A stretch of 64,000 nucleotides of DNA from Octopus vulgaris. Lineage: Eukaryota. The notes below the pieces were generated by a model that saw only the letters and a list, made by a program, of their open reading frames with translations, did no database searches and had not been told where the DNA came from. Made by a program: the position numbers and the translations under genes. This document shows, in pieces, positions 1-64,000 of the stretch (the first letter of the stretch is position 1; each line of letters begins with the position of its first letter). The DNA lies in assembly GCA_951406725.2 (NCBI GenBank), contig OX597817.1, positions 134,292,001 through 134,356,000 of the forward strand, given 5' to 3'.

Positions 1-3000
1 TTTGGCAGAGTCGTGTCAAATAAATATGTCTATATGGAAATTGTACGTCGTCGGTGGAGATAATGTAGTATGTGTTCAAACATTGGTATTATCTAATCAA
101 ATAGAAAATGTCATATTAGGAGAAAGTGTGCGAATGTAAATACACAGAAGTAGGCATTAAAATACAAATTATTGAAATCTGTTAAAATGGAAGCGGTTGA
201 TACGAGGTAGGGAAATAACAGCTTTGTTTGTCTGAAATAGTTGTTTGTGTTTTGGATCAGAAATGGCTGAAAAAATGAATATATTAAGAGAAAACCTTGG
301 GCAAACTTAAAAAATTGATGCATTTAAAAGGAAATTGTAAGATTAATAATTAAACATAATTACATGATGTTAGCTGAGCCTTAGGTGAAAAAAAATTAAG
401 AAAGAGTGGAAAGGTGTAAAATGTGGGAGATTTTAAATTCTAGATTATGAAATGCAATTTTGTTTATTCTATAATAGATCAGTACTGCTATTGTAATGTT
501 AAAATAACAGAAATTGGCCTCCTTGTTTATTAGTTTCTTCTTTTATAGAGAAGTTACAGTATCAACAGGTGTGTAATACGCACTCCCGCATAAGACGCAC
601 CCCTGTTTTAGGAGTTTGTGTTGTGACGGGGTGAGGAATCAAATTTAGCAGGTTTCATCATACATTTATTGAAATATATCTTAAAGTGGGTTTGTGGGGC
701 GAAACGTATGACTGCATGTAAATACACCGCTGAAGCAGTATCACAGCATACTGGAATACAGTATGAAACCGGAAACTCGTAAACTACATTAAAAAAGGAC
801 TTTATTTCAATTTCTTTCTCTGCTTCTAATTGTACTTTGTTCAAAAGCATTTCTATTAAAAATGTCTATTTTTTATCAATGCTATTTTATTTACGTTTTT
901 TATCATCACGATCGGCCACAGGCTGGCCCACCCTCACTGTGGTTTTCTAGTCTCCTCTCATAGCGAATACCTGGTAAGCGGATAAAAAGTTCAACATTCC
1001 TTTTATCTTTTTAGAATTTTCATTTCTAGTAGTAAAAACACCGCCATCAGATTACGTAAGACATATGAGATGTTGATTCTGCGCCCTGAAGACGGATATA
1101 TGAGATGATGGTACCACACACCTGTCGACTTACCGGAAGCAATTTTACGGTAAGTTTATGCGAACAGACTGGGATATTTTGGGCTTGTTTTCAACATTTC
1201 CTTACTAGTAACTGTTATTGTGTCTAGGAGACTTATGCTCGTCAGTCTTCTACGGCTTCAATACCCAGTCTCTCGTCCGTTAGGCTGCATCAAACAAAGG
1301 GAATTTACTATTTTTCCTGTTTTTTTATCTCTTTGAAAGCAATTATTAGCTTCCAAGCAAAAGCAGCCTGTGTCGCCAGCAAGAACCTGATGAAGAAGTG
1401 CAGGCTATCCGACATCCACAGAAGTCTACAGATTGTTCATAGAGGTGACACCATTGATATAAGCAATATGTAGAGAATGGAAGAAGATGTATAAGGACGT
1501 AGAAACCAGTGTTGAAAACAAATGATGCAGCGAGAGACCATCAATTGCGACCAGTGATACGAATCTCCTGCAACTGAGCGAACTGATTCTCGCAAACAAA
1601 CTAGTTACAGACCATCATCTTACTGGACGATTGGACAGGGGTCACATTGTACTAGAAAAAGAAGTTAACTCGGTACCTCTTGACACAGACTGAATTTTTT
1701 CCCAGTTTATCAATAAATATACGACCGACACCCATTTATACGCGGTGGTTTCTAGAGCGTTGCACAGGGAAACTTCGAACTTGTTGCGAAATTTAAAGAA
1801 CATACACCTGTGTTTGGATTCACCTGATCTAGATTCACTGTTGGTGTCCATGTGACTCTTGCCACTGGTAAACATATAGCCCAGTATTACCGACATATGC
1901 TGAGATAGATGACTGTAGAAGATACGTACGTACCCAGCAGGATTTTAAACTAAACCTGCCAAAAGTGGATGAACTATTTGAAAGCCGACAGAATCCATAT
2001 TTTAGGAAGATATTGGCAGTTTTGTAATTTCCAAACATCAGAAAATCAAATATTTAAATGGTGGCGGCGGGGGACATTTTATAAGTTTATATAGACTGTT
2101 GTGTTAAATTAATTTCTCAGTGAAGTGATTCCGGATTAGATCTCAAAGAGTAGAACTTTGTGACAGTCTCTCGACCCGGTTTCACCAACCAACTCGAGAG
2201 ATGGAAACTTTGTGGTAACCCATTATGTGTGTGTACATGTGTGTGTGTATAAATGGGTTTGTACGTGGGTCTCTGGGTCTGTATGTATGTATATATATAG
2301 TTAATCCAAACATGAAAACACAAAGAGAAAACACAACAACGCAAGGACGTGGAACAAGTATAGTGTATTTGGACGTTCAAGAAAGGAAGGAAAGAAGGAG
2401 GATTCAACTTTTCGAGCGGAGCTCTTCGTCAGAAACATAGGAAAAGGAAAGATCCAATGAAGGGAAGACGGAGGAAAGAAAATCGCCAACGGTACACACG
2501 CGGTCACATTTTATATATATGGCTGTAGGTTTGCATCTACCCCTCTTCATACCAGTCTAAAAACTTATGTTTCTTTATGGTTGATAACTTAGCGGCACGT
2601 TAAATACTCATAAGAATCAATGAATTTGGTAGGCAACATAAATGGATCGATACCATCAACTCAAACGCTTGAACGTGTGCCCCAGCTAGGTCGCTGAACG
2701 AAAGTTATAAAATTGCATGTTCGCGCGCGTAACTGTCTGTGTCACTGAGTGTGCACTCTTATGTGGAGTGAAAAGATACAGTTAAGCAATATTACAGGAG
2801 CTTAAATTTAAACATCATTGTTAACTCAACTATTATTTCGCCTCTCTCTCTATATTCTTCCTCTCAAATATTTTATTCATTTCTCTTTAGATTACGACTT
2901 GTATAATTTTAGAACAAACATCCGCCCCGTTCGCCTGATGCCTCACATCTGAACGCTATCAGTTCCGCGCTAAAACAGTAACGAAATTACATATTTACTG

Positions 3001-4565
3001 CTTATGTTCTTCAAGTATCCAAAACTATTACGAAACGACAGGATTTCCTCTTTGCAGCCGATAATGTAATTCACTCCCGAACAGCTGTTTACCCAAAACA
3101 CAAAGTACAGATGCTTCTTAGACAAGAGTGCTGCTAACATATTTGTGATGGTGGAGCTACCATTCTTTTTTAAACAACATATTCACTCATCAGATCGCTT
3201 CCAAGAATATACAGACAACATTTCAACTGTTGTATCTTCACATCTACAAATGACAAAGTCATATACAACTCCACTGCGTTCAATATTAATCAAAATATTC
3301 TATGGCTGCTGCTCTGACAATACCGTCCATTCGACTCGGAGAGTATTGTCACTATAGTAGCGGTGTTAATACGGGATGATTTGACAGCTATTTCCTGCAG
3401 GTGTGGCGACTGAGTTCGCCTGTGAAGAGAAAGGTGCATGTAAAGATAGAATCGTAAATGAAAATCACTTGATTGCTTCACATAGAGAAAACATATTCAA
3501 TGTTTTAATGCTGCTTTCATTCTGTTTCCAAAAAGTGTGTAGAACATAACTCCCGCTTGCTAAGATCAAATGACCCTAAATAGTCCTCACTGCTATTTAT
3601 TGGCTAACCGTTCTTTGCCCTGGTGTCTGTGGGAATGAGGGGGCAACTGTTTATCACTGTAGTGTTTCCTTTCCAAAAACTTCACCAATCACGTTGTTCC
3701 ATTTTTAAAGTACAAACACACACTAAATCATATAAACGTCTCCATTCCGACATTGTGTCGGAATGGACACGGATGAATCGCCCCTGAATACAGGTCTGCT
3801 GAGTTAGAACGAACATAGGACGATACAACAATTACAGCATTCTATTAACAAGGCCCTAAAGATCATTTGAAGTGAGTCTAAATTTCCAAACACCGATTTA
3901 CTTCTAATTATCTCCATTCTTTGCTCTTTTTAAAGATTAAAAAATTTTTTTTTTTCTTTATTGTTCCTCTCCAGTCAACCCTGACCTCAAACATAGGATT
4001 CACAAAAATGATTACCAAATTGATCCACTGCAGCAATCGTGAGGCCGCTTCAGTCGTTACTCAATTACCTTTCTAAAACGTTATTCATGAAACCTTTAAC
4101 TAGTTTATGTATTAGATTTCATTCCCCTTTGGACACCTTTACACAATGGCAGTCAATGGATATATTCGCATTTTAAACATATTTCACGTTTCTTTATCGT
4201 ATTCCATTGTATGTGGTAAATGTATAATGAGTCTAGCAAGCCTTTAATTCCCTTTCATAGCTTAATATTTATTTTTACCATTTAGGTTTTCCCCGCTCTT
4301 AATCAGCTTTTGTTTACACATTTGAAGAGAGTCATAAAGGAATAAACAGCACCGAACTATTATTATAACCAAAAAGAAACTGTAATCACAACTAAACAAA
4401 AGAGATGAATCACAAATACACTACCATCGCCGCCGCCGCCGGTAGTATATTTGAAAAGTTATTTCAAAACATTGAATTGTTTCTTGAATATTTGCACACG
4501 GTAGTAAACTGTATATATGTGTATATGTAGGTGGATATATATATATATATATATATACACATACA

Positions 4566-4625
<60 letters not shown>

Positions 4626-5627
4626 AATTATTAGTATGTCACATGATATGACAAATAAACCGAACGGAATATTGGTTTTTACTTAGCAAAGAGTAGAAAG
4701 TCGATTTTCGGAAATATATTGGAAATAAGTCAAGAACAGCTAAATCATTTAATAAACATAGTGAATATATTTCGTGCAGCCAGTAATGAACGACAAGTAT
4801 GTGAGGCGGGTCGGTGTCGGGGTTGGTGGCTCTTGCTTGCGGTTTGTGCTATTCACTGATTATACAATGTAAGCATATCGGAAGTGCTAGTGTCAATAAC
4901 AATATAGTTGGTCGACATTATGGAGATTTATGTGAACCTCACCCACACCGTTCCACCCTACCTGTATGATAATAATTGAGTTGACTGTACAGTTTATTGT
5001 CCAGCCATGACATGGCGTATTAAATCATTATAAATTTACTAGGAGATAGAGAAAGTCGGGGAGAATTCGCTAACTTTCTAAAAGACCACAGTGGCAGCAG
5101 TGCAGTTCTGTTCATGGAATATATATTTTTCATTTCCAAAAGCACACGTTTGAAATATGTCTAGAGGAAGATTGAATGTTTCCATCGAATTCTAAGAATC
5201 TTTTGTTAAAGTCGACAATGTAGCTCCTACCGAGACTCGAAGACACGAAATCTAAGCTAGCAGGGATTATTCTAATTTATGAGATTTTTCGGTTTTACTG
5301 TTTCTTTTTTTGTAAGATCGTGTTGGTGGTACGGTTGATGAGAACTTTCTAGATCTTCCACGATATATCAAACTGTGATTCCTTATTTTATGGGAACATC
5401 ATTGGCGAAATCATTGAAATATTGTATATTAATTGTGTACTAATAGGAAGCGTGTGTGAGTAGGAAGTTAAATTCATAGCCATGTTTTATCTCAAGTAGT
5501 TTACGGTTGTCAACAGTTCGAATTGACTTTGAATCATTTCAGGTTGGCATTTGAATGAAATTTGTAAACGAGGAAAGCGGTGTCAGAGGGGGAGAAGGAC
5601 TTAATATATTTCTGTTTCAAGTGACTT

Positions 5628-5660
<33 letters not shown>

Positions 5661-6804
5661 AGGAAATATGAGTGCACCGTGGGTGTTTGAAAGTGAACAA
5701 AGATTCAGAGATAAGAATGAGCAGAAAAAAACATCTCTTTCAATAAACAAATTAATATTATATCTCCCTGTATTTCTAAAATACTTTTTTTTTATCTGGC
5801 TGATTACTTTGTTCAATGCTATCCGACAGAAAGGAAACTGTAACCTGACCGCTAGTTTTCTCTTTGGATGAGACGCGAGAACTTCAATCGTTCAAAAGTA
5901 TCTAATTAAGTAGTTATAAAGAAATTATTTTGATATGATATGGAAATATAGGTTTTCTTGAACAGATATTACACGATGATGTTAGGTTTATCAGGAGGTA
6001 AAAAAATGTGTCCGCTGCTGAGGAGTTATACATTACGGAGAGGTTAAAATTTCATTGAAATAAGAGATATTTGCACACTGCAGCTGACCTTCCGAATTTC
6101 AGTGTTTCTTTGACACTCGTATGTGGAGCAGGGGATTGATCCATTTTTTGAATACCTTAATAAATCATTAAATCTCAAAGATTAGTTTTTTATCGAAACT
6201 TCTTTGTAAAATATTATCACTAAATACTTCACGAGAAGGCTAAATCGCAAGTGCGTCGGACAAAATGCTTAGCAGCATTTCTGCTAACTTTCAAGCTTCA
6301 GAATTTAAATGCTACCAAGGTCAACTTTGCCTTTCCTTTTTTGAGGATAATAAAATTAGTACCTTTTGAAAACGAGTGGGAGGCGGGTAAACACAAAACC
6401 CCGCCCCTAAATTGCTAGCGTGGTGCAGAAATTTGAAACTATTATTAAGGTGGGGTTAGCAACATGACATGATATTTGAAAAGATTTTGATTCAGATCAC
6501 TCACTATAAAACGGAGACCCACGAGGATTTCAAAGTTTTGAACCGTAGCGCATTATTCAGTAAGGGAATTCTATTTTCATGTTAAGCGCACGTAACTTCG
6601 TCTCTTTCTCCGATCTACGGTGAATGTATTAACGTTTAGGATTTCAGCGTCGGGTACGAAGTTGAGATCAGTAACGGTAATATTACTACTTACTACAATA
6701 GGTACAAGGCCTGAAATTTTGCTGGAGGGGGTTAATCGATTATGTGACCGGTACTTTGTTTTATCGACCTCGGAGTGGTAAAATGCAAACATGATATATA
6801 CATA

Positions 6805-7208
6805 GGCGCAGCTGTGGCTGTGTGGTAAGTGGCTTGCTTACCAACCATATGATCCGGGGTTCAGTCCTACTGCGTGACACCTTCGGCAAGTGTCTTCTAT
6901 TATAAACTCGGGCCGACCAAAATCTTATGAGTGGATTTGATAGACGGAAACTGAAAGAAGCCCGTCGTATATATATATATTAATATGTGTGTGTGTGTGT
7001 GTGTGTGTGCTCGCGCATGCGTGTGTGTGTCCTCCATCGCTTGATAACTGATGTTGGTGCATTTCCATCCCCGTAAGCTAGCGGTTCGGCAAAAGAGTCC
7101 GATAGAATAAGTACCACGCTTACAAAGAATAAGTCCTGGGGTCGATTTCGTCTAACAGGTGGTGCCCCAGCATGGTCGCATTCAAATGACTGAAACAAGT
7201 AAAAGAAT
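6805..7208 (+). mobile_element. tRNA-derived SINE, family A
   Basis: Head GGCGCAGCTGTGGCTGTGTGGTAAG (A-box-like) and GGGTTCAGTCC (B-box-like); internal (TA)/(TG) tract; 3' GGTGGTGCCCCAGCATGG..AAATGACTGAAAC. Aligns by eye to 60624-61035. Confidence 0.9.
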
Positions 7209-7680
7209 ATATATCATGTATATATATGAGAGAGGGTGAGAGAGTTATTTGGTAGAGCGATAAATATTCGCACATCGTGCGTTTTCTGGTTTAATATTTT
7301 ATCCACGTGGATGTATAAATGCTAACACACACGGGTAGCAGGTGGATAGAGTTAGTCTTGAGACATTGATATGGATCACACAATAAAGATTCTAAAATGA
7401 AGATAATATAAAGTCATCTCGACAGCTGGGTCAAGATGGCCATAACCTACGTTATGAGTCTTGAAACGATGCGGAAAGTGGCTAGAAAAGTCAATTGTTT
7501 CGTGATGATAGTTGAGGAGATACTCAGGTGAACACGAGGAGAAATCGTGTTTGCCATTCTACACTTCAAAATAGATGTCTAATATACTTGAACATTTTCA
7601 GCTGGACTTGTCACTTATCGCACACCTATGATGCCAAACACCTTTTACTCATCAATATGGCAACCTTAAAACACTATTCT

Positions 7681-8067
7681 TTTATTCTTTTACTGGTTTC
7701 ATTCACTTGACTGCGGCCATGCTGAAGCACCGCCTTTAGTCGAAGAAATCGATCCCAGGACTTATTCTTTGTAAACCTATTATTCATTCTATCACTCTCT
7801 TTTGCTGAACAGCTAAGTTACGGGGACGTAAACACACCAATATCGGTTTGTGGGGCACAAACACAGACACACAAACACACACACACACACATATATATAC
7901 ACACTACGGTTTTTTTTTCAGTTTCCGTTTACCAAATCTACTCACTAGGCTTTGTTCAGCCCGAGGCTATAGTAGAAGACAATTGCCCAAGGTGCCACGC
8001 AGTTGGACTGAACACGGAACGACGTGGTTGGGAAGCAAGATACTTACCACCCACCCACTCCTGCGCC
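7681..8067 (-). mobile_element. SINE family A
   Basis: Reverse complement matches 60624-61035 from head to tail. Confidence 0.9.
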
Positions 8068-8299
8068 TGTCGAGGTCAAATTTTACATAATCTTTATTTT
8101 ATTATCTGAAATTTGTGCTCCATATATCTGTCAGAAGCCTAACTGTATCCACCTAACTTACTACCTCCATAACAACTCAGCAAAGATTACTCTTTCAGCT
8201 AACATTCGAGACGGAGATGCTGACCCTGGATGAAGGAGGTGGAATTTAAGCTCGCATAAATTCATTTGGACACCTTTCTGTATGATCACTCTGTCGGTT

Positions 8300-10518
8300 A
8301 CGACCTCTTCTTATTGTAAGTGTATTTTTGAACGTGTATTGAGTTGTATTGAAGGGTTGATTTGGGGACTCCTTGGCAGCGGTTTACCGCTTGTGCTTTC
8401 TCTCTGTTTCAAGAGAGAGAGCGATGGCTTATGAAAAAATGTTCTATTCGGACCTTGGTGTGTCGGAATTGTCTACTTCAGAGGATGAATTAGTAAAGGC
8501 AGTAAACAAAATGGACAGAACTCTTAAGGAAAGAAAGAGTTTCGCCAAGGTAACGGAGCTAGAAAGGAATGATATAGACTAGTCTAAATTGGAACAAAAA
8601 AATGGCTCATAAAGTAAGTGGTGACGTAAAGATGTCGCTTCCACAGAAAGTTATGGAGGACATGAAGAAGAGAACAATAGTGTATAAAGTTTATTTAGTA
8701 GAACAGAAAAAGGTAGACCAAGTAGAAGCTGAAACAACTGAGAAGGCGTTGTGCGCGGTATCTAAGGATATGGTATTTTTGGCAAGAGGAAGAAAATATG
8801 GGACGGTGGTGGTCCAGTTCAAGACGGAGGAAATAGCGAGGAGGGTGGCTGTAAATACGGTGAAATCGAATAAAGTGGTCCTTCTAACCATGTATCTTGG
8901 AAGGAGGACACCCAAGATCAGGGTAGAGGGAATCCCGCCAGACATAGAAGGGGCTTGGGTTGCGGCGGCTGTCCTCCTCGGAAGTGAGGAGGAAGTGGCA
9001 GTCCTCCAAGCCACGGAAACGGAGGAGGTGATGTGGAAAGGAAAAATCATTAGAACTTATTGTTCAGACAGAAGTAGAATCCTTGGAAACGGTGACTGTA
9101 GGATACATAATCTTGATAGCGTGGGTAGAGGGCAGAATCCCGAGCTGTTTTAAACGTGGCCAAAACGGCCACATTAGAGCACACTTCCCCTCTGCTGAAG
9201 CATAGCGTACAAAAGTGGTTAAAGAGCTCGAGAAGAAGCAAGAGGAGGTACAGATGAAAGAAAGGAAAAAGGAAGAATTATGGACAGTGGCAGAGGGAAG
9301 AAAAAGGAAAAGAAAAGACAGTGTGATGCGGAACATCCTAGCCATCCCCACTCACACATAACCCCTCAGACCCTTCCTCTCCCCACAGACACCAAATCCA
9401 TCCATTCCCTTCCTTCACAATGTTTTACATTGTGAGAGAAACAGACGTCACAAGATACATGAAATTCCCACCTCCCGTGAAAATAGTTATGTATGTGTGT
9501 TAAGAGAGGTTATAGACGAGGAACTAATAAATGAGGTAACAAGGTGGAAGACAGCAAAATTTGTGGATGTTGAGGGATAGACGAATGTTGTGGGTTGACA
9601 CATGTGTGTACTGGTGTCTCAGAGCCAGAAGCAAGCGATTGCAAAATATATAAAAATAGGTTATTAGTATTGGAAGATTGATGTGAATTTGAAAAGGATT
9701 CCGGTAAAAGCAGGATATGAGGAACTGAGAGAAAAATTCAGATTGGACGTTTTGAAGGCCTCGGCATTCAGACGGAAGGAAGTGTTGCTGCTTGAGATTG
9801 AGCTAGCAGCTCATTTTCATTTTCATAATGGAGTTGATTTTGATTCATTTTTAATTCTATTTTTGTGTTATATGTCCCGGATTTATACCTTTTGACCTAC
9901 AGATTTAAAAAATAATTTTTTGTAACTAAACACTTTCAAACTTTGGACACTGGTAGAATGTGTCATATAAAACATCTTTTGCTCTTAGCATTTTTGAGAA
10001 AAACTTATATTTACGAAGTTAGTTCACGTTAAAGTTGTCCTATTTCGGTAATTTCAACCAATCAATGACGTGTATTCAGCGGAATAAAATTACTGCCGTT
10101 GTTTGTCAACAACTATCGGCGGTGTTGTTTTCGTTTGTCACTGTTATTTATGACATCGTTCGTGTGTGTGTACTGGTTTTAAGGTTAGGGTTGTCATAAA
10201 TAACAGTGACAAACGAAATATACGCAGCCGGAAGTTGTTGTTGACAAACAACGGCAGTAATTTTATTCCGCTGAATACACGTCATTGATTGGTTGAAATT
10301 ACCGAAATACGAGAACTTTAAGGTGAAATAACTTCGTAAATATAAGTTTTTCTCAAAAATGCTAAGAGTAAAAGATGTTTTATATGACACATTCTACCGG
10401 TGTCCGAAGTTTGAAAGTGTTTAGTTACAAAAAATTATTTTTTAAATCTGTAGGTCAAAAGTAAAGATCCTATATCCCCAGATGTGTTTGTGTTGGCCCC
10501 TTGTGCGCAATAAAAAAA
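8300..10518 (+). mobile_element. Decayed ORF1-only L1/Tx1-type (HAL1-like) retroelement, interrupted by a MITE
   Basis: Broken ORF: FYSDL..ELVKAV, RGRKYGTVVVQF, RRTPKIRVEGIP, and a degenerate zinc knuckle GRIPSCFKRGQNGHIRAHFP at ~9130-9190. No APE/RT follows. Ends CCCCTTGTGCGCAATAAAAAAA. 5' boundary is approximate. Confidence 0.7.
9879..10470. mobile_element. Foldback MITE with ~275-bp inverted arms, Merlin-like
   Basis: Arms ~9879-10154 and ~10192-10470 are near-perfect reverse complements. Termini GGAT...ATCC; 8-bp flanking duplication TATGTCCC (9871-9878) / TATATCCC (10471-10478). Confidence 0.85.
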
Positions 10519-10824
10519 CTACCTCTCAGTATTATCTACACTGGATTTATCCCCACCAACATATATATACACACACGTGTAGATTTAGAGGAGGAGGTAG
10601 AGGAGTGCATGTACATGAATGGAAATACTACTATATACAGAATCCACATTTGTTTATAGACGAAGTAATAGTAGTATAGACTAAACAACAACATTAGTAA
10701 ACGATGAAGAACAGGAATAATTTACTACAACAGCAGTTACAAAAGCGAAAATATACGAAGAATAACTGGAACAGAATTAAAAACTTTATAGAAGCAAGAA
10801 TTGCACTAAGCAAGGACGGAGCCT

Positions 10825-11030
10825 ATTCAACAAAAACAATAACAGCATGTAATAAAAACATTTTAAATGATTATTCCGGAGCATATTCACCATCTACTTC
10901 AATTACCGCTTCCCATTTGCTTGGCAGACGGTCAGACCGTCATTTAAAGATGCTTTTGTTAAATATTGTTATTGTTTTTGTTGAATAAAATTTGTTGAAA
11001 AACAGCCACAATAATCATGCACCAACCTAA
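10825..11030 (-). mobile_element. Mariner-derived MITE (partial)
   Basis: Terminus TGCACCAACCTAA followed by TA. Minus strand encodes LPSKWEAVIEVDGEYAPE*, resembling a mariner transposase C-terminus. Inverted copy of 37348-37593. Confidence 0.75.
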
Positions 11031-12998
11031 TATATGTGTGTGTGTGTGTAGACACTTGTATACATCCAAATATATATGGAAAAAAGCATAATGAGCTTAA
11101 CAAATTTGTGTATCGTTGATATGCAACTCCTTCTGATATGCATTATAAGTCTGTTAATGGTTCCTTTTACTCAAGCGGTCGATTATACCAACCGGAAAAA
11201 ATTTTGTTAATTTAGTATTTATATGGACAGAGAGCTAAAGAAGTATTTTGTCCAAATTGATAATCCCTTGTTAATAACTTTTTTTATTACATACATATTT
11301 ATGTGTGTAAGAGGGAGAGAGAGAGAGTAAAAATCGTATTACACAGCGCTTTTACTAAGGCATTTTGTGACTAAACTCACATTTTGATTATATTCACTTT
11401 AAAATTGGAACCAAAATTTTAATATTTTTAACTTTCGGTTAGTAAACAGAACGCAGTTTCTCAAATAACAATAAATATTAAATACCTTCTAAATTAATAA
11501 CTGATCATTCCTAATGAATATTACACAAAATATCATATTAACATTACGAATAATTAATTAATTAATTAATAAATCAGCATTAAAATCTTATAATATAAAC
11601 TGAAATTAGAAACTTTTATACATATGTTTAAGAAATATATTCTTAATGTTTTTTTAATAAAAAATTTGTTTAATAAACAAAACAATATTAAAATATAAGT
11701 GAGATAGGTTAGTCAGACTGTTCAAATGTATTAAACAACTATTGTAATTACTGGGATTAAATTACTCGGGTTAGGTTTAATCAGGATAATATATTTATTG
11801 CACAATCGCGTTAGTCGTTACCAGAAGTCACTGTATACTAAATCGTTACATTTATATCTGTGATTTCCAAAAAGCAGCCAAAGGCCTGCAACAAGGAGGG
11901 GCAATATAAAGAAATGACTTACTTTTGCGTGAAGCGGCCAACAGAGAACCTCTTTACCATTCCATCAAGATGCTCTTCCCGTTATATTTTCCGTGTAGGT
12001 CCCGATACTCTCGAAGATAAACATACACATATGAAAGCCATGAAAGCAGTTACACCTTTTTAGCTTCTACTTCCAAGCTAGTAGCAACCAATTCGGTAAA
12101 TTCTGTGTAAATAACATTTGGTTCAGTTGATACCAATTCTGCATTGGCCAAAAAGGAAATTATTTGGTCGTTAGAGTTCACCGGACAAACAGAATCCATT
12201 GTGCCAGGTTCCAAGTCGACAAAATAACGCGTGATACATACTTCCAGTACTTCATTATATTAGACGTAGTCAATTTAATTGTAAGTCATTATTACCACAA
12301 TAGATTCCATTAGAACTGATACGGTGTTCATAGAAAACAATAGTATTAAAATGAACGATCTCCCCTCCCGACAGACATTGGAATCGAACTGTCGACCGCC
12401 GAATAAAACATGTTCTTCGTAGATTGAATTTCTCTTGTCATGAAGGACGTCGCAATCATTCTTTAGGTAGAACGTGGCAAAATTTACATGCAAGACTTCT
12501 GTGAAAATTTCCAATGGTCTATTAGATATTAATTGTTATTTTCAATAGAAATACTAATTAATACCTCTCGATGGTGCAGGACTGACGGAATGGCTTTAGC
12601 ATCAATCAAATATACGGACGTATTTCTTCCGAGTTCAAATCCAGATGAGGTCAAATTGCATTCTATTCTTCTGGATCTAAAATTAAAAATAAAAGAATAT
12701 CAACCAGCTACCAGGGCCTTTTATTCGATCCCTATTCGTGCCAACATGCATCGGTCTAACATGCTACAATATACCTAAATTCCTGCTCAGCGTGGGTCTC
12801 TGGTTACAGTAAACAGCTCTCACATAAATATCAGGTTATTACACTTTATATTCCTCCGGTCCATAAACGGAACCCTTTCAACATACAGATCTATACACAA
12901 ACATGCATACCATTTCTTTCTGCCTCTCTTTTTCTAGACGTGTATTCCAATCAAAAGGAATAATCCAAAAGTAAGACACACATTATTTGTCCATACAT

Positions 12999-13440
12999 AG
13001 GCACAGGCACGGTTGTGTGTTTGTAAAAAGTTCACCTTGCAACAACGTGGTTTTGGGTTCAATCCCACTGTGCAACACCTCGGGCAAGAATATTGAAATT
13101 TAGTACTGGGCTGACCAAAGTCTGTTATTCAATTGGTCTCTTTTGCCAACCCGCTACGTTACGGGGGCGTAAACAAACCAACTTATCTGCAGGTCTTGGT
13201 GGTCCAAATCAGAGGTGCAATCTATGTTTGTGTCTTTTCAGAACATTGTCTGGTTTAAAAAGCCCAACAGATAAGTTGGTTTGTTTACGCCCCCGTAACG
13301 TAGCGGGTTGACAAAAGAGTCCAATTGAATAACAGACTTTTAGAAAGTGCATAGATCCTGGAGTCGATTTGTTCAGTTATAACGCTTCAAGTAGTTGCTC
13401 CAGCATAGCCACAGAATAGTGACTGAAACAAGTAAATGGT
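12999..13440 (+). mobile_element. Rearranged SINE family A with internal inverted duplication and captured LINE segment
   Basis: SINE head 12999-13120 and tail 13268-13440; 73-bp inverted arms at 13117-13189 and 13268-13340. Confidence 0.85.
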
Positions 13441-14429
13441 AAAAAAAACAACATATTTTGAATATTAGTTGCTTTCTCCCACAAGCTCAAAGACATAAAC
13501 GACATATTTATAGAAGAGTAACAGAATTAATTGAAGTCCTCATAAACCATTACTAACCATTCAACAACTGAAAAGGCCATACTTAAGCCTTACTCCACAT
13601 TTGGTTCCGTGCTTCTGTATATGTCAACATTACACATCCCTGGCAGATTTCAAATATTGGTTATTTAAATTTATACACTAATTAAATGGCCAAATGTCTG
13701 CGATATGGCTTCCTGTTAATAATGTTATAGTTTTTTTCCGATTTGTTAATTGATTCACGAGAGATGAAACGTTTTTGATATTTCAATCGAAATAAAACTG
13801 TGGAATCTGAGGAAAGTAATGACGGCATCTCTCAATCAAAATTGATTTCGTAGAAAGAGGCACAAGGCTGGGAACTAAAGGGAAGGAATGGTCGATGATA
13901 TCGACACCAGTGTTTGAGTCCTACATGATATTATCGACTGCCGAAGAGCAAAAAGCGATTTGATTTCGGTTGGATTTGAACTCAGGAATATCGGCAAATA
14001 TTAAGGACAAAATTTCGTTAATACAAATAAATTACATTATTTTTTTATACAATTTAGTCTTATTAAAAAGGAAGGAAGAGTACACGTGACTGTTTTGTAG
14101 AATCTGTGAGAATGGTGTTAGATAGGAAAATATGTTGTGATCAGGTGACCATAGGATACTAACTTTTCAATAGAATAGGAGGGACAGCACCAATCAGTAC
14201 TGTCTGCAAATTATATCTGGTATTAAAAGACATTAGCAAAGCAAGTTAAGCGGTACATATTAAAAATTAAACCTTACACCAATGACACGAGTGTTAAGAC
14301 TAATACTTAAGGGTGGCTGTAATGTAGGCTGACGGAAGAAGGCGAAGCCGATATTGACAGGAGGAAATAACAAGGACTCTGGCAAATTTAGAAGCAGGAG
14401 TAAGGATTAACACCAGGTGAAAGGAAAGT

Positions 14430-14930
14430 ATCGGTTTCAAATTTTAGCACAAGGCCAGTAATTTGGGGGGAAGGAACTAGTCGATTACATTGACTCCAGT
14501 TATCAACTGGTACTTATTTTAACACATAGAGCGCGACGGGCCACGATCGTGGCGGTCAGGCACAGGTCGACAGGCCACAATCGTGGTCCAGATAGATGCA
14601 TTTAATCTATGGGCGTTTGTTAGGGGTCTAATGTCACTCAAACGCTCCGATATCTCCCCAGAATGCAAGAGGACTAATGACTTTTCAGGTGATGTAAAAC
14701 TTGCCACCATTGTATACTAAGAAGATATTTTAACTATTTTTTGTTTACATAAAAATGTGCTCAGCAGTTTATGCTGTCTAAGTGCAAGTCCCAGCACTTT
14801 ATGGGTTAATGAGTCGAAAGCATAAAAGGCAATGTCGACCTCGACAGAATCTGAACTCAGAATCTGAAGACGGATGAAATGTCGCTGAGTGTTTTTTTTT
14901 TCCGGAAAGCTAACGATTCTGTCTACTCGT
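14430..14930 (-). mobile_element. SINE family B split by a MITE
   Basis: CTGGTACTTATTTTAA|TGAGTCGAAAGCATAAAAGGCAATGTCGACCTC rejoins into the family B core once 14523-14809 is removed. Confidence 0.75.
14523..14805. mobile_element. piggyBac-like MITE
   Basis: TTAA on both sides (14519-14522, 14806-14809); imperfect TIR CACATAGAGCGC vs CCCATAAAGTGC; interrupts a SINE cleanly. Confidence 0.7.
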
Positions 14931-16319
14931 GAGAATATTACATATACAAACAAATATATGAGAAAAATGCAGACGCTCGAACCTGCGTATTTGTTACTTT
15001 TAGTACATCTTCACACGGAGATATAAATGAACATATCTCGTTCATATTGACCTCTCTGCACTTATTCATTAAACCTTCTGTCTACAGCATTCTTATCCTC
15101 TTCATGACTCTTTATATGCGTACGTATATACGCTAAACACACACACACACACACATCTATATATAGTGCTAATGGAATTATAAAACAGAGGACAAGCGCT
15201 CGCATCGGTTACTAAACTGAAAACTTAACCGAACCTGCTTGGCAAGGTGTGTGGTAAATCAAAACATGCTAAATAGTGGATGGACAAAGTAGAATTAACG
15301 GCCATTCAACAGCTTCTCCGCTGTTGAATAATGAGAGTCCCCTAACCTTTGCTTAGACCTCTTCTTCTAAAGGAAAGAAATCACTGATGTAACACCTGTG
15401 ACGTAATTTGCATCGAACGATGGAGACAAGTTCGTCCTTTTGGGAAAATGCAAACGCTGTTTGTAGACTAGGACTGTCCCCATGAGAGAACTTTTAACCT
15501 TAAAAACCACCAGGCACAGGTGTCGCTTGACATCTCTGCTGCGTGTCGCATACCTTGTCTGGCCGTAAATGAAAAAGGCAAAACCTCCAATGAAAAATTC
15601 TGTGGTTCAATGAAGGCATGTTAAAGTGTGGGTAGTAATCTCTCTTAACACCTGCTGCAAGAGGTGCCCATCGTTACTGCATCTATCCTAGCAGCCTGGA
15701 AAGCCACATGCTACCATGGCAGGAGAATGTTTTACAGGGAACAAATATACGTAATAATAAAGTATAACGAAAAGTAGCAGTTTTGAATATAAATGTAGTT
15801 ATCTTGTTGAAATGAAAACTTTTAATGTTTCACTCAACAAATCTTTTATCGAGGAAGAGAACTGGGAGTTCTGTCTGTCGAAGATCATCCAGGGTCAACG
15901 GTATTCTAGCCGTGACATTATTCTTAATGGATATCTTCGTCTACATCACCCAATGTTTTCGTCGTACTTCAGGCTGTAGGATATGATTAGAGGGAGATTT
16001 CGCGGTTATTGCAATCAGATGCGCTACAAGGAAGGGATTACCTCGCTATAAAAAGAAATCGCAAATAACTTACAGATGTCAAACTAACAGTGTTTAGTAC
16101 AGCCACTCTATACAAATAATATTTCATAGTTACACAAACTAGAATTCAGGACACAAACCTTCTAATGATACTCAGAGATATATCTTATGTATATTTTGGC
16201 TCCACACAATGCTTTTAATGGTTATGTCATAAAATTATCACTAATCAAAATAAAATTCAACTCTTCATTAATAAAAAAATTATTTCCAATAAATATATAT
16301 TCATGGTGGATGTCTATTC

Positions 16320-16630
16320 ATTATACAGAGTTTGACCACCTCCTGTACCTACACTTTAGCACCATCATGGCTTCTGATGTGGCTTTTTAAACCAGACAAT
16401 GCTCTGAAAAGACACCCACATAGATTGCACCTCTGATTTGGACCACCAAGACCTCCAGATAAGTTCCGCTCTTTGTGGATCTTAACATGTCTTTTGAGGC
16501 CTCTGTTAGATATACGAGGAGGTGCTGAACATTTCCTGGCTTTAACGTTATCGAGAAAAGGCCTGATTGGGGACCCAACTTTCCCAGTTCTTTTAGAGGT
16601 CTTATAAAAACCGAAGGACGGCTGCAATAA
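16320..16630 (-). mobile_element. 3' fragment of an RTE-like LINE
   Basis: Translates to ...LKRHVKIHKERNLS..RCNLCGCLFRALSGLKSHIRSH.*, a terminal C2H2 finger typical of RTE-group ORF ends. Confidence 0.65.
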
Positions 16631-17569
16631 GTGTGTGAATCTGAGAGAAGAAAATTGTTGAATAAAATCATAATTAACTGATTCTCCTTTATTTTCTTTT
16701 ACCCAAAGACTTTTCCTGCACCCACCTCGTATATACCCGACTCAATAATTTTAATTGTACTCTAAAATCTGATCGACTTTAAGACATCAGTTGACAAAGT
16801 TCCACACGTGCAAAAATAAAATATATCAAGCATCAATTGCATTGTATTTCTGATGGTAATCCTGGCCTTAGACACGTAAAAAAAATATTTTTATGTTGGA
16901 TATTTCCAATCGTTATTTAGATTAAAAGTCTCTTTTTGAGATAATATAGGAAAACTGTAGACACCGAATGGCTAAATATAGAAATCTGCATGGATCGAAA
17001 TTAGATCAAAACTGGAAGCCTTCACCAGACGGAAATCGCAATAATGATCAACGTTTGTAATAACCAACATCAAATAATATTTAAAAGAAAGGAACTTATC
17101 CTGGAAAACCCTCCAATGATGCATCTGTCTTGTTAAAATAATAAGGAATTTAGGATGAAGTGTTCTATTATAGTATTTCATTCGAAACTTTGTCCAGAAA
17201 TTTCAACTCTGTAGGAAAATATATGCCAAGCTACTAATAATATACGATTAAACACGTTCATTGTTTTTCTCGCGCTCGAAGTCCCGCGAGTCCGGTTACA
17301 CGAATTTCACGGTATATGAGTAATCGAAATTACCCCTGAACAGGGCAACTGTAGAGTTCAATGACAGCATTATTTTAGGGAATGGGGCATCTATATCACA
17401 CCGATCCCAGTACGTGTCTGATACTTTATGAAGGATGGCATCGTTGCCTAATATTATAAACTGAAGAGCAAAGATCAATAATAATGAAATACAAAAATAG
17501 ATATAAATGTTGGAAGGTGGCTGCAAATATTAATCAGTTACCATGTAACTTAACGTTCTTAGAGCTGTT

Positions 17570-17770
17570 ACAGGAATACAAAGTGGATATTTTGGCCGGT
17601 ACAAAGTTTAAAAAGTGTTAAAAAGGTAGAAATGAATCTACTCGGAGTTGTGGCCGAGAAGCTTCATTACATCTTTAATCTCATTTACATATGATGTTTT
17701 TGTTTTGTTTCGCACCCCCACATGTCTTGTATTGTCTCCTTCTGTGTGTACCCCTTATGGGAAATAAAAC
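17570..17770 (+). mobile_element. 3' UTR fragment of an L1/Tx1-type element
   Basis: Ends CCCCTTATGGGAAATAAAA, similar to the ends at ~10500 and at 43402 (minus strand). Confidence 0.45.
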
Positions 17771-20700
17771 ATCAGTGTCTGGTATTTTATTTTATCGAAT
17801 CCGATGACAGGAAAGGTAAATTTGTACCGGAATAAATGCTGCTAAGCGTTTCGTCCGACGTCCTAACAAGTCCACCATCTTGCCGTCTAAGTACACCAAT
17901 AACCGAAGTTTATTTTGATAATTGAATTCGAAAATTGGAACTAACATATAATATTTACAACTTTTTGAAATCAAATGAATCATAGATACTTGTCACAAAA
18001 TAATGAATGCCAATTTTTGTCTTGACATTCCTAACGAATATAACAGATCTAAAAATATCACATCTTAATTAACATTTAGAAAATTTAAATTAACCAGAAG
18101 TAAAATAATTTTATAAAATGAAGACTGAAGGCGCAAAAAGCTATTATCTCTCATTGCAAGGATTTACTTCACTGAAATATTAACCAAATACATTCGAGTG
18201 AATGTCATCGTTAATATTTTATTTAATAAACAATACAATATTAAAATATGGAGATTGGTAAATTCGAAAGCTGAAATGTAATAGAAAACTGCTGCAAATA
18301 CGGTGACTCACCTTCATTATACAACCTGGTTGGACATTATTAGATGCTACTTATACTTGCACGTTTCTTTCTCAAACTTGAAATACAATAATCAAATAAA
18401 CGCTATTATTTCACCAACAACAGTTACGGATAAAGAAATAGTACGATGAAATATCAAACAGGAGGTGTAAGAATTACGGAAGGTATACAATAAATGGTGT
18501 ACTCTTTGACGTCCTCACAGATAACATCCTGGTATTTCTAGTAATCAGAGATTGGTTGATACGCGTATCAGTTTCTCTGAAATTCACCTCATCCATTCTT
18601 TTACAAGTAGACGAATGCAAGAAAAACTTTACTCCTAAACAAAGCTGTGAACTGTTCAATTGTGAATAACGTTACTCGTAAAAAGTGCAAACACACGGAG
18701 TAATGTCACCCATGACTCAGGTTGGCTGCCAGTTTGGTATTTGATAATAAACCTCCTTCATTGACAGACAACCTCGTAATAGAATGGCAATGGATAATTA
18801 GCGAATATGTTTGAGATACGGCATACTTTTCATATTCCTATTTGTAACATGGAGCATTTAATGTAAAAGATTAGATACATTTCTATATCGCTGTCTACCT
18901 CGAAGTGCTTAGAAAGGTGCGAAGTTTGGAATGGAGGAATGTAATCTAGAAAAAGGTGAAATATATCCAGTAGATTTCTATAGATGAGTAATTAATTATT
19001 TTTGAAACTGCGGTCATGTGGTGAGGATCAGCTATTAGAGCCGTGACTAAATAATTTCACTCTCCATAGGAAAGTGTACGAAGTTCTAACATACGATAGC
19101 AGATATCAAAGTTTCGTTATTGACGTACAACGTTGATATATTTTGATAGTGTTGCATTATTGGGTCCTTTAACGACAGTAACAGATAACTACAAAAGAAA
19201 AACAATTTGTTAGTTTAGATAAATAAAGTAAACTTATTTATGCTATTAACGTAATTATGAGCGATCGAAGCCAAAACTGAATACGAAAATTCTAATTATT
19301 AGAAGCAAAAATGTGAAGTCGATCCACATTTTATGTCGTAACCGACATTTATTGGGACAAAATTTGAAATAATATACACTTGAAATTAGGAAATCAATAT
19401 TTACGATTGATAGAAAATATAAACGAGATAATTTTAGATTCAATGACATTAGTCTGTCGTAGAAATTAAGTCAGAAAGAAATTATTTTCAGTATCTACGT
19501 TTAAAATATACTTCATGTGTTATTTTAAACGTCAGCTATTTACCATAATTAAATTATCCCAATAATATTTCTCCTTACATGGGCCGTAGACTGCATGAAA
19601 TATAAGAAAAATTAGAGAAAAGCATAGTAATTAATTTTGTGTTGGGGTTAATGTAGTAAAGTTGTGTAATTAAATTGGAAACACCTCAAGTATGGAAGCC
19701 TCATTTAAATTATTCATTCAATACAGACGTCTTGAAGATAAGTAATATTTTGTGCCAAAATGAAGCGAAGCAAAAACCTGATAAGGACATATTTTCCCTA
19801 ATATTTCTTGATTGTTAAACGTCATACCATTCTTTAGAAGAATTATTGTAGATGTCTTCCTCTTTAGCTTCTCCTGTTTTACTTCATTTTTATTCCTTTC
19901 ATCGAACACATCTTGCGATGATTACAAATATGTCAAAGCAATAAATTGCATATCTCATGGAATTTGATAAGTTGTGCATGATATGTGTATTAGAGGTGGA
20001 TTTGTTTATATTTATGTAACGTAATACATCAATATATCAATAATTTATAATGCTTGTTATGACAAAAGAAATTTGAATATAGTTCACAAATATGATATCA
20101 CTTACAGGCTGTACAAATGATGTAAACATCTAAAATACGCAAATCTATTAATTTATCTCAAGGGTATCCAATTAATCATGTTAATTACATCGAAGTTCTC
20201 TTATTTTACTTAAATATTTTGCAGCATTTAATTACGAACTACTTCAAATATGTCGATGAAATACCAGTAAGATATGGAGGCTATTATTACTGAATGTCTT
20301 CGGGGTGTATATATCAAGGACTTGTATCGGTGTAGAAATCGATAATTCTTTTAAACAATAGCCATGAATTAAATCGATCACAGGGTCCGAATCAAGTGTC
20401 ATAACATTTATAGCAAGAACTATATGATAATGGTCGAACGGAAGTTGTAATGATTGCACTTGCATAGTATTAAGAAACTACAAATCCGGAGTCTATCATT
20501 GTATCAGAATATTCTTCGCAAGGTTTTACTAATTGCTAAAATCCCCAAAGAGTTGGAAACCAAGAAAATCTCTCACAGTTTTGGGCTTTTTTATTATACC
20601 CATCTATAAATGTGTCAACCAATTTCCCATGCCGACTTTTTATAGTATATAGAACGTGGAGTTGTGCATTATGTACACTAAATAATTATGTATTATATAT

Positions 20701-21728
20701 ATATTTTTATGACCGACTACAAGTTTCATCCGATGAAAACATCTCAGACAACATTTTTTAACACATCTAGTGATTTCACGCAATCCTCAAGCTATGCCCA
20801 TATGGCACAACAAGCTAAAACAGGACGATAGGATGACAGGAAAGATGAGAAGGGATAGATGTAAAAGGTGGAGAGTCGAAAAATAAGAAATGGGGGGGGG
20901 GTGAACTTTGATTATGTTCCCTTTGGCCGTAAAGTCATATGGCCGAATAGATAGTAGCGTAGAGTCTGCAGTACAGCTACTCAATCTGGAGAGGGTGGTG
21001 TTTTCCAATTCGTTGACAGGAACTTATCCATACATTTGCAACTGCTAAAAATTTCACATCTGGAATTCAGCAGTGCGGTGGAGGTTTTAAATTTGAAATG
21101 GATCTGCGTTCTTTCAGCTACGCAAAGCTTATATTCTTTTTATCCATTGACATTCCATCTTATTGTATTTGGTGTGGCCTTACTTCAAAACTCATACATG
21201 GCTAGCCAACTTAGAGGCTTAACTTTTGTCCCCGTGTCGGAAGGAAGGTATGCGGTTAGAATAGAGACTATTTCTTCCTATTTTATTATTTCTTGTATTT
21301 TCTGTAATTTCTCATCATTGAAAGGAGTATCTTGTTAGATAACATCGAAAGGAATTTGTTTTTCTCCCTTGGGTAACAATAATGTTATTACACTCATCTG
21401 CACCGAGTTTATTACGCGCCAACATACAAATGACCTTCTGTGTGTGTGTGTGTGTGTGTTGAAAGAGTTTCGCACTCGTGTAGGGAAATATGTATATACA
21501 AAGCATACTTCTGCCACAATATGACTGGATGGACACAGGAATAAATACTTACTGAAGATTGCAATGTACTAGAAAATATGATGAAAAAGAAAATTTTGAA
21601 AAAATTCAAATTGACGATAATTATATGATTCCACTCTCGAATATACGTTCTAGGCACAGAGGTGGGTTTGCGGCTTGAGGTTTTCTCACTAACTGCATAG
21701 TTCTCGGGACGACAACCCAAACACAATC

Positions 21729-23405
<1,677 letters not shown>

Positions 23406-23763
23406 GAATGAATGTGGATTAACAATAAAATGAATGTGGATTAACTGTTGAACTGGACGGACGTCTATTTGTTTCTCTCCCGAGTCAGTAGCAAGCTACA
23501 CAGCTTCAAAACTAACTGACCTTAAATATATATATATTTGTAACCACGTGTTTGCCTACAAACCCGTAAGTACGTTTTCATTTAACTACAAATTGTTATA
23601 TACACCTGTTTTTCTTTTAATATCCTCAAACAACCAAATAATCAAAAACTCACACCCTTAAGAGAGAACATTTATATATATATATATACACTTCTTTAAC
23701 TCCCAAGAAAGAATATATATATTTTCAAAAATCAAAAGGAAAACAAACAAAAGAAAAACAAAC

Positions 23764-24992
23764 ATGACTAACTTGCAGGCCTGCAACAGACGAAATTGGT
23801 CTGATAACGAAATTGATGTTTTAATAAACACATGGCTCTCTCTTTCCCAAACAGAAAATCTAAATGTCTTGTGTTTGAATGAGATTGCCGAAAAAACATC
23901 ACAAGTGGTCAACACACGATCCGTCAAACAGATTCGTAGCAAGTTGAAACATATCGAAGTATCTTTCAAACTGATAAGAGGCCATTATGAAAAGCTTCTA
24001 CATATTTTCACAGTTCAAGAACAACAACAGCTAGAAAATCAGCAGCCACAACAACAACAACAACAGAATGAGCCACTCCTGGTTCCTAGCACAATGGCTG
24101 ACCCTGACATCGGTCAGGCACAACAACAACAACAACAGCCACAGCAACAAGAACAACAACAGCCACTCCTCAACTCTAGCTTACTAGACGATTCACTAAA
24201 TGCCAGTATCTTTTCACCGCTCTCACAGCAACCACCACAATTATCATCATCATCATCACCACCGCTGCCACCATCGTCTTCTATCACCAAAAATACCAAC
24301 AGAAAACCAAATAAGAAACCACTGCCCTCTTCCCCCACATCACCACCTCAATACTACTGCAGTAACAAAAACTTAAAGAAACATAGGAAGCAGAATGCGC
24401 CCCCACGGCACAAACAAGAAATCCCCAAATATGCCGCTATTCACTGCGCCAGAGACTCTGCACAAATAGTGACTGCATCTTCACGCATCTACCCGGCACT
24501 AGACGCACTACTGGCCAAGGCCAAAGCACGCATCCCACAATAACATCAACACCACCAAATAGTAAATCGAAATTCAAAACACACACAACTCGGAGTCCCA
24601 AAATCTGCCGGTATTCCCAACGTGAGAGAACATGTCTACTGAGTGACTGTCCCTTCACTCATCTTCCAGGGACCCGACGCACAAACGGAAACGGGGCCTC
24701 AAGCCAACACACAAACCTGAATAACAATAAAAATAGAAACACACCATGCTGCAGTAATGCTGGTCCAGTCTTTTCAGGAAGACACAAAAACAACAACAAC
24801 AAAAGTGGAAACTACAACCCTATCCAACAGTGCAACCACACCTCCAGCCAAAAACTGCTCCCTAAGCAGGAAAATTCTTTTTTAGCCATGGTGAACATGG
24901 CAAAAGAGATACACAAAAACATTCTAGCCATCACTCAACACCATCCTATGCTATTACCCCAGTGCACCAATTCCCCACATTGCTGCCACTAA
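23764..24992 (+). CDS. LINE ORF1: Myb/SANT-like domain, Q/S/P-rich linker and two CCCH zinc fingers (one -1 frame change at ~24387-24425)
   Basis: Frame 1: RRNWSDNEIDVLINTW..EIAEK..RSVKQIRSKLKHI. Frame 3 is open 24387-24992 and encodes PQICRYSLRQRLCTNSDCIFTHLPGTRR and PKICRYSQRERTCLLSDCPFTHLPGTRR. About 409 aa if joined. Confidence 0.8.
24878..24901 (+). promoter_or_regulatory. Candidate -1 ribosomal frameshift site (T TTT TTA) with adjacent hairpin
   Basis: Heptamer 24878-24884 is in X XXY YYZ phase with ORF1 (tcT TTT TTA). The -1 frame is the ORF2 frame, open from 24866. Hairpin GCCATG-gtgaa-CATGGC at 24885-24901. Confidence 0.6.
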
Positions 24993-27900
24993 CACACACA
25001 AAAAATCCAAGCCCCCTGCAACAGTCAAAACCAGCCACTACACTAACCTCCACATTCCTACTCAATGCACAAGGTGTCAGCCCTTCCATCAATGCACAAA
25101 AATGGAAGGTCCAATTCATTGAAGACTGGGTTGGTAACCATTCACACCACATCCCTTTCTTCATTCTCACTGAGACCCACCTTGACAACTCCCACTTGGA
25201 AGCCGAAGTGAGAGTGAAGAATTTCACAACCATCCGCGCGGATCGTATCGGCAGGAGGAAGGGTGGAACTGCCATTTTCCTGCATGATTCATTTACGGCA
25301 GATGGAAATAGTATATTCTCCAACGGCTACTGTGAATCAGTCACCGTGCACAACAAAGCCAATGATCTGACAGTAATTGGGCTCTATAGGCCGCCCCAAA
25401 CACCCATACTGTGCTTTAAAGAATGCCTCAACAGCATTAAGTGCTTTATTCAACAGTGCCATTCTAGCAACATACTCATGATGGGAGACTTCAATCTACC
25501 CTGTGTTGACTGGACTACAAACTGTTTGAAACCAAGCACTCCCGCCTCAACCGCTGACAAAGAAGCAGCAGAGTCACTTTTCGACTTTACGAATGAGTTT
25601 TTCTTGTCCCAACTTGTCCTTGCACCAACAAGACATCAGAACATTTTGGACCTAGTGTTTAGTAACCACACTAACACTATACATAACGTTACAGTGGAAA
25701 AAACCCTTCTTTCAGACCATGACATGGTTCTCTGTAACATGAAATTCCACCAGCCGAAAGCTAATCCTAGTGACCTTCCTCCAGCCCACCCATTTGACAA
25801 CATGGATCTCCATAAAGCCAACTGGGATGCAATCAGGAACGAGCTATCAAATGTTGACTGGTCCTTTACACATACACACATCTCCACCAACCATAAAACA
25901 TCTTGGCAGATCTTTGTAGACACCGTCACAGACATATGTGCAAAACACTCCCCACCAAGACCTGTGAACAAAAAGTGCAGAATCCCCCAAAACAGAAAAA
26001 CCATTATCAGAAAAATAAAAAGAACAAACAAAAAAATTAACAAACTAAAGTACTGCCAACAGCAACACACACATTCGACGGCTATCGCACTGCTTGAATC
26101 CAAAAAATATAACCTCCAACAATGCATGAAGTCCCTCATCAATAACCAAAGATCAGCTGAGGAGAAGTGGGCCATTGAAAAAATCAAACTCAACCCCAAA
26201 GTGTTCTTTTCATTTGCGAGGAAACGCAGGGTCACTGTCTCCACTGTAGGCCCTCTAATTGACGAAACTGGCACTCTCCAAGATAATGCCAAATCCATGG
26301 CCGAGATACTGCAGAAACAATACTGCTCTGTTTTCAGCAATCCTGATATGGCCGATCTGGGCTGTATCAGTGATGTCAACCCCCAACACACTATATCGGA
26401 CATAACGTTTAGTGCCCCTGATGTCTTAGCGGCGATAAACGAAATAAAACACAATTCAGCAGTAGGCCCCGATAGGTTCCCTGCTTGTGTCCTGAAGGTG
26501 TGTCGACACCAACTTGCATCTCCCCTTGCTAATCTGTGGAGAAACTCACTGGATGCTGGCTATATTCCAAAAAACCTTCTGTCCCAGTCTGTTGTCCCAG
26601 TTTTCAAAAAGGGAAACAAGTCCCTTGCAGTGAATTACCGTCCGATCTCACTCACCTCTCATATCATCAAGGTATCTGAGAGGGTGGTGAGATCTCAAAT
26701 AACCCAATTTCTGGAAAGCAACAGACGGCTGATCTCCAACCAACATGGGTTCCGTAATGGAAGGGACTGCCTAACGCAGCTCCTGCATCACTTTGAGGAC
26801 ATTTTGAGAGCTTTGGGAGAGGGCTCCAACACCGATGTCATCTACCTTGATTTCAGTAAGGCCTTCGACAGGGTCGATCACAAGATCCTATTGAAAAAAC
26901 TATCCAACATTGGTGTCTCTGGAAAGTTACTGAAATGGATTAAGTGTTTCCTGACAGACAGATCTCAACATGTTGTAGTTGAAGGGGTAAAATCAAGCCC
27001 AGCCAAAGTCAGTAGTGGCGTTCCGCAAGGCACTGTGCTGGGCCCACTTCTTTTCATCATTTACATTAATGACATTAATGACATCATCAAGCACAGCAAC
27101 ATAAAAATCTTTGCAGATGACTCCAAGCTACAGAAGGTCATAAATGAGGCGAGTGACCGGACATGCCTTCAGTCAGATCTACTGGCTGTTATCCAATGGG
27201 CAGAAAAAAACAATATGCTGCTGAACGAGGATAAATTTGAGCTAATCCACTTTGGAAAAGAGGATGCCCTGAAACTCCCATACTCCCTTCCTTCAGGTGA
27301 AACTCTCGCGGCGTCCAACAACATCAGAGACTTGGGAGTAATTGTGGACAACAACGTAAGCTGGGCCACTCATATAAACACCAAAGTTGACATGGCCCGC
27401 AGAATGTGTTCCTGGATTCTCAGAACTTTCCAGTCGAGAGATATCCACACCATTATCCTTCTCTTCTCCACTTTTGCCCGACCCCACCTTGAATACTGTT
27501 GTCCACTGTGGTCTCCCCACACAATACAAGGTATCATAAAAGTCGAAGCACCTCAAAGGGCAATCACAAAAAAGATAGATGGCATGACAGGCCTCGACTA
27601 TTGGGGTCGACTAGAAAAGCTAAAACTCTATTCTCTCCAACGTCGTCGTGAGCGCTACATCATCTGCATGATGTGGAAAATATTCCATCAGCATTGCCCA
27701 AATGATGTTGGCATCACCTTTAAGGTACATCCAAGGCTTGGGCCCCGTGCCATCCGCCCAAAACAAAAATCGCACTCTCATCTCATAACAACAATACGGC
27801 ACAATTATTTCACCTCAATTGGCCCCGCTCTCTTTAACATTACACCAAAACACATTAAAACAGAAACTGACCCTATAGGGTTCAAGAAGTCTTTGGACAG

Positions 27901-27997
27901 ATTCCTTCAAGAAATCCCGGATAAACCCCCTACACCCGGATATGTCTCTGTAAACAATAACTCTCTACTTGAGTGGGCCATAGTGCCCAAATTCTGA
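24962..27997 (+). CDS. LINE ORF2: apurinic-like endonuclease + reverse transcriptase
   Basis: APE motifs LLNAQG, LTETHL, GLYRPP, MGDFN, LDL, SDH. RT motifs NYRPISL, QHGFR, YLDFSKAFD, GVPQGTVLGP, FADD, DLGV. CR1-like C-terminus RPHLEYC..WSP, LYSLQRRR. The frame is open from 24866 and the annotated start is a GTG. Confidence 0.97.
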   Translation: MHQFPTLLPLTHTKNPSPLQQSKPATTLTSTFLLNAQGVSPSINAQKWKVQFIEDWVGNHSHHIPFFILTETHLDNSHLEAEVRVKNFTTIRADRIGRRKGGTAIFLHDSFTADGNSIFSNGYCESVTVHNKANDLTVIGLYRPPQTPILCFKECLNSIKCFIQQCHSSNILMMGDFNLPCVDWTTNCLKPSTPASTADKEAAESLFDFTNEFFLSQLVLAPTRHQNILDLVFSNHTNTIHNVTVEKTLLSDHDMVLCNMKFHQPKANPSDLPPAHPFDNMDLHKANWDAIRNELSNVDWSFTHTHISTNHKTSWQIFVDTVTDICAKHSPPRPVNKKCRIPQNRKTIIRKIKRTNKKINKLKYCQQQHTHSTAIALLESKKYNLQQCMKSLINNQRSAEEKWAIEKIKLNPKVFFSFARKRRVTVSTVGPLIDETGTLQDNAKSMAEILQKQYCSVFSNPDMADLGCISDVNPQHTISDITFSAPDVLAAINEIKHNSAVGPDRFPACVLKVCRHQLASPLANLWRNSLDAGYIPKNLLSQSVVPVFKKGNKSLAVNYRPISLTSHIIKVSERVVRSQITQFLESNRRLISNQHGFRNGRDCLTQLLHHFEDILRALGEGSNTDVIYLDFSKAFDRVDHKILLKKLSNIGVSGKLLKWIKCFLTDRSQHVVVEGVKSSPAKVSSGVPQGTVLGPLLFIIYINDINDIIKHSNIKIFADDSKLQKVINEASDRTCLQSDLLAVIQWAEKNNMLLNEDKFELIHFGKEDALKLPYSLPSGETLAASNNIRDLGVIVDNNVSWATHINTKVDMARRMCSWILRTFQSRDIHTIILLFSTFARPHLEYCCPLWSPHTIQGIIKVEAPQRAITKKIDGMTGLDYWGRLEKLKLYSLQRRRERYIICMMWKIFHQHCPNDVGITFKVHPRLGPRAIRPKQKSHSHLITTIRHNYFTSIGPALFNITPKHIKTETDPIGFKKSLDRFLQEIPDKPPTPGYVSVNNNSLLEWAIVPKF

Positions 27998-28087
27998 CTT
28001 GAAAGACTTCACCAGGTGGTGCTATTAAGTTAGACATGGCCTGGGCCAATAATGGCCGAAACCTATCAAAGTATCAAAGTATCAAAG

Positions 28088-29098
<1,011 letters not shown>

Positions 29099-29104
29099 CA
29101 CTCA

Positions 29105-29355
29105 CACACATATATATATATCCATGTGTGTGTGTGTCTTTTCATCTGTATTTCTCCCCTGTCACCGCTTAACAACCGGTGTTGGTGAGTTTACGTCTCC
29201 GTAATCTGGCGGTTCGGAAAAAGAGAGACCGATAAAATACGTGCCAAGGCTTACAAAGTAAATCAAGTACTAATGTCGAAATGTATGACTATAAATTCAT
29301 CAAGGCGGGGCTCCAGCATGACCACAGTCTAATGACTGAAACAAGTATAAGATAA
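29105..29355 (+). mobile_element. SINE family A, 3' half
   Basis: ACAACCGGTGTTGGTGAGTTTACG..GGCGGGGCTCCAGCATGACCACAGTCTAATGACTGAAACAAG. Confidence 0.8.
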
Positions 29356-31789
29356 ACGATGAAAAACAATTGATAGATTCAGGAGCGATTTGTTCCTGAA
29401 GCGTCAGCAAATGAGACACTGTTTACAAGGCTAGGCCAAGAACGTCTCTCCTCTATGAACTTTACTACATAAGTTTTTTTTGTTTTTTTTATCACAAATC
29501 GCTGCCAAAAACACCAGTGTGGTTGGTGGTGTTCATCTTCCATTGAAAACTCCAAAATAGAAAATTCTGTTCAGCAGCAATGGTCGAGATTTCAATGTTC
29601 TGCTGAGACCGCAAAATCCGAGATTATAACCAACATATTTGGTACGAAGTTTGTGATTAGTTTTGATCTTGCAGATAAACTCTTTCCACTGTGACATTTC
29701 TTTGCTCATCACCACGTTACTATTTATTGATAAAAAGCACAGACATAGTGACTGATATTTGGCTGGGGAGCGTACCTACATTTGTACTCTTCCTGGCAAT
29801 CAATTTCTTTCATCAAGTCACGATTATTACCCAGAACATCAACCAACTCAGAACACAAAACGATTCTTTTCTCTGCAAATTGTAGTGCGGTCCTGAAAAT
29901 GCTTTTTGTTTTTGTTTATTCCGTTTCTTTTGTCAGTTGTATGCTCAGATTCCTTCTGGCTGTTTGCAGGGGTGGCCAAATATAATTGGCAAGGAGAAAT
30001 AATTGTCCAGAAACCATAAAACCTCGATGCTTCTTCGCAAAATTCAGTGAATTCGCGCAGCCGATGTTTGAAACGTCCAGCTAACCTAAAGTGACTCTGA
30101 TTCATTCGAACCAGTTACACTTTAGACTTTATGTTTGCTGTGGTTGTTGCTTAGTTTCAGATCAACTGTGCTGAAGCTGTCACATAGCGAAAGACATTCC
30201 AGCCATAGCCATCCCATCATATTTGCAGTTAAAATGAAATACATTATCCATTGTCTTAAGATAGGCGCTTTTCAACTTTTATGTAGGAGGGAAGGCACAA
30301 CCCGCTCATGATCTTTTATAGAGTTTCCAAGACTGGCGGGGAGGGTATTTTCTTAGACCGGAGACCCGTCGCCAATGTTTACTGCAGTGCAATCTCCATT
30401 AGTTAAACCGAGGGACGGTTTAAGTCTTACACCCAAATAAGCTTTAAAGGGATTTTTACTCAGAACGTAAGGAACCGGAATAAATACCACAACACATCTA
30501 GTCCAATGTTCTTTCAGTTTGCTGTTCGAGCGGTCCGCCATAATGGAGTGATATTTTTGTTTTCAAAGCTGAAATGATCTAAAGAAAACTTGACTCCGCC
30601 AGGATAAGAACTCGAAGTTCAGAAGTCGGAAAAATACCGTGGATCGCTCGAACATCTGCATTTTATTGTTTTTTTTACTAAAATTTGTATGCTGTGTCGA
30701 GCAGGAGGTCGAATGACCTTTTAGAGACCTCATTCGGGTGTCTCGTCGGGTTAGAAGAGTCTCTGATTATATACCAGGTGGTAGTTTGATGATAAATCTA
30801 TTAGCATGAGGTTAGAACGCCAATGAACGTTGGCTTTTATCAACGTCTTTTTGTTTCAGCAGAGATGTCTTGTAGACAGAGGAATGAGAACGATGGATTA
30901 TCTAAAAGAATGGCTGTTAGATCAGTAGATCGCAAATGGAAAGAGAACAATAGAACCAGTTGTCAGTTGCGATACGATGCCAATATTACAATTAGTGACG
31001 GCACCGATGAGTCATAGTAGTTTAACGATTACAATAGATCAGGAGGGAAATGGTAATTTGTTAAACGAAGATAACATATTTGATTCCATGAATATGCCTG
31101 ATAAATGCAACGGATTTTAATATAATCAGAAGCAAATTCATAAAATTTGCATGTGTGTTTTAGAGATGCGTATCTGCTGGGAGTGGAAGACACGAGAAAA
31201 CAAGGTACTTTTTTTTCTAATGTTTAAAAACTAATCAATAAATAATTACAAAAAGTTGAGAGAGATAAATCACGTGTAGAAATCTTGATAACTGCTATGG
31301 TTTCTACTAGCAGAATACCCGGTGTTGGTCATGATGCAAAATAGCAATATAACTGTTTTAACGAAAGAAAATTTGGGTTCCTAAACCGTTGCTGGATTTC
31401 CTAGGACAATATACATTTGATTTAATAAATATACTTCATATTTTGTTATGTTTGGTGAGAGTCATTCTCTTTTAGTGCCTTATAATTTTACACACTCACC
31501 GGTAAAATTTACATTCATTTACTTATTTTTCATAAATTTTCGTTGTGTCTTCCAATCTTTTCAATAGTCGTTGACTGTCTAAAAGAGAATGTCTTTCCCC
31601 ACACACAAAAATGTATCCTTCAACACACGAACTCGCATAAAGAATCTTGCAAACCAAATCCAAAACCCGAAGTATAGAATATATCTTATATCAAAAACGT
31701 ATACAGAAGAACGTGTTCTAGTACAATCTACCACAAATACCTTCTCGTTTTAAGTAGTTACATTTTAAGGTGTGCTAAAATTTGAAACT

Positions 31790-31927
31790 TTATTATCATC
31801 ATTATCAATACCATCATCATTATTATTATTATTATTACTATTAACATCATCATTATTATTATTCGCATCATCATCACTAATATTATTAACATCATATTTA
31901 TCATCATCATCATTATTATCACCATCA

Positions 31928-31962
<35 letters not shown>
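31790..31962. repeat. (TTA)/(TCA) trinucleotide microsatellite
   Basis: Directly visible. Confidence 0.9.
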
Positions 31963-31963
<1 letters not shown>

Positions 31964-32270
31964 GCTCCGCCTTAGCGAAGGCGGAGGTATTTTTTCAGTC
32001 GTATGTGTTTGTTTGTGGCCATTGGACAAGATATGTCAAGAACCACTGAACGGATGAAACTTTCAGAGATGTTTGGCCTCATAACTGGCACGAACTGATT
32101 AGAATTCGGGATCGATTCGCTATCCGGTAAGGGTTATGGACTATTTTCCCGCTTTTTTTTACTTAATTCTTTAGAGCAGTCGAGTTTATTTCAGACATAC
32201 ACATTTTAAAAATCATCTCTGGTTAATCGTTAAGACGACGTTTGTGTTGCTTTGAGCTGCCTGGGTGCTC
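31963..32270 (+). mobile_element. Non-autonomous Helentron/DINE-like element (partial)
   Basis: Starts with hairpin CTCCGCCTT-agcg-AAGGCGGAG, then GTTT microsatellite and GATGAAACTTTCAG, an architecture recalled for DINE-1/HINE-like elements. Confidence 0.5.
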
Positions 32271-32299
32271 TTCTTCTTCTTCTTCTTCTTCTTATCATT

Positions 32300-32560
32300 A
32301 TTATTATAAATTCATTACTTGTTAATATAATTTGCAGGTATGTTATCTTGAAGTTTGGTGGTAATAAGTTTCCTCACATCTCAAGAATCTTTCTGGTAGA
32401 ATACAGGATTGCACATTTCTTCAGGTCGACAATGCGTCGATCACAATCAGTGTCTTTCGGTCTCTGGGGTAGCAGTTTGGAAGTTCCGTCTTAATTTTCC
32501 AGAATCTTTTCAAATCTCTGGGTAGGCATTGATATTATTTTTTACAAATGCTATTCACTT
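32300..32560 (-). mobile_element. 3' fragment of an R4/Dong-like RLE LINE
   Basis: Minus-strand peptides YQCLPRDLKRFWKIKT and IVDLKKCAILYSTRKILEM* resemble the RLE C-terminus; flanked by (TAA)n. Confidence 0.6.
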
Positions 32561-32632
32561 GATCTATTTGGTCATATGCAGTTATTATTATTATTATTAT
32601 TATTATTATGATGATGATCATCATTATTATTA

Positions 32633-32760
32633 TTGCCTTTGCACAGCTTCTAACGATGGAGTTGTACTGTGGTGTCAGCTGTTCACTACCAGTGAATTAA
32701 GGTAACACCTCTTGTTTTTCGAGCACTTTCCGGACTATTTGAGCGGTTCCAAGCAGTGCA
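32633..32760 (-). mobile_element. 3' end of an R4/Dong-like RLE LINE
   Basis: Encodes ALLGTAQIVRKVLEK, then a short 3' UTR and a (TAA)n tail. Confidence 0.7.
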
Positions 32761-33776
32761 TGCCATCAAAGTGACACGGGTAAAATATATAAAGCCCAGT
32801 ATACCCATCATGATTACCTGTCTGATAAAGGCACAACAGGCACATGCATGACAACCATATGTGCGTGACATGGAAATCTCATATCAAGATGAACAGCGCA
32901 TGACCTTGCAGGTGAGGACCAATTAGAATTTTTTTCAGGATGAGTAGCCCATTCCAATCAAAAGATCTCTGAATAAGGATTGCTTAAGGATATTGAACGA
33001 AACACCCAGGTTTCCGAAGATGAATTATCCAAACTCCAAAGAATTCCTCTTAAAACATGGTTATGATGCTTCCCCACTACTTCTGCTCGTAATCAGAGAT
33101 GCACATATCGTCAGCCACCAAGGGACATACTCAACTGGTTAAGGTCAAATAACTGACCAGAATATTTGCTGTAGCTCATCTTTTATACCAAGACAAAACA
33201 ATGTACATGACAACACTTCCAATCAGTTAAGATAAGAAGCCATGAGAGCCAGTGCCTGAGAGCCGTGCATACCATGAATGTGACGCTGGGTTAAAATATA
33301 TGAAGCCCCGTACACCCATCATGACTACGTGTTTGATAAGAGTACACCAGGCACATGCATCACAATCGTATTTGCGTGACATGGTAATCTCATATCAAGA
33401 TAAGTAGCACATCACCTTGTGGGTGGAGCTCAGAATTTTCTTCAGGGCGAGTAGCTCATTCCGCCCAATAGATCCCTGATTAAGGGTTGTTTAACGATGA
33501 TGAACGAAACACCCATGTTTCCAGAAGTGAAGGAATTCCTCTCAACACATGGCTATGATGCTCCCCTACTATTTCTGCTCGCGATCAGAGATGCATTTAT
33601 CATCAACCACTAAAGGACATGCTCAACTGGTTACGGTCAAGCCACTGACAGGCAAATCTGAGGTATGGAGCACAATATTTGTTGTAGGCCATAGTTTATG
33701 CCAACTCAAAATATGTACATGATGATTCTTCCAATCAGTTAAGATCAAAGGCCATGAGAGTGACTGCATCAGGGCA
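32753..33776. repeat. Two tandem copies of a ~520-bp non-coding repeat
   Basis: GTGCATGCCATCAAAGTGACAC...CTTCCAATCAGTTAAGAT..GCCATGAGAG occurs at ~32753-33258 and ~33258-33776. Confidence 0.9.
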
Positions 33777-33779
33777 CGA

Positions 33780-34720
33780 GAAAAATTATACTTTGTATAC
33801 TAAGTATGTGAACCTATGAATGATGCTGTTCTCCCGGGACAGGAGAGTCTCCAACTAGGGCTAGTCGAGGAAGACCACAGATCCAGGATTACCTTGACCA
33901 GTAAGGGCACGCGACTTTGCTCAAATGTTATCCTCCAGTCTACAGGCGCATACCTAGAGTCGGTCCCTACACTCTAACCCTTTGTGTCACGGTTACCCAC
34001 CTTTTTACAAATTCCCTGGGAGAGAAAGCACTTACCTCTTCACCTTAACTTTGCAAGTAGATCTTTAAAAAATTGCTTGGCCGAAGATGGTGTCTTTCCT
34101 CAATCCTCTCAGCTTCATCCACCACACACCCTCTTTATTGACAGAAGACAGAGGGACACGGCATTCCCTGACTTTTTAAAGGTGTGTCGTGGGACGATAC
34201 TCCCGATGGACTCGGTCGATAATCGGAATAGTCCTCCACGTGACAACTGCTATTTGCCATATCTCGTCAAGCGAGCAATGCTTAAACACTGTAGAGGTTG
34301 CGTTTTGTCCCACTGCGCGCATGTCAGGCAGTTCTGCTTAACGGTGCTTCCCTGTTTCTTGGGTGTATGTCCAACAGGCAGTGCTCCGCGATGGCAGACA
34401 AGTCAGGAATTTTTGGAAGGTATCAATGTTAGTTTCCGGCCCGAGAATTCTCTAAAACAGACAAACTAGTTCCTCCTCATCGACACCAAGAGTTTTCCCA
34501 AGAACATTATCATTTTTACCCGTCACTAAATTTCTAAATTGCTAACGTGGAATTTCCACCACCCGTTTTATCCGATAGTGCTTTGCCAATTCTGGGCATT
34601 CGTTAACGGTGTGCCACGCCATTTCATCCGTCTCATCACACATCCTGCATTTGCCGCTCATCAGCAGTGTTGTCTATTCTGCACTTCATATAATAGGTCC
34701 AATATTTTTATAATTATTAT
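33780..34720 (-). mobile_element. Decayed C-terminal ORF2/3' UTR fragment of a Tx1/L1-type LINE
   Basis: Minus-strand remnants IDTFQKFL, RGALPVG, a CxxC remnant and SPREFVKRWVTV, resembling the Tx1 C-terminal zinc-finger region. Confidence 0.65.
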
Positions 34721-34726
34721 TTTCAA

Positions 34727-35090
34727 GGCGGCGAGTTGGCTGAATAGTTAACACACCAGACATAAGGCTTAAGCTGCATTTCCAGTTGGCCATGACACAT
34801 TTTCTGTGTCCTTATGTTTTCAAAGGGGAGATAAGCACCTCCACCCAGCAAAGCCAGCATCCAGAGACTAGTTTCAGAGTCACTGCTCATTATCAGTCAA
34901 GAGTAGCTGGTTTTCTAGTTGTCGATGCCTATTGGTTTTATGTTCTGAGTTCAAATGCATCCGCACTCGACTTTGCCCTTCACCCTTTCTGGGTCGACAA
35001 AATAAGTAGTAGTTGTGCACCGGGGTCGATGTAATCAACTTACACCCTCCTCTATATTTTTAGGCATGATGTCTATAACAGAAAAGACTT
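34727..35090 (+). mobile_element. SINE family B with a 123-bp insert (34789-34911)
   Basis: Head GGCGGCGAGTTGGCTGAA; core GACTTTGCCCTTCACCCTTTCTGGGTCGACAAAATAAGTA; insert flanked by TTTCCAGTTG / TTTCTAGTTG. Confidence 0.7.
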
Positions 35091-35094
35091 TTAT

Positions 35095-35420
35095 AATTAT
35101 ATAAGTGTTCGTCATTTGGTAGATTGGGGCAAATTTCTGCTGCATCAATTGCTACACCTCCGTGTTAGTGGGGTGTACGCGGCATTGTGTGTTCTTTTCT
35201 GCTGCTGGGAATTTGCGAATTCTTCCCGCCACTGTATTATGCTAGTTTTGTTTAGGTTGTATTATTGGATTGATAGTCCCTTGCGTAGGATGTGATCTCT
35301 TCCAAGCTGGCCTGGTTTTCGGATTGTGTGTAGTGTTGAAGATTCAGGTATAGCTTCTATGTTTTTGTTCGTATATTTTTTTAATCATGTCCAATGCTTC
35401 AATTATTATTAGTATTGTTT
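35095..35420 (-). mobile_element. 3' fragment of an R4/Dong-like RLE LINE
   Basis: Minus-strand remnants TILIIIEALDMIKK and HILRKGLSIQ*; TAA-rich flanks. Confidence 0.65.
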
Positions 35421-35446
35421 TATTATTATTGTTGTTATCATTATTC

Positions 35447-36377
35447 AAGGTCAAGTAGCCTATCCTGCTCAAAACGCCCCTGAATAAAGGTTGTTTAAGT
35501 CTGATGAACGGAATACTCTTATTTCTAGAACTGGATTATTTAAACCCCCAAAGAATTCCTCTCAACACATGACTCAGATTCTGATCGCGATCGGAGATGC
35601 ATATATCATCAGCCACTAAGGGACATGCCCAAGGGGATAAGGTCAAGCAACTGGCAAGTAAACCTGAATTACTTAGCAGACGGGTTGCTGCAGTCCATAT
35701 TGTACTCCGAGTCAAAACGTACATGCTAACACTTCCAATCAGTTAAAATCCGAAACCATGACAGCCACTGACTGGTACTGCATCAAGGCATTTATTATTA
35801 TTATTATTATGAGAGAGTTGTGCATGCCATCAAAGTGACACTGGGGTAAAATACACGAAGCCCAGTATACCCATCAAGACTACCCGTCTGATAAGGGTAC
35901 ACTAGGCACATGCATCACAAACATATGTGCGCGACATGGTGATCTCATATCAAGATAAACAGCGCATGACCTTGCAGGAGGGGCCCAGTTAGAATTTTAT
36001 CTAGTTGAGTAACTCATCCCGCTCAAAAGGTCCCTGAATAAGGGTTGTTTAAGGACGTTGAACGAAACACCCATGTTTCCAGAGGGGAATTATTCAAACT
36101 CCAAAGAATCCCTCTCAGCACATGGCTATGATGCTCCCCCACTACTTCTGCTCGTGATCAGAGATACACATAACGTCAGCCACTAAGGGACATGCTCAAC
36201 TGGTTAAGGTCAAACAACTGACAAAGAAATCTGTGGTACTGAGCAGAATATTTGCTGTAGCCCATCTTTATACCAAGACAAAACAATGTACATGATAACA
36301 CTTCCAATCAGTTAATATCAGAAGCCACGAGAGCCACTGCCTGGTACTGCATCAGGGCATTTACTGCATCGGGGCTT
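35447..36377. repeat. Partial and full copies of the ~520-bp repeat, each ending in (TTA)n
   Basis: ~35447-35791 and ~35811-36377 match 32753-33776. Confidence 0.9.
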
Positions 36378-36385
36378 TTATATTT

Positions 36386-36421
<36 letters not shown>

Positions 36422-36540
36422 TCGTATTTTAATTGGGCAAGTTACATCTATCTCAGTTCAAGCAAATTAAGAAGATAATTAAGTAAATGCAGCAACAATT
36501 TTATTTAATATGAGACTAATACTGAACCCGAATTATATCT

Positions 36541-37102
36541 TGTACTAATTTGTATTTTATTAGTGGGACCCGTGAATATCTCACGGAATTCATGGTGAAT
36601 TTATTGGGTTGTTTCTGATAACTTTATGCAAAAGTTCTGAAAGCGTATCCTGTGTTTTGTCTGTATCAAAGGACAGTCGCTCATCTGCTACTCATTGAAA
36701 AGTGAAGGAAATTGGAATACGATGATTACTTAATGAACTTTATATATACACTTTATATACCTTTATAGACTCAGTACACATCACTCAATTTTATAGACTT
36801 AGTACACATCACTCTCCCTCTTTCTCTCTCACTCTTCACCTTACCCTCTTTTTTCCCTCCTTTTATTTTTCCCCTTTTTCTCTCGCTTTTCCCCTTTCTC
36901 GTCAACTAATCACGTGAAAGCGTTACAGACGGGCTAAGTAACGGTGGAAAAAAACTGAGTCAAAAACAGAATTTCACCCCACCCCCCCTTCTTCCCTGCC
37001 ATCCCCTTCTCCCACTCCCCGTCCCAACCTGTTCAACTAATCAGGGGAAAGCTTTACGGACGGGCTACGTAACGGAGGAACAGGCAGAATTATTGTAAGA
37101 TA
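36541..37102 (+). mobile_element. Possible non-autonomous Helitron-like element
   Basis: ACTA..GACCCGTG..CACGG start; duplicated GACGGGCTAMGTAACGGWGGAA block; ..GAATTATTGTAAGAT end. Pattern recall only. Confidence 0.3.
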
Positions 37103-37347
37103 TTTTATAAGTCGTTGAATCCGGTGTAATAAACGAAGTATGTTACGAGTTGTGACGCGCTCACAACTTGGGGAATATTGGCGTTTAATATTTTGGGCAT
37201 TTTCAGCACCTTCATGTTCTGAGTTTTCCCAACATGGACATAAAGAGTGTATGTCGAATCTTCTAACTTCCGAGCATTCCACATAAAAATGGTTATTTAT
37301 TAAACAATATTCCACGAGTTATACTGCTGCAACTGATATCGTTTGCA

Positions 37348-37593
37348 TTGGGTTATTGCGGATCTTTTTTTATTTCAACAAATTTTATTCAACAAAGCCA
37401 ATAATAATATTTAACAAAAACATCTTTATATGACGGTCTGACTGTCTGCCAAGCAAATGGGAAGCAGTAATTGAAGTAGATGGTGAATATGCTCCGGAAT
37501 AATCATTTAAAGATGTTTTTATTACATGTTGTTATTGCTTTTGTTGAATAAAATTTGTTGAAATAAAGCCGCAATAATTATGCACCAACCCAA
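37348..37593 (+). mobile_element. Mariner-derived MITE
   Basis: Inverted ends TTGGGTT.. / ..TGCACCAACCCAA; internal LPSKWEAVIEVDGEYAPE* remnant. Confidence 0.75.
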
Positions 37594-38631
37594 TGCTTCG
37601 GAAGGTGGCAGTAAACGCTATATATGTGTTATGGAAGGACCGTAGTTAAACTCTCGGTTCGATAATAATGCAAGTGAGGAGCATGTATATGTCTGATTTT
37701 ATTTAATATATATATATTTATATGTACACACGTGTACAAGAAATGTAGGTTCGCACCTCGCGGGCAGCCTTCGACTTTTCTATCCAAAAGGGTTTTTCAA
37801 TCTGATATTTACATGCTGTTATTTATAGGTCTATAAGTACTTCGAGATCCAATTCCCCAAAAGAATTTATGTGTGTATGCGTATGTGTGTGTGTTTGCGC
37901 GTCGTATATACGTGAATATAGATGTATACACGCAATACGCAAATCGATCGACGAGTGCGCACACGCACTCACATACACACAAACACACACAACATTATAT
38001 ATATATCGGAGAAAAGAGAGAGGTTGAGATTCGGTACGAGAAAAATAGACGAGACTGGTTGATCGACAGTTTCGATTATATATTGAACTGAGGTGTAACA
38101 CGAAAACAATTTTTAAAGTGCTCGGGTATGATTATTGTACACGGGTATATCCAGTTGTTCTCTGATATATTGAATGTTTTAATCAGACATAGCATGTTAT
38201 CTCTGTTGAAAGTAATCGATCTCTGACACTACCAGTGTCTACCTGCTGTTAATCACTTCATCATACCTGCAATTCCATTCACTCGCCTCTGCCATTTAAA
38301 TGCTTAATTCTACAAATGTCTATAACAGTTGCATTGATTCTGTCTCTTTAAAATAACTGATGTGTGTGTGTGTGCGTGTGTGTGTGTGCGCGCGTATGTA
38401 CATTAACTACCACCCACCCGTCCAGTCCCTCCTTTCTCTCACTCCCCTATATTTTAAAATTTTATTTACTTATTTATTTTCCTTTCTCCCCTTCTATTAC
38501 TTATTTCTACCCTCATTTATATACCCTCATATACTGTGCCCCCTCCCCCGACGCATTCTGATTGAATCCCCTCTGCATCAACACGTACCTCCTTCCGACA
38601 ATGTAGCCTTTAATCTAATCAAGATATTCTT

Positions 38632-38715
38632 GGCCTGAAGAGATTAGCCCGCGTTATACACGTCACTTGGATTTTACCAATTCTGAGGTTCCACTCGCTA
38701 CGAAACATAGTAGCC
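38632..38715 (+). ncRNA. Type I hammerhead ribozyme-like motif (Penelope-like repeat)
   Basis: GGC-CTGAAGA-(TAGC..GCTA)-C-GAAA-C-ATA-GTA-GCC. Both core motifs are intact; stems I and III are short. Confidence 0.55.
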
Positions 38716-38752
38716 CGGACTTCCCGTACTCCATTCCGTAACTCGTGTGTAT

Positions 38753-38862
<110 letters not shown>

Positions 38863-38866
38863 TGTG

Positions 38867-39222
38867 TGGGGGCGCAATGGCCAAGTGGTTAGGGCAACGG
38901 ACACGCGGTCGATTCCCAGACAGGGCATTGTGAGTGTTTATTGTGCAAAAACACCCAAAGCTCCTCGAGGCTCCGACAGGTGATGGTGGCAAATTCTGCT
39001 GTACTCTTTCACCACAATTTTCTCTCACTTCGTCTTCCTGTTTCTGTTGTACCTGTATTTTCAAAGGGACCAGCCATGTCACAATCTGTGTCAAGCTGAA
39101 TTTCCCCGAGAACTACGTTAAGGGTATACGTGTCTGTGGAGTGCTCAGCCACATGCACGTTAATTTCATGAGCAGGTTGTTCCGTTGATCGTATCAACTG
39201 GAACCGTCGTCGTCGTAATCGT
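38867..39222 (+). mobile_element. tRNA-derived SINE, family C
   Basis: GGGGGCGCAATGGCCAAGTGGTTAGGGC A-box-like head and GGTCGATTCCC B-box-like motif; unique body; lies between TA/CA tracts. Confidence 0.65.
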
Positions 39223-39413
39223 GTATACATAAAACACGTACAGGCACACACACACACTCACATATATATATATATATATGTCTATATATGCAAGTGTGTA
39301 GAGTTGTATGTATGTTCATATCTGTGTGTTTCAGAAATTGAGAGACAGTCAGATTCGAACACACACAATTATATATTTGTATATGGACGTATGCATGTTT
39401 GTCTGTTCGCGCG

Positions 39414-39451
<38 letters not shown>

Positions 39452-40234
39452 TATATGTATGTATATACGTATAGAATTGAGTATAAATATTGAGTTAAGA
39501 ACCAATTTTAGAGAGATAAAAAGCGAAGGTCACACCAAGGACTCGAACCCACATCTCCTCTAAGCATGACTTGCGTTCAGCAACATACATTTCTCGCTGG
39601 TACGAATAAAATTTCTAAAATGCATGAAGAAATTCGATTGCCTGGCTCCAATGGTTGAACACCTGCCAGGTTTACTGGAGACGTGAGTTCCAGTTCACCT
39701 TATTCACCTTTTTTTAACCCAATATATTCACAAGTTATTATCTGTAGCTTTATCTAAATCGAGAATCACCGTTCCTTAAAAAAAATACTGTTTTCACGTT
39801 CCCGAAGGTTCTTCATTCTTTCTTGAAAAACCAAGAAGAATGCGGCTCTATCTGGAAACACGATAAAAGGCGAGTAGTTGAATAGAAAGAGAAAAGGCAG
39901 AACGAGAAGGCAAAAATTAAACAAAAACAGAAAATGGAATAATGGAAACAAAATGAAACGGAGATTTGCGACCTCTTTGTCCATGGAAGGCATTATAAGT
40001 ATAGCAGGTGTAGGATACTTCAAGGGAGCAGGCCAATATATGCGAGACAGCAGGGAGTGGTGTCTTTCAGTTCTACAAAAGAAATTTGTCCATGCGCTTC
40101 CATTTGCTAACATTTTCGCATCTGCAATTAAGTAATGCGGGGGAATTCTTGAATGGTGTATTTGTATGTTGATCTCACCAACAGCACAGTTAACTGTATA
40201 CATAAAAGTATATTCATACACATAGCTGCCAATA

Positions 40235-40455
40235 TGTATCTTGTGATTGTATCAGTCATTAGACTGCGGCCATGCTGTGGCACCGCCTTGAAAAATTTTA
40301 GTTGAACAAATCCACCCCTAAGTTTTCTGAAAGTTGGCAAATCCTCTCGGGAATCTATAGCAGAATACACTTGTTCTAGGTGCCACGCAGCGGGATTGAA
40401 ATGAGAACCATATGGCTTGGAAGTAAACTTCTTACCACACAGGCACGCCTGCACT
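40235..40455 (-). mobile_element. SINE family A, internally deleted
   Basis: Tail CAGTCATTAGACTGCGGCCATGCTG and head CTTACCACACAGGCACGCCTGC. Confidence 0.75.
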
Positions 40456-42015
40456 TCTGCTACAAACATTATTAAAATTATTATTTGTATAATACAAAAT
40501 CTAAGTAATGTTATTCAGTACGAGAAACTTTCTTCTGCTGTCTTTTATGAAATGTTGAATTGGCGTGAGAACGGACTCTGACCTCTCATATCTCATCAAA
40601 TGACAGCCAATACACCGTTCACGCGATTCATTCAATCGTAGCCTGCTTCATATCATTCCAGTTTGCTATTTCAGTTAATTGTATGTTTTTGTTTATTTGT
40701 TTTATTGTATGGTTTATTTTTGTTTTTCTCCTACTATAACATATAACTTATGTCCTTTTGCAAACACTCAGCTCTCTGTTTTTCATTTCGTTTTCCTTAT
40801 CCGCATCAAAACACGTTTTGTGCTTTATACATGAGGAGGACAACACCCGCAACGGTTTTCAGTGAATCTGAGACAAATAAAGGAACGTTTTATGTCGAGG
40901 ATTATTTTTAGGCTGAAGACCTGGACGTAGGAAAATAGTGACCTTTAATAATGGTTTCCTAGGACCAGATATGGATGCTAAACAAGACCATAATACTACT
41001 ATAGGTCGGCTCCCAAACTCACATACTGTCGATTCAAAGGATTTTTGCAGCTCCATTAGCAGCATTTTGGGTTAAAATATTAGATCGAAAAACGTTTACC
41101 CAAGTTGCAACGCTGTGTAATTGAAACCGGAGCATGCTGTCTTGCAAGGGTAAGGAGATAGGGGGTGCAGGGGCAGAAAATTCACCCTAAAACTTTTTGG
41201 TGGAGGTGGGATGTAAACGTTTTGAACATCCTCCTGGAAAACTTCATCGCCAAAACGAAGAAGCATGGAAACATTTTTGGACTGACTCGAAGCATTATTT
41301 TTCTATTAATAGAATTAAATGATTTGGTTGATGTACAAATCTGATAATTATTATCATCGTGATTATACCGGTGTTTCTCTTGATATTAAGATTGACAAAA
41401 AACCAACCTTGTTTTTAAAATATTTTGGACACAAGTTTCCATCCCATAAAAAAAATTTCCTGCAATTATGTGCAAGGGAACATGTTAATCATTCAGCTAC
41501 ACTTGATTCCTACTCTTTTCTCGAATTTGTTTCGATAAATTATATACCATAAATATCAGTCATATTTTTGTGTCATTTATCCTACTTCACCAAAATGTGT
41601 CTTTAAATCAATAAGAGGTTATTTTCCGTCGCTACGCTTCCGCTAAAAATATTTGTTAATGAGGCATGTACCTTCATAATTTGTTCAAGGTGAAAGTCCT
41701 TATTTTACGCCTGTTTATCAATTTTATCTCCAGTTTCTTATGTTATCTTAAACCTAGATAAACGTCAGTTTATTCTTTTCCTTACCTGTCATTTATGAGC
41801 CTTAATACTAATGCTCATAATCACACATAGGTAATACACCAGTAATTCACATATATATATAGTCTTGTTTTTAAAGTGTGTCGCGTTGTGTAGACAGATG
41901 TGTACTTTAAATTTCCACATTTGAAATCAAAATTTGTTGATTACTATGGTGACAACACTACCTACCTACCGACCTATTTATTTCATACACACACACACAT
42001 ACACACACACACACA

Positions 42016-42063
<48 letters not shown>

Positions 42064-42339
42064 CTTTATTTTCCTCTTAATTTTTCTTCCCCGCGTCTTA
42101 AAAAAATACGCTATGACGTATATTTTGATTCCTCGCCTTATTTCACTTTCGCTAAATTATTGATATTGTGACGTAGCTCCACCTCCCTTTTATAATATAA
42201 GATTAGAAACCAACATTTATAAGCCCCTATTTAAAAAAAGTTAATCGCTCTTCTACCGTTACTATTAGATTCGTTAGAAGTTATAATAATAGAAGCATTA
42301 GTTATAGTAATAGTAGCGTTAGTTTTAGTGATGATGAGT

Positions 42340-43368
42340 TCAACATCTGCCGAGGTGGACTTTGCCTTTTATTCTTTTATTCTTGTCTGTTGAGCAGTGG
42401 GTTCGCTGTAATCGACTTAACACTTCCCCTTAAAACTGCCGTCCTTCTAACAAAATGGTAACTCTTTCTGCTATAGGCACAAGGTCTGCAATTTGCGGGA
42501 AGGGCGCTAGTCGGCTACATGGACCCCAGTGCTTGACTGGTACTTAACTTATCGACTCCGAGAGTATAAAAAACAAATTTGACCCCAGCCGTATTTGACC
42601 TCGGAATGTAAAGCTGAAAGAAATACCAGGAAGTGGCTTTTGTCTGACGCACTAAAGACTATCATTTCACCGCCTTAATAATAATAACAATGGTTTCAAG
42701 AGTTGGCACGAGGCGAGATAGGAGGGAAACGATTACATCCATCCCAGTACTTAATTGGTACTTATTTCATCGGCCCCGAAAGGATAAAAAGCAAAGTGGA
42801 CCCCGGTAACATTTGAATCCCGAATGGAAAAACGGGCGAAATGCTGCTAAGCATTTTGCAAGGCGTGCAAACGATTTTGCCAGATCGCTAACTTAGTAAC
42901 AACAATAATAATAATCGTTTCTACTATAGGCACAAGGGCTGAAATTAGAGGGTGGGGAGGGAGCCAATCGATGATATCAACCCCAGTACAAAAATGTTAC
43001 TTAATTTATCGATCCCGAAAGAATGAAAGGCAAAGTCGACTTCGGCGGAATTTGAACCCAGAACGTAGCGACGGGGAAAATACTGTTAAGCATTTCATCC
43101 TGCCATCTCACGGGTATAGTAATAATAATAATAATAATAATTATTATCATTATTATCCTTTCTACTGGAAGTACAAGGCCTTAAATTTAGGGGGAAGAGA
43201 TTAAGTCGATTACATCAACCACAGTGCGTAACTGGTACTTATTTAATCGATTCCGAAAAGATGAAAGTCAAAGTCGACCTCGGCGGAATTTGAAGTCAGA
43301 ACATGAAGACGGACGAAATACCGCAAAGCATTTTGCCGGCGTGCTAACGATTTTGCCAGCTCGCCGCC
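42340..43368 (-). mobile_element. Cluster of SINE family B: four head-to-tail minus-strand copies separated by (TAA)n, plus one plus-strand fragment
   Basis: Copies at ~42465-42676, 42690-42895, 42915-43115 and 43157-43368 share CTGGTACTTA..TCGA..CCGAAAG.ATGAAAG.CAAAGTCGAC. The core resembles the Meta/MESC SINE domain (recalled, not searched). Confidence 0.85.
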
Positions 43369-43401
43369 ATAGTTATACTAATAAAAATAATAATAATAAG
43401 T

Positions 43402-43700
43402 TCTTTTATTGGCCACAGGGGCCCAAGACATGGAGAACAATGTCGAAGGACGGGTTGTAGTGCACAAAACAAAACACAAAATGCAAAACAAATGCAGGTG
43501 GAGTTTACATCGACCAAAGGAAAATACTACCACATTAAGGGATATATAACAGAAATTAGAGAAATAAATAAATAAATAAATAGAATCCCCAATAGCGGGG
43601 TAGTCCACTTAGGACAAATCGGGGTAAACCCCACGCAAAAATCCCGGATAACTGCCATTCTCAAGGCATATGAAAGTTTTTCCCTCCTAATTAAAAAAAA
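43402..43700 (-). mobile_element. 3' UTR fragment of an L1/Tx1-type element
   Basis: Minus-strand end GGGCCCCTGTGGCCAATAAAAGAA. Confidence 0.5.
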
Positions 43701-45302
43701 ACATGCTCAAATTCGATCGGTAGTGGTAGTAGTAGTAGTAGTAAAACTGGCGAAATAAACATATCTAGAATAAAAAAATATATTAAAGGGACAAATATCT
43801 GAATTGAGTTTAACATTTGCAAGTAAAACGACAGAAGCGGTAAAAATGTCACTGCTTCCACATCATCTGCAGTCGTGTGTTGAATAAGGAAACAAACTAG
43901 AGTCGGTGTGTAGAGAGACACATGACTGGCGTGCGGCGGAGGTAACCATTGCTGAATAATGTTGTCTTACAATCGATATATAATGCTGTTGTCTTTATTG
44001 ACGTGTGTCTTACTTGCTCTGCTCTTACACATTTACGTTCTGAGAGAAAGAGAAAAAGATAAATAAACAATGATAGAATTGGATGAGAGAGAGGGAGGAG
44101 GGAGAGAGAGACAGCAAGTGTGAGAGAGAGAGAAAGAGAGAGGCCGTGTGTCTGTGTGTCCGAGGACGTGTGCAGATTTAATGTTTGTAAAGATCCAAAA
44201 TGATCTCCCTCTAAATCCGTTTTATAGATTCCAAATGAAAGCAGAGATAATTGCATTTTTTGGAGGCCCCTGCTCAAGTGCTCTTCTTTGGAACGTTAAA
44301 TAAGAAGCGAGGAGAAAACATTTTATGAGCTAACTCTCAACTACTAATGTCTTGTAAGTAGTCTGTGAGGTCGTTTTATGGTTGACGTAATCATGACTTG
44401 TATTAAATGTTTAATGGTTTCTACCTCCGAGTTCAGTCCCTCCAGGAATCGGTTTTCCGTATCTTTTTTTTTATGACGTTCATAAAATAAGAATTTATTA
44501 CTTAAGCACTGGAGCCAACTATCAAGACGACGGTGGAGTCGATTGAATCAAATCTGGCCTCATTCATTTATTTCATCAAATGAATCCAAACTGCGGGAAG
44601 AGATTTATCGACATTAAGATCATCGTTAAGTGGATGAGAGATAAACGTGCTTCTGGATAGAACGATAGTCTATCGCATGTAGTTTAACTTGCCCTAAGAA
44701 CTGTACTTGGAACCTAACTTACCTTATATTCACATGTTATGGTTTGCAAGTTGTGTTGTTAGGACAGCCTTTGCGGCAGTTGTAACGAAGCCGGCGAAGA
44801 ATCTGACAAGGACAATGGCAACGGCGAGGATTATGTTGACGGCGATGAAGGAAAAAACAATTGCTGCTGCTGTAGCTATTGACGAAGATGTTTGATATAT
44901 CTAGGTCGATTCTAGACACCTACCTCAACCTAGGTTCATCAACTGATAGCCGTTGGTGCCGCATGTTATGGCCAGTCATACCACTAGGACTCCCTTGGTA
45001 CACGCCACCAATGGAAATGAAATTAATAGACACTCGATTGGCATTTCAATTTACGCGCATAAATCCGTATCAAATCGCACAAATTCTGAAGTGACTGCAC
45101 GTTTGTTTGATCTGTGAGAAATAACAGACAGAACTCCTTTAAATATTTTAAATGATAGACATATTGGATAATGTAATCTAATATAGATGTGTTGAACACA
45201 ATATTAAGTGGCCATGTATGGAACGCTATGAACTCTAGGAATGACTTTATATTAAACAAAAGCAACAATACTCTCCTTTTAATATGAATATAAGGGAATT
45301 AA

Positions 45303-45618
45303 GGAGGCGAGCTGGTAGAGTCGTTAGCACGCCGGAGAAAATGCTTAGCGACATTTCATCTGTCGTTACGTCCTTAGTTCAAATTCCGCCGAGGTCCTCT
45401 TTGCCTTTTATCATTTCAGGGTCGATAAAATAAGTACCAGTTAAGCCCTGGGCTCAATGCAAAACCAACTCACCCCCTTCCCGAAATTATGGATCTTGTG
45501 TGAAAATTTAAAACCAATAATAACATAAGAAACGGAGAGCTGGCAGGAGCGTTAGGACGCCGGACAAAACGTTTAGTGGTATCTTGTCCGTCTTTACGTT
45601 CTGAATTCAAATTCCGCC
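45303..45618 (+). mobile_element. Two tandem SINE family B copies (second truncated)
   Basis: GGAGGCGAGCTGGTAGAGTCGTTAGCACGCCGG..GTTCAAATTCCGCCGAGGTC..GGGTCGATAAAATAAGTACCAG. Confidence 0.85.
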
Positions 45619-45773
45619 AAACTTGGCAGATACACGTCTCATACCCAAACCTTCATTGATAATGCACTGAACTGAACCGTAACTAATCTACACATCCTCT
45701 GATAACTCACTGATGGTAATTCGACGATTTCCCCTCACAGCTACACGTACATCTGCGATATTTTTCTCAGTTC
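45618..45773 (-). pseudogene. Mariner transposase internal fragment
   Basis: NIADVRVAVRGNRRITISELSEDV*ISYGSVQCIINEGLGMRRVSAKF. Confidence 0.75.
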
Positions 45774-45774
45774 T

Positions 45775-45902
45775 GCTGGCTGGTATCGAACTCGGAACCT
45801 TGGGGTTAGAAGCCCGCGTTCTTAACTACTACGCCATATGCCCGTGTAAATGTAAATAATATAATGTACAAAATTCCTCATCTCTTAAATATAGAACTGT
45901 AT
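45775..45902 (-). mobile_element. tRNA-like head of a repeat element
   Basis: GGGCATATGGCGTAGTAGTTAAGAACGCGGGCTTCTAACCCCAAGGTTCCGAGTTCGATACC with A and B boxes. The acceptor stem is not closed, so this is not called a tRNA gene. Confidence 0.6.
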
Positions 45903-46045
45903 TAAACATACTTTACAGTCAGACGAAAGCAGCCGAAACTTCTACTGTCAATCTTTTCTTTCAAATATGCAATAAATATGTTGACACTCTTCTGTAACTA
46001 TACATACAATCAAACACTATCTGTTTGTGTGTGTGTCCGTGCATG

Positions 46046-46080
<35 letters not shown>

Positions 46081-46485
46081 ATGTTTGTGTGCTATGATTT
46101 CACTTAGTAATAGCGATAATAAATAACCATCAGTTAGAACTTAATATATTTATGCTTTAGAGTTAAGTCAGTTGAGGACAAAGCGTAATAGGGATTACTG
46201 AATGACAAACGTAATCCCTTTTATTGGCTTATACATACATACATACATACATACATACATACATACATACATACATACATACATACATACATACATACAT
46301 TGCAACTTACACATCATATATAGGAAACTTTTTTACCACTTCTATACACCATTTTCCTCGAATAATGGAACAGCAACTACAATATCTTTATGTATATTAT
46401 TTCTACTTTCATTCACTTATTTCCTTCTCTATTCCCTATCTCATCCTTTTCCACAATAATTCGAACTCAAATATTTTCTCACACC

Positions 46486-46530
46486 GTCTCTGAAGGGATA
46501 TCCATTTTACCCCAGAAACAGCTGTAAGAC
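46486..46530 (+). ncRNA. Degenerate hammerhead-like motif
   Basis: GTCT-CTGAAGG..-GAAAC-AGCT-GTA-AGAC; palindromic stem III; CUGANGA core is mutated. Confidence 0.4.
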
Positions 46531-46589
46531 TATTTCATTATAAATGTCCTGAAAACTCCTTACACCCTTAGCTTTGTTATCCCATTCTG

Positions 46590-46641
<52 letters not shown>

Positions 46642-46741
46642 TGATAGAAATGATAAGGCAGCAAAAAATGAAAGAGACCTGGAGATGTAAATAGAGGAAT
46701 TTATCTGTAAATGTAATATGTGACAATTATTCGGTAGCCAT

Positions 46742-46802
46742 GATAAAACTTCGAGTTTTGGATATCGGGGCGGAAATCCATGCCGCCATCTCTTCAGTTA
46801 TC
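46742..46802 (-). ncRNA. Degenerate hammerhead-like motif
   Basis: GATAA-CTGAAGA-(GGCGG..CCGCC)-..C-AAAA-CTCGAAG-TT-TTATC; GAAA is mutated to AAAA. Confidence 0.4.
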
Positions 46803-46826
46803 CAGCCATCGTAAAAATGTGTATGC

Positions 46827-46864
<38 letters not shown>

Positions 46865-47773
46865 CATACACATTTTGATACTAATTATTTGTTTCTTGAA
46901 ATAATTCATTAAACTAACCTATTTCATTTAAACTAATTAGCCACTTTTTCCTTCATACGCTGTTAGTCTCGTGTTTAAAACGACACATTACAAAAATCCA
47001 CATACAACAGCAACACACATCTTATATTACATGTTGCAGTCAAGATTATTTTCTCAGCAGTTTCTTTGTGGAAAGCAAGACAAGCCTACACCAGACATTT
47101 TCTTTTGTATGTATTTGAGAACAACGCAGGATCCATTCCGACTGGGTTTCCTCATATTCCAATCAATGTTTTTACAATTTCACTTCTCTCTTTTTGCTTC
47201 AGGTTCTTCTTTATCCTGTGTTCCGTGTATCATTATCAACTCCGGTTATCTTACGAAAGCGATTTCCCTCTTTTCAAAGATGTTATTATAAAGGATTACC
47301 ACCATTATTGACAAAACTTTGCTGAATAATAGACAAAGCGGAAACTAACGAGAGCAACACGTGACTATATAAAATCTGCTTGGTTGTGCTATGAAATGGT
47401 GTTTGCTGCAGCTTATCTGTGTCCACAAAGCTAATGTTTTGATAATGTGTACGTGTGTATATGAGTATGTGCGCATGTGTTGTTGAGTACGAATGTGCAC
47501 AGTATGTGAGAATATGTGTATATATTTGCACACAAGGATAAGATGCAAGGTGGAGAGGAGAGAGCTTGGAGGAGAAAACGAGTCTTCGGATTATGGAAAA
47601 CGTGTGAGGAGAAAACGGAAGTTAGTGTGTGAGTGCGCTTATGTATGCGTGGATTTATGTATACCTATGTGTATGTGTGAAGTGTGAATGTGCCTGTGTG
47701 TGTGTGCTTGTGACGAGATGTATGTGTATATATAGTTGTATGTGTGCGTGGATTCGTGTGTGAATTGGCCGTA

Positions 47774-48484
47774 TTAATGAGTGATGAATAGAATAAGAAA
47801 TAGGACATAAAGAGAAGTGGTAGGAAAGATCGAGAGGGAGGGAAGGGAAAGAGTGAAAGTGAGAAAGAGAGGAAAAGAAAGATAGAGAGTAGGGGAGATC
47901 ATATTCAAGAGATAGAGGTAGAGGTGTAATATAAGATAGACTGAGATGTTAAGGAGGAAGATGACAGAACAGAGAAACAGAGCAAGGGGGGGATAGAAAG
48001 AAACAATGAAGACAGAAAGGGGGGGGGCTAAAAAGGGAAGAAAGAGAAGAAAAAGAAAACAGGAAGAAAGAAGAGATGCAGAGGAAAAGTAACATTCAGG
48101 AGGTGAGTGGTAGTGAGAGGAAGAGAAGAGACGGGAAAAGACAGGGAAAGGAAGAAAAAAAAAGAAAGAAAGACAATAGTAAACTAGAGAGAAAGGGATC
48201 AATAACGGATGGTGGCGGTGGGAGAGAAAAGCAACGAATGAAGAAATAAAGGAAAGTGAAAGATGGCGGAAATGAAGTTAACAGGAAGGAGTGATAGTAA
48301 GAGGAAGAAGAGGGTGAGACGAAGAGAAAAGAACCACAACAGCAACATCAACAACAACGTTAAATCTAAAAGCAGCAGCGAAGTGTGAGAGAATGAAGAA
48401 AATACGGAGGTGCAGAATGTTGGGTGGGGAATGAGAAGAGAAGGAAAAAGAAGGAATGAGAACCAGGAAAGGAAGAAAGGAAAG

Positions 48485-48487
<3 letters not shown>
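47774..48487. repeat. Purine-rich (GA) low-complexity tract
   Basis: Directly visible. Confidence 0.8.
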
Positions 48488-48537
<50 letters not shown>

Positions 48538-48555
48538 GTACATATATACATACAT

Positions 48556-49424
48556 AGAGTCGTAAGTTATGGCGTTGGTCGGGATTTTTGTCGTGTGTTG
48601 GATTTGTGAAATTTTGATTGTGTACTGTTTTGCAGCGGTTTATGGGGTTGAGCTGTCCCTCAACATTTTGAGGAGAGATGGCTGAATTTTATTCAGACTT
48701 AAGTGAATCAGTGGTGGTGTATTCAGAACTGTTGTCGTCTGAAGAGGAGCTTGTGGAAGCTGTAAAAAGGGACAAGGTTTTAAAGGAGAAAACTTTTGCG
48801 GATGTGACGGAGGTGCCAAAGAAAGAGGTAAGCCTCAAAAACTTTTAAAATTTTGAAAAAATGTTAAAAAAATGAAGGTGGTAAGGTGAAACTGTCACCA
48901 CCACAAGAAATCCTAATGAAAATGGAAGAAAGGAAAAATGTGTATAAGGTTTATTCTATCAAGGAGAAAAAGATGAGAAAATTAACAGACAGAAGAAATT
49001 TAAAAGGCGTTGAGGCCAATCTGGCAAACATGACGTATCTTGCCAGAGGAAGCCAATACGGCACTGTTGAGTAATATTTCAAGAACAAAGAGAAAGCGAA
49101 AGAAAACTCTGTAAAATCATCGATGAAAACGGAAAGGATAATCCTCCTACCCACCTACATTGGAAGAAGAACTTCCAAGGTCAGGGTGGAGGGAATCTCT
49201 GCTGAAATAGACGTGGCTTGGGTGGCAGCGGCTCTCTTTCTAGGAAGCGAGAAAGAGGTCGCCGTACTCCAAGCCACAGAAACGGAAGCCACTAATTGGC
49301 ATAGAAAAATTCTGTAAATTATATATACAAAGCAAAGTAGGAAATTTAGAGAAGCTTGCAGAAACAGTGACAGTCGGAGAAACAATAATGAAAATGTGGA
49401 TAGAAGGCGAAATCCCTCGTTGGT
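48556..49424 (+). mobile_element. Second, diverged copy of the ORF1-type element, truncated at a SINE
   Basis: MAEFYSDL..SSEEELVEAV; RGSQYGTVE; RRTSKVRVEGISAEIDVAWVAAALFLGSEKEVAVLQATETE. Homologous to 8420-9150. Confidence 0.8.
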
Positions 49425-49781
49425 ACTCTCTCTTTCTCTTTTTTACTTGTTTCAGTTATTTGACTGCGGCCATGCTGGAGCACCGCCTTTAGTCGAGCAA
49501 ATCGACCCCGGGATTTATTCTTTGTAAGCCCAGTACTTATTCTATCGGTCTCTTTTGCCGAACCGCTAAGTGACGGGGACGTAAACACACCAGCATCGGT
49601 TGTCAAGCAATGCTAGGGGGACAAACACAGACACACAAACATACACACACACACACACACTTATATATATATACATATATACGACAGGCTTCTTTCAGTT
49701 TCCGTCTACCAAATCCACTCACAAGGCATTGGTCGGCCCGAGGCTATAGTAAGCTACTTACCACACAGCCACTCCTGCGCC
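49425..49781 (-). mobile_element. SINE family A, young, with an internal deletion spanning the B box
   Basis: Nearly identical to 60624-61035, except the AGAAGACAC..GGTTAGC segment is missing. Confidence 0.92.
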
Positions 49782-49849
49782 TAAATATATATCTAAATAT
49801 TATTCATATTATTATATGATCGAACGCCACGCATTCTTTTCTAATTAAG

Positions 49850-49898
<49 letters not shown>

Positions 49899-50140
49899 CA
49901 TGTATATATATATATATATACATGTATATATATATATATATACATGTATATATATATATGTATATATATATATACATATATATATACACACATATACATG
50001 TATATATATATATATACACACATATACATGTACATATATATATATATATATACACACACATATACATGTATATATATATATATATATATACACACACATA
50101 TACATGTATATATATATATATATACACACACATATACATG

Positions 50141-50172
<32 letters not shown>

Positions 50173-50205
50173 TATACATGTATATATATATATATATATA
50201 CACAC

Positions 50206-50238
<33 letters not shown>

Positions 50239-50326
50239 TGTATATATATATACATATACATATATACACACACATATACATGTGTATATATATACATATA
50301 CATATATACACACACATATACATGTG

Positions 50327-50375
<49 letters not shown>

Positions 50376-50423
50376 GTATATATATACACACACATATATA
50401 TATATATACACATGTATATATAT

Positions 50424-50491
<68 letters not shown>

Positions 50492-50497
50492 TATATT
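49850..50497. repeat. TA-based minisatellite with a recurrent ACACACATATACATGT unit
   Basis: Directly visible. Confidence 0.9.
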
Positions 50498-51724
50498 GTA
50501 TTTGTGTGTGCGTGCGTGTGAAACTGTATACAGAAAGAGGGAGAACCGGAGTGAGAGAGGTGGGAGAGCGCGAATTAGTATTTTTAGTAACAGCAACAAC
50601 TATGACGTCCACTCCATCGGTTCCCCAAAAGCACCAGCAACTCGACATATTTTCATTTATATTTATTTACTGCTATAGTTCAGACATTTGTTTGTTTCTT
50701 TTGACCTAATCACGTGTGCTCAGCTATTTTTAGAAGTGACATTTCGCTGTCTTCAGGACTTCATTGTCTTCACATGGAAAACGGTCGTCCATGAAATCGT
50801 TCAAGAATCTCTTCTTTTTATTTGTAATTATTTTTTCTTTGAATATTGGATGGTTATTATTTCCGAGAACCTCTCTCCCTCTCTCCCGTCTCTGCCTCTT
50901 TCTCTCTCCTTCTCTCTCTCCCTCTCTTTCTGGGAATCATTTTTTCTAAATACCACGTTATTGCAACCAATGTAATCACACAGAAGAACCAAAAGCGAAA
51001 ACCAAAAAAACTTTGTGCAACCCTCTCAACCAGCCGTTCTTGGTTTCGTTATTTACTTCTCGTGGTTTCAGTCGGAATAATACATTAAACATTTCGATAG
51101 AATTTCTTTTCTTCTACAGGCAGAAAGCCTGGAATGTTCGGGAAGAGGAGATAAGTCGCCTGATATTTTGATAGATTATCAATCCTTAGTTAAACGGCTG
51201 AATCAATTATCTGGCGTTCCTTGGTCAGAAATCTCTATCAATAGGCTGATGAGGGAATTAAGATTATTATGTCGTATTGACTTAAAGATATTAACCGCAA
51301 TAGCAAATTCCATTCTATAATCTAATTACACGAATACCAGTTTTACAACAATGAACACTGTCTCGTTGGAGTGAATGTTTACACCCAAGCTGGAGAAGTT
51401 CACGAGAAATACCTGTGGAATATGTTGAGAAAGAAGGCCGGGCAGTCGTATTATCTACAAGTTATTGATCTTGATCGAAAAGATCAATGATTGAATGTTC
51501 CAATTGAGATTATTACATCTTTCAGACATAGTGTATCCAGGACTAAATTATCAAATGTGACTTTCATTTTTTCTTCTTTTTTTTTTTTGCAATGCACTGC
51601 TGTAATATCATGAGATATTTAGCTGTTCTTTGTAGCAGGTCCTGAGGCCACATAAAGACCCACGTGACGAGTGATTTTTATAGTAAGTGCCAAACCATAT
51701 CGCAAGAAATGCATTTTAATAATA

Positions 51725-51890
51725 AAAGCAACTTCGCTAAATCATTAGAAACTGGGAAAATGCTTTGCGGCATTTCATCCATTTTTATGCTGTGAGTTTA
51801 AATTCCACCTAGGTCGGCATACCTTTCATCCTTTCAGGGTCGATAAATTAAGTATCAGTTGCTAGCCTTGTACCAAAATTCGAAACCAGT
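51725..51890 (+). mobile_element. SINE family B, diverged
   Basis: CCTTTCATCCTTTCAGGGTCGATAAATTAAGTATCAG core. Confidence 0.7.
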
Positions 51891-52314
51891 AATACAAGCT
51901 ACGAGCACTTACATCAGCGAACTTTCCGCCAAACTTATTGTTTTTTATTGATTGTTATTTGAGAAATGGAGACATTCAACTCGCAGAGGAATGTGCTTAG
52001 TTAAAGGTCTCAAAGTTTGCAGTGAATTCTTTCTCGTTTGTTTAATGTTTCACAAAGAAAATAATCGGTGGAGTGTCGTCGATGATTTGGCATAATAGTT
52101 TAATTCTACAATATCGTTTCTAACATTGTCGGATACTATATCGTCCTGATACTTACTTTAACGTGTTAATAAAAGATGAGGTTGGCTTAGGCAGAATTTG
52201 AACTTAGAACATGAAAGGTCTAAACATATAACATACAAAGGTATATTGTCCGATACTCTAACAATACTGCCAATCAACCCCACTTTTTTTTAAATTCTGT
52301 GTATATTGTAGAAT

Positions 52315-52505
52315 AAGATGGCAGTTGCCAAAATTATTAGCACGTCGAACAAAATGCTTAGCGACATTTATTCCAGCTCAAATACTACTTTTCAAATACT
52401 ACCGAGGTTAACTTAGCTTTTCATCGAATCGGAGTCGATAAAATACATGCCACGTAAGTACGGGCATCAATGTAATCGACTTGTCCCCTTCCTCAAAATT
52501 GCTAG
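52315..52505 (+). mobile_element. SINE family B, diverged
   Basis: TTAGCACGTCGAACAAAATGCTTAGCGACATTT..GGAGTCGATAAAATA..ATGTAATCGACTT. Confidence 0.65.
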
Positions 52506-53212
52506 CAACGGTCTGGTGTCCTGTTGAAGGGAATGTTCTGATCCCGGTAACTTACACAACCATAGAGACTAAGTTATCACCCATACGAATCCACCGGGTT
52601 CAAGCCAGATGTGGAGGCATGCATTGTTACAGCACATTGTTGTATTCCTCATCTGTCAGTATATTCCCGGATCCTCCCAAGTGACCCCTCAAGCAGGTCC
52701 CAGTCAGTTACAATCTCTACAAGATAACCTCCTCATCTGCCGTGGCCATATGGCATGTGGTCGACTAACATGAAGCGTCAATCCAACCGAATCTTTAGTG
52801 AAGGGGACACGGTTAGCAGGGTCTAACACGGAAAATCGAGTCACATGGCCACACAGTCAGTTAGCGCTCCCAAGTCATGCAAGTAGTGTGACGCATCCCA
52901 GTTTCTGAGTAAAGTCACTGATTGGATGCGAAATAAGATAAATGGTAACCCATAATTCTGCAAAGCGTCCTGGTACCAAAGGCGTTCAGGTGACTCCTGA
53001 GGGCCCCAGACGAAGTTTCACAACTATACAGAGAGACAGGAAGTACCAGAAACCTGAAGACCCGAAACATTATCCTCTTGCTCGGATATTCTAGATCTCG
53101 AGAAGACTAAACAAAACATTGTGGAATATCTCACTGCAAACCATCATAACTTTTAGGACATATTTTTGAACAGCATGATAGAATGCGATAGACGCATAAT
53201 GAATGTTTAATT

Positions 53213-55466
53213 ATGCCACGTACAAAAGAAGCCTTGGAACTGTCTGAATTTTAAAGAGGCCGTATTGTGGGCAGATCTAACGGTGGACTTAGCGTAAAAT
53301 CGCAGAAAACTTTGGGATCCCGCTTTGTACAGTTAATAGAGTGATTGGGTAATTCACCACAGAGGGGAAGGAGTCCACATCACCTCGCCCAGGTCGACTA
53401 GGGCTCACTGACAGGATCCTTCGCTTTGTTAAGAAAATGTGAAAGATAATCTTCGTTGGAAAGTCTCTGACATAGGAGAACACGTTGATATTAGTCTCAG
53501 AAAAGTTGGCAGGTATCTCTGCAAATTTGGCAACTATGAGAGAGCAGCAAGAAGGAAGTCACTTCTTCGACCAGCCAATATCAAGCGGAAAAAAGATTTA
53601 GCCGGTGAGATGGTGGGAAGACCATTAGAATTTTGGGACACTATCGTATTATCTGATGAGCCCCGATTTGTTGTATAAGGTAGTTCCAAAAATAATGGCC
53701 GATTTCAGACACAATTTTATTCTGGAAAAATTAACAGTAGAAATGTTTTGATTAGTCAAAGTATAAGCAGTGAACATCCATGCATTTCTGCCATCGATAA
53801 ACAAGATTATTTATGCCTCGTTGATAAAAACTTATTGGCTTTGATGCTAAGAAATCTTTGAAAGCTGATTCCACATACGGTTTGGGACCTGAAAGTTTTA
53901 TAATTTAAAAACATGTTTAAATGCTTGAAAATGGTAGTCAGTGGGGCAAAGGCCTGGAGAATGTAGAGGACGTGGCAAAGTCTCGTATCCCAAGACTGAC
54001 TTTCTGCAACGTCATTCTTGCAACATGTAACTTTGCATTATCATGGAGCAGAATTGGGCCACGCCGATTCATCAATGCAGGTCTCATTTTTTGCAAGTGA
54101 GCATGCATTACAGCGAGTTGATTGCAGTAAACCCTGCTGTAATGCTTTGATTGGCTTTCGGAAAGCTGTTACAGACAACACCATTTTAAGCCACCAGACA
54201 GTCACTTTTGCTGATGGAAATTTGACATTGGGAAATGTTTGGGGAACTCATCACGATCACGCCATTGACCTGATCGTTTACGGTTGTCATAAAGGATCCA
54301 CGTTTCATCACAAATAACTATTCGGTGAAGAAAAGGATCATTGGTGTTTCGCAGAAAGAGCATGGTGCACACTTCAAAACGCCGAACTTTTGATTTTCAT
54401 TGAGCTCATGCAGTACCCATTTATTGAGCTTTTTCACCTTACCAATCTTCTCCAGATTGCGTGAGACCGTTGCATTACCGACACCAAGTGCCTGAGACAT
54501 TTCTCTGACACTTCTCAATTGTTCATTGTCAAGACCTCATGACCATCCTCTACCTTCTTCATCTTCAAGGCTCTCATCACCACTACGGAATTTCTGAAAC
54601 CATCTCCTTAATGTGCGATCATCTGTGGACTCCTCTCCCCATGCTCTGGTGATATTGGCAGCTGTTTGGGAGGCCTTATCCCCAAGCTTAAACTCATGGA
54701 AGAAAAGTAAGTGAAGGTCCTTTTTGTCATGTTAATAATTAAGGGCGCCTATGCTTTAAGAATATTTTCTGTCCGAAATAAGTAGAAAATTATTAAAGAG
54801 CATACATCAATTAATAAGTATGCCAAAATTTGCCTAAGATATAATTAAAATACAGTGATAAAATTGTGTTTCAAACCGTAACACTTAGAGCGGCCATTAT
54901 TTTCGGAACAACTTAATATTTTCTGACAGTAGTCGAGTGTGGATCTAGAGATTCTGTGATCAAGAATTTGACGTGAAAAGATTATAGCCAACAGTGAAAC
55001 ACGGCAGCTATTCTGTGATTGTCTAAGGAGCAATTTGGAACAATAGTTGATCAGAGCTGGTGGAGTGTGAGGAAACATAAACTCAGATAAATATATGTCC
55101 ATATTGCAGAAAGGACTTCTTCCAAGCCTTCTCCAGTGCTGATATGATTCAAGAAGATTATTTATGGAAGATGGGGCTCCTTGTCACACGGCTAAAAAGA
55201 CGCAAGACTGATTGGAAAAGAATGATATAAAAAAGCATTCATGACCAAACCGGTCATCGGATATGGACCCTATTGGACACTTCTAGGCCATAATGGACAG
55301 GACACTTCATAAAAAGAACAAGAAAGCATCTTCAAAGCCAGATCTTTTGAGATTACTGCAAGAAACTTGGCAAGAAATTCCTCAAGAGAATATTGATCAT
55401 ATGATCAGAAGCAAACCTAATAGTTTCCTTGCATTGAAAAATGTAATGGGCATGTCTACTAAATAA
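53213..55466 (+). pseudogene. Decayed Tc1-family transposase, interrupted by a mariner
   Basis: MPRTKEALELSEF*RGRIVG; FWDTIVLSDEPRFV|VFSDSSRVWI; PTVKHGSYSV; MEDGAPCHTAKKT; SSDMDPIGH. Confidence 0.9.
53676..54916 (-). mobile_element. Full-length decayed mariner element, 1241 bp
   Basis: TIRs TAAGGTAGTTCCAAAAATAATGGCCG / CGGCCATTATTTTCGGAACAACTTAA with TA duplication. Transposase remnant 54730-53752: MTKKDLHLLFFHEFKLG, RRWFQKFRSGDESLEDEEGRG, WVLHEL, HSPGLCPTDYHF. Confidence 0.93.
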
Positions 55467-56289
55467 CAGATATTCACATTATGATAATTGATAAATATTT
55501 TGAATGTATAATTTCAGATTTAAATAAATGTTAACGATTTTAAGTGTGCCTGTTTGCTTCTGTCATGTCTGAGTATTTATGCATATACCTGTTTGCATGT
55601 CTGCGTGCACGTGTGTGTGTGTGTGTATGTGTGGCGACGTGTATATGAAGATTGCACTTGGGATTCGAAAACAGATGTGTTCGCAATATTCAAATTTATT
55701 CTTTTATACTGCGATAAGAAAATCTTAACCTGTTTAATTGATCCTCCATTATCTTCTATGCCTGCAGGCCTCAGAGCAGAATTCTTTTTAGTAAAACCTA
55801 AAATAACTGGGAAAATAGATTTTACGCGTTGCACCTTGAAAAATCATTTAAGTAGTGATGCTGTTGATAAATATGTTGGTTCCATTTGCTGTTGTTCTGA
55901 ATTTAGAAAGTGAAAACAGTAAGTATCTAGTACATATGTTCCCACAAAACTACAGTGAGTGCACTGTTAGCTAAGCAGACGTACGAGGTAATTTCTTTCC
56001 TTAATCATCCTTGTACTGTAACGAACTGAGCGAAAACAAAGCCCTGTTAGGACTGTTTCCATCCATGACACACACTGCTTTTGCTATCATATCTCTGTGC
56101 TTTATTTTTACTCGGACCGATTTATCCTGCTTAATACCTGTCATAACAATTAGCAACACTTTAGAAATAATTCTCGGTGATGTCTCTACACATTCTTCAA
56201 AGATGTTGCTTTGCATTCCACACAATTATGTAATACTTATCACTATCATCATCATCAGATGCAGCAGCAGCAGCATTATAAGCTTCGTC

Positions 56290-56615
56290 ACATAAGAATC
56301 ATTAGAGCATCGGAAAATATGCTTTAAGTATTTGTTCCGGCTCTTAACCTTTGTGTTTATATCACGCCAAGGCCAATCTTGCATTCTATTCTTTCAGAAC
56401 AGGTACAATAAATATAAATCACTAGTCGTGTACCGGAGTCGATGTAACCGACTTACCCAACTCCAACTAGTTGGCCTTGTGCCTTCATCCGTCTTTACGC
56501 CCTAAGTTCAAATGCCGCCGAGGGCCACTCTGCCGTTACTAAAGTAAGTACCAGTTGAACACTGGGGTCGATGTAATCGACTTATCCCCATCCTTGTGCC
56601 AAAATTTGAAATTAA
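56290..56615 (+). mobile_element. Two SINE family B fragments
   Basis: GTTCAAATGCCGCCGAGG, TAAGTACCAGTTGAACACTGGGGTCGATGTAATCGACTT; (TTA)n tail. Confidence 0.7.
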
Positions 56616-57253
56616 TATTATTATTATTATTATTTCTTCTATTCAGTAGTCCTATTATTATTCCATGCTTCTACTGCGCCACCAATCACCATTTTTTTCG
56701 GTTTTGTGGTTTTTGTTGTCGTTCTATATTTTCTATTATGACGTATGACGCCTGTTGTTGTCACACAGTCTGCTTCTGTGCTGAACCGAACACTCAGCCA
56801 TAAATTTTACTCAGACATATATAAAGATCAGGCTATTTCTATCTGATAATACGACTAAAACTTGGCGTAGATATTGGTTTCTGTGTATTATTAGATTTGA
56901 AAACAAATTACGACAGGATTATGTTATGATACAGCAAAAGCAGAATTATTTATTATAAAACAAATTTACCTTCAAGTAGAACATCAAAATATTTTACGAC
57001 CGCCACTATACAATACCCAGTACTACTATTATTTCTAAGCGTGTAAGTTTGGCGATTTGGGCCCCGTGGTTATCCGCATCGACTATAGTAGGTGTTGTTT
57101 CTGTGTTCAGTCCTTACTTTGTGGTTATCGCTATTTCAAGATCAAAACATGTAGAGGATTTCTTTGTATCTCTGAGACATATTGTGTGTCAGAAATGATG
57201 CAGTATCTCGGAACTATTTCCTTCCCTATTCATTATTGATAGCGATTTGCAGT

Positions 57254-58117
57254 AGATTGATTTGATTTGATCTAGCTTCATCTTACGATCTGTGGCCATG
57301 TTGGGGCACCGCCCTTTGGTTTTGCTACATAATTTTACTTCACGGGTGTTTTTTAGGAATTGACATTTGGTGCATGAGGGAGTTTGATGCCACTGCCCTC
57401 ATGTGAACCTACTGCCGCGAAGTTGGTTCATCTGGGACACTTGGCAGTAAGAGGTCCAGTTTTATTTTGAAGACACCTACGTCCACCCCATGCAGGTTTC
57501 TCAGGTCCTTCGGGGGGATATTGAAGAGCTGTGGTCCTCTGAAACCCAGACTCTTGCATTATCTTGTCCTTTAACTTGATGGCAAATCTGGAGTCCTTGG
57601 CACTATGCAGTGGCGCCTAGTTATAGTATTTGTGACTCTCGATGCCAAAGTTTGGGACAAGTCCCTCTAGGATCTTCCAGATGTATATTAGGGCATATCT
57701 TTGTCGCACACGCTCTAAGGAATAGAGTCTTAATCTGTTGAGTCTTTCCCTGTAGCTTATATGCTGCATAGAGACTATCTTCGTGTAGCTTCGTTGGATT
57801 GACTCAAGTTCTCAGATTAATTTCACACTGGTTTGTTACCATAGCTGAGAGCAATAGTCAAAGTGGCTTAGGACAAGTGTCCTCCAGAGGGCCAATATGG
57901 TTTCCTGAAATCTTGTTCGAAAAGTTCTGAGAATCCATCCGGTCAGCCGCCTGCATTTCATTGCCAATTTAGCAACATGAACATGGAAGGATGCATCATT
58001 ACTCATGTAAATGCCCAGGTCTCGCACTAGCTGTGCCTCTGGGATTGCAATGCCTCCAGGTCCAGTGTATTTAATGGGTATTGCATTTAGTTTTGCATGC
58101 TGATAACGGGGTCGAAG
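57254..58117 (-). mobile_element. 5'-truncated, decayed CR1-group LINE related to 23406-28087
   Basis: VRDLGIYM..GWILRTFRTR..HFDYCSQLW and LYSLERVRQRY..IWKI parallel the intact ORF2 C-terminus; 3' motif GGCGGTGCCCCAACATGGCCACAG; (TCAAA)n tail. Confidence 0.9.
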
Positions 58118-58119
58118 TC

Positions 58120-58139
58120 TATGTATATTATATGTGTAC

Positions 58140-58179
<40 letters not shown>

Positions 58180-58292
58180 GTATCTATATATATGTATATA
58201 TATTATATGTATGTGTGCATATAAATATATATATATATATATATATACATATGTATCTATGTTATATGTATATATATTATATGTATGTGTGC

Positions 58293-58340
<48 letters not shown>

Positions 58341-58429
58341 GTATATATATTATATGTATGTGTGCATATAAATATATATATATATATATATATCTATGTT
58401 ATATGTATATATATTATATGTATGTGTGC

Positions 58430-58463
<34 letters not shown>

Positions 58464-58728
58464 TATATGTATATATATTATATGTATGTGTGCATATAAA
58501 TATATATATATATATATATATATGTTTATATATATGTATATAGTATATGTTTATATATATGTATATAGTATATGTTTATATATATGTATATAGTATATGT
58601 ATATATATATATATGTAGTATATGTTTATATATATGTATATAGTATATGTATATATGTATATGTATATACATATATATGTAGTATATGTTTATATATATG
58701 TATATAGTATATGTATATATGTATATGC

Positions 58729-58766
<38 letters not shown>

Positions 58767-58796
58767 GTATGTGTGTGTGCGCATGTGTGTGTGTGA

Positions 58797-58835
<39 letters not shown>
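58120..58835. repeat. TA-based higher-order minisatellite followed by (TG)n
   Basis: Units such as ATATTATATGTATGTGTGCATATAAAT and TATGTTTATATATATGTATATAG recur. Confidence 0.9.
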
Positions 58836-58836
<1 letters not shown>

Positions 58837-59521
58837 ATACTGCAAAGGTGTTTGTAAAACCGCCTTGAGATAATTTCAAATGAAAAATAGTCCGTCTCAT
58901 CTTTCGTCAAACAACACAGAAATGTCTGTTTCGAATAGCTAAGCAAATTTTTGAAATCAGATATTTGAATTCCAGACTCCAAATAGACATGAACCGACGA
59001 GGTGTTGGGTAAAGGTTTGGGTAGAGAATTATAAAACCTTGTTTAATATAGAGAGATGCATGCTAGAAGTGCGTAGAGAAAGATTATCTCACTCAATAAT
59101 TAAGTTATTAACCCCAGGTATCTTGTATGTTAGTTACAGACTTAGAGATAAAACTATATAATGAGCGATAGACATCTCATCGCGCAGTAGTATAGGGCAA
59201 GATGGCGAATATGGGTGAGCCGGTGGCGATCATTGCTTACTGGGTTATATCGTTTAAAACATACACATATATACACATATACAGATGCATACACATAGAT
59301 AAACGCGCATTCACATCTATGAACAAACACACAAAAACATATTCACATATGTATATACAGACATGCTTACATATGCTCAAATACACACACATGCACATAT
59401 AACAGTTCACGTACGCACATGTACACATATATAAACACACACTCACCTGCACACATATAAATATATACAAATAAAAGCACATATGTAAACTCACAAACAG
59501 ACACACCCGTACATACATAAA

Positions 59522-59603
<82 letters not shown>

Positions 59604-60102
59604 TGTATAAACACTCTTACATACACACTGTCTATTCTTATCATGTCTTCAAGGACGTAATACCTTAACTATTGGTTGCGGCTGAATTTAGTTCCACAAA
59701 CATGAGAACAAAAATAAAATGATTATGTAAAAAGAAACACGTTTGAAACAAAACGCGAGAGGCAAAGAAAATAGAAAATAGATAAACAAAATCTACAACA
59801 ACAAAATAGACGTATTACAGCGAAACTTTTCCTGTGGTAGTTACGAAAATAACTCGTCATATCTAAAAACAGATTCGCGATTAGCAGCCAGTAAGAAGAT
59901 CCATTATTTTGGGTATTGTCTTTATTCTTCACCAGTTCTTCACTCATCTTCTCTGTGTTTCAGTGGGTAACTGGAGAAAACTGGAGAGTGTACAGTTGTC
60001 GATTAATTCTCTATTTTTAGAGGAAAACTCTTTAACTATGTCATGGCCTACATCAATACCTTTGACTGTTTCCAACACATACACACACATACGCATACAT
60101 AC

Positions 60103-60141
<39 letters not shown>

Positions 60142-60159
60142 AGAAAGAAAGACAGAAAG

Positions 60160-60320
60160 AAGCGTGGGTGTGGAGTAACAAGTTTGCTTCCCAACCACAT
60201 GGTTCCGGGTTCAGTCTTACTATGTTGTACCATGTACAAGTGTCTTCTACTATTGTCTCAGACAGACCAAATCCTTGGAAGGGGATTTGGTTGACGGAAA
60301 CTGAAAGAAGCTCCTCATAT
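60160..60320 (+). mobile_element. SINE family A, 5' half
   Basis: CCAACCACATGGTTCCGGGTTCAGTC..GACGGAAACTGAAAGAAGC. Confidence 0.8.
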
Positions 60321-60623
60321 ATATATTAAACTATGGTTGCAGAACAAACAAATATAAGGTCATCCACGTAACATTTCATATCTCGAACATTTAATCACAT
60401 AATGCTTTTCCTTTCATATAGAATATACATGCATAATATCACGGAAGATGAAACACAACTCATCAATACAAGCTTATAAGAAAAATATTTTTTAAATGTG
60501 TGAATACAGTCTATCGCGGTTAAAAGTTAATGAATACTACTTTAGCGACTAAATAAATATATATTTTAACATTATAACATCTAGAATAATAAATATATAA
60601 AAGTATAAAGAAATATATAAATA

Positions 60624-61035
60624 GGCGTAGGAGTGGCTGTGTGGTAAGTAGCTTGCTAACCAACCACATGGTTCCGGGTTCAGTCCCACTGCGTGGCATC
60701 TTGGGCAAGTGTCTTCTGCTATAGCCCCGGGCCGACCAATGCCTTGTGAGTGGATTTGGTAGACGGAAACTGAAAGAAGCCTGTCGTATATATGTATATA
60801 TATATAAGTGTGTGTGTATATGTTTGTGTGTCTGTGTTTGTCCCCCAAGCATTGCTTGACAACCGATGCTGGTGTGTTTACGTCCCCGTCACTTAGCGGT
60901 TCGGCAAAAGAGACAGATAGAATAAGTACTGGGCTTACAAAGAATAAGTCCCGGGGTCGATTTGTTCGACTAAAGGCGGTGCTCCAGCATGGCCGCAGTC
61001 AAATGACTGAAACAAGTAAAAGAGTAAAAAGAGTA
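60624..61035 (+). mobile_element. SINE family A, full-length young copy
   Basis: tRNA-like head, internal microsatellite, LINE-like 3' stem-loop and (GTAAAAGA) tail. Confidence 0.95.
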
Positions 61036-61265
61036 TATAAAAAAGATATAAAAATACATATACATAGGAAATATATAAATAAACAATATATAAGGTAAGA
61101 TAAAATTCATCGTTTAGAAATTTTTTCGACTAAAAATTACTTTTCAAGATAAGGGAAAACCTATTGTTAAAAGTCAGTGTCCAAGCAAAAAAAAAAAAAA
61201 AAGGAGAAACCAAATTTACATTCCCTATGGCCATTTCAGGGGTACATCACCGTATTTAATGCACG

Positions 61266-61311
<46 letters not shown>

Positions 61312-62049
61312 TCTGTTGTTTCATATGAGAGAAATCCTAGTCACCACCATAAAGCCACCGATTCACTGTACACTTCGGCAAGATTGCTGATATATTAATG
61401 TGACGTTAATGTCATAAGCGATCACTCATATTTTATTGTTCATTCAATGTTGTAAGAGGCCTTTTTGAAGTTTTCAAGGATGTATTTAAATAAGTGAGAA
61501 CAAATGAACATTAGCTCAGGTTATATTATTTAACCCATTTAATGCAGAAATCTGATATAGCCACTCAAATTATTAATAAAGCAGAAAGCGGTTTCATATG
61601 CAGAGTCTTATCTTTCGGTGAGGTGTATCTTTATGCGGCAACGTGACTTTTAGAAAATTCCAATAATATTCTTTGGCTGAAAATTAAAATCTTCACAGAA
61701 ATTTTTAAAATGGCAAATTTCATTTTACCACATGTGTTGAAATTTCCCGAGTTACTGATTGCACATGTGATTTGCATTCTTGTACTCTGACGTCACTTTA
61801 TGAATGATCTTTACAAGTTCTCTCGCAAATTCGGACACACACACACACGCACACAGACGCGCGCACTCGCACACATACTCACTATAAACTTTATTATGCC
61901 TATTCACTTCTATAATTTAAGTATATAAACCACACTACATACATACATAAAGCACATTACCCATATTAGACATACATACATAGAGTACACTATAAATATT
62001 ATACATACATATATAAACCACACTATATATATATATTGTGTGCGCATAT

Positions 62050-62240
62050 CTTTTACTCGTTTCAGTCATTTGGCTGCAGCAACACCGTGATATGAATAAG
62101 TGTCAGAATAAGTGACAAGCTTAAAAAAATGTCCTATATATCACTTTTGCCCAACAGCAAAGTTAAGGGGACGTAAACACTCCAGCATCGTTCATCAGTC
62201 GATGGTAGAGAACGAACACTCACAAGCACACACATGCTCG
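62050..62240 (-). mobile_element. SINE family A, 3' fragment
   Basis: GTTTCAGTCATTTGGCTGC..GGGGACGTAAACAC. Confidence 0.6.
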
Positions 62241-62254
62241 CACACACACCCATT

Positions 62255-62288
<34 letters not shown>

Positions 62289-62755
62289 CAACGCACACAT
62301 ACACACACACACGCACCCACATATAAACACAAGAATAAAAAAAGACCGGCAGACAGACAGAAAAAAGGAAAATGTCCCTTGCATTTGAAAAATATGAGTA
62401 TATTTTTTTTTAATATCTCATTTAATTTTTCCACAATTTAAGTGTTTTTCATGCTTTACTCCTAAGTTGAAAAAGTCGCAAAGTTTAAAACCGGCACTAA
62501 AATATTCTTAACGATAAAATTATTTTAGCATTTTCTACCTTGTATTATTCTCCTTTCTCTTCCTGCCTTTCAAATCCACCCGCAAGGTTTTACTCGACTT
62601 GAGACACTTGCTCAAGATGTCACAGAAACAAACTTTACCCGTAATAACATGGTTGCCAAGCGAACCTATTAACCGGACAGTTGCGCCTTTAAGTGCGATA
62701 TGTGTGTGCTTCTCTCTCTCTCTCTCCCTCCCCACCTCTCTCTCTCTCTGCTGCA

Positions 62756-62802
<47 letters not shown>

Positions 62803-63562
62803 AGTAAGCACATAAATGCAAAACAAGTTGGAAAAAATAGTACTCGAATACGGAAGGTAGAGTAATATGCTTTTCTATTAAATCTGCATTGCAGCTCTAA
62901 TAAAATGATATACATGTTTGTGTGCGTGCGTGCGTGCGTGTGTTGCGAGTCCTTTGTTCTTACATATAGGTCTATTTGTAGGAATGCAATGAAAACCAAC
63001 ATGGCCGTGAAGTACTATTTATACTTCTGCCATGAGAGTGGGAGAAGGGGAGAAAGCGATGTCAAGATAGAATGAATGAAAGACAGAGATTAGGAGATAG
63101 TAAGAGAGAGAGAGAGGTAGAGAGATAGAGAATGATTGTGAGAAGAAACAGCAAGATGTGTGGAGGGAAATATAATGGAGAGGGTTCATATGTACACATG
63201 AAGGTAAGAGTCCAGGAGTTCAAACGTCCTGATTTGGAACTCGCTAGACTACTGTGTGAAGAGTGAACTTTGTGAAAGAGACGAACAAGCATGCCAACAA
63301 GATACCTGGATAACTTCTAATCGGGGACTTTACGGCCAACAGAAAAAAAAAGAAAAAACGCCATGATCAATGCGCTTAGTTGTCTGAGAAGCCGTACTGA
63401 GATAGAAAGGGAGGTTGAGATCAGTTTTATGGGGGAGACTTCTGCTGGCTGCATGTAAGAATTTGTCTACAAAATTCTATAAAAATATATTGGTTTCTGT
63501 TATAAATATGTGTTTGCCTTATGTTTGGAATTCTCTTCTCAATATTTAAGTCACTATATACA

Positions 63563-63700
63563 TGGTGGCTGTGTGGTAAGAAGTTAGCTTCCAAACCTCA
63601 TGAGCTCGGGTTCAGACCCACTGCGTGACAACTTTACGAGGTGTGTTCTACTATAAACTAGCGCCGACCAAGACGAAAAGTGAAAGAAGCCCATCGTGTA
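63563..63700 (+). mobile_element. SINE family A, 5' fragment
   Basis: GTGGCTGTGTGGTAAGAAG..GGGTTCAGACCCACTGCGTG..TGAAAGAAGCCCATCG. Confidence 0.75.
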
Positions 63701-64000
63701 TGTGTATGTATATATATATATATATATGATAATAATAATAATGATAATGTTTAAAGGATAAAAATCATTAACTATTTATACCAAGTGGTTAGCGCGGAAA
63801 TAAAACCTCATAGGTACATTCTATAAATAATTATAACAAGGCTTGGTTTGTGCCTCACCACGCACTGAAAAATAGACGTCAAGAGACACTATTACCACCA
63901 TAATTTCTCCCAGAGAAACACACTATATAAAAGGCTAGCAAAAGAAAGAAGATGAATGAAAACTTCAGTTAATCGCGTACATGATCGTGTTTCGGGCTTA

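Follow-up and report, generated by a model that had tools for sequence, protein, structure and literature searches.

The window, a 64,000-nucleotide stretch of Octopus vulgaris DNA (GenBank assembly GCA_951406725.2, contig OX597817.1, positions 134,292,001 to 134,356,000, forward strand), holds a full-length LINE flanked by two (TA)n arrays. The element is an APE-type non-LTR retrotransposon, with an APE endonuclease and a reverse transcriptase (RT) in ORF2, 5′-truncated dispersed copies, and a simple-repeat 3′ tail; we take it to be of the CR1 group, the RT trees made here containing only loci collected in this analysis. It belongs to a family designated A, which is young and abundant. Its features are as follows.

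23434..28087, plus strand: full-length APE/RT LINE of family A, from the 5′ end common to most full-length loci to the 3′ tail
23764..24992, plus strand: ORF1 (stop codon 24990-24992), 409 aa and unbroken to the junction in the intact copy L011
23788..23982, plus strand: weak Myb/SANT-like domain at the ORF1 N terminus (25.6 bits; cut-off, 27)
24429-24506 and 24603-24680, plus strand: two CCCH-type zinc-finger repeats in ORF1 (PF14608; E value, 0.003, below cut-off)
24863..24865, plus strand: TAA that shuts the −1 frame 12 nt 5′ of the heptamer
24866..27997, plus strand: ORF2 frame, intact, 1043 codons, first ATG at 25478
24878..24884, plus strand: slippery heptamer U UUU UUA (ORF1 Phe-Leu), predicted −1 shift site and indel hotspot among genomic copies
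24885..24901, plus strand: hairpin adjoining the heptamer (6 bp, −10.5 kcal/mol in the window copy)
24885..24992, plus strand: dual-coding overlap; frame 0 gives the helix-like ORF1 C-terminal tail and frame −1 a low-complexity linker
24983..24985, plus strand: in-frame CTG, 7 nt 5′ of the ORF1 stop, homologous to a family B ATG; candidate re-initiation start
25040..25750, plus strand: APE endonuclease domain with invariant Asn at 25064 (model pLDDT, 95; L1 endonuclease match)
26612..27340, plus strand: reverse transcriptase domain (PF00078; E value, 1.8e-29)
28064..28087, plus strand: 3′ tail of three 8-nt tandem repeats leading into (TA)n

The modeled endonuclease matched that of L1 (Z, 23; rmsd, 2.4-3.0; 204-213 aligned residues), model residues 1-236 corresponding to chain residues 6-239. 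The Asn at 25064 was invariant in the 24 aligned rows with a residue there and by alignment offset corresponds to L1 residue 14, which we take to be catalytic. The closest named protein relative (P0035) came from another octopod, Argonauta hians. Elsewhere in the window, positions 57650-58096 of the minus strand hold a 5′-truncated 3′ piece of a related LINE (37% identity to ORF2) beside (TA)n. Several 5′-truncated copies in the collection (L036, L046-L049, and L061) start with short tandem duplications of their own first bases, as if RT had repeatedly jumped templates.

An earlier note, made from the letters of this stretch, had described an ORF2 frame that opens at 24866 and overlaps the end of ORF1 in the −1 frame, a correctly phased T TTT TTA within ORF1, and an ORF2 without an early ATG, and all three observations were confirmed. 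The −1 frame opens directly after the TAA, and TTTTTTA is phased T|TTT|TTA on the ORF1 codons Ser-Phe-Leu, giving the X XXY YYZ arrangement of an HIV-1-type −1 frameshift with the downstream ORF in the −1 frame and open from the site. The first in-frame ATG (25478, in ILMMGDFN) lies 3′ of the invariant Asn, the TETH Glu, and the YRPP Tyr, as aligned to the L1 endonuclease, and is residue 147 of the 237-residue APE domain, so that 146 residues precede the first AUG. Calling ORF2 AUG-less is correct for family A, with no in-frame AUG before the endonuclease, and not clade-wide, since the sister families B and C have a linker AUG. As a property of a single element the heptamer is weak evidence, within chance (about 0.18 phased canonical heptamers expected in 42 codons), and it goes beyond chance only across families.

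Other family A copies were collected by a DNA search of the element's own genome, in which 40 of 895 candidates were scored (all near-identical) and 30 loci were compared. At 24891 the window copy carries a minority allele, G (T in 28 of the 29 other loci), and T at this position gives a hairpin stem of 7 bp. ORF1 of the window copy stops prematurely at 24541-24543; one C is missing from the C run near 24400, which is complete in 23 of the 25 other loci covering the site. A second programmed −1 shift in ORF1 near 24400 was rejected, as this minority 1-nt loss explains the break. With ORF1 broken upstream, ribosomes from the window copy's own ORF1 AUG would not reach the heptamer; the ORF1-ORF2 junction is a family trait, not a trait of the window copy alone.

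Across copies and related families the heptamer and its phase are conserved. Phased U UUU UUA was kept in 9 of the 12 families with a CCCH-bearing ORF1 and a readable junction (identity down to about 30%), the other three having variants (L257, U7A; L264, U UUU UUG; L235, phased A AAA AAC). All four families found in the octopus genome (A to D) carried T|TTT|TTA at the homologous ORF1 Phe-Leu (FL), with APE identities to family A of 73% (B), 60% (C), and 30% (D). Families B to D were found by searches with distant proteins; loci from two further protein queries were read only for the families named here. A metagenome scan that used the CCCH fingers, not the junction, as its key yielded seven loci in families E, F, G, and H, and the site was present in all seven. 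Among 80 LINE contigs inside MAG assemblies, 31 lacked an APE match, 12 were too close to a contig end, and 37 were readable; a CCCH-type ORF1 was found in 4 of these 37, all of which were counted (L268, with an exact U UUU UUA, and the three variants). Families from outside the octopus genome are represented by one to three contigs each, and G (L171) and L257 are each known from one copy, with ORF1 and ORF2 fused in frame, for which we infer the −1 phase.

The codon before the heptamer encodes Ser, Asp, His, or Thr, and its last base is always T. Given the amino acids and each family's own codon usage, the probability of the site was 0.009-0.036 per family. Fourfold sites had an identity between families of 0.21-0.33, versus about 0.26 by chance, in every measured pair except A-B (E, L257, L264, and L268 being outside the measurement), so shared silent ancestry does not explain the heptamer. 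If A/B, the lineage in which the site was discovered, is excluded together with the two fused copies, six exact sites in eight families at a P value near 0.03 correspond to a probability on the order of 1e-8, independence being assumed. The heptamer is conserved at the nucleotide level beyond amino-acid need, across lineages about 35% identical in ORF2. In the tree of loci collected here, L257, L264, and L268 combine a CCCH ORF1 and an FL/U6R site on an RT lineage separate from that of families A to H, which suggests either an old module or an exchange of ORF1. In L235, whose ORF1 likewise has CCCH fingers, FL/U6A is absent; besides its phased A AAA AAC there is an in-frame AUG, 42 codons 5′ of the Asn.

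The overlap is also conserved as an open frame. In the −1 phase it begins 3-24 nt 5′ of the heptamer and continues without a stop for 45-89 codons, as far as the Asn; across seven families the overlap contained no −1-frame stop in 390 codons, versus 31 expected from the upstream sequence (166 stops in 2056 codons). When the same peptides were recoded synonymously, all seven families were open with a P value of about 1e-6 (0.035-0.60 for single families). Copies of C1 (L054-L077, compared with L090, L091, and L093) have lost 84-96 nt of the overlap, a multiple of three that includes the ORF1 stop; C1 spread despite this loss, and the APE Asn codon is now where its ORF1 ends.

We consider low-level programmed −1 frameshifting on U UUU UUA, making an ORF1-ORF2 fusion, to be the probable mode of ORF2 expression. 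This was the core of the earlier note's proposal, and conservation supports it strongly; the two additions made there, a hairpin stimulator and a tethering purpose, fared less well (see below). Ribosomes would begin at the ORF1 AUG, and most would read through, yielding ORF1p with its helix-like C-terminal tail, while a few percent would slip back one base on U6A, either through tandem slippage on Phe/Leu or through Phe slippage in the P site while the ribosome awaits tRNA-Leu(UAA). The slipped product would be a minor ORF1-linker-APE-RT fusion of about 1,410 aa, containing the N-terminal domain, the CCCH fingers, APE, and RT without the ORF1 tail. A few percent may suffice for an enzyme required in few copies. 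U6A alone is reported to give 4-6% −1 frameshifting in reticulocyte lysate (PMC3458567), and UUA decoding is reported to modulate the frameshift rate (PMC6547452, PMC6771820). The search for a conserved RNA stimulator was negative, and slippage is therefore likely to be driven by the slipperiness of U6A itself.

The hairpin described in the earlier note (stem GCCATG/CATGGC, loop gtgaa) is present at 24885-24901. As a conserved stimulator it was rejected, being family specific and abutting the heptamer: the spacer is 0 nt, and the energy is −10 kcal/mol in family A, while the eight other family variants reach only 0 to −2.8 kcal/mol. Stimulation of U6A by a stem-loop is reported to peak at a spacer of 7-8 nt (PMC3458567). 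Folding of 24878-24990 was no better than that of shuffles (z, −1.39), and no conserved stem-loop at a 5- to 8-nt spacer was found in 60-nt windows (z, −3.2 to +0.7), the signal being strong only in A (spacer, 5) and modest in E. An alternative family A stem from about +6 (−6 to −10 kcal/mol) was likewise set aside, as it is not common to C or D. The family A hairpin would probably be melted while the heptamer is decoded, its visible correlate being slippage during copying.

Foremost among the alternatives, though unlikely, is termination-reinitiation, in which ribosomes would restart in the −1 frame near the ORF1 stop (in A at CUG 24983 or UUG 24980, in B at an AUG) and make no fusion, as in SART1 or AUG-independent L1. 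A commentary that calls LINE ORF2 initiation an open question cites UAAUG coupling in SART1 (PMC3894237), and the ORF2 start of L1 is reported to be codon independent, any sense codon being tolerated in place of its AUG (PMC1965478). Possible starts do occur here: an in-frame linker AUG lies 7 nt 5′ of the ORF1 stop in family B, with a CTG at the same position in A, family C has a linker AUG 20 codons 5′ of the Asn, and in D an ATA overlaps the ORF1 stop at the start of APE. With linker AUGs in B, C, and L235, re-initiation remains a rival or a second route. No start codon, however, is conserved at one position, that of B's ATG being TTA in C2 and ATA in two B loci (L035 and L037), and A, D, E, F, H, L264, and L268 have no in-frame Met before the Asn. 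An AUG of the SART1 type, at or adjoining the ORF1 stop, is absent from A (CTG and TTG only) and present only in B, and an L1-type spacer between separate ORFs is absent, the ORFs overlapping in the −1 frame. ORF1 terminates at the Asn codon itself or 3′ of it in six families (C1, E, F, H, L264, and L268), so that a downstream restart would remove the first APE strand. Re-initiation also leaves unexplained both the nucleotide-level heptamer and a −1 frame that is open for 30-83 codons 5′ of the stop.

Slippage by a polymerase rather than by the ribosome bears on the behavior of the T6 run, which is an indel hotspot in family A. Among the first 100 copies in a list of 368, the run had a different length in 41 (by hand count, 20 of −1, 10 of −2, 9 of −3, 1 of +1, and 1 of +3); the corresponding figures were 8 of 98 for B, 6 of 55 for C1, and 0 of 24 for D. 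At 22 other runs, length changed in 0-4 of 13-30 copies each. Copies with −2 (n = 10) and −3 (n = 9) were spread over several haplotypes that also hold T6 copies, so the indels are recurrent and found no lineages. Hairpin stability tracks this instability, a stable abutting hairpin and a high indel rate occurring together in A only, which suggests hairpin-driven RT slippage, with a sequencing or assembly artefact as the alternative; the cause may be a nascent cDNA hairpin behind the A run. HIV RT slips on U6A in vitro (PMC5737442), and template structure is reported to influence RT slippage (PMC5737552). That so costly a run is kept, although synonymous codons could remove it, argues that the nucleotides matter.

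On this rival account RNA polymerase II would add one U (or drop two), and ORF2p would come from the edited mRNA or from genomic copies already fused. The hotspot and the slippage of HIV RT on the same run speak for it, as do in-frame fused copies in A, B, C, and L257, yet we judge it very unlikely. Fused copies are few (11 of 100 listed in A, 4 of 98 in B, 2 of 55 in C1, and 0 of 24 in D), those of A form no lineage, and D has no length change at all (n = 24). ORF2p of L1 acts preferentially in cis; if ORF2p copies its own mRNA here too, fused copies should dominate.

Slightly less probable again is that U6A is kept for another RNA-level role, such as binding by the CCCH fingers of ORF1p, or by a protein constraint on Phe-Leu, with ORF2 reached by internal entry. 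CCCH fingers bind U/A-rich RNA, and FL plus the helix-like tail that follows is conserved in distant ORF1 proteins. A protein constraint does not fix T|TTT|TTA, though, a binding site needs no −1 frame that opens just upstream and stays open, and L235 substitutes another canonical heptamer.

Splicing, with TTTTTTAG as an acceptor joining an upstream AUG exon to ORF2, had been raised in the earlier note and finds some footing in the G that follows the heptamer in most families, making a pyrimidine run plus AG, but it is highly improbable, since family C has TTTTTTAC and L264 has TTTTTTGG at this position, 376 family A copies have the junction 30-mer 3′ of the AG and 368 have both flanks (counted with different patterns), and of 30 unselected copies 28 continue into normal upstream sequence, 2 are 5′ truncated, and none is spliced. 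Contigs of four sequencing runs spanned the junction with no joint ending at 24885 (the RNA status of these runs being guessed, with strand and level invisible and rare forms dropped).

A purpose for the fusion, tethering of a Myb domain to the endonuclease, had also been suggested, and this part is not supported: the Myb/SANT match is below the Pfam cut-off and confined to A to C, and family D keeps the same site without it, its ORF1 having a weak PHD-like N-terminal match. (TA)n stands directly at the 3′ end of 16 of 17 family A and B copies versus 0 of 3 family D copies, which is no more than suggestive of microsatellite targeting by the Myb-bearing families; APE could equally explain these ends. 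A search for longer CCCH proteins found no naturally single-ORF relatives (weak evidence), and a gene model of the fused form PHD-CCCH-APE-RT (P0091) has no FL region and could have arisen by gene-prediction bridging. Clusters in the ESM Atlas were all unnamed, with 10-24% of their members carrying zf-CCCH, and neither the viral contig scans nor the first scan of genome contigs gave a match.

Other junctions were also seen. Among relatives without CCCH fingers in the MAG assemblies, phased canonical heptamers lie just 5′ of the ORF1 stop in L239/L242 (U UUA AAC), L246 (A AAU UUA), L301 (G GGA AAC), and L233 (U UUU UUA), mostly single copies, and L240, L245, and L266 have a −1 overlap but no heptamer. 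ORF1 and ORF2 share a frame with one stop between them in L232, L238, L250, L252, L260, L285, and L256; five of these seven continue D-x-C/Y-F, and two have UGA-CAA contexts, which we take to resemble readthrough signals.

Compared with known systems, the site has the same U UUU UUA, phased Phe-Leu, as HIV-1 gag-pol and Semliki Forest virus 6K, and the HIV polymerase likewise lies downstream in the −1 frame. FL and FF products depending on tRNA-Leu(UAA) have been described at these viral sites (PMC6547452, PMC6771820). There, a spacer (optimum, 7-8 nt [PMC3458567]) separates the heptamer from a stem-loop, whereas no conserved one was found in the LINE, which moreover is non-LTR, has neither protease nor LTRs, and has its shift site 5′ of a conserved ORF1 tail, so that the tail is lost. 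Among APE-type non-LTR elements, Dictyostelium TRE5-A and TRE3-A require a −1 frameshift for ORF2 according to a figure legend in a review; they differ in host and in an ORF2 with a C-terminal zinc finger, and the legend names neither a slippery site nor a test (PMC5911963). Germline non-LTR elements of Paramecium are suggested to need recoding at the ORF1/ORF2 junction; their clade is specific to ciliates, and the recoding proposed is +1 frameshifting, re-initiation, or readthrough, not a −1 heptamer (PMC5405496). SART1 of Bombyx and mammalian L1 are likewise bicistronic LINEs with low ORF2 output, but stop-start coupling or re-initiation gives them a separate ORF2p (PMC3894237, PMC1965478), whereas here the ORFs overlap for about 115-265 nt from the slippery site. 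The CR1/L2 lineages of the Jockey superfamily share an APE and RT ORF2, a tandem-repeat tail, and a modular ORF1, often with PHD; the main text of the ORF1 survey describing them does not mention CCCH, Myb, or frameshift (PMC4120745). In the searched text of a large frameshifting review, the single “non-LTR” passage concerns HeT-A and TART (PMC5009743), and two further papers (PMC5006619, PMC4700185) added nothing. No published U6A site or CCCH ORF1 was found for such LINEs, although Repbase entries, subscription papers, or supplements may mention one; the −1 frameshifting route is little documented for LINEs.

More broadly, and tentatively, CCCH-ORF1 LINEs over two deep RT lineages may use the Gag-Pol strategy of retroviruses, on a bare U6A unaided by any RNA stimulator, with tuning by the supply of tRNA-Leu(UAA) or by their own CCCH protein; junction recoding (by several −1 heptamers or by stop readthrough) might then be the usual route to ORF2, with an interchangeable Myb/PHD module of the fused enzyme helping target choice. 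Worked LINE examples give a free-standing ORF2p, and the slippery site described here speaks instead for an enzyme in which ORF1 and ORF2 are fused, and shows precisely which bases to mutate. If correct, this would change the annotation of ORF2p in these elements; at present, among the 52 database relatives in which the APE start could be detected, 31 gene calls begin 3′ of the conserved Asn (a figure dependent on the gene caller). It would also make available a naturally occurring frameshift site that works without a stimulator and on which host tRNA pools and anti-frameshift factors can act. Independently of this, family A indicates within a genome that a shift site may double as a hotspot of copying changes, with about 40% of new copies altered, and yet be retained.

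Follow-up and report, generated by a model that had tools for sequence, protein, structure and literature searches.

A conserved slippery heptamer at the ORF1/ORF2 overlap of octopus CR1-group LINEs points to a predicted frameshift fusion carrying Myb/SANT-like and CCCH domains

A CR1-group LINE of Octopus vulgaris probably makes its ORF2 product by programmed -1 ribosomal frameshifting, as an ORF1-ORF2 fusion. This reading comes from comparative sequence analysis and centers on the heptamer U_UUU_UUA, which is in phase with ORF1 where the two reading frames begin to overlap and recurs there in the relatives of the element. The element was analyzed in a 64,000-nt stretch of contig OX597817.1 (assembly GCA_951406725.2, positions 134,292,001 to 134,356,000), referred to here as the window. 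Its family, designated family A, inserts into (TA)n and has an ORF1 in which a putative Myb/SANT-like domain precedes two CCCH fingers.

RESULTS

A young, high-copy LINE family

The features of the copy in the window are as follows.

23434 to 28088, plus strand: full-length copy of the CR1-group LINE, family A, about 4.65 kb (delimited by the convergence of the copies' 5' ends and by the ends of the 3' tails)
23434 to 23763, plus strand: 5' UTR
23764 to 24992, plus strand: ORF1, 409 aa when intact, split in the window copy by the loss of one base
23788 to 23982, plus strand: Myb/SANT-like (trihelix-type) domain, residues 9 to 73 (Pfam PF13837; three-helix model)
24012 to 24350, plus strand: low-complexity linker rich in Gln, Pro, and Ser (sequence)
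24400 to 24404, plus strand: C5 run, C6 in most copies, which splits ORF1 in the window copy (other copies and short-read contigs)
24432 to 24506, plus strand: CCCH finger 1 (C-x8-C-x4-C-x3-H) with LPGTRR (sequence; PF14608)
24606 to 24680, plus strand: CCCH finger 2 with LPGTRR, an internal duplicate of finger 1 (sequence)
24866 to 24992, plus strand: ORF1/ORF2 overlap of about 125 nt, encoding a predicted amphipathic helix and tail in the ORF1 frame and a linker to the endonuclease in the -1 frame
24866 to 27997, plus strand: ORF2 frame, 1,043 codons open, APE endonuclease and reverse transcriptase (RT)
24876 to 24909, plus strand: hairpin with the heptamer inside it, confined to family A (intact copy: -16.6 kcal/mol, z -3.0)
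24878 to 24884, plus strand: slippery heptamer U_UUU_UUA in the ORF1 phase, 12 nt past the last ORF2-frame stop (TAA, 24863 to 24865)
27998 to 28063, plus strand: 3' UTR with stem-loops, in part common to family C
28064 to 28088, plus strand: 3' tail of three 8-nt repeats (ATCAAAGT), followed by the target (AT)n

Long (TA)n arrays flank the LINE on both sides, and 17 nt of its 5' end are present twice, the second piece being at 23407 to 23423. Pfam matches in ORF2 were PF14529 (E 6e-14), PF03372, and PF00078 (E 1.8e-29), giving the order APE endonuclease and then RT that defines a CR1-group LINE (Jockey superfamily); the first strand of the endonuclease lies near 25055. The CR1 assignment itself rests on the motifs YLDFSKAFD, GVPQG.VLGP, and LEYC...W.P, which we take to be typical of that clade. 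An RT tree built by a quick method, which retained 109 of 184 rows and contained no named reference elements, recovered a 42-row clade with an SH-aLRT of 100. The nearest ORF2 relatives, P0002 and P0015 (48% and 43% identity), are members of clusters whose names come from the comb jellies Bolinopsis and Pleurobrachia, and P0015 is a gene model that joins a PHD-CCCH region to ORF2. Three further families of the clade are present in the same genome: family B (L141 to L154 and L161), with PHD, three CCCH fingers, and an (AAATG)n tail; family C (L155 to L160, L164 to L167, and L169), with a (TCTAAGTTTTA)-like tail; and family D (L162, L163, L168, and L170).

Searches of the 2.8-Gb assembly found at least 150 copies of family A, and every one of the 150 matches scored against the 97-aa finger region was 100% identical. 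Across 55 copies, divergence from an intact one was 0.19% substitutions per base. Copies truncated at the 5' end were present, and all 20 3' ends inspected carried (ATCAAAGT)1-3, that is, short tandem repeats with no poly(A). Family A is a young, recently active, high-copy LINE.

Several observations were made alongside these. A run of about 150 A residues at 28845 to 28997, inside the downstream microsatellite, is either an insertion tail or an assembly artifact. Viral contigs yielded no relative of the element, nor did a first metagenome scan that used a single endonuclease as the query. Contigs filed as bacterial or archaeal genomes contained 80 animal-type LINE loci (L171 to L250), which indicates eukaryotic contamination of these metagenome-assembled genomes. 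In one public run, X3, a contig had a loose end at 23606 that resembles a template-switch adaptor. Depth in the same run fell to near zero past an A-rich tract with AATAAA at about 26013 to 26036; this drop could reflect internal priming or early polyadenylation yielding an ORF1-only RNA.

A continuous ORF1 interrupted in the window copy

The first-pass annotation, made from the window alone, had described a 259-aa ORF and a 201-codon -1 frame at 24387 to 24992, and had proposed that a joined protein of about 409 aa was broken near 24387 to 24425, probably by a 1-nt deletion or a read error in a C run. Both frames are present as described, the first running from an ATG at 23764 to a stop at 24543, and the proposal was borne out by the other genomic copies. 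Of 29 such copies, 27 carried an additional C, and 17 had an uninterrupted 409-aa ORF1 with the Myb/SANT-like domain and the twin CCCH fingers in one frame; the remaining lengths were 408 aa (2 copies), 373 aa (7 copies), 426 aa (1 copy), and 259 aa (2 copies). Short-read contigs from all 8 public runs also kept the C, which was present at full depth in 4 of 4 runs, and in 4 of 4 further runs the contigs matched the intact copy with zero indels. With the intact copy as the reference, the C at 24400 was missing from 3 of 55 copies, the window copy among them, about as frequently as slips occurred elsewhere in C5 runs (6 of 192) and A6 runs (5 of 270). Because the other copies are continuous and the rate of loss is like that of other runs, the break is a homopolymer loss in the window copy, either a true mutation or an assembly error; programmed recoding at 24387 to 24425 was thereby ruled out.

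A conserved slippery heptamer at the start of the overlap

The heptamer U_UUU_UUA lies 480 nt downstream of the break, at the start of the overlap, where ORF1 reads UCU UUU UUA; this probable frameshift site falls within the interval of the first-pass annotation, which did not mention it. The ORF2 frame is -1 relative to ORF1, and its first Met is codon 205 (25478), past most of the endonuclease. At all eight junctions first compared within the clade (families A to D and L061 to L064), ORF2 was in the -1 frame and U_UUU_UUA stood in the ORF1 phase, 3 to 27 nt past the last ORF2-frame stop. L146 and L162 were used to represent families B and D because L141 has a -1 stop in the overlap and L168, of family D, has an indel.

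The frequency expected by chance was calculated exactly, with the codon usage of each element and with the ORF1 amino acids fixed. L162 was left out of the family count as a near-duplicate that is 90% like L155. A canonical heptamer was observed in the overlap in 7 of 7 families, compared with 0.5 expected, giving a nominal P of 6e-10, which is only indicative, because the elements are related and such P values overstate their independence; endonuclease identity among the seven families was 30 to 60%. The Phe-Leu pair at the heptamer was invariant in 7 of 7 aligned ORF1s, and an amphipathic helix, predicted from the residue pattern, was encoded right behind the shift site in the same seven.

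The comparison was extended to a wider set of 164 loci, 55 of which passed a completeness filter. The complete loci comprised 32 with -1 overlaps, 3 with +1 overlaps, 6 with long single frames, and 14 with other arrangements. With L063 added, 27 of 33 -1 overlaps contained a canonical heptamer in phase (7.8 expected), and beyond the first eight junctions the count was 19 of 25 (7.2 expected); off-phase heptamers numbered 2 and 5. Of the 6 overlaps without a canonical heptamer, 3 had G_GAA_AAC and 1 had U_UUU_UUG. One locus, L172, had A_AAA_AAC instead of U_UUU_UUA, though the endonuclease tree places it within the close clade. In family A, a relaxed heptamer, G_GAA_AAU, also occurs in the ORF1 phase at 24870 to 24876, directly 5' of U_UUU_UUA.

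The hairpin enclosing the heptamer in family A was not kept in relatives, and an alternative family A stem begins about 5 nt 3' of the heptamer (z -2.4). Folding across 31 sites revealed no conserved 3' stimulator, the mean z of -0.55 not differing significantly from that of a segment 150 nt further on (P 0.42). Pairing of the sequence behind the heptamer with the 3' end of the same element was rejected for the clade, since only 1 of 6 elements beat shuffled controls; that element was family A, which has a self-complementary site able to pair equally well with the ends of other elements.

Alternative routes to ORF2

ORF2 might instead be made separately, by termination-reinitiation or by non-AUG initiation near the ORF1 stop, with Phe-Leu merely marking the start of a helix. 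The lack of a conserved stimulator at the 31 sites would suit this route, as would the short distance that separates the ORF1 stop from the first strand of the endonuclease in most relatives and the AUG found within the overlap in 3 of the 8 junctions (L155, L162, and L063), the other 5 having no AUG ahead of the endonuclease. There are also precedents in the available text of two articles, one favoring AUG-independent ORF2 initiation for human L1 (PMC5009743) and the other showing that SART1 uses stop-start coupling (PMC3708506). Three features, however, would be left unexplained: the fixed codons (a third-position U, then UUU and UUA), seen in every family against half a family expected; the 456 codons from heptamer to ORF1 stop, upstream of the endonuclease, with zero -1 stops (15.5 expected) and 39 stops in the +1 frame; and the preponderance of -1 overlaps over +1 overlaps by 32:3. 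Separate initiation is accordingly judged unlikely, and frameshifting at the heptamer remains the preferred reading.

The U6 run of the heptamer (24878 to 24883) was shorter by 1 to 3 bases in 26 of 55 family A copies, on many SNP backgrounds, compared with 5 of 270 for A6 runs, 0 of 14 copies of family B, and 1 of 10 copies of family C. As the run lies within a 15-bp hairpin, either slippage of the RT or errors of long-read sequencing would account for the shortening. The shortening could be taken to favor transcriptional slippage, in which the polymerase adds or drops U so that some mRNAs have ORF1 fused to ORF2, and a frame-fusing -2 form was indeed present in 4 of the 55 copies. The commonest variant, though, was -1 (19 copies), which leaves the frames unfused, and no +1 copies were seen; families B and C lack the hotspot despite having the same heptamer; and 8 of 8 short-read contig sets showed U6, contigs being prone to lose the less frequent variants. 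The heptamer's terminal A, together with the non-U heptamers found in wider relatives, agrees with slippage by the ribosome, not by a polymerase, and transcriptional slippage is thus considered highly improbable.

Only slightly less probable than this is a role of the motif as a splice acceptor (polypyrimidine tract plus AG), with ORF2 translated from a spliced mRNA. An AG does stand directly behind the heptamer in 4 of the 8 junctions (A, B, L061, and L063) and 2 nt on in L062, but it is not adjacent in L064, L155, and L162, and its phase is off in L062. Moreover, contigs of 8 runs bridge the site unspliced, no joint among those listed ends there, and the A-rich heptamers of wider relatives cannot serve as acceptors. 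Among these routes, -1 frameshifting by the ribosome remains the one preferred.

Domains of ORF1 and their history

The ORF1 protein (ORF1p) has the predicted order Myb/SANT-like domain, Gln/Pro/Ser linker, two CCCH fingers, and C-terminal helix. In a Pfam scan of the 409-aa protein at E values up to 0.1, PF13837 and PF14608 alone were matched; RRM, CCHC, Tnp22, PHD, and esterase domains were not found, a very remote RRM being possible, and the sequence outside the domains is of low complexity.

The Myb/SANT-like pattern noted earlier at the N terminus corresponds to a match of residues 9 to 73 to PF13837 (Myb_DNA-bind_4), with an E value of 1.7e-5 and a score of 25.6 bits, below the curated cutoff of 27; the family C domain scored 23.9 bits against the same cutoff. 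A phmmer search among 1.84 billion representatives returned seven proteins, three of them close short relatives and four long, and linked the domain to multirepeat PF13837 proteins at an E value of 3.6e-7. Two of the seven were scanned: P0122, a close relative, scored 31.7 bits, above the cutoff, and P0124, a long match, contained six PF13837 repeats. AlphaFold, run with five sequences, modeled three helices at residues 14 to 28, 35 to 48, and 54 to 89, the third being long (pLDDT 67.5, pTM 0.38), but the matches of a fold search were not specific (best Z 5.5; homeodomain-type three-helix matches at Z 4.2 to 5.3). Foldseek with a single-sequence model of residues 1 to 90 gave no match, and a PDB sequence search with a small profile returned GCN4 coiled coils only. 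On this evidence, residues 9 to 73 very probably form a Myb/SANT-like domain.

The twin finger repeats reported in the second frame are real, each with its LPGTRR, but the spacing between the first two cysteines is x8, not x7 as had been given. The match of this frame to zf-CCCH_2 (PF14608) was weak (E 0.0028). The ligands C, C, C, and H were nonetheless invariant in 7 of 7 aligned ORF1s, as were G, T, and R columns, and both family A fingers aligned with the last finger of the array and with the HLxGTxR motif of six relatives. CCCH fingers as a class bind RNA. A homolog search with the whole ORF1 found nothing at an E value of 0.001 among 2,166 candidates, the ESM Atlas gave no usable ORF1 match, and a search with the ORF1 alignment found one protein, a CCCH fragment that shares the NSFLL..LENMK junction.

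A PHD-type finger leading into an array of three CCCH fingers was found in L061, L062, L064, and P0015, which are relatives via ORF2, and in family B; the PHD call was Pfam-significant in L061 only, was weak in family B, and was based on the cysteine pattern in the rest. Families C and D, from the same genome as family A, have the Myb-like domain with four CCCH fingers and a partial fifth. Within the clade, CCCH fingers are the ancestral module of ORF1, in most cases preceded by a PHD finger. An 18-row endonuclease tree, built by a quick method, placed Myb families A, C, and D on one branch (SH-aLRT 99) among PHD-bearing rows, and because of this nesting, a single replacement of PHD by Myb in one subclade is most likely.

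Whether such an ORF1 is unusual, as the first-pass annotation had suggested, depends on which part is considered. CCCH fingers are common in the clade, but the combined architecture is absent from the accessible text of a survey of ORF1 types in 448 Jockey-superfamily elements (PMC4120745), in which the terms CCCH, Myb, and SANT do not occur. No report of a Myb-CCCH ORF1 was found in the accessible literature, although Repbase/Dfam or older papers may list PHD-CCCH ORF1s; as far as that literature shows, the predicted Myb-CCCH architecture is new.

Insertion into TA repeats

Of 20 family A 3' junctions, 19 lay directly in (TA)4 or longer, and the 20th lay in an interrupted TA repeat. At the 5' side, 42 of 56 junctions had (TA)4 within 25 nt, with 5'-truncated copies counted, and the background of (TA)4 within the window was 5.8%. 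Family A inserts into (TA)n. The strict (TA)4 test was passed by 2 of 9 family C (Myb) 3' junctions, some having been missed by the tail pattern, and by 2 of 10 family B (PHD) 3' junctions; by eye, 8 of the 9 family C junctions begin in TA or TATG repeats. The pooled Fisher P was 0.007, with family A as its driver.

The first-pass annotation had proposed that the protein could bridge element RNA through the CCCH fingers and target DNA through the Myb domain, a hypothetical role with which the insertion of family A into (TA)n agrees. That the Myb-like domain directs insertion into TA repeats is suggested only tentatively by these patterns. It is somewhat more probable that the domain is not the target chooser, the preference for (TA)n coming from the endonuclease or from pairing between tail and target, and that the domain serves to bind chromatin, partner proteins, or the promoter of the element itself. 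Binding to proteins is also a property of SANT-type domains, family C shows a weak TA preference in the strict test although it carries this domain too, and the family A tail ends in GU and adjoins AT repeats. On the other side, families A and C start, by eye, in TA-type repeats more often than does PHD family B, the predicted fusion would put the Myb-like domain on the endonuclease, and targeting guided by an ORF1p has a precedent, in the available text, in TRE5-A (PMC5633606).

DISCUSSION

Under the proposed frameshift, most ribosomes would finish ORF1 and yield the 409-aa protein, ending in a helix that possibly serves oligomerization. A small share would slip one base back at U_UUU_UUA, after Phe-Leu 375-376, and produce a protein with the order Myb-CCCH-linker-endonuclease-RT, about 1,410 aa long, that lacks the C-terminal helix. 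In this fusion, the element RNA would be bound by the CCCH fingers, and the Myb-like domain, in place of the ancestral PHD finger, would be linked physically to the endonuclease, which it may direct toward TA repeats. A broader generalization is doubtful: that a large share of CR1-group LINEs rely on -1 frameshifting to make endonuclease-RT as a Gag-Pol-like fusion, and that the fusion of this lineage changed integration site when the Myb-like domain replaced PHD, the fusion carrying (TA)n recognition together with the CCCH fingers and the unshifted ORF1p keeping the oligomerization helix.

The available text of PMC3708506 and PMC5009743 describes ORF2 translation in two-ORF LINEs as unclear, and the latter, a review, discusses it as reinitiation. 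This question becomes testable now that a young, intact, high-copy family is seen to have a conserved slippery site of the retroviral type. If the proposal is true, ORF2p is a fusion with ORF1 domains, which would change the view of RNP stoichiometry, cis-preference, and ORF1 domain shuffling. The exchange of PHD for Myb in a (TA)n-inserting family would likewise amount to a natural domain-swap experiment on LINE targeting. No slippery -1 site in CR1-group LINEs was found in the accessible literature, although Repbase/Dfam and older papers (on mosquito T1/Q, chicken and turtle CR1, and Dictyostelium DRE) may note overlaps and suggest frameshifting.

Comparison with known systems

In its two ORFs, APE and RT domains, short tandem-repeat tail, and 5' truncations, the element resembles the CR1-clade LINEs described in the available text of PMC4120745. 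The scheme of comparison for ORF1 is that of types I to V, introduced by Khazina and Weichenrieder and extended by Metcalfe and Casane in 2014 (PMC4120745). As far as that text describes these types, the N-terminal PHD of the relatives recalls type III and CR1 subgroup 2 (type V), whereas family A ORF1p, set against types I to IV, has no detected RRM, CCHC knuckle, esterase, or L1-type trimer domain. The ORF1 domain shares with Myb_DNA-bind_4/trihelix proteins the pattern W..E...LI..W...EIA....R...QI..KLK and the three helices with a long third. Unlike multirepeat trihelix host proteins such as P0124, it is single, diverged, below the cutoff, and located in a LINE ORF1, and its DNA binding is putative.

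Dictyostelium TRE5-A, according to the available text of PMC5633606, is like family A an APE-type LINE with overlapping ORFs, and its ORF1p, which is implicated in targeting, interacts with TFIIIB close to tRNA genes and is said to have no homology to other ORF1 proteins. The target of family A differs in being (TA)n, and the candidate targeting module is a predicted DNA-binding fold.

With retroviral gag-pol of the HIV-1 type, family A shares an identical heptamer, U_UUU_UUA being given as the HIV shift site in the available text of PMC5009743, as well as its zero-frame phase and its position at the start of a -1 overlap. In both, a gene for an RNA-binding protein overlaps a polymerase gene, and the zero-frame product has its own tail. 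Family A differs from gag-pol in being a non-LTR element without a protease; neither a stem-loop nor a pseudoknot was found to be conserved at the spacing usual for such sites, and its frameshift is a prediction. Other LINEs that must make little ORF2p from a two-ORF RNA include those bearing 2A sequences, and for Paramecium non-LTR elements a +1 shift or readthrough has been suggested (available text of PMC5405496). As described in the available text of the respective articles, AUG-independent reinitiation is the favored route to ORF2 of human L1 (PMC5009743), and UAAUG coupling serves that of SART1 (PMC3708506); in contrast to both, the long -1 overlap and slippery heptamer of family A point to a fused protein.
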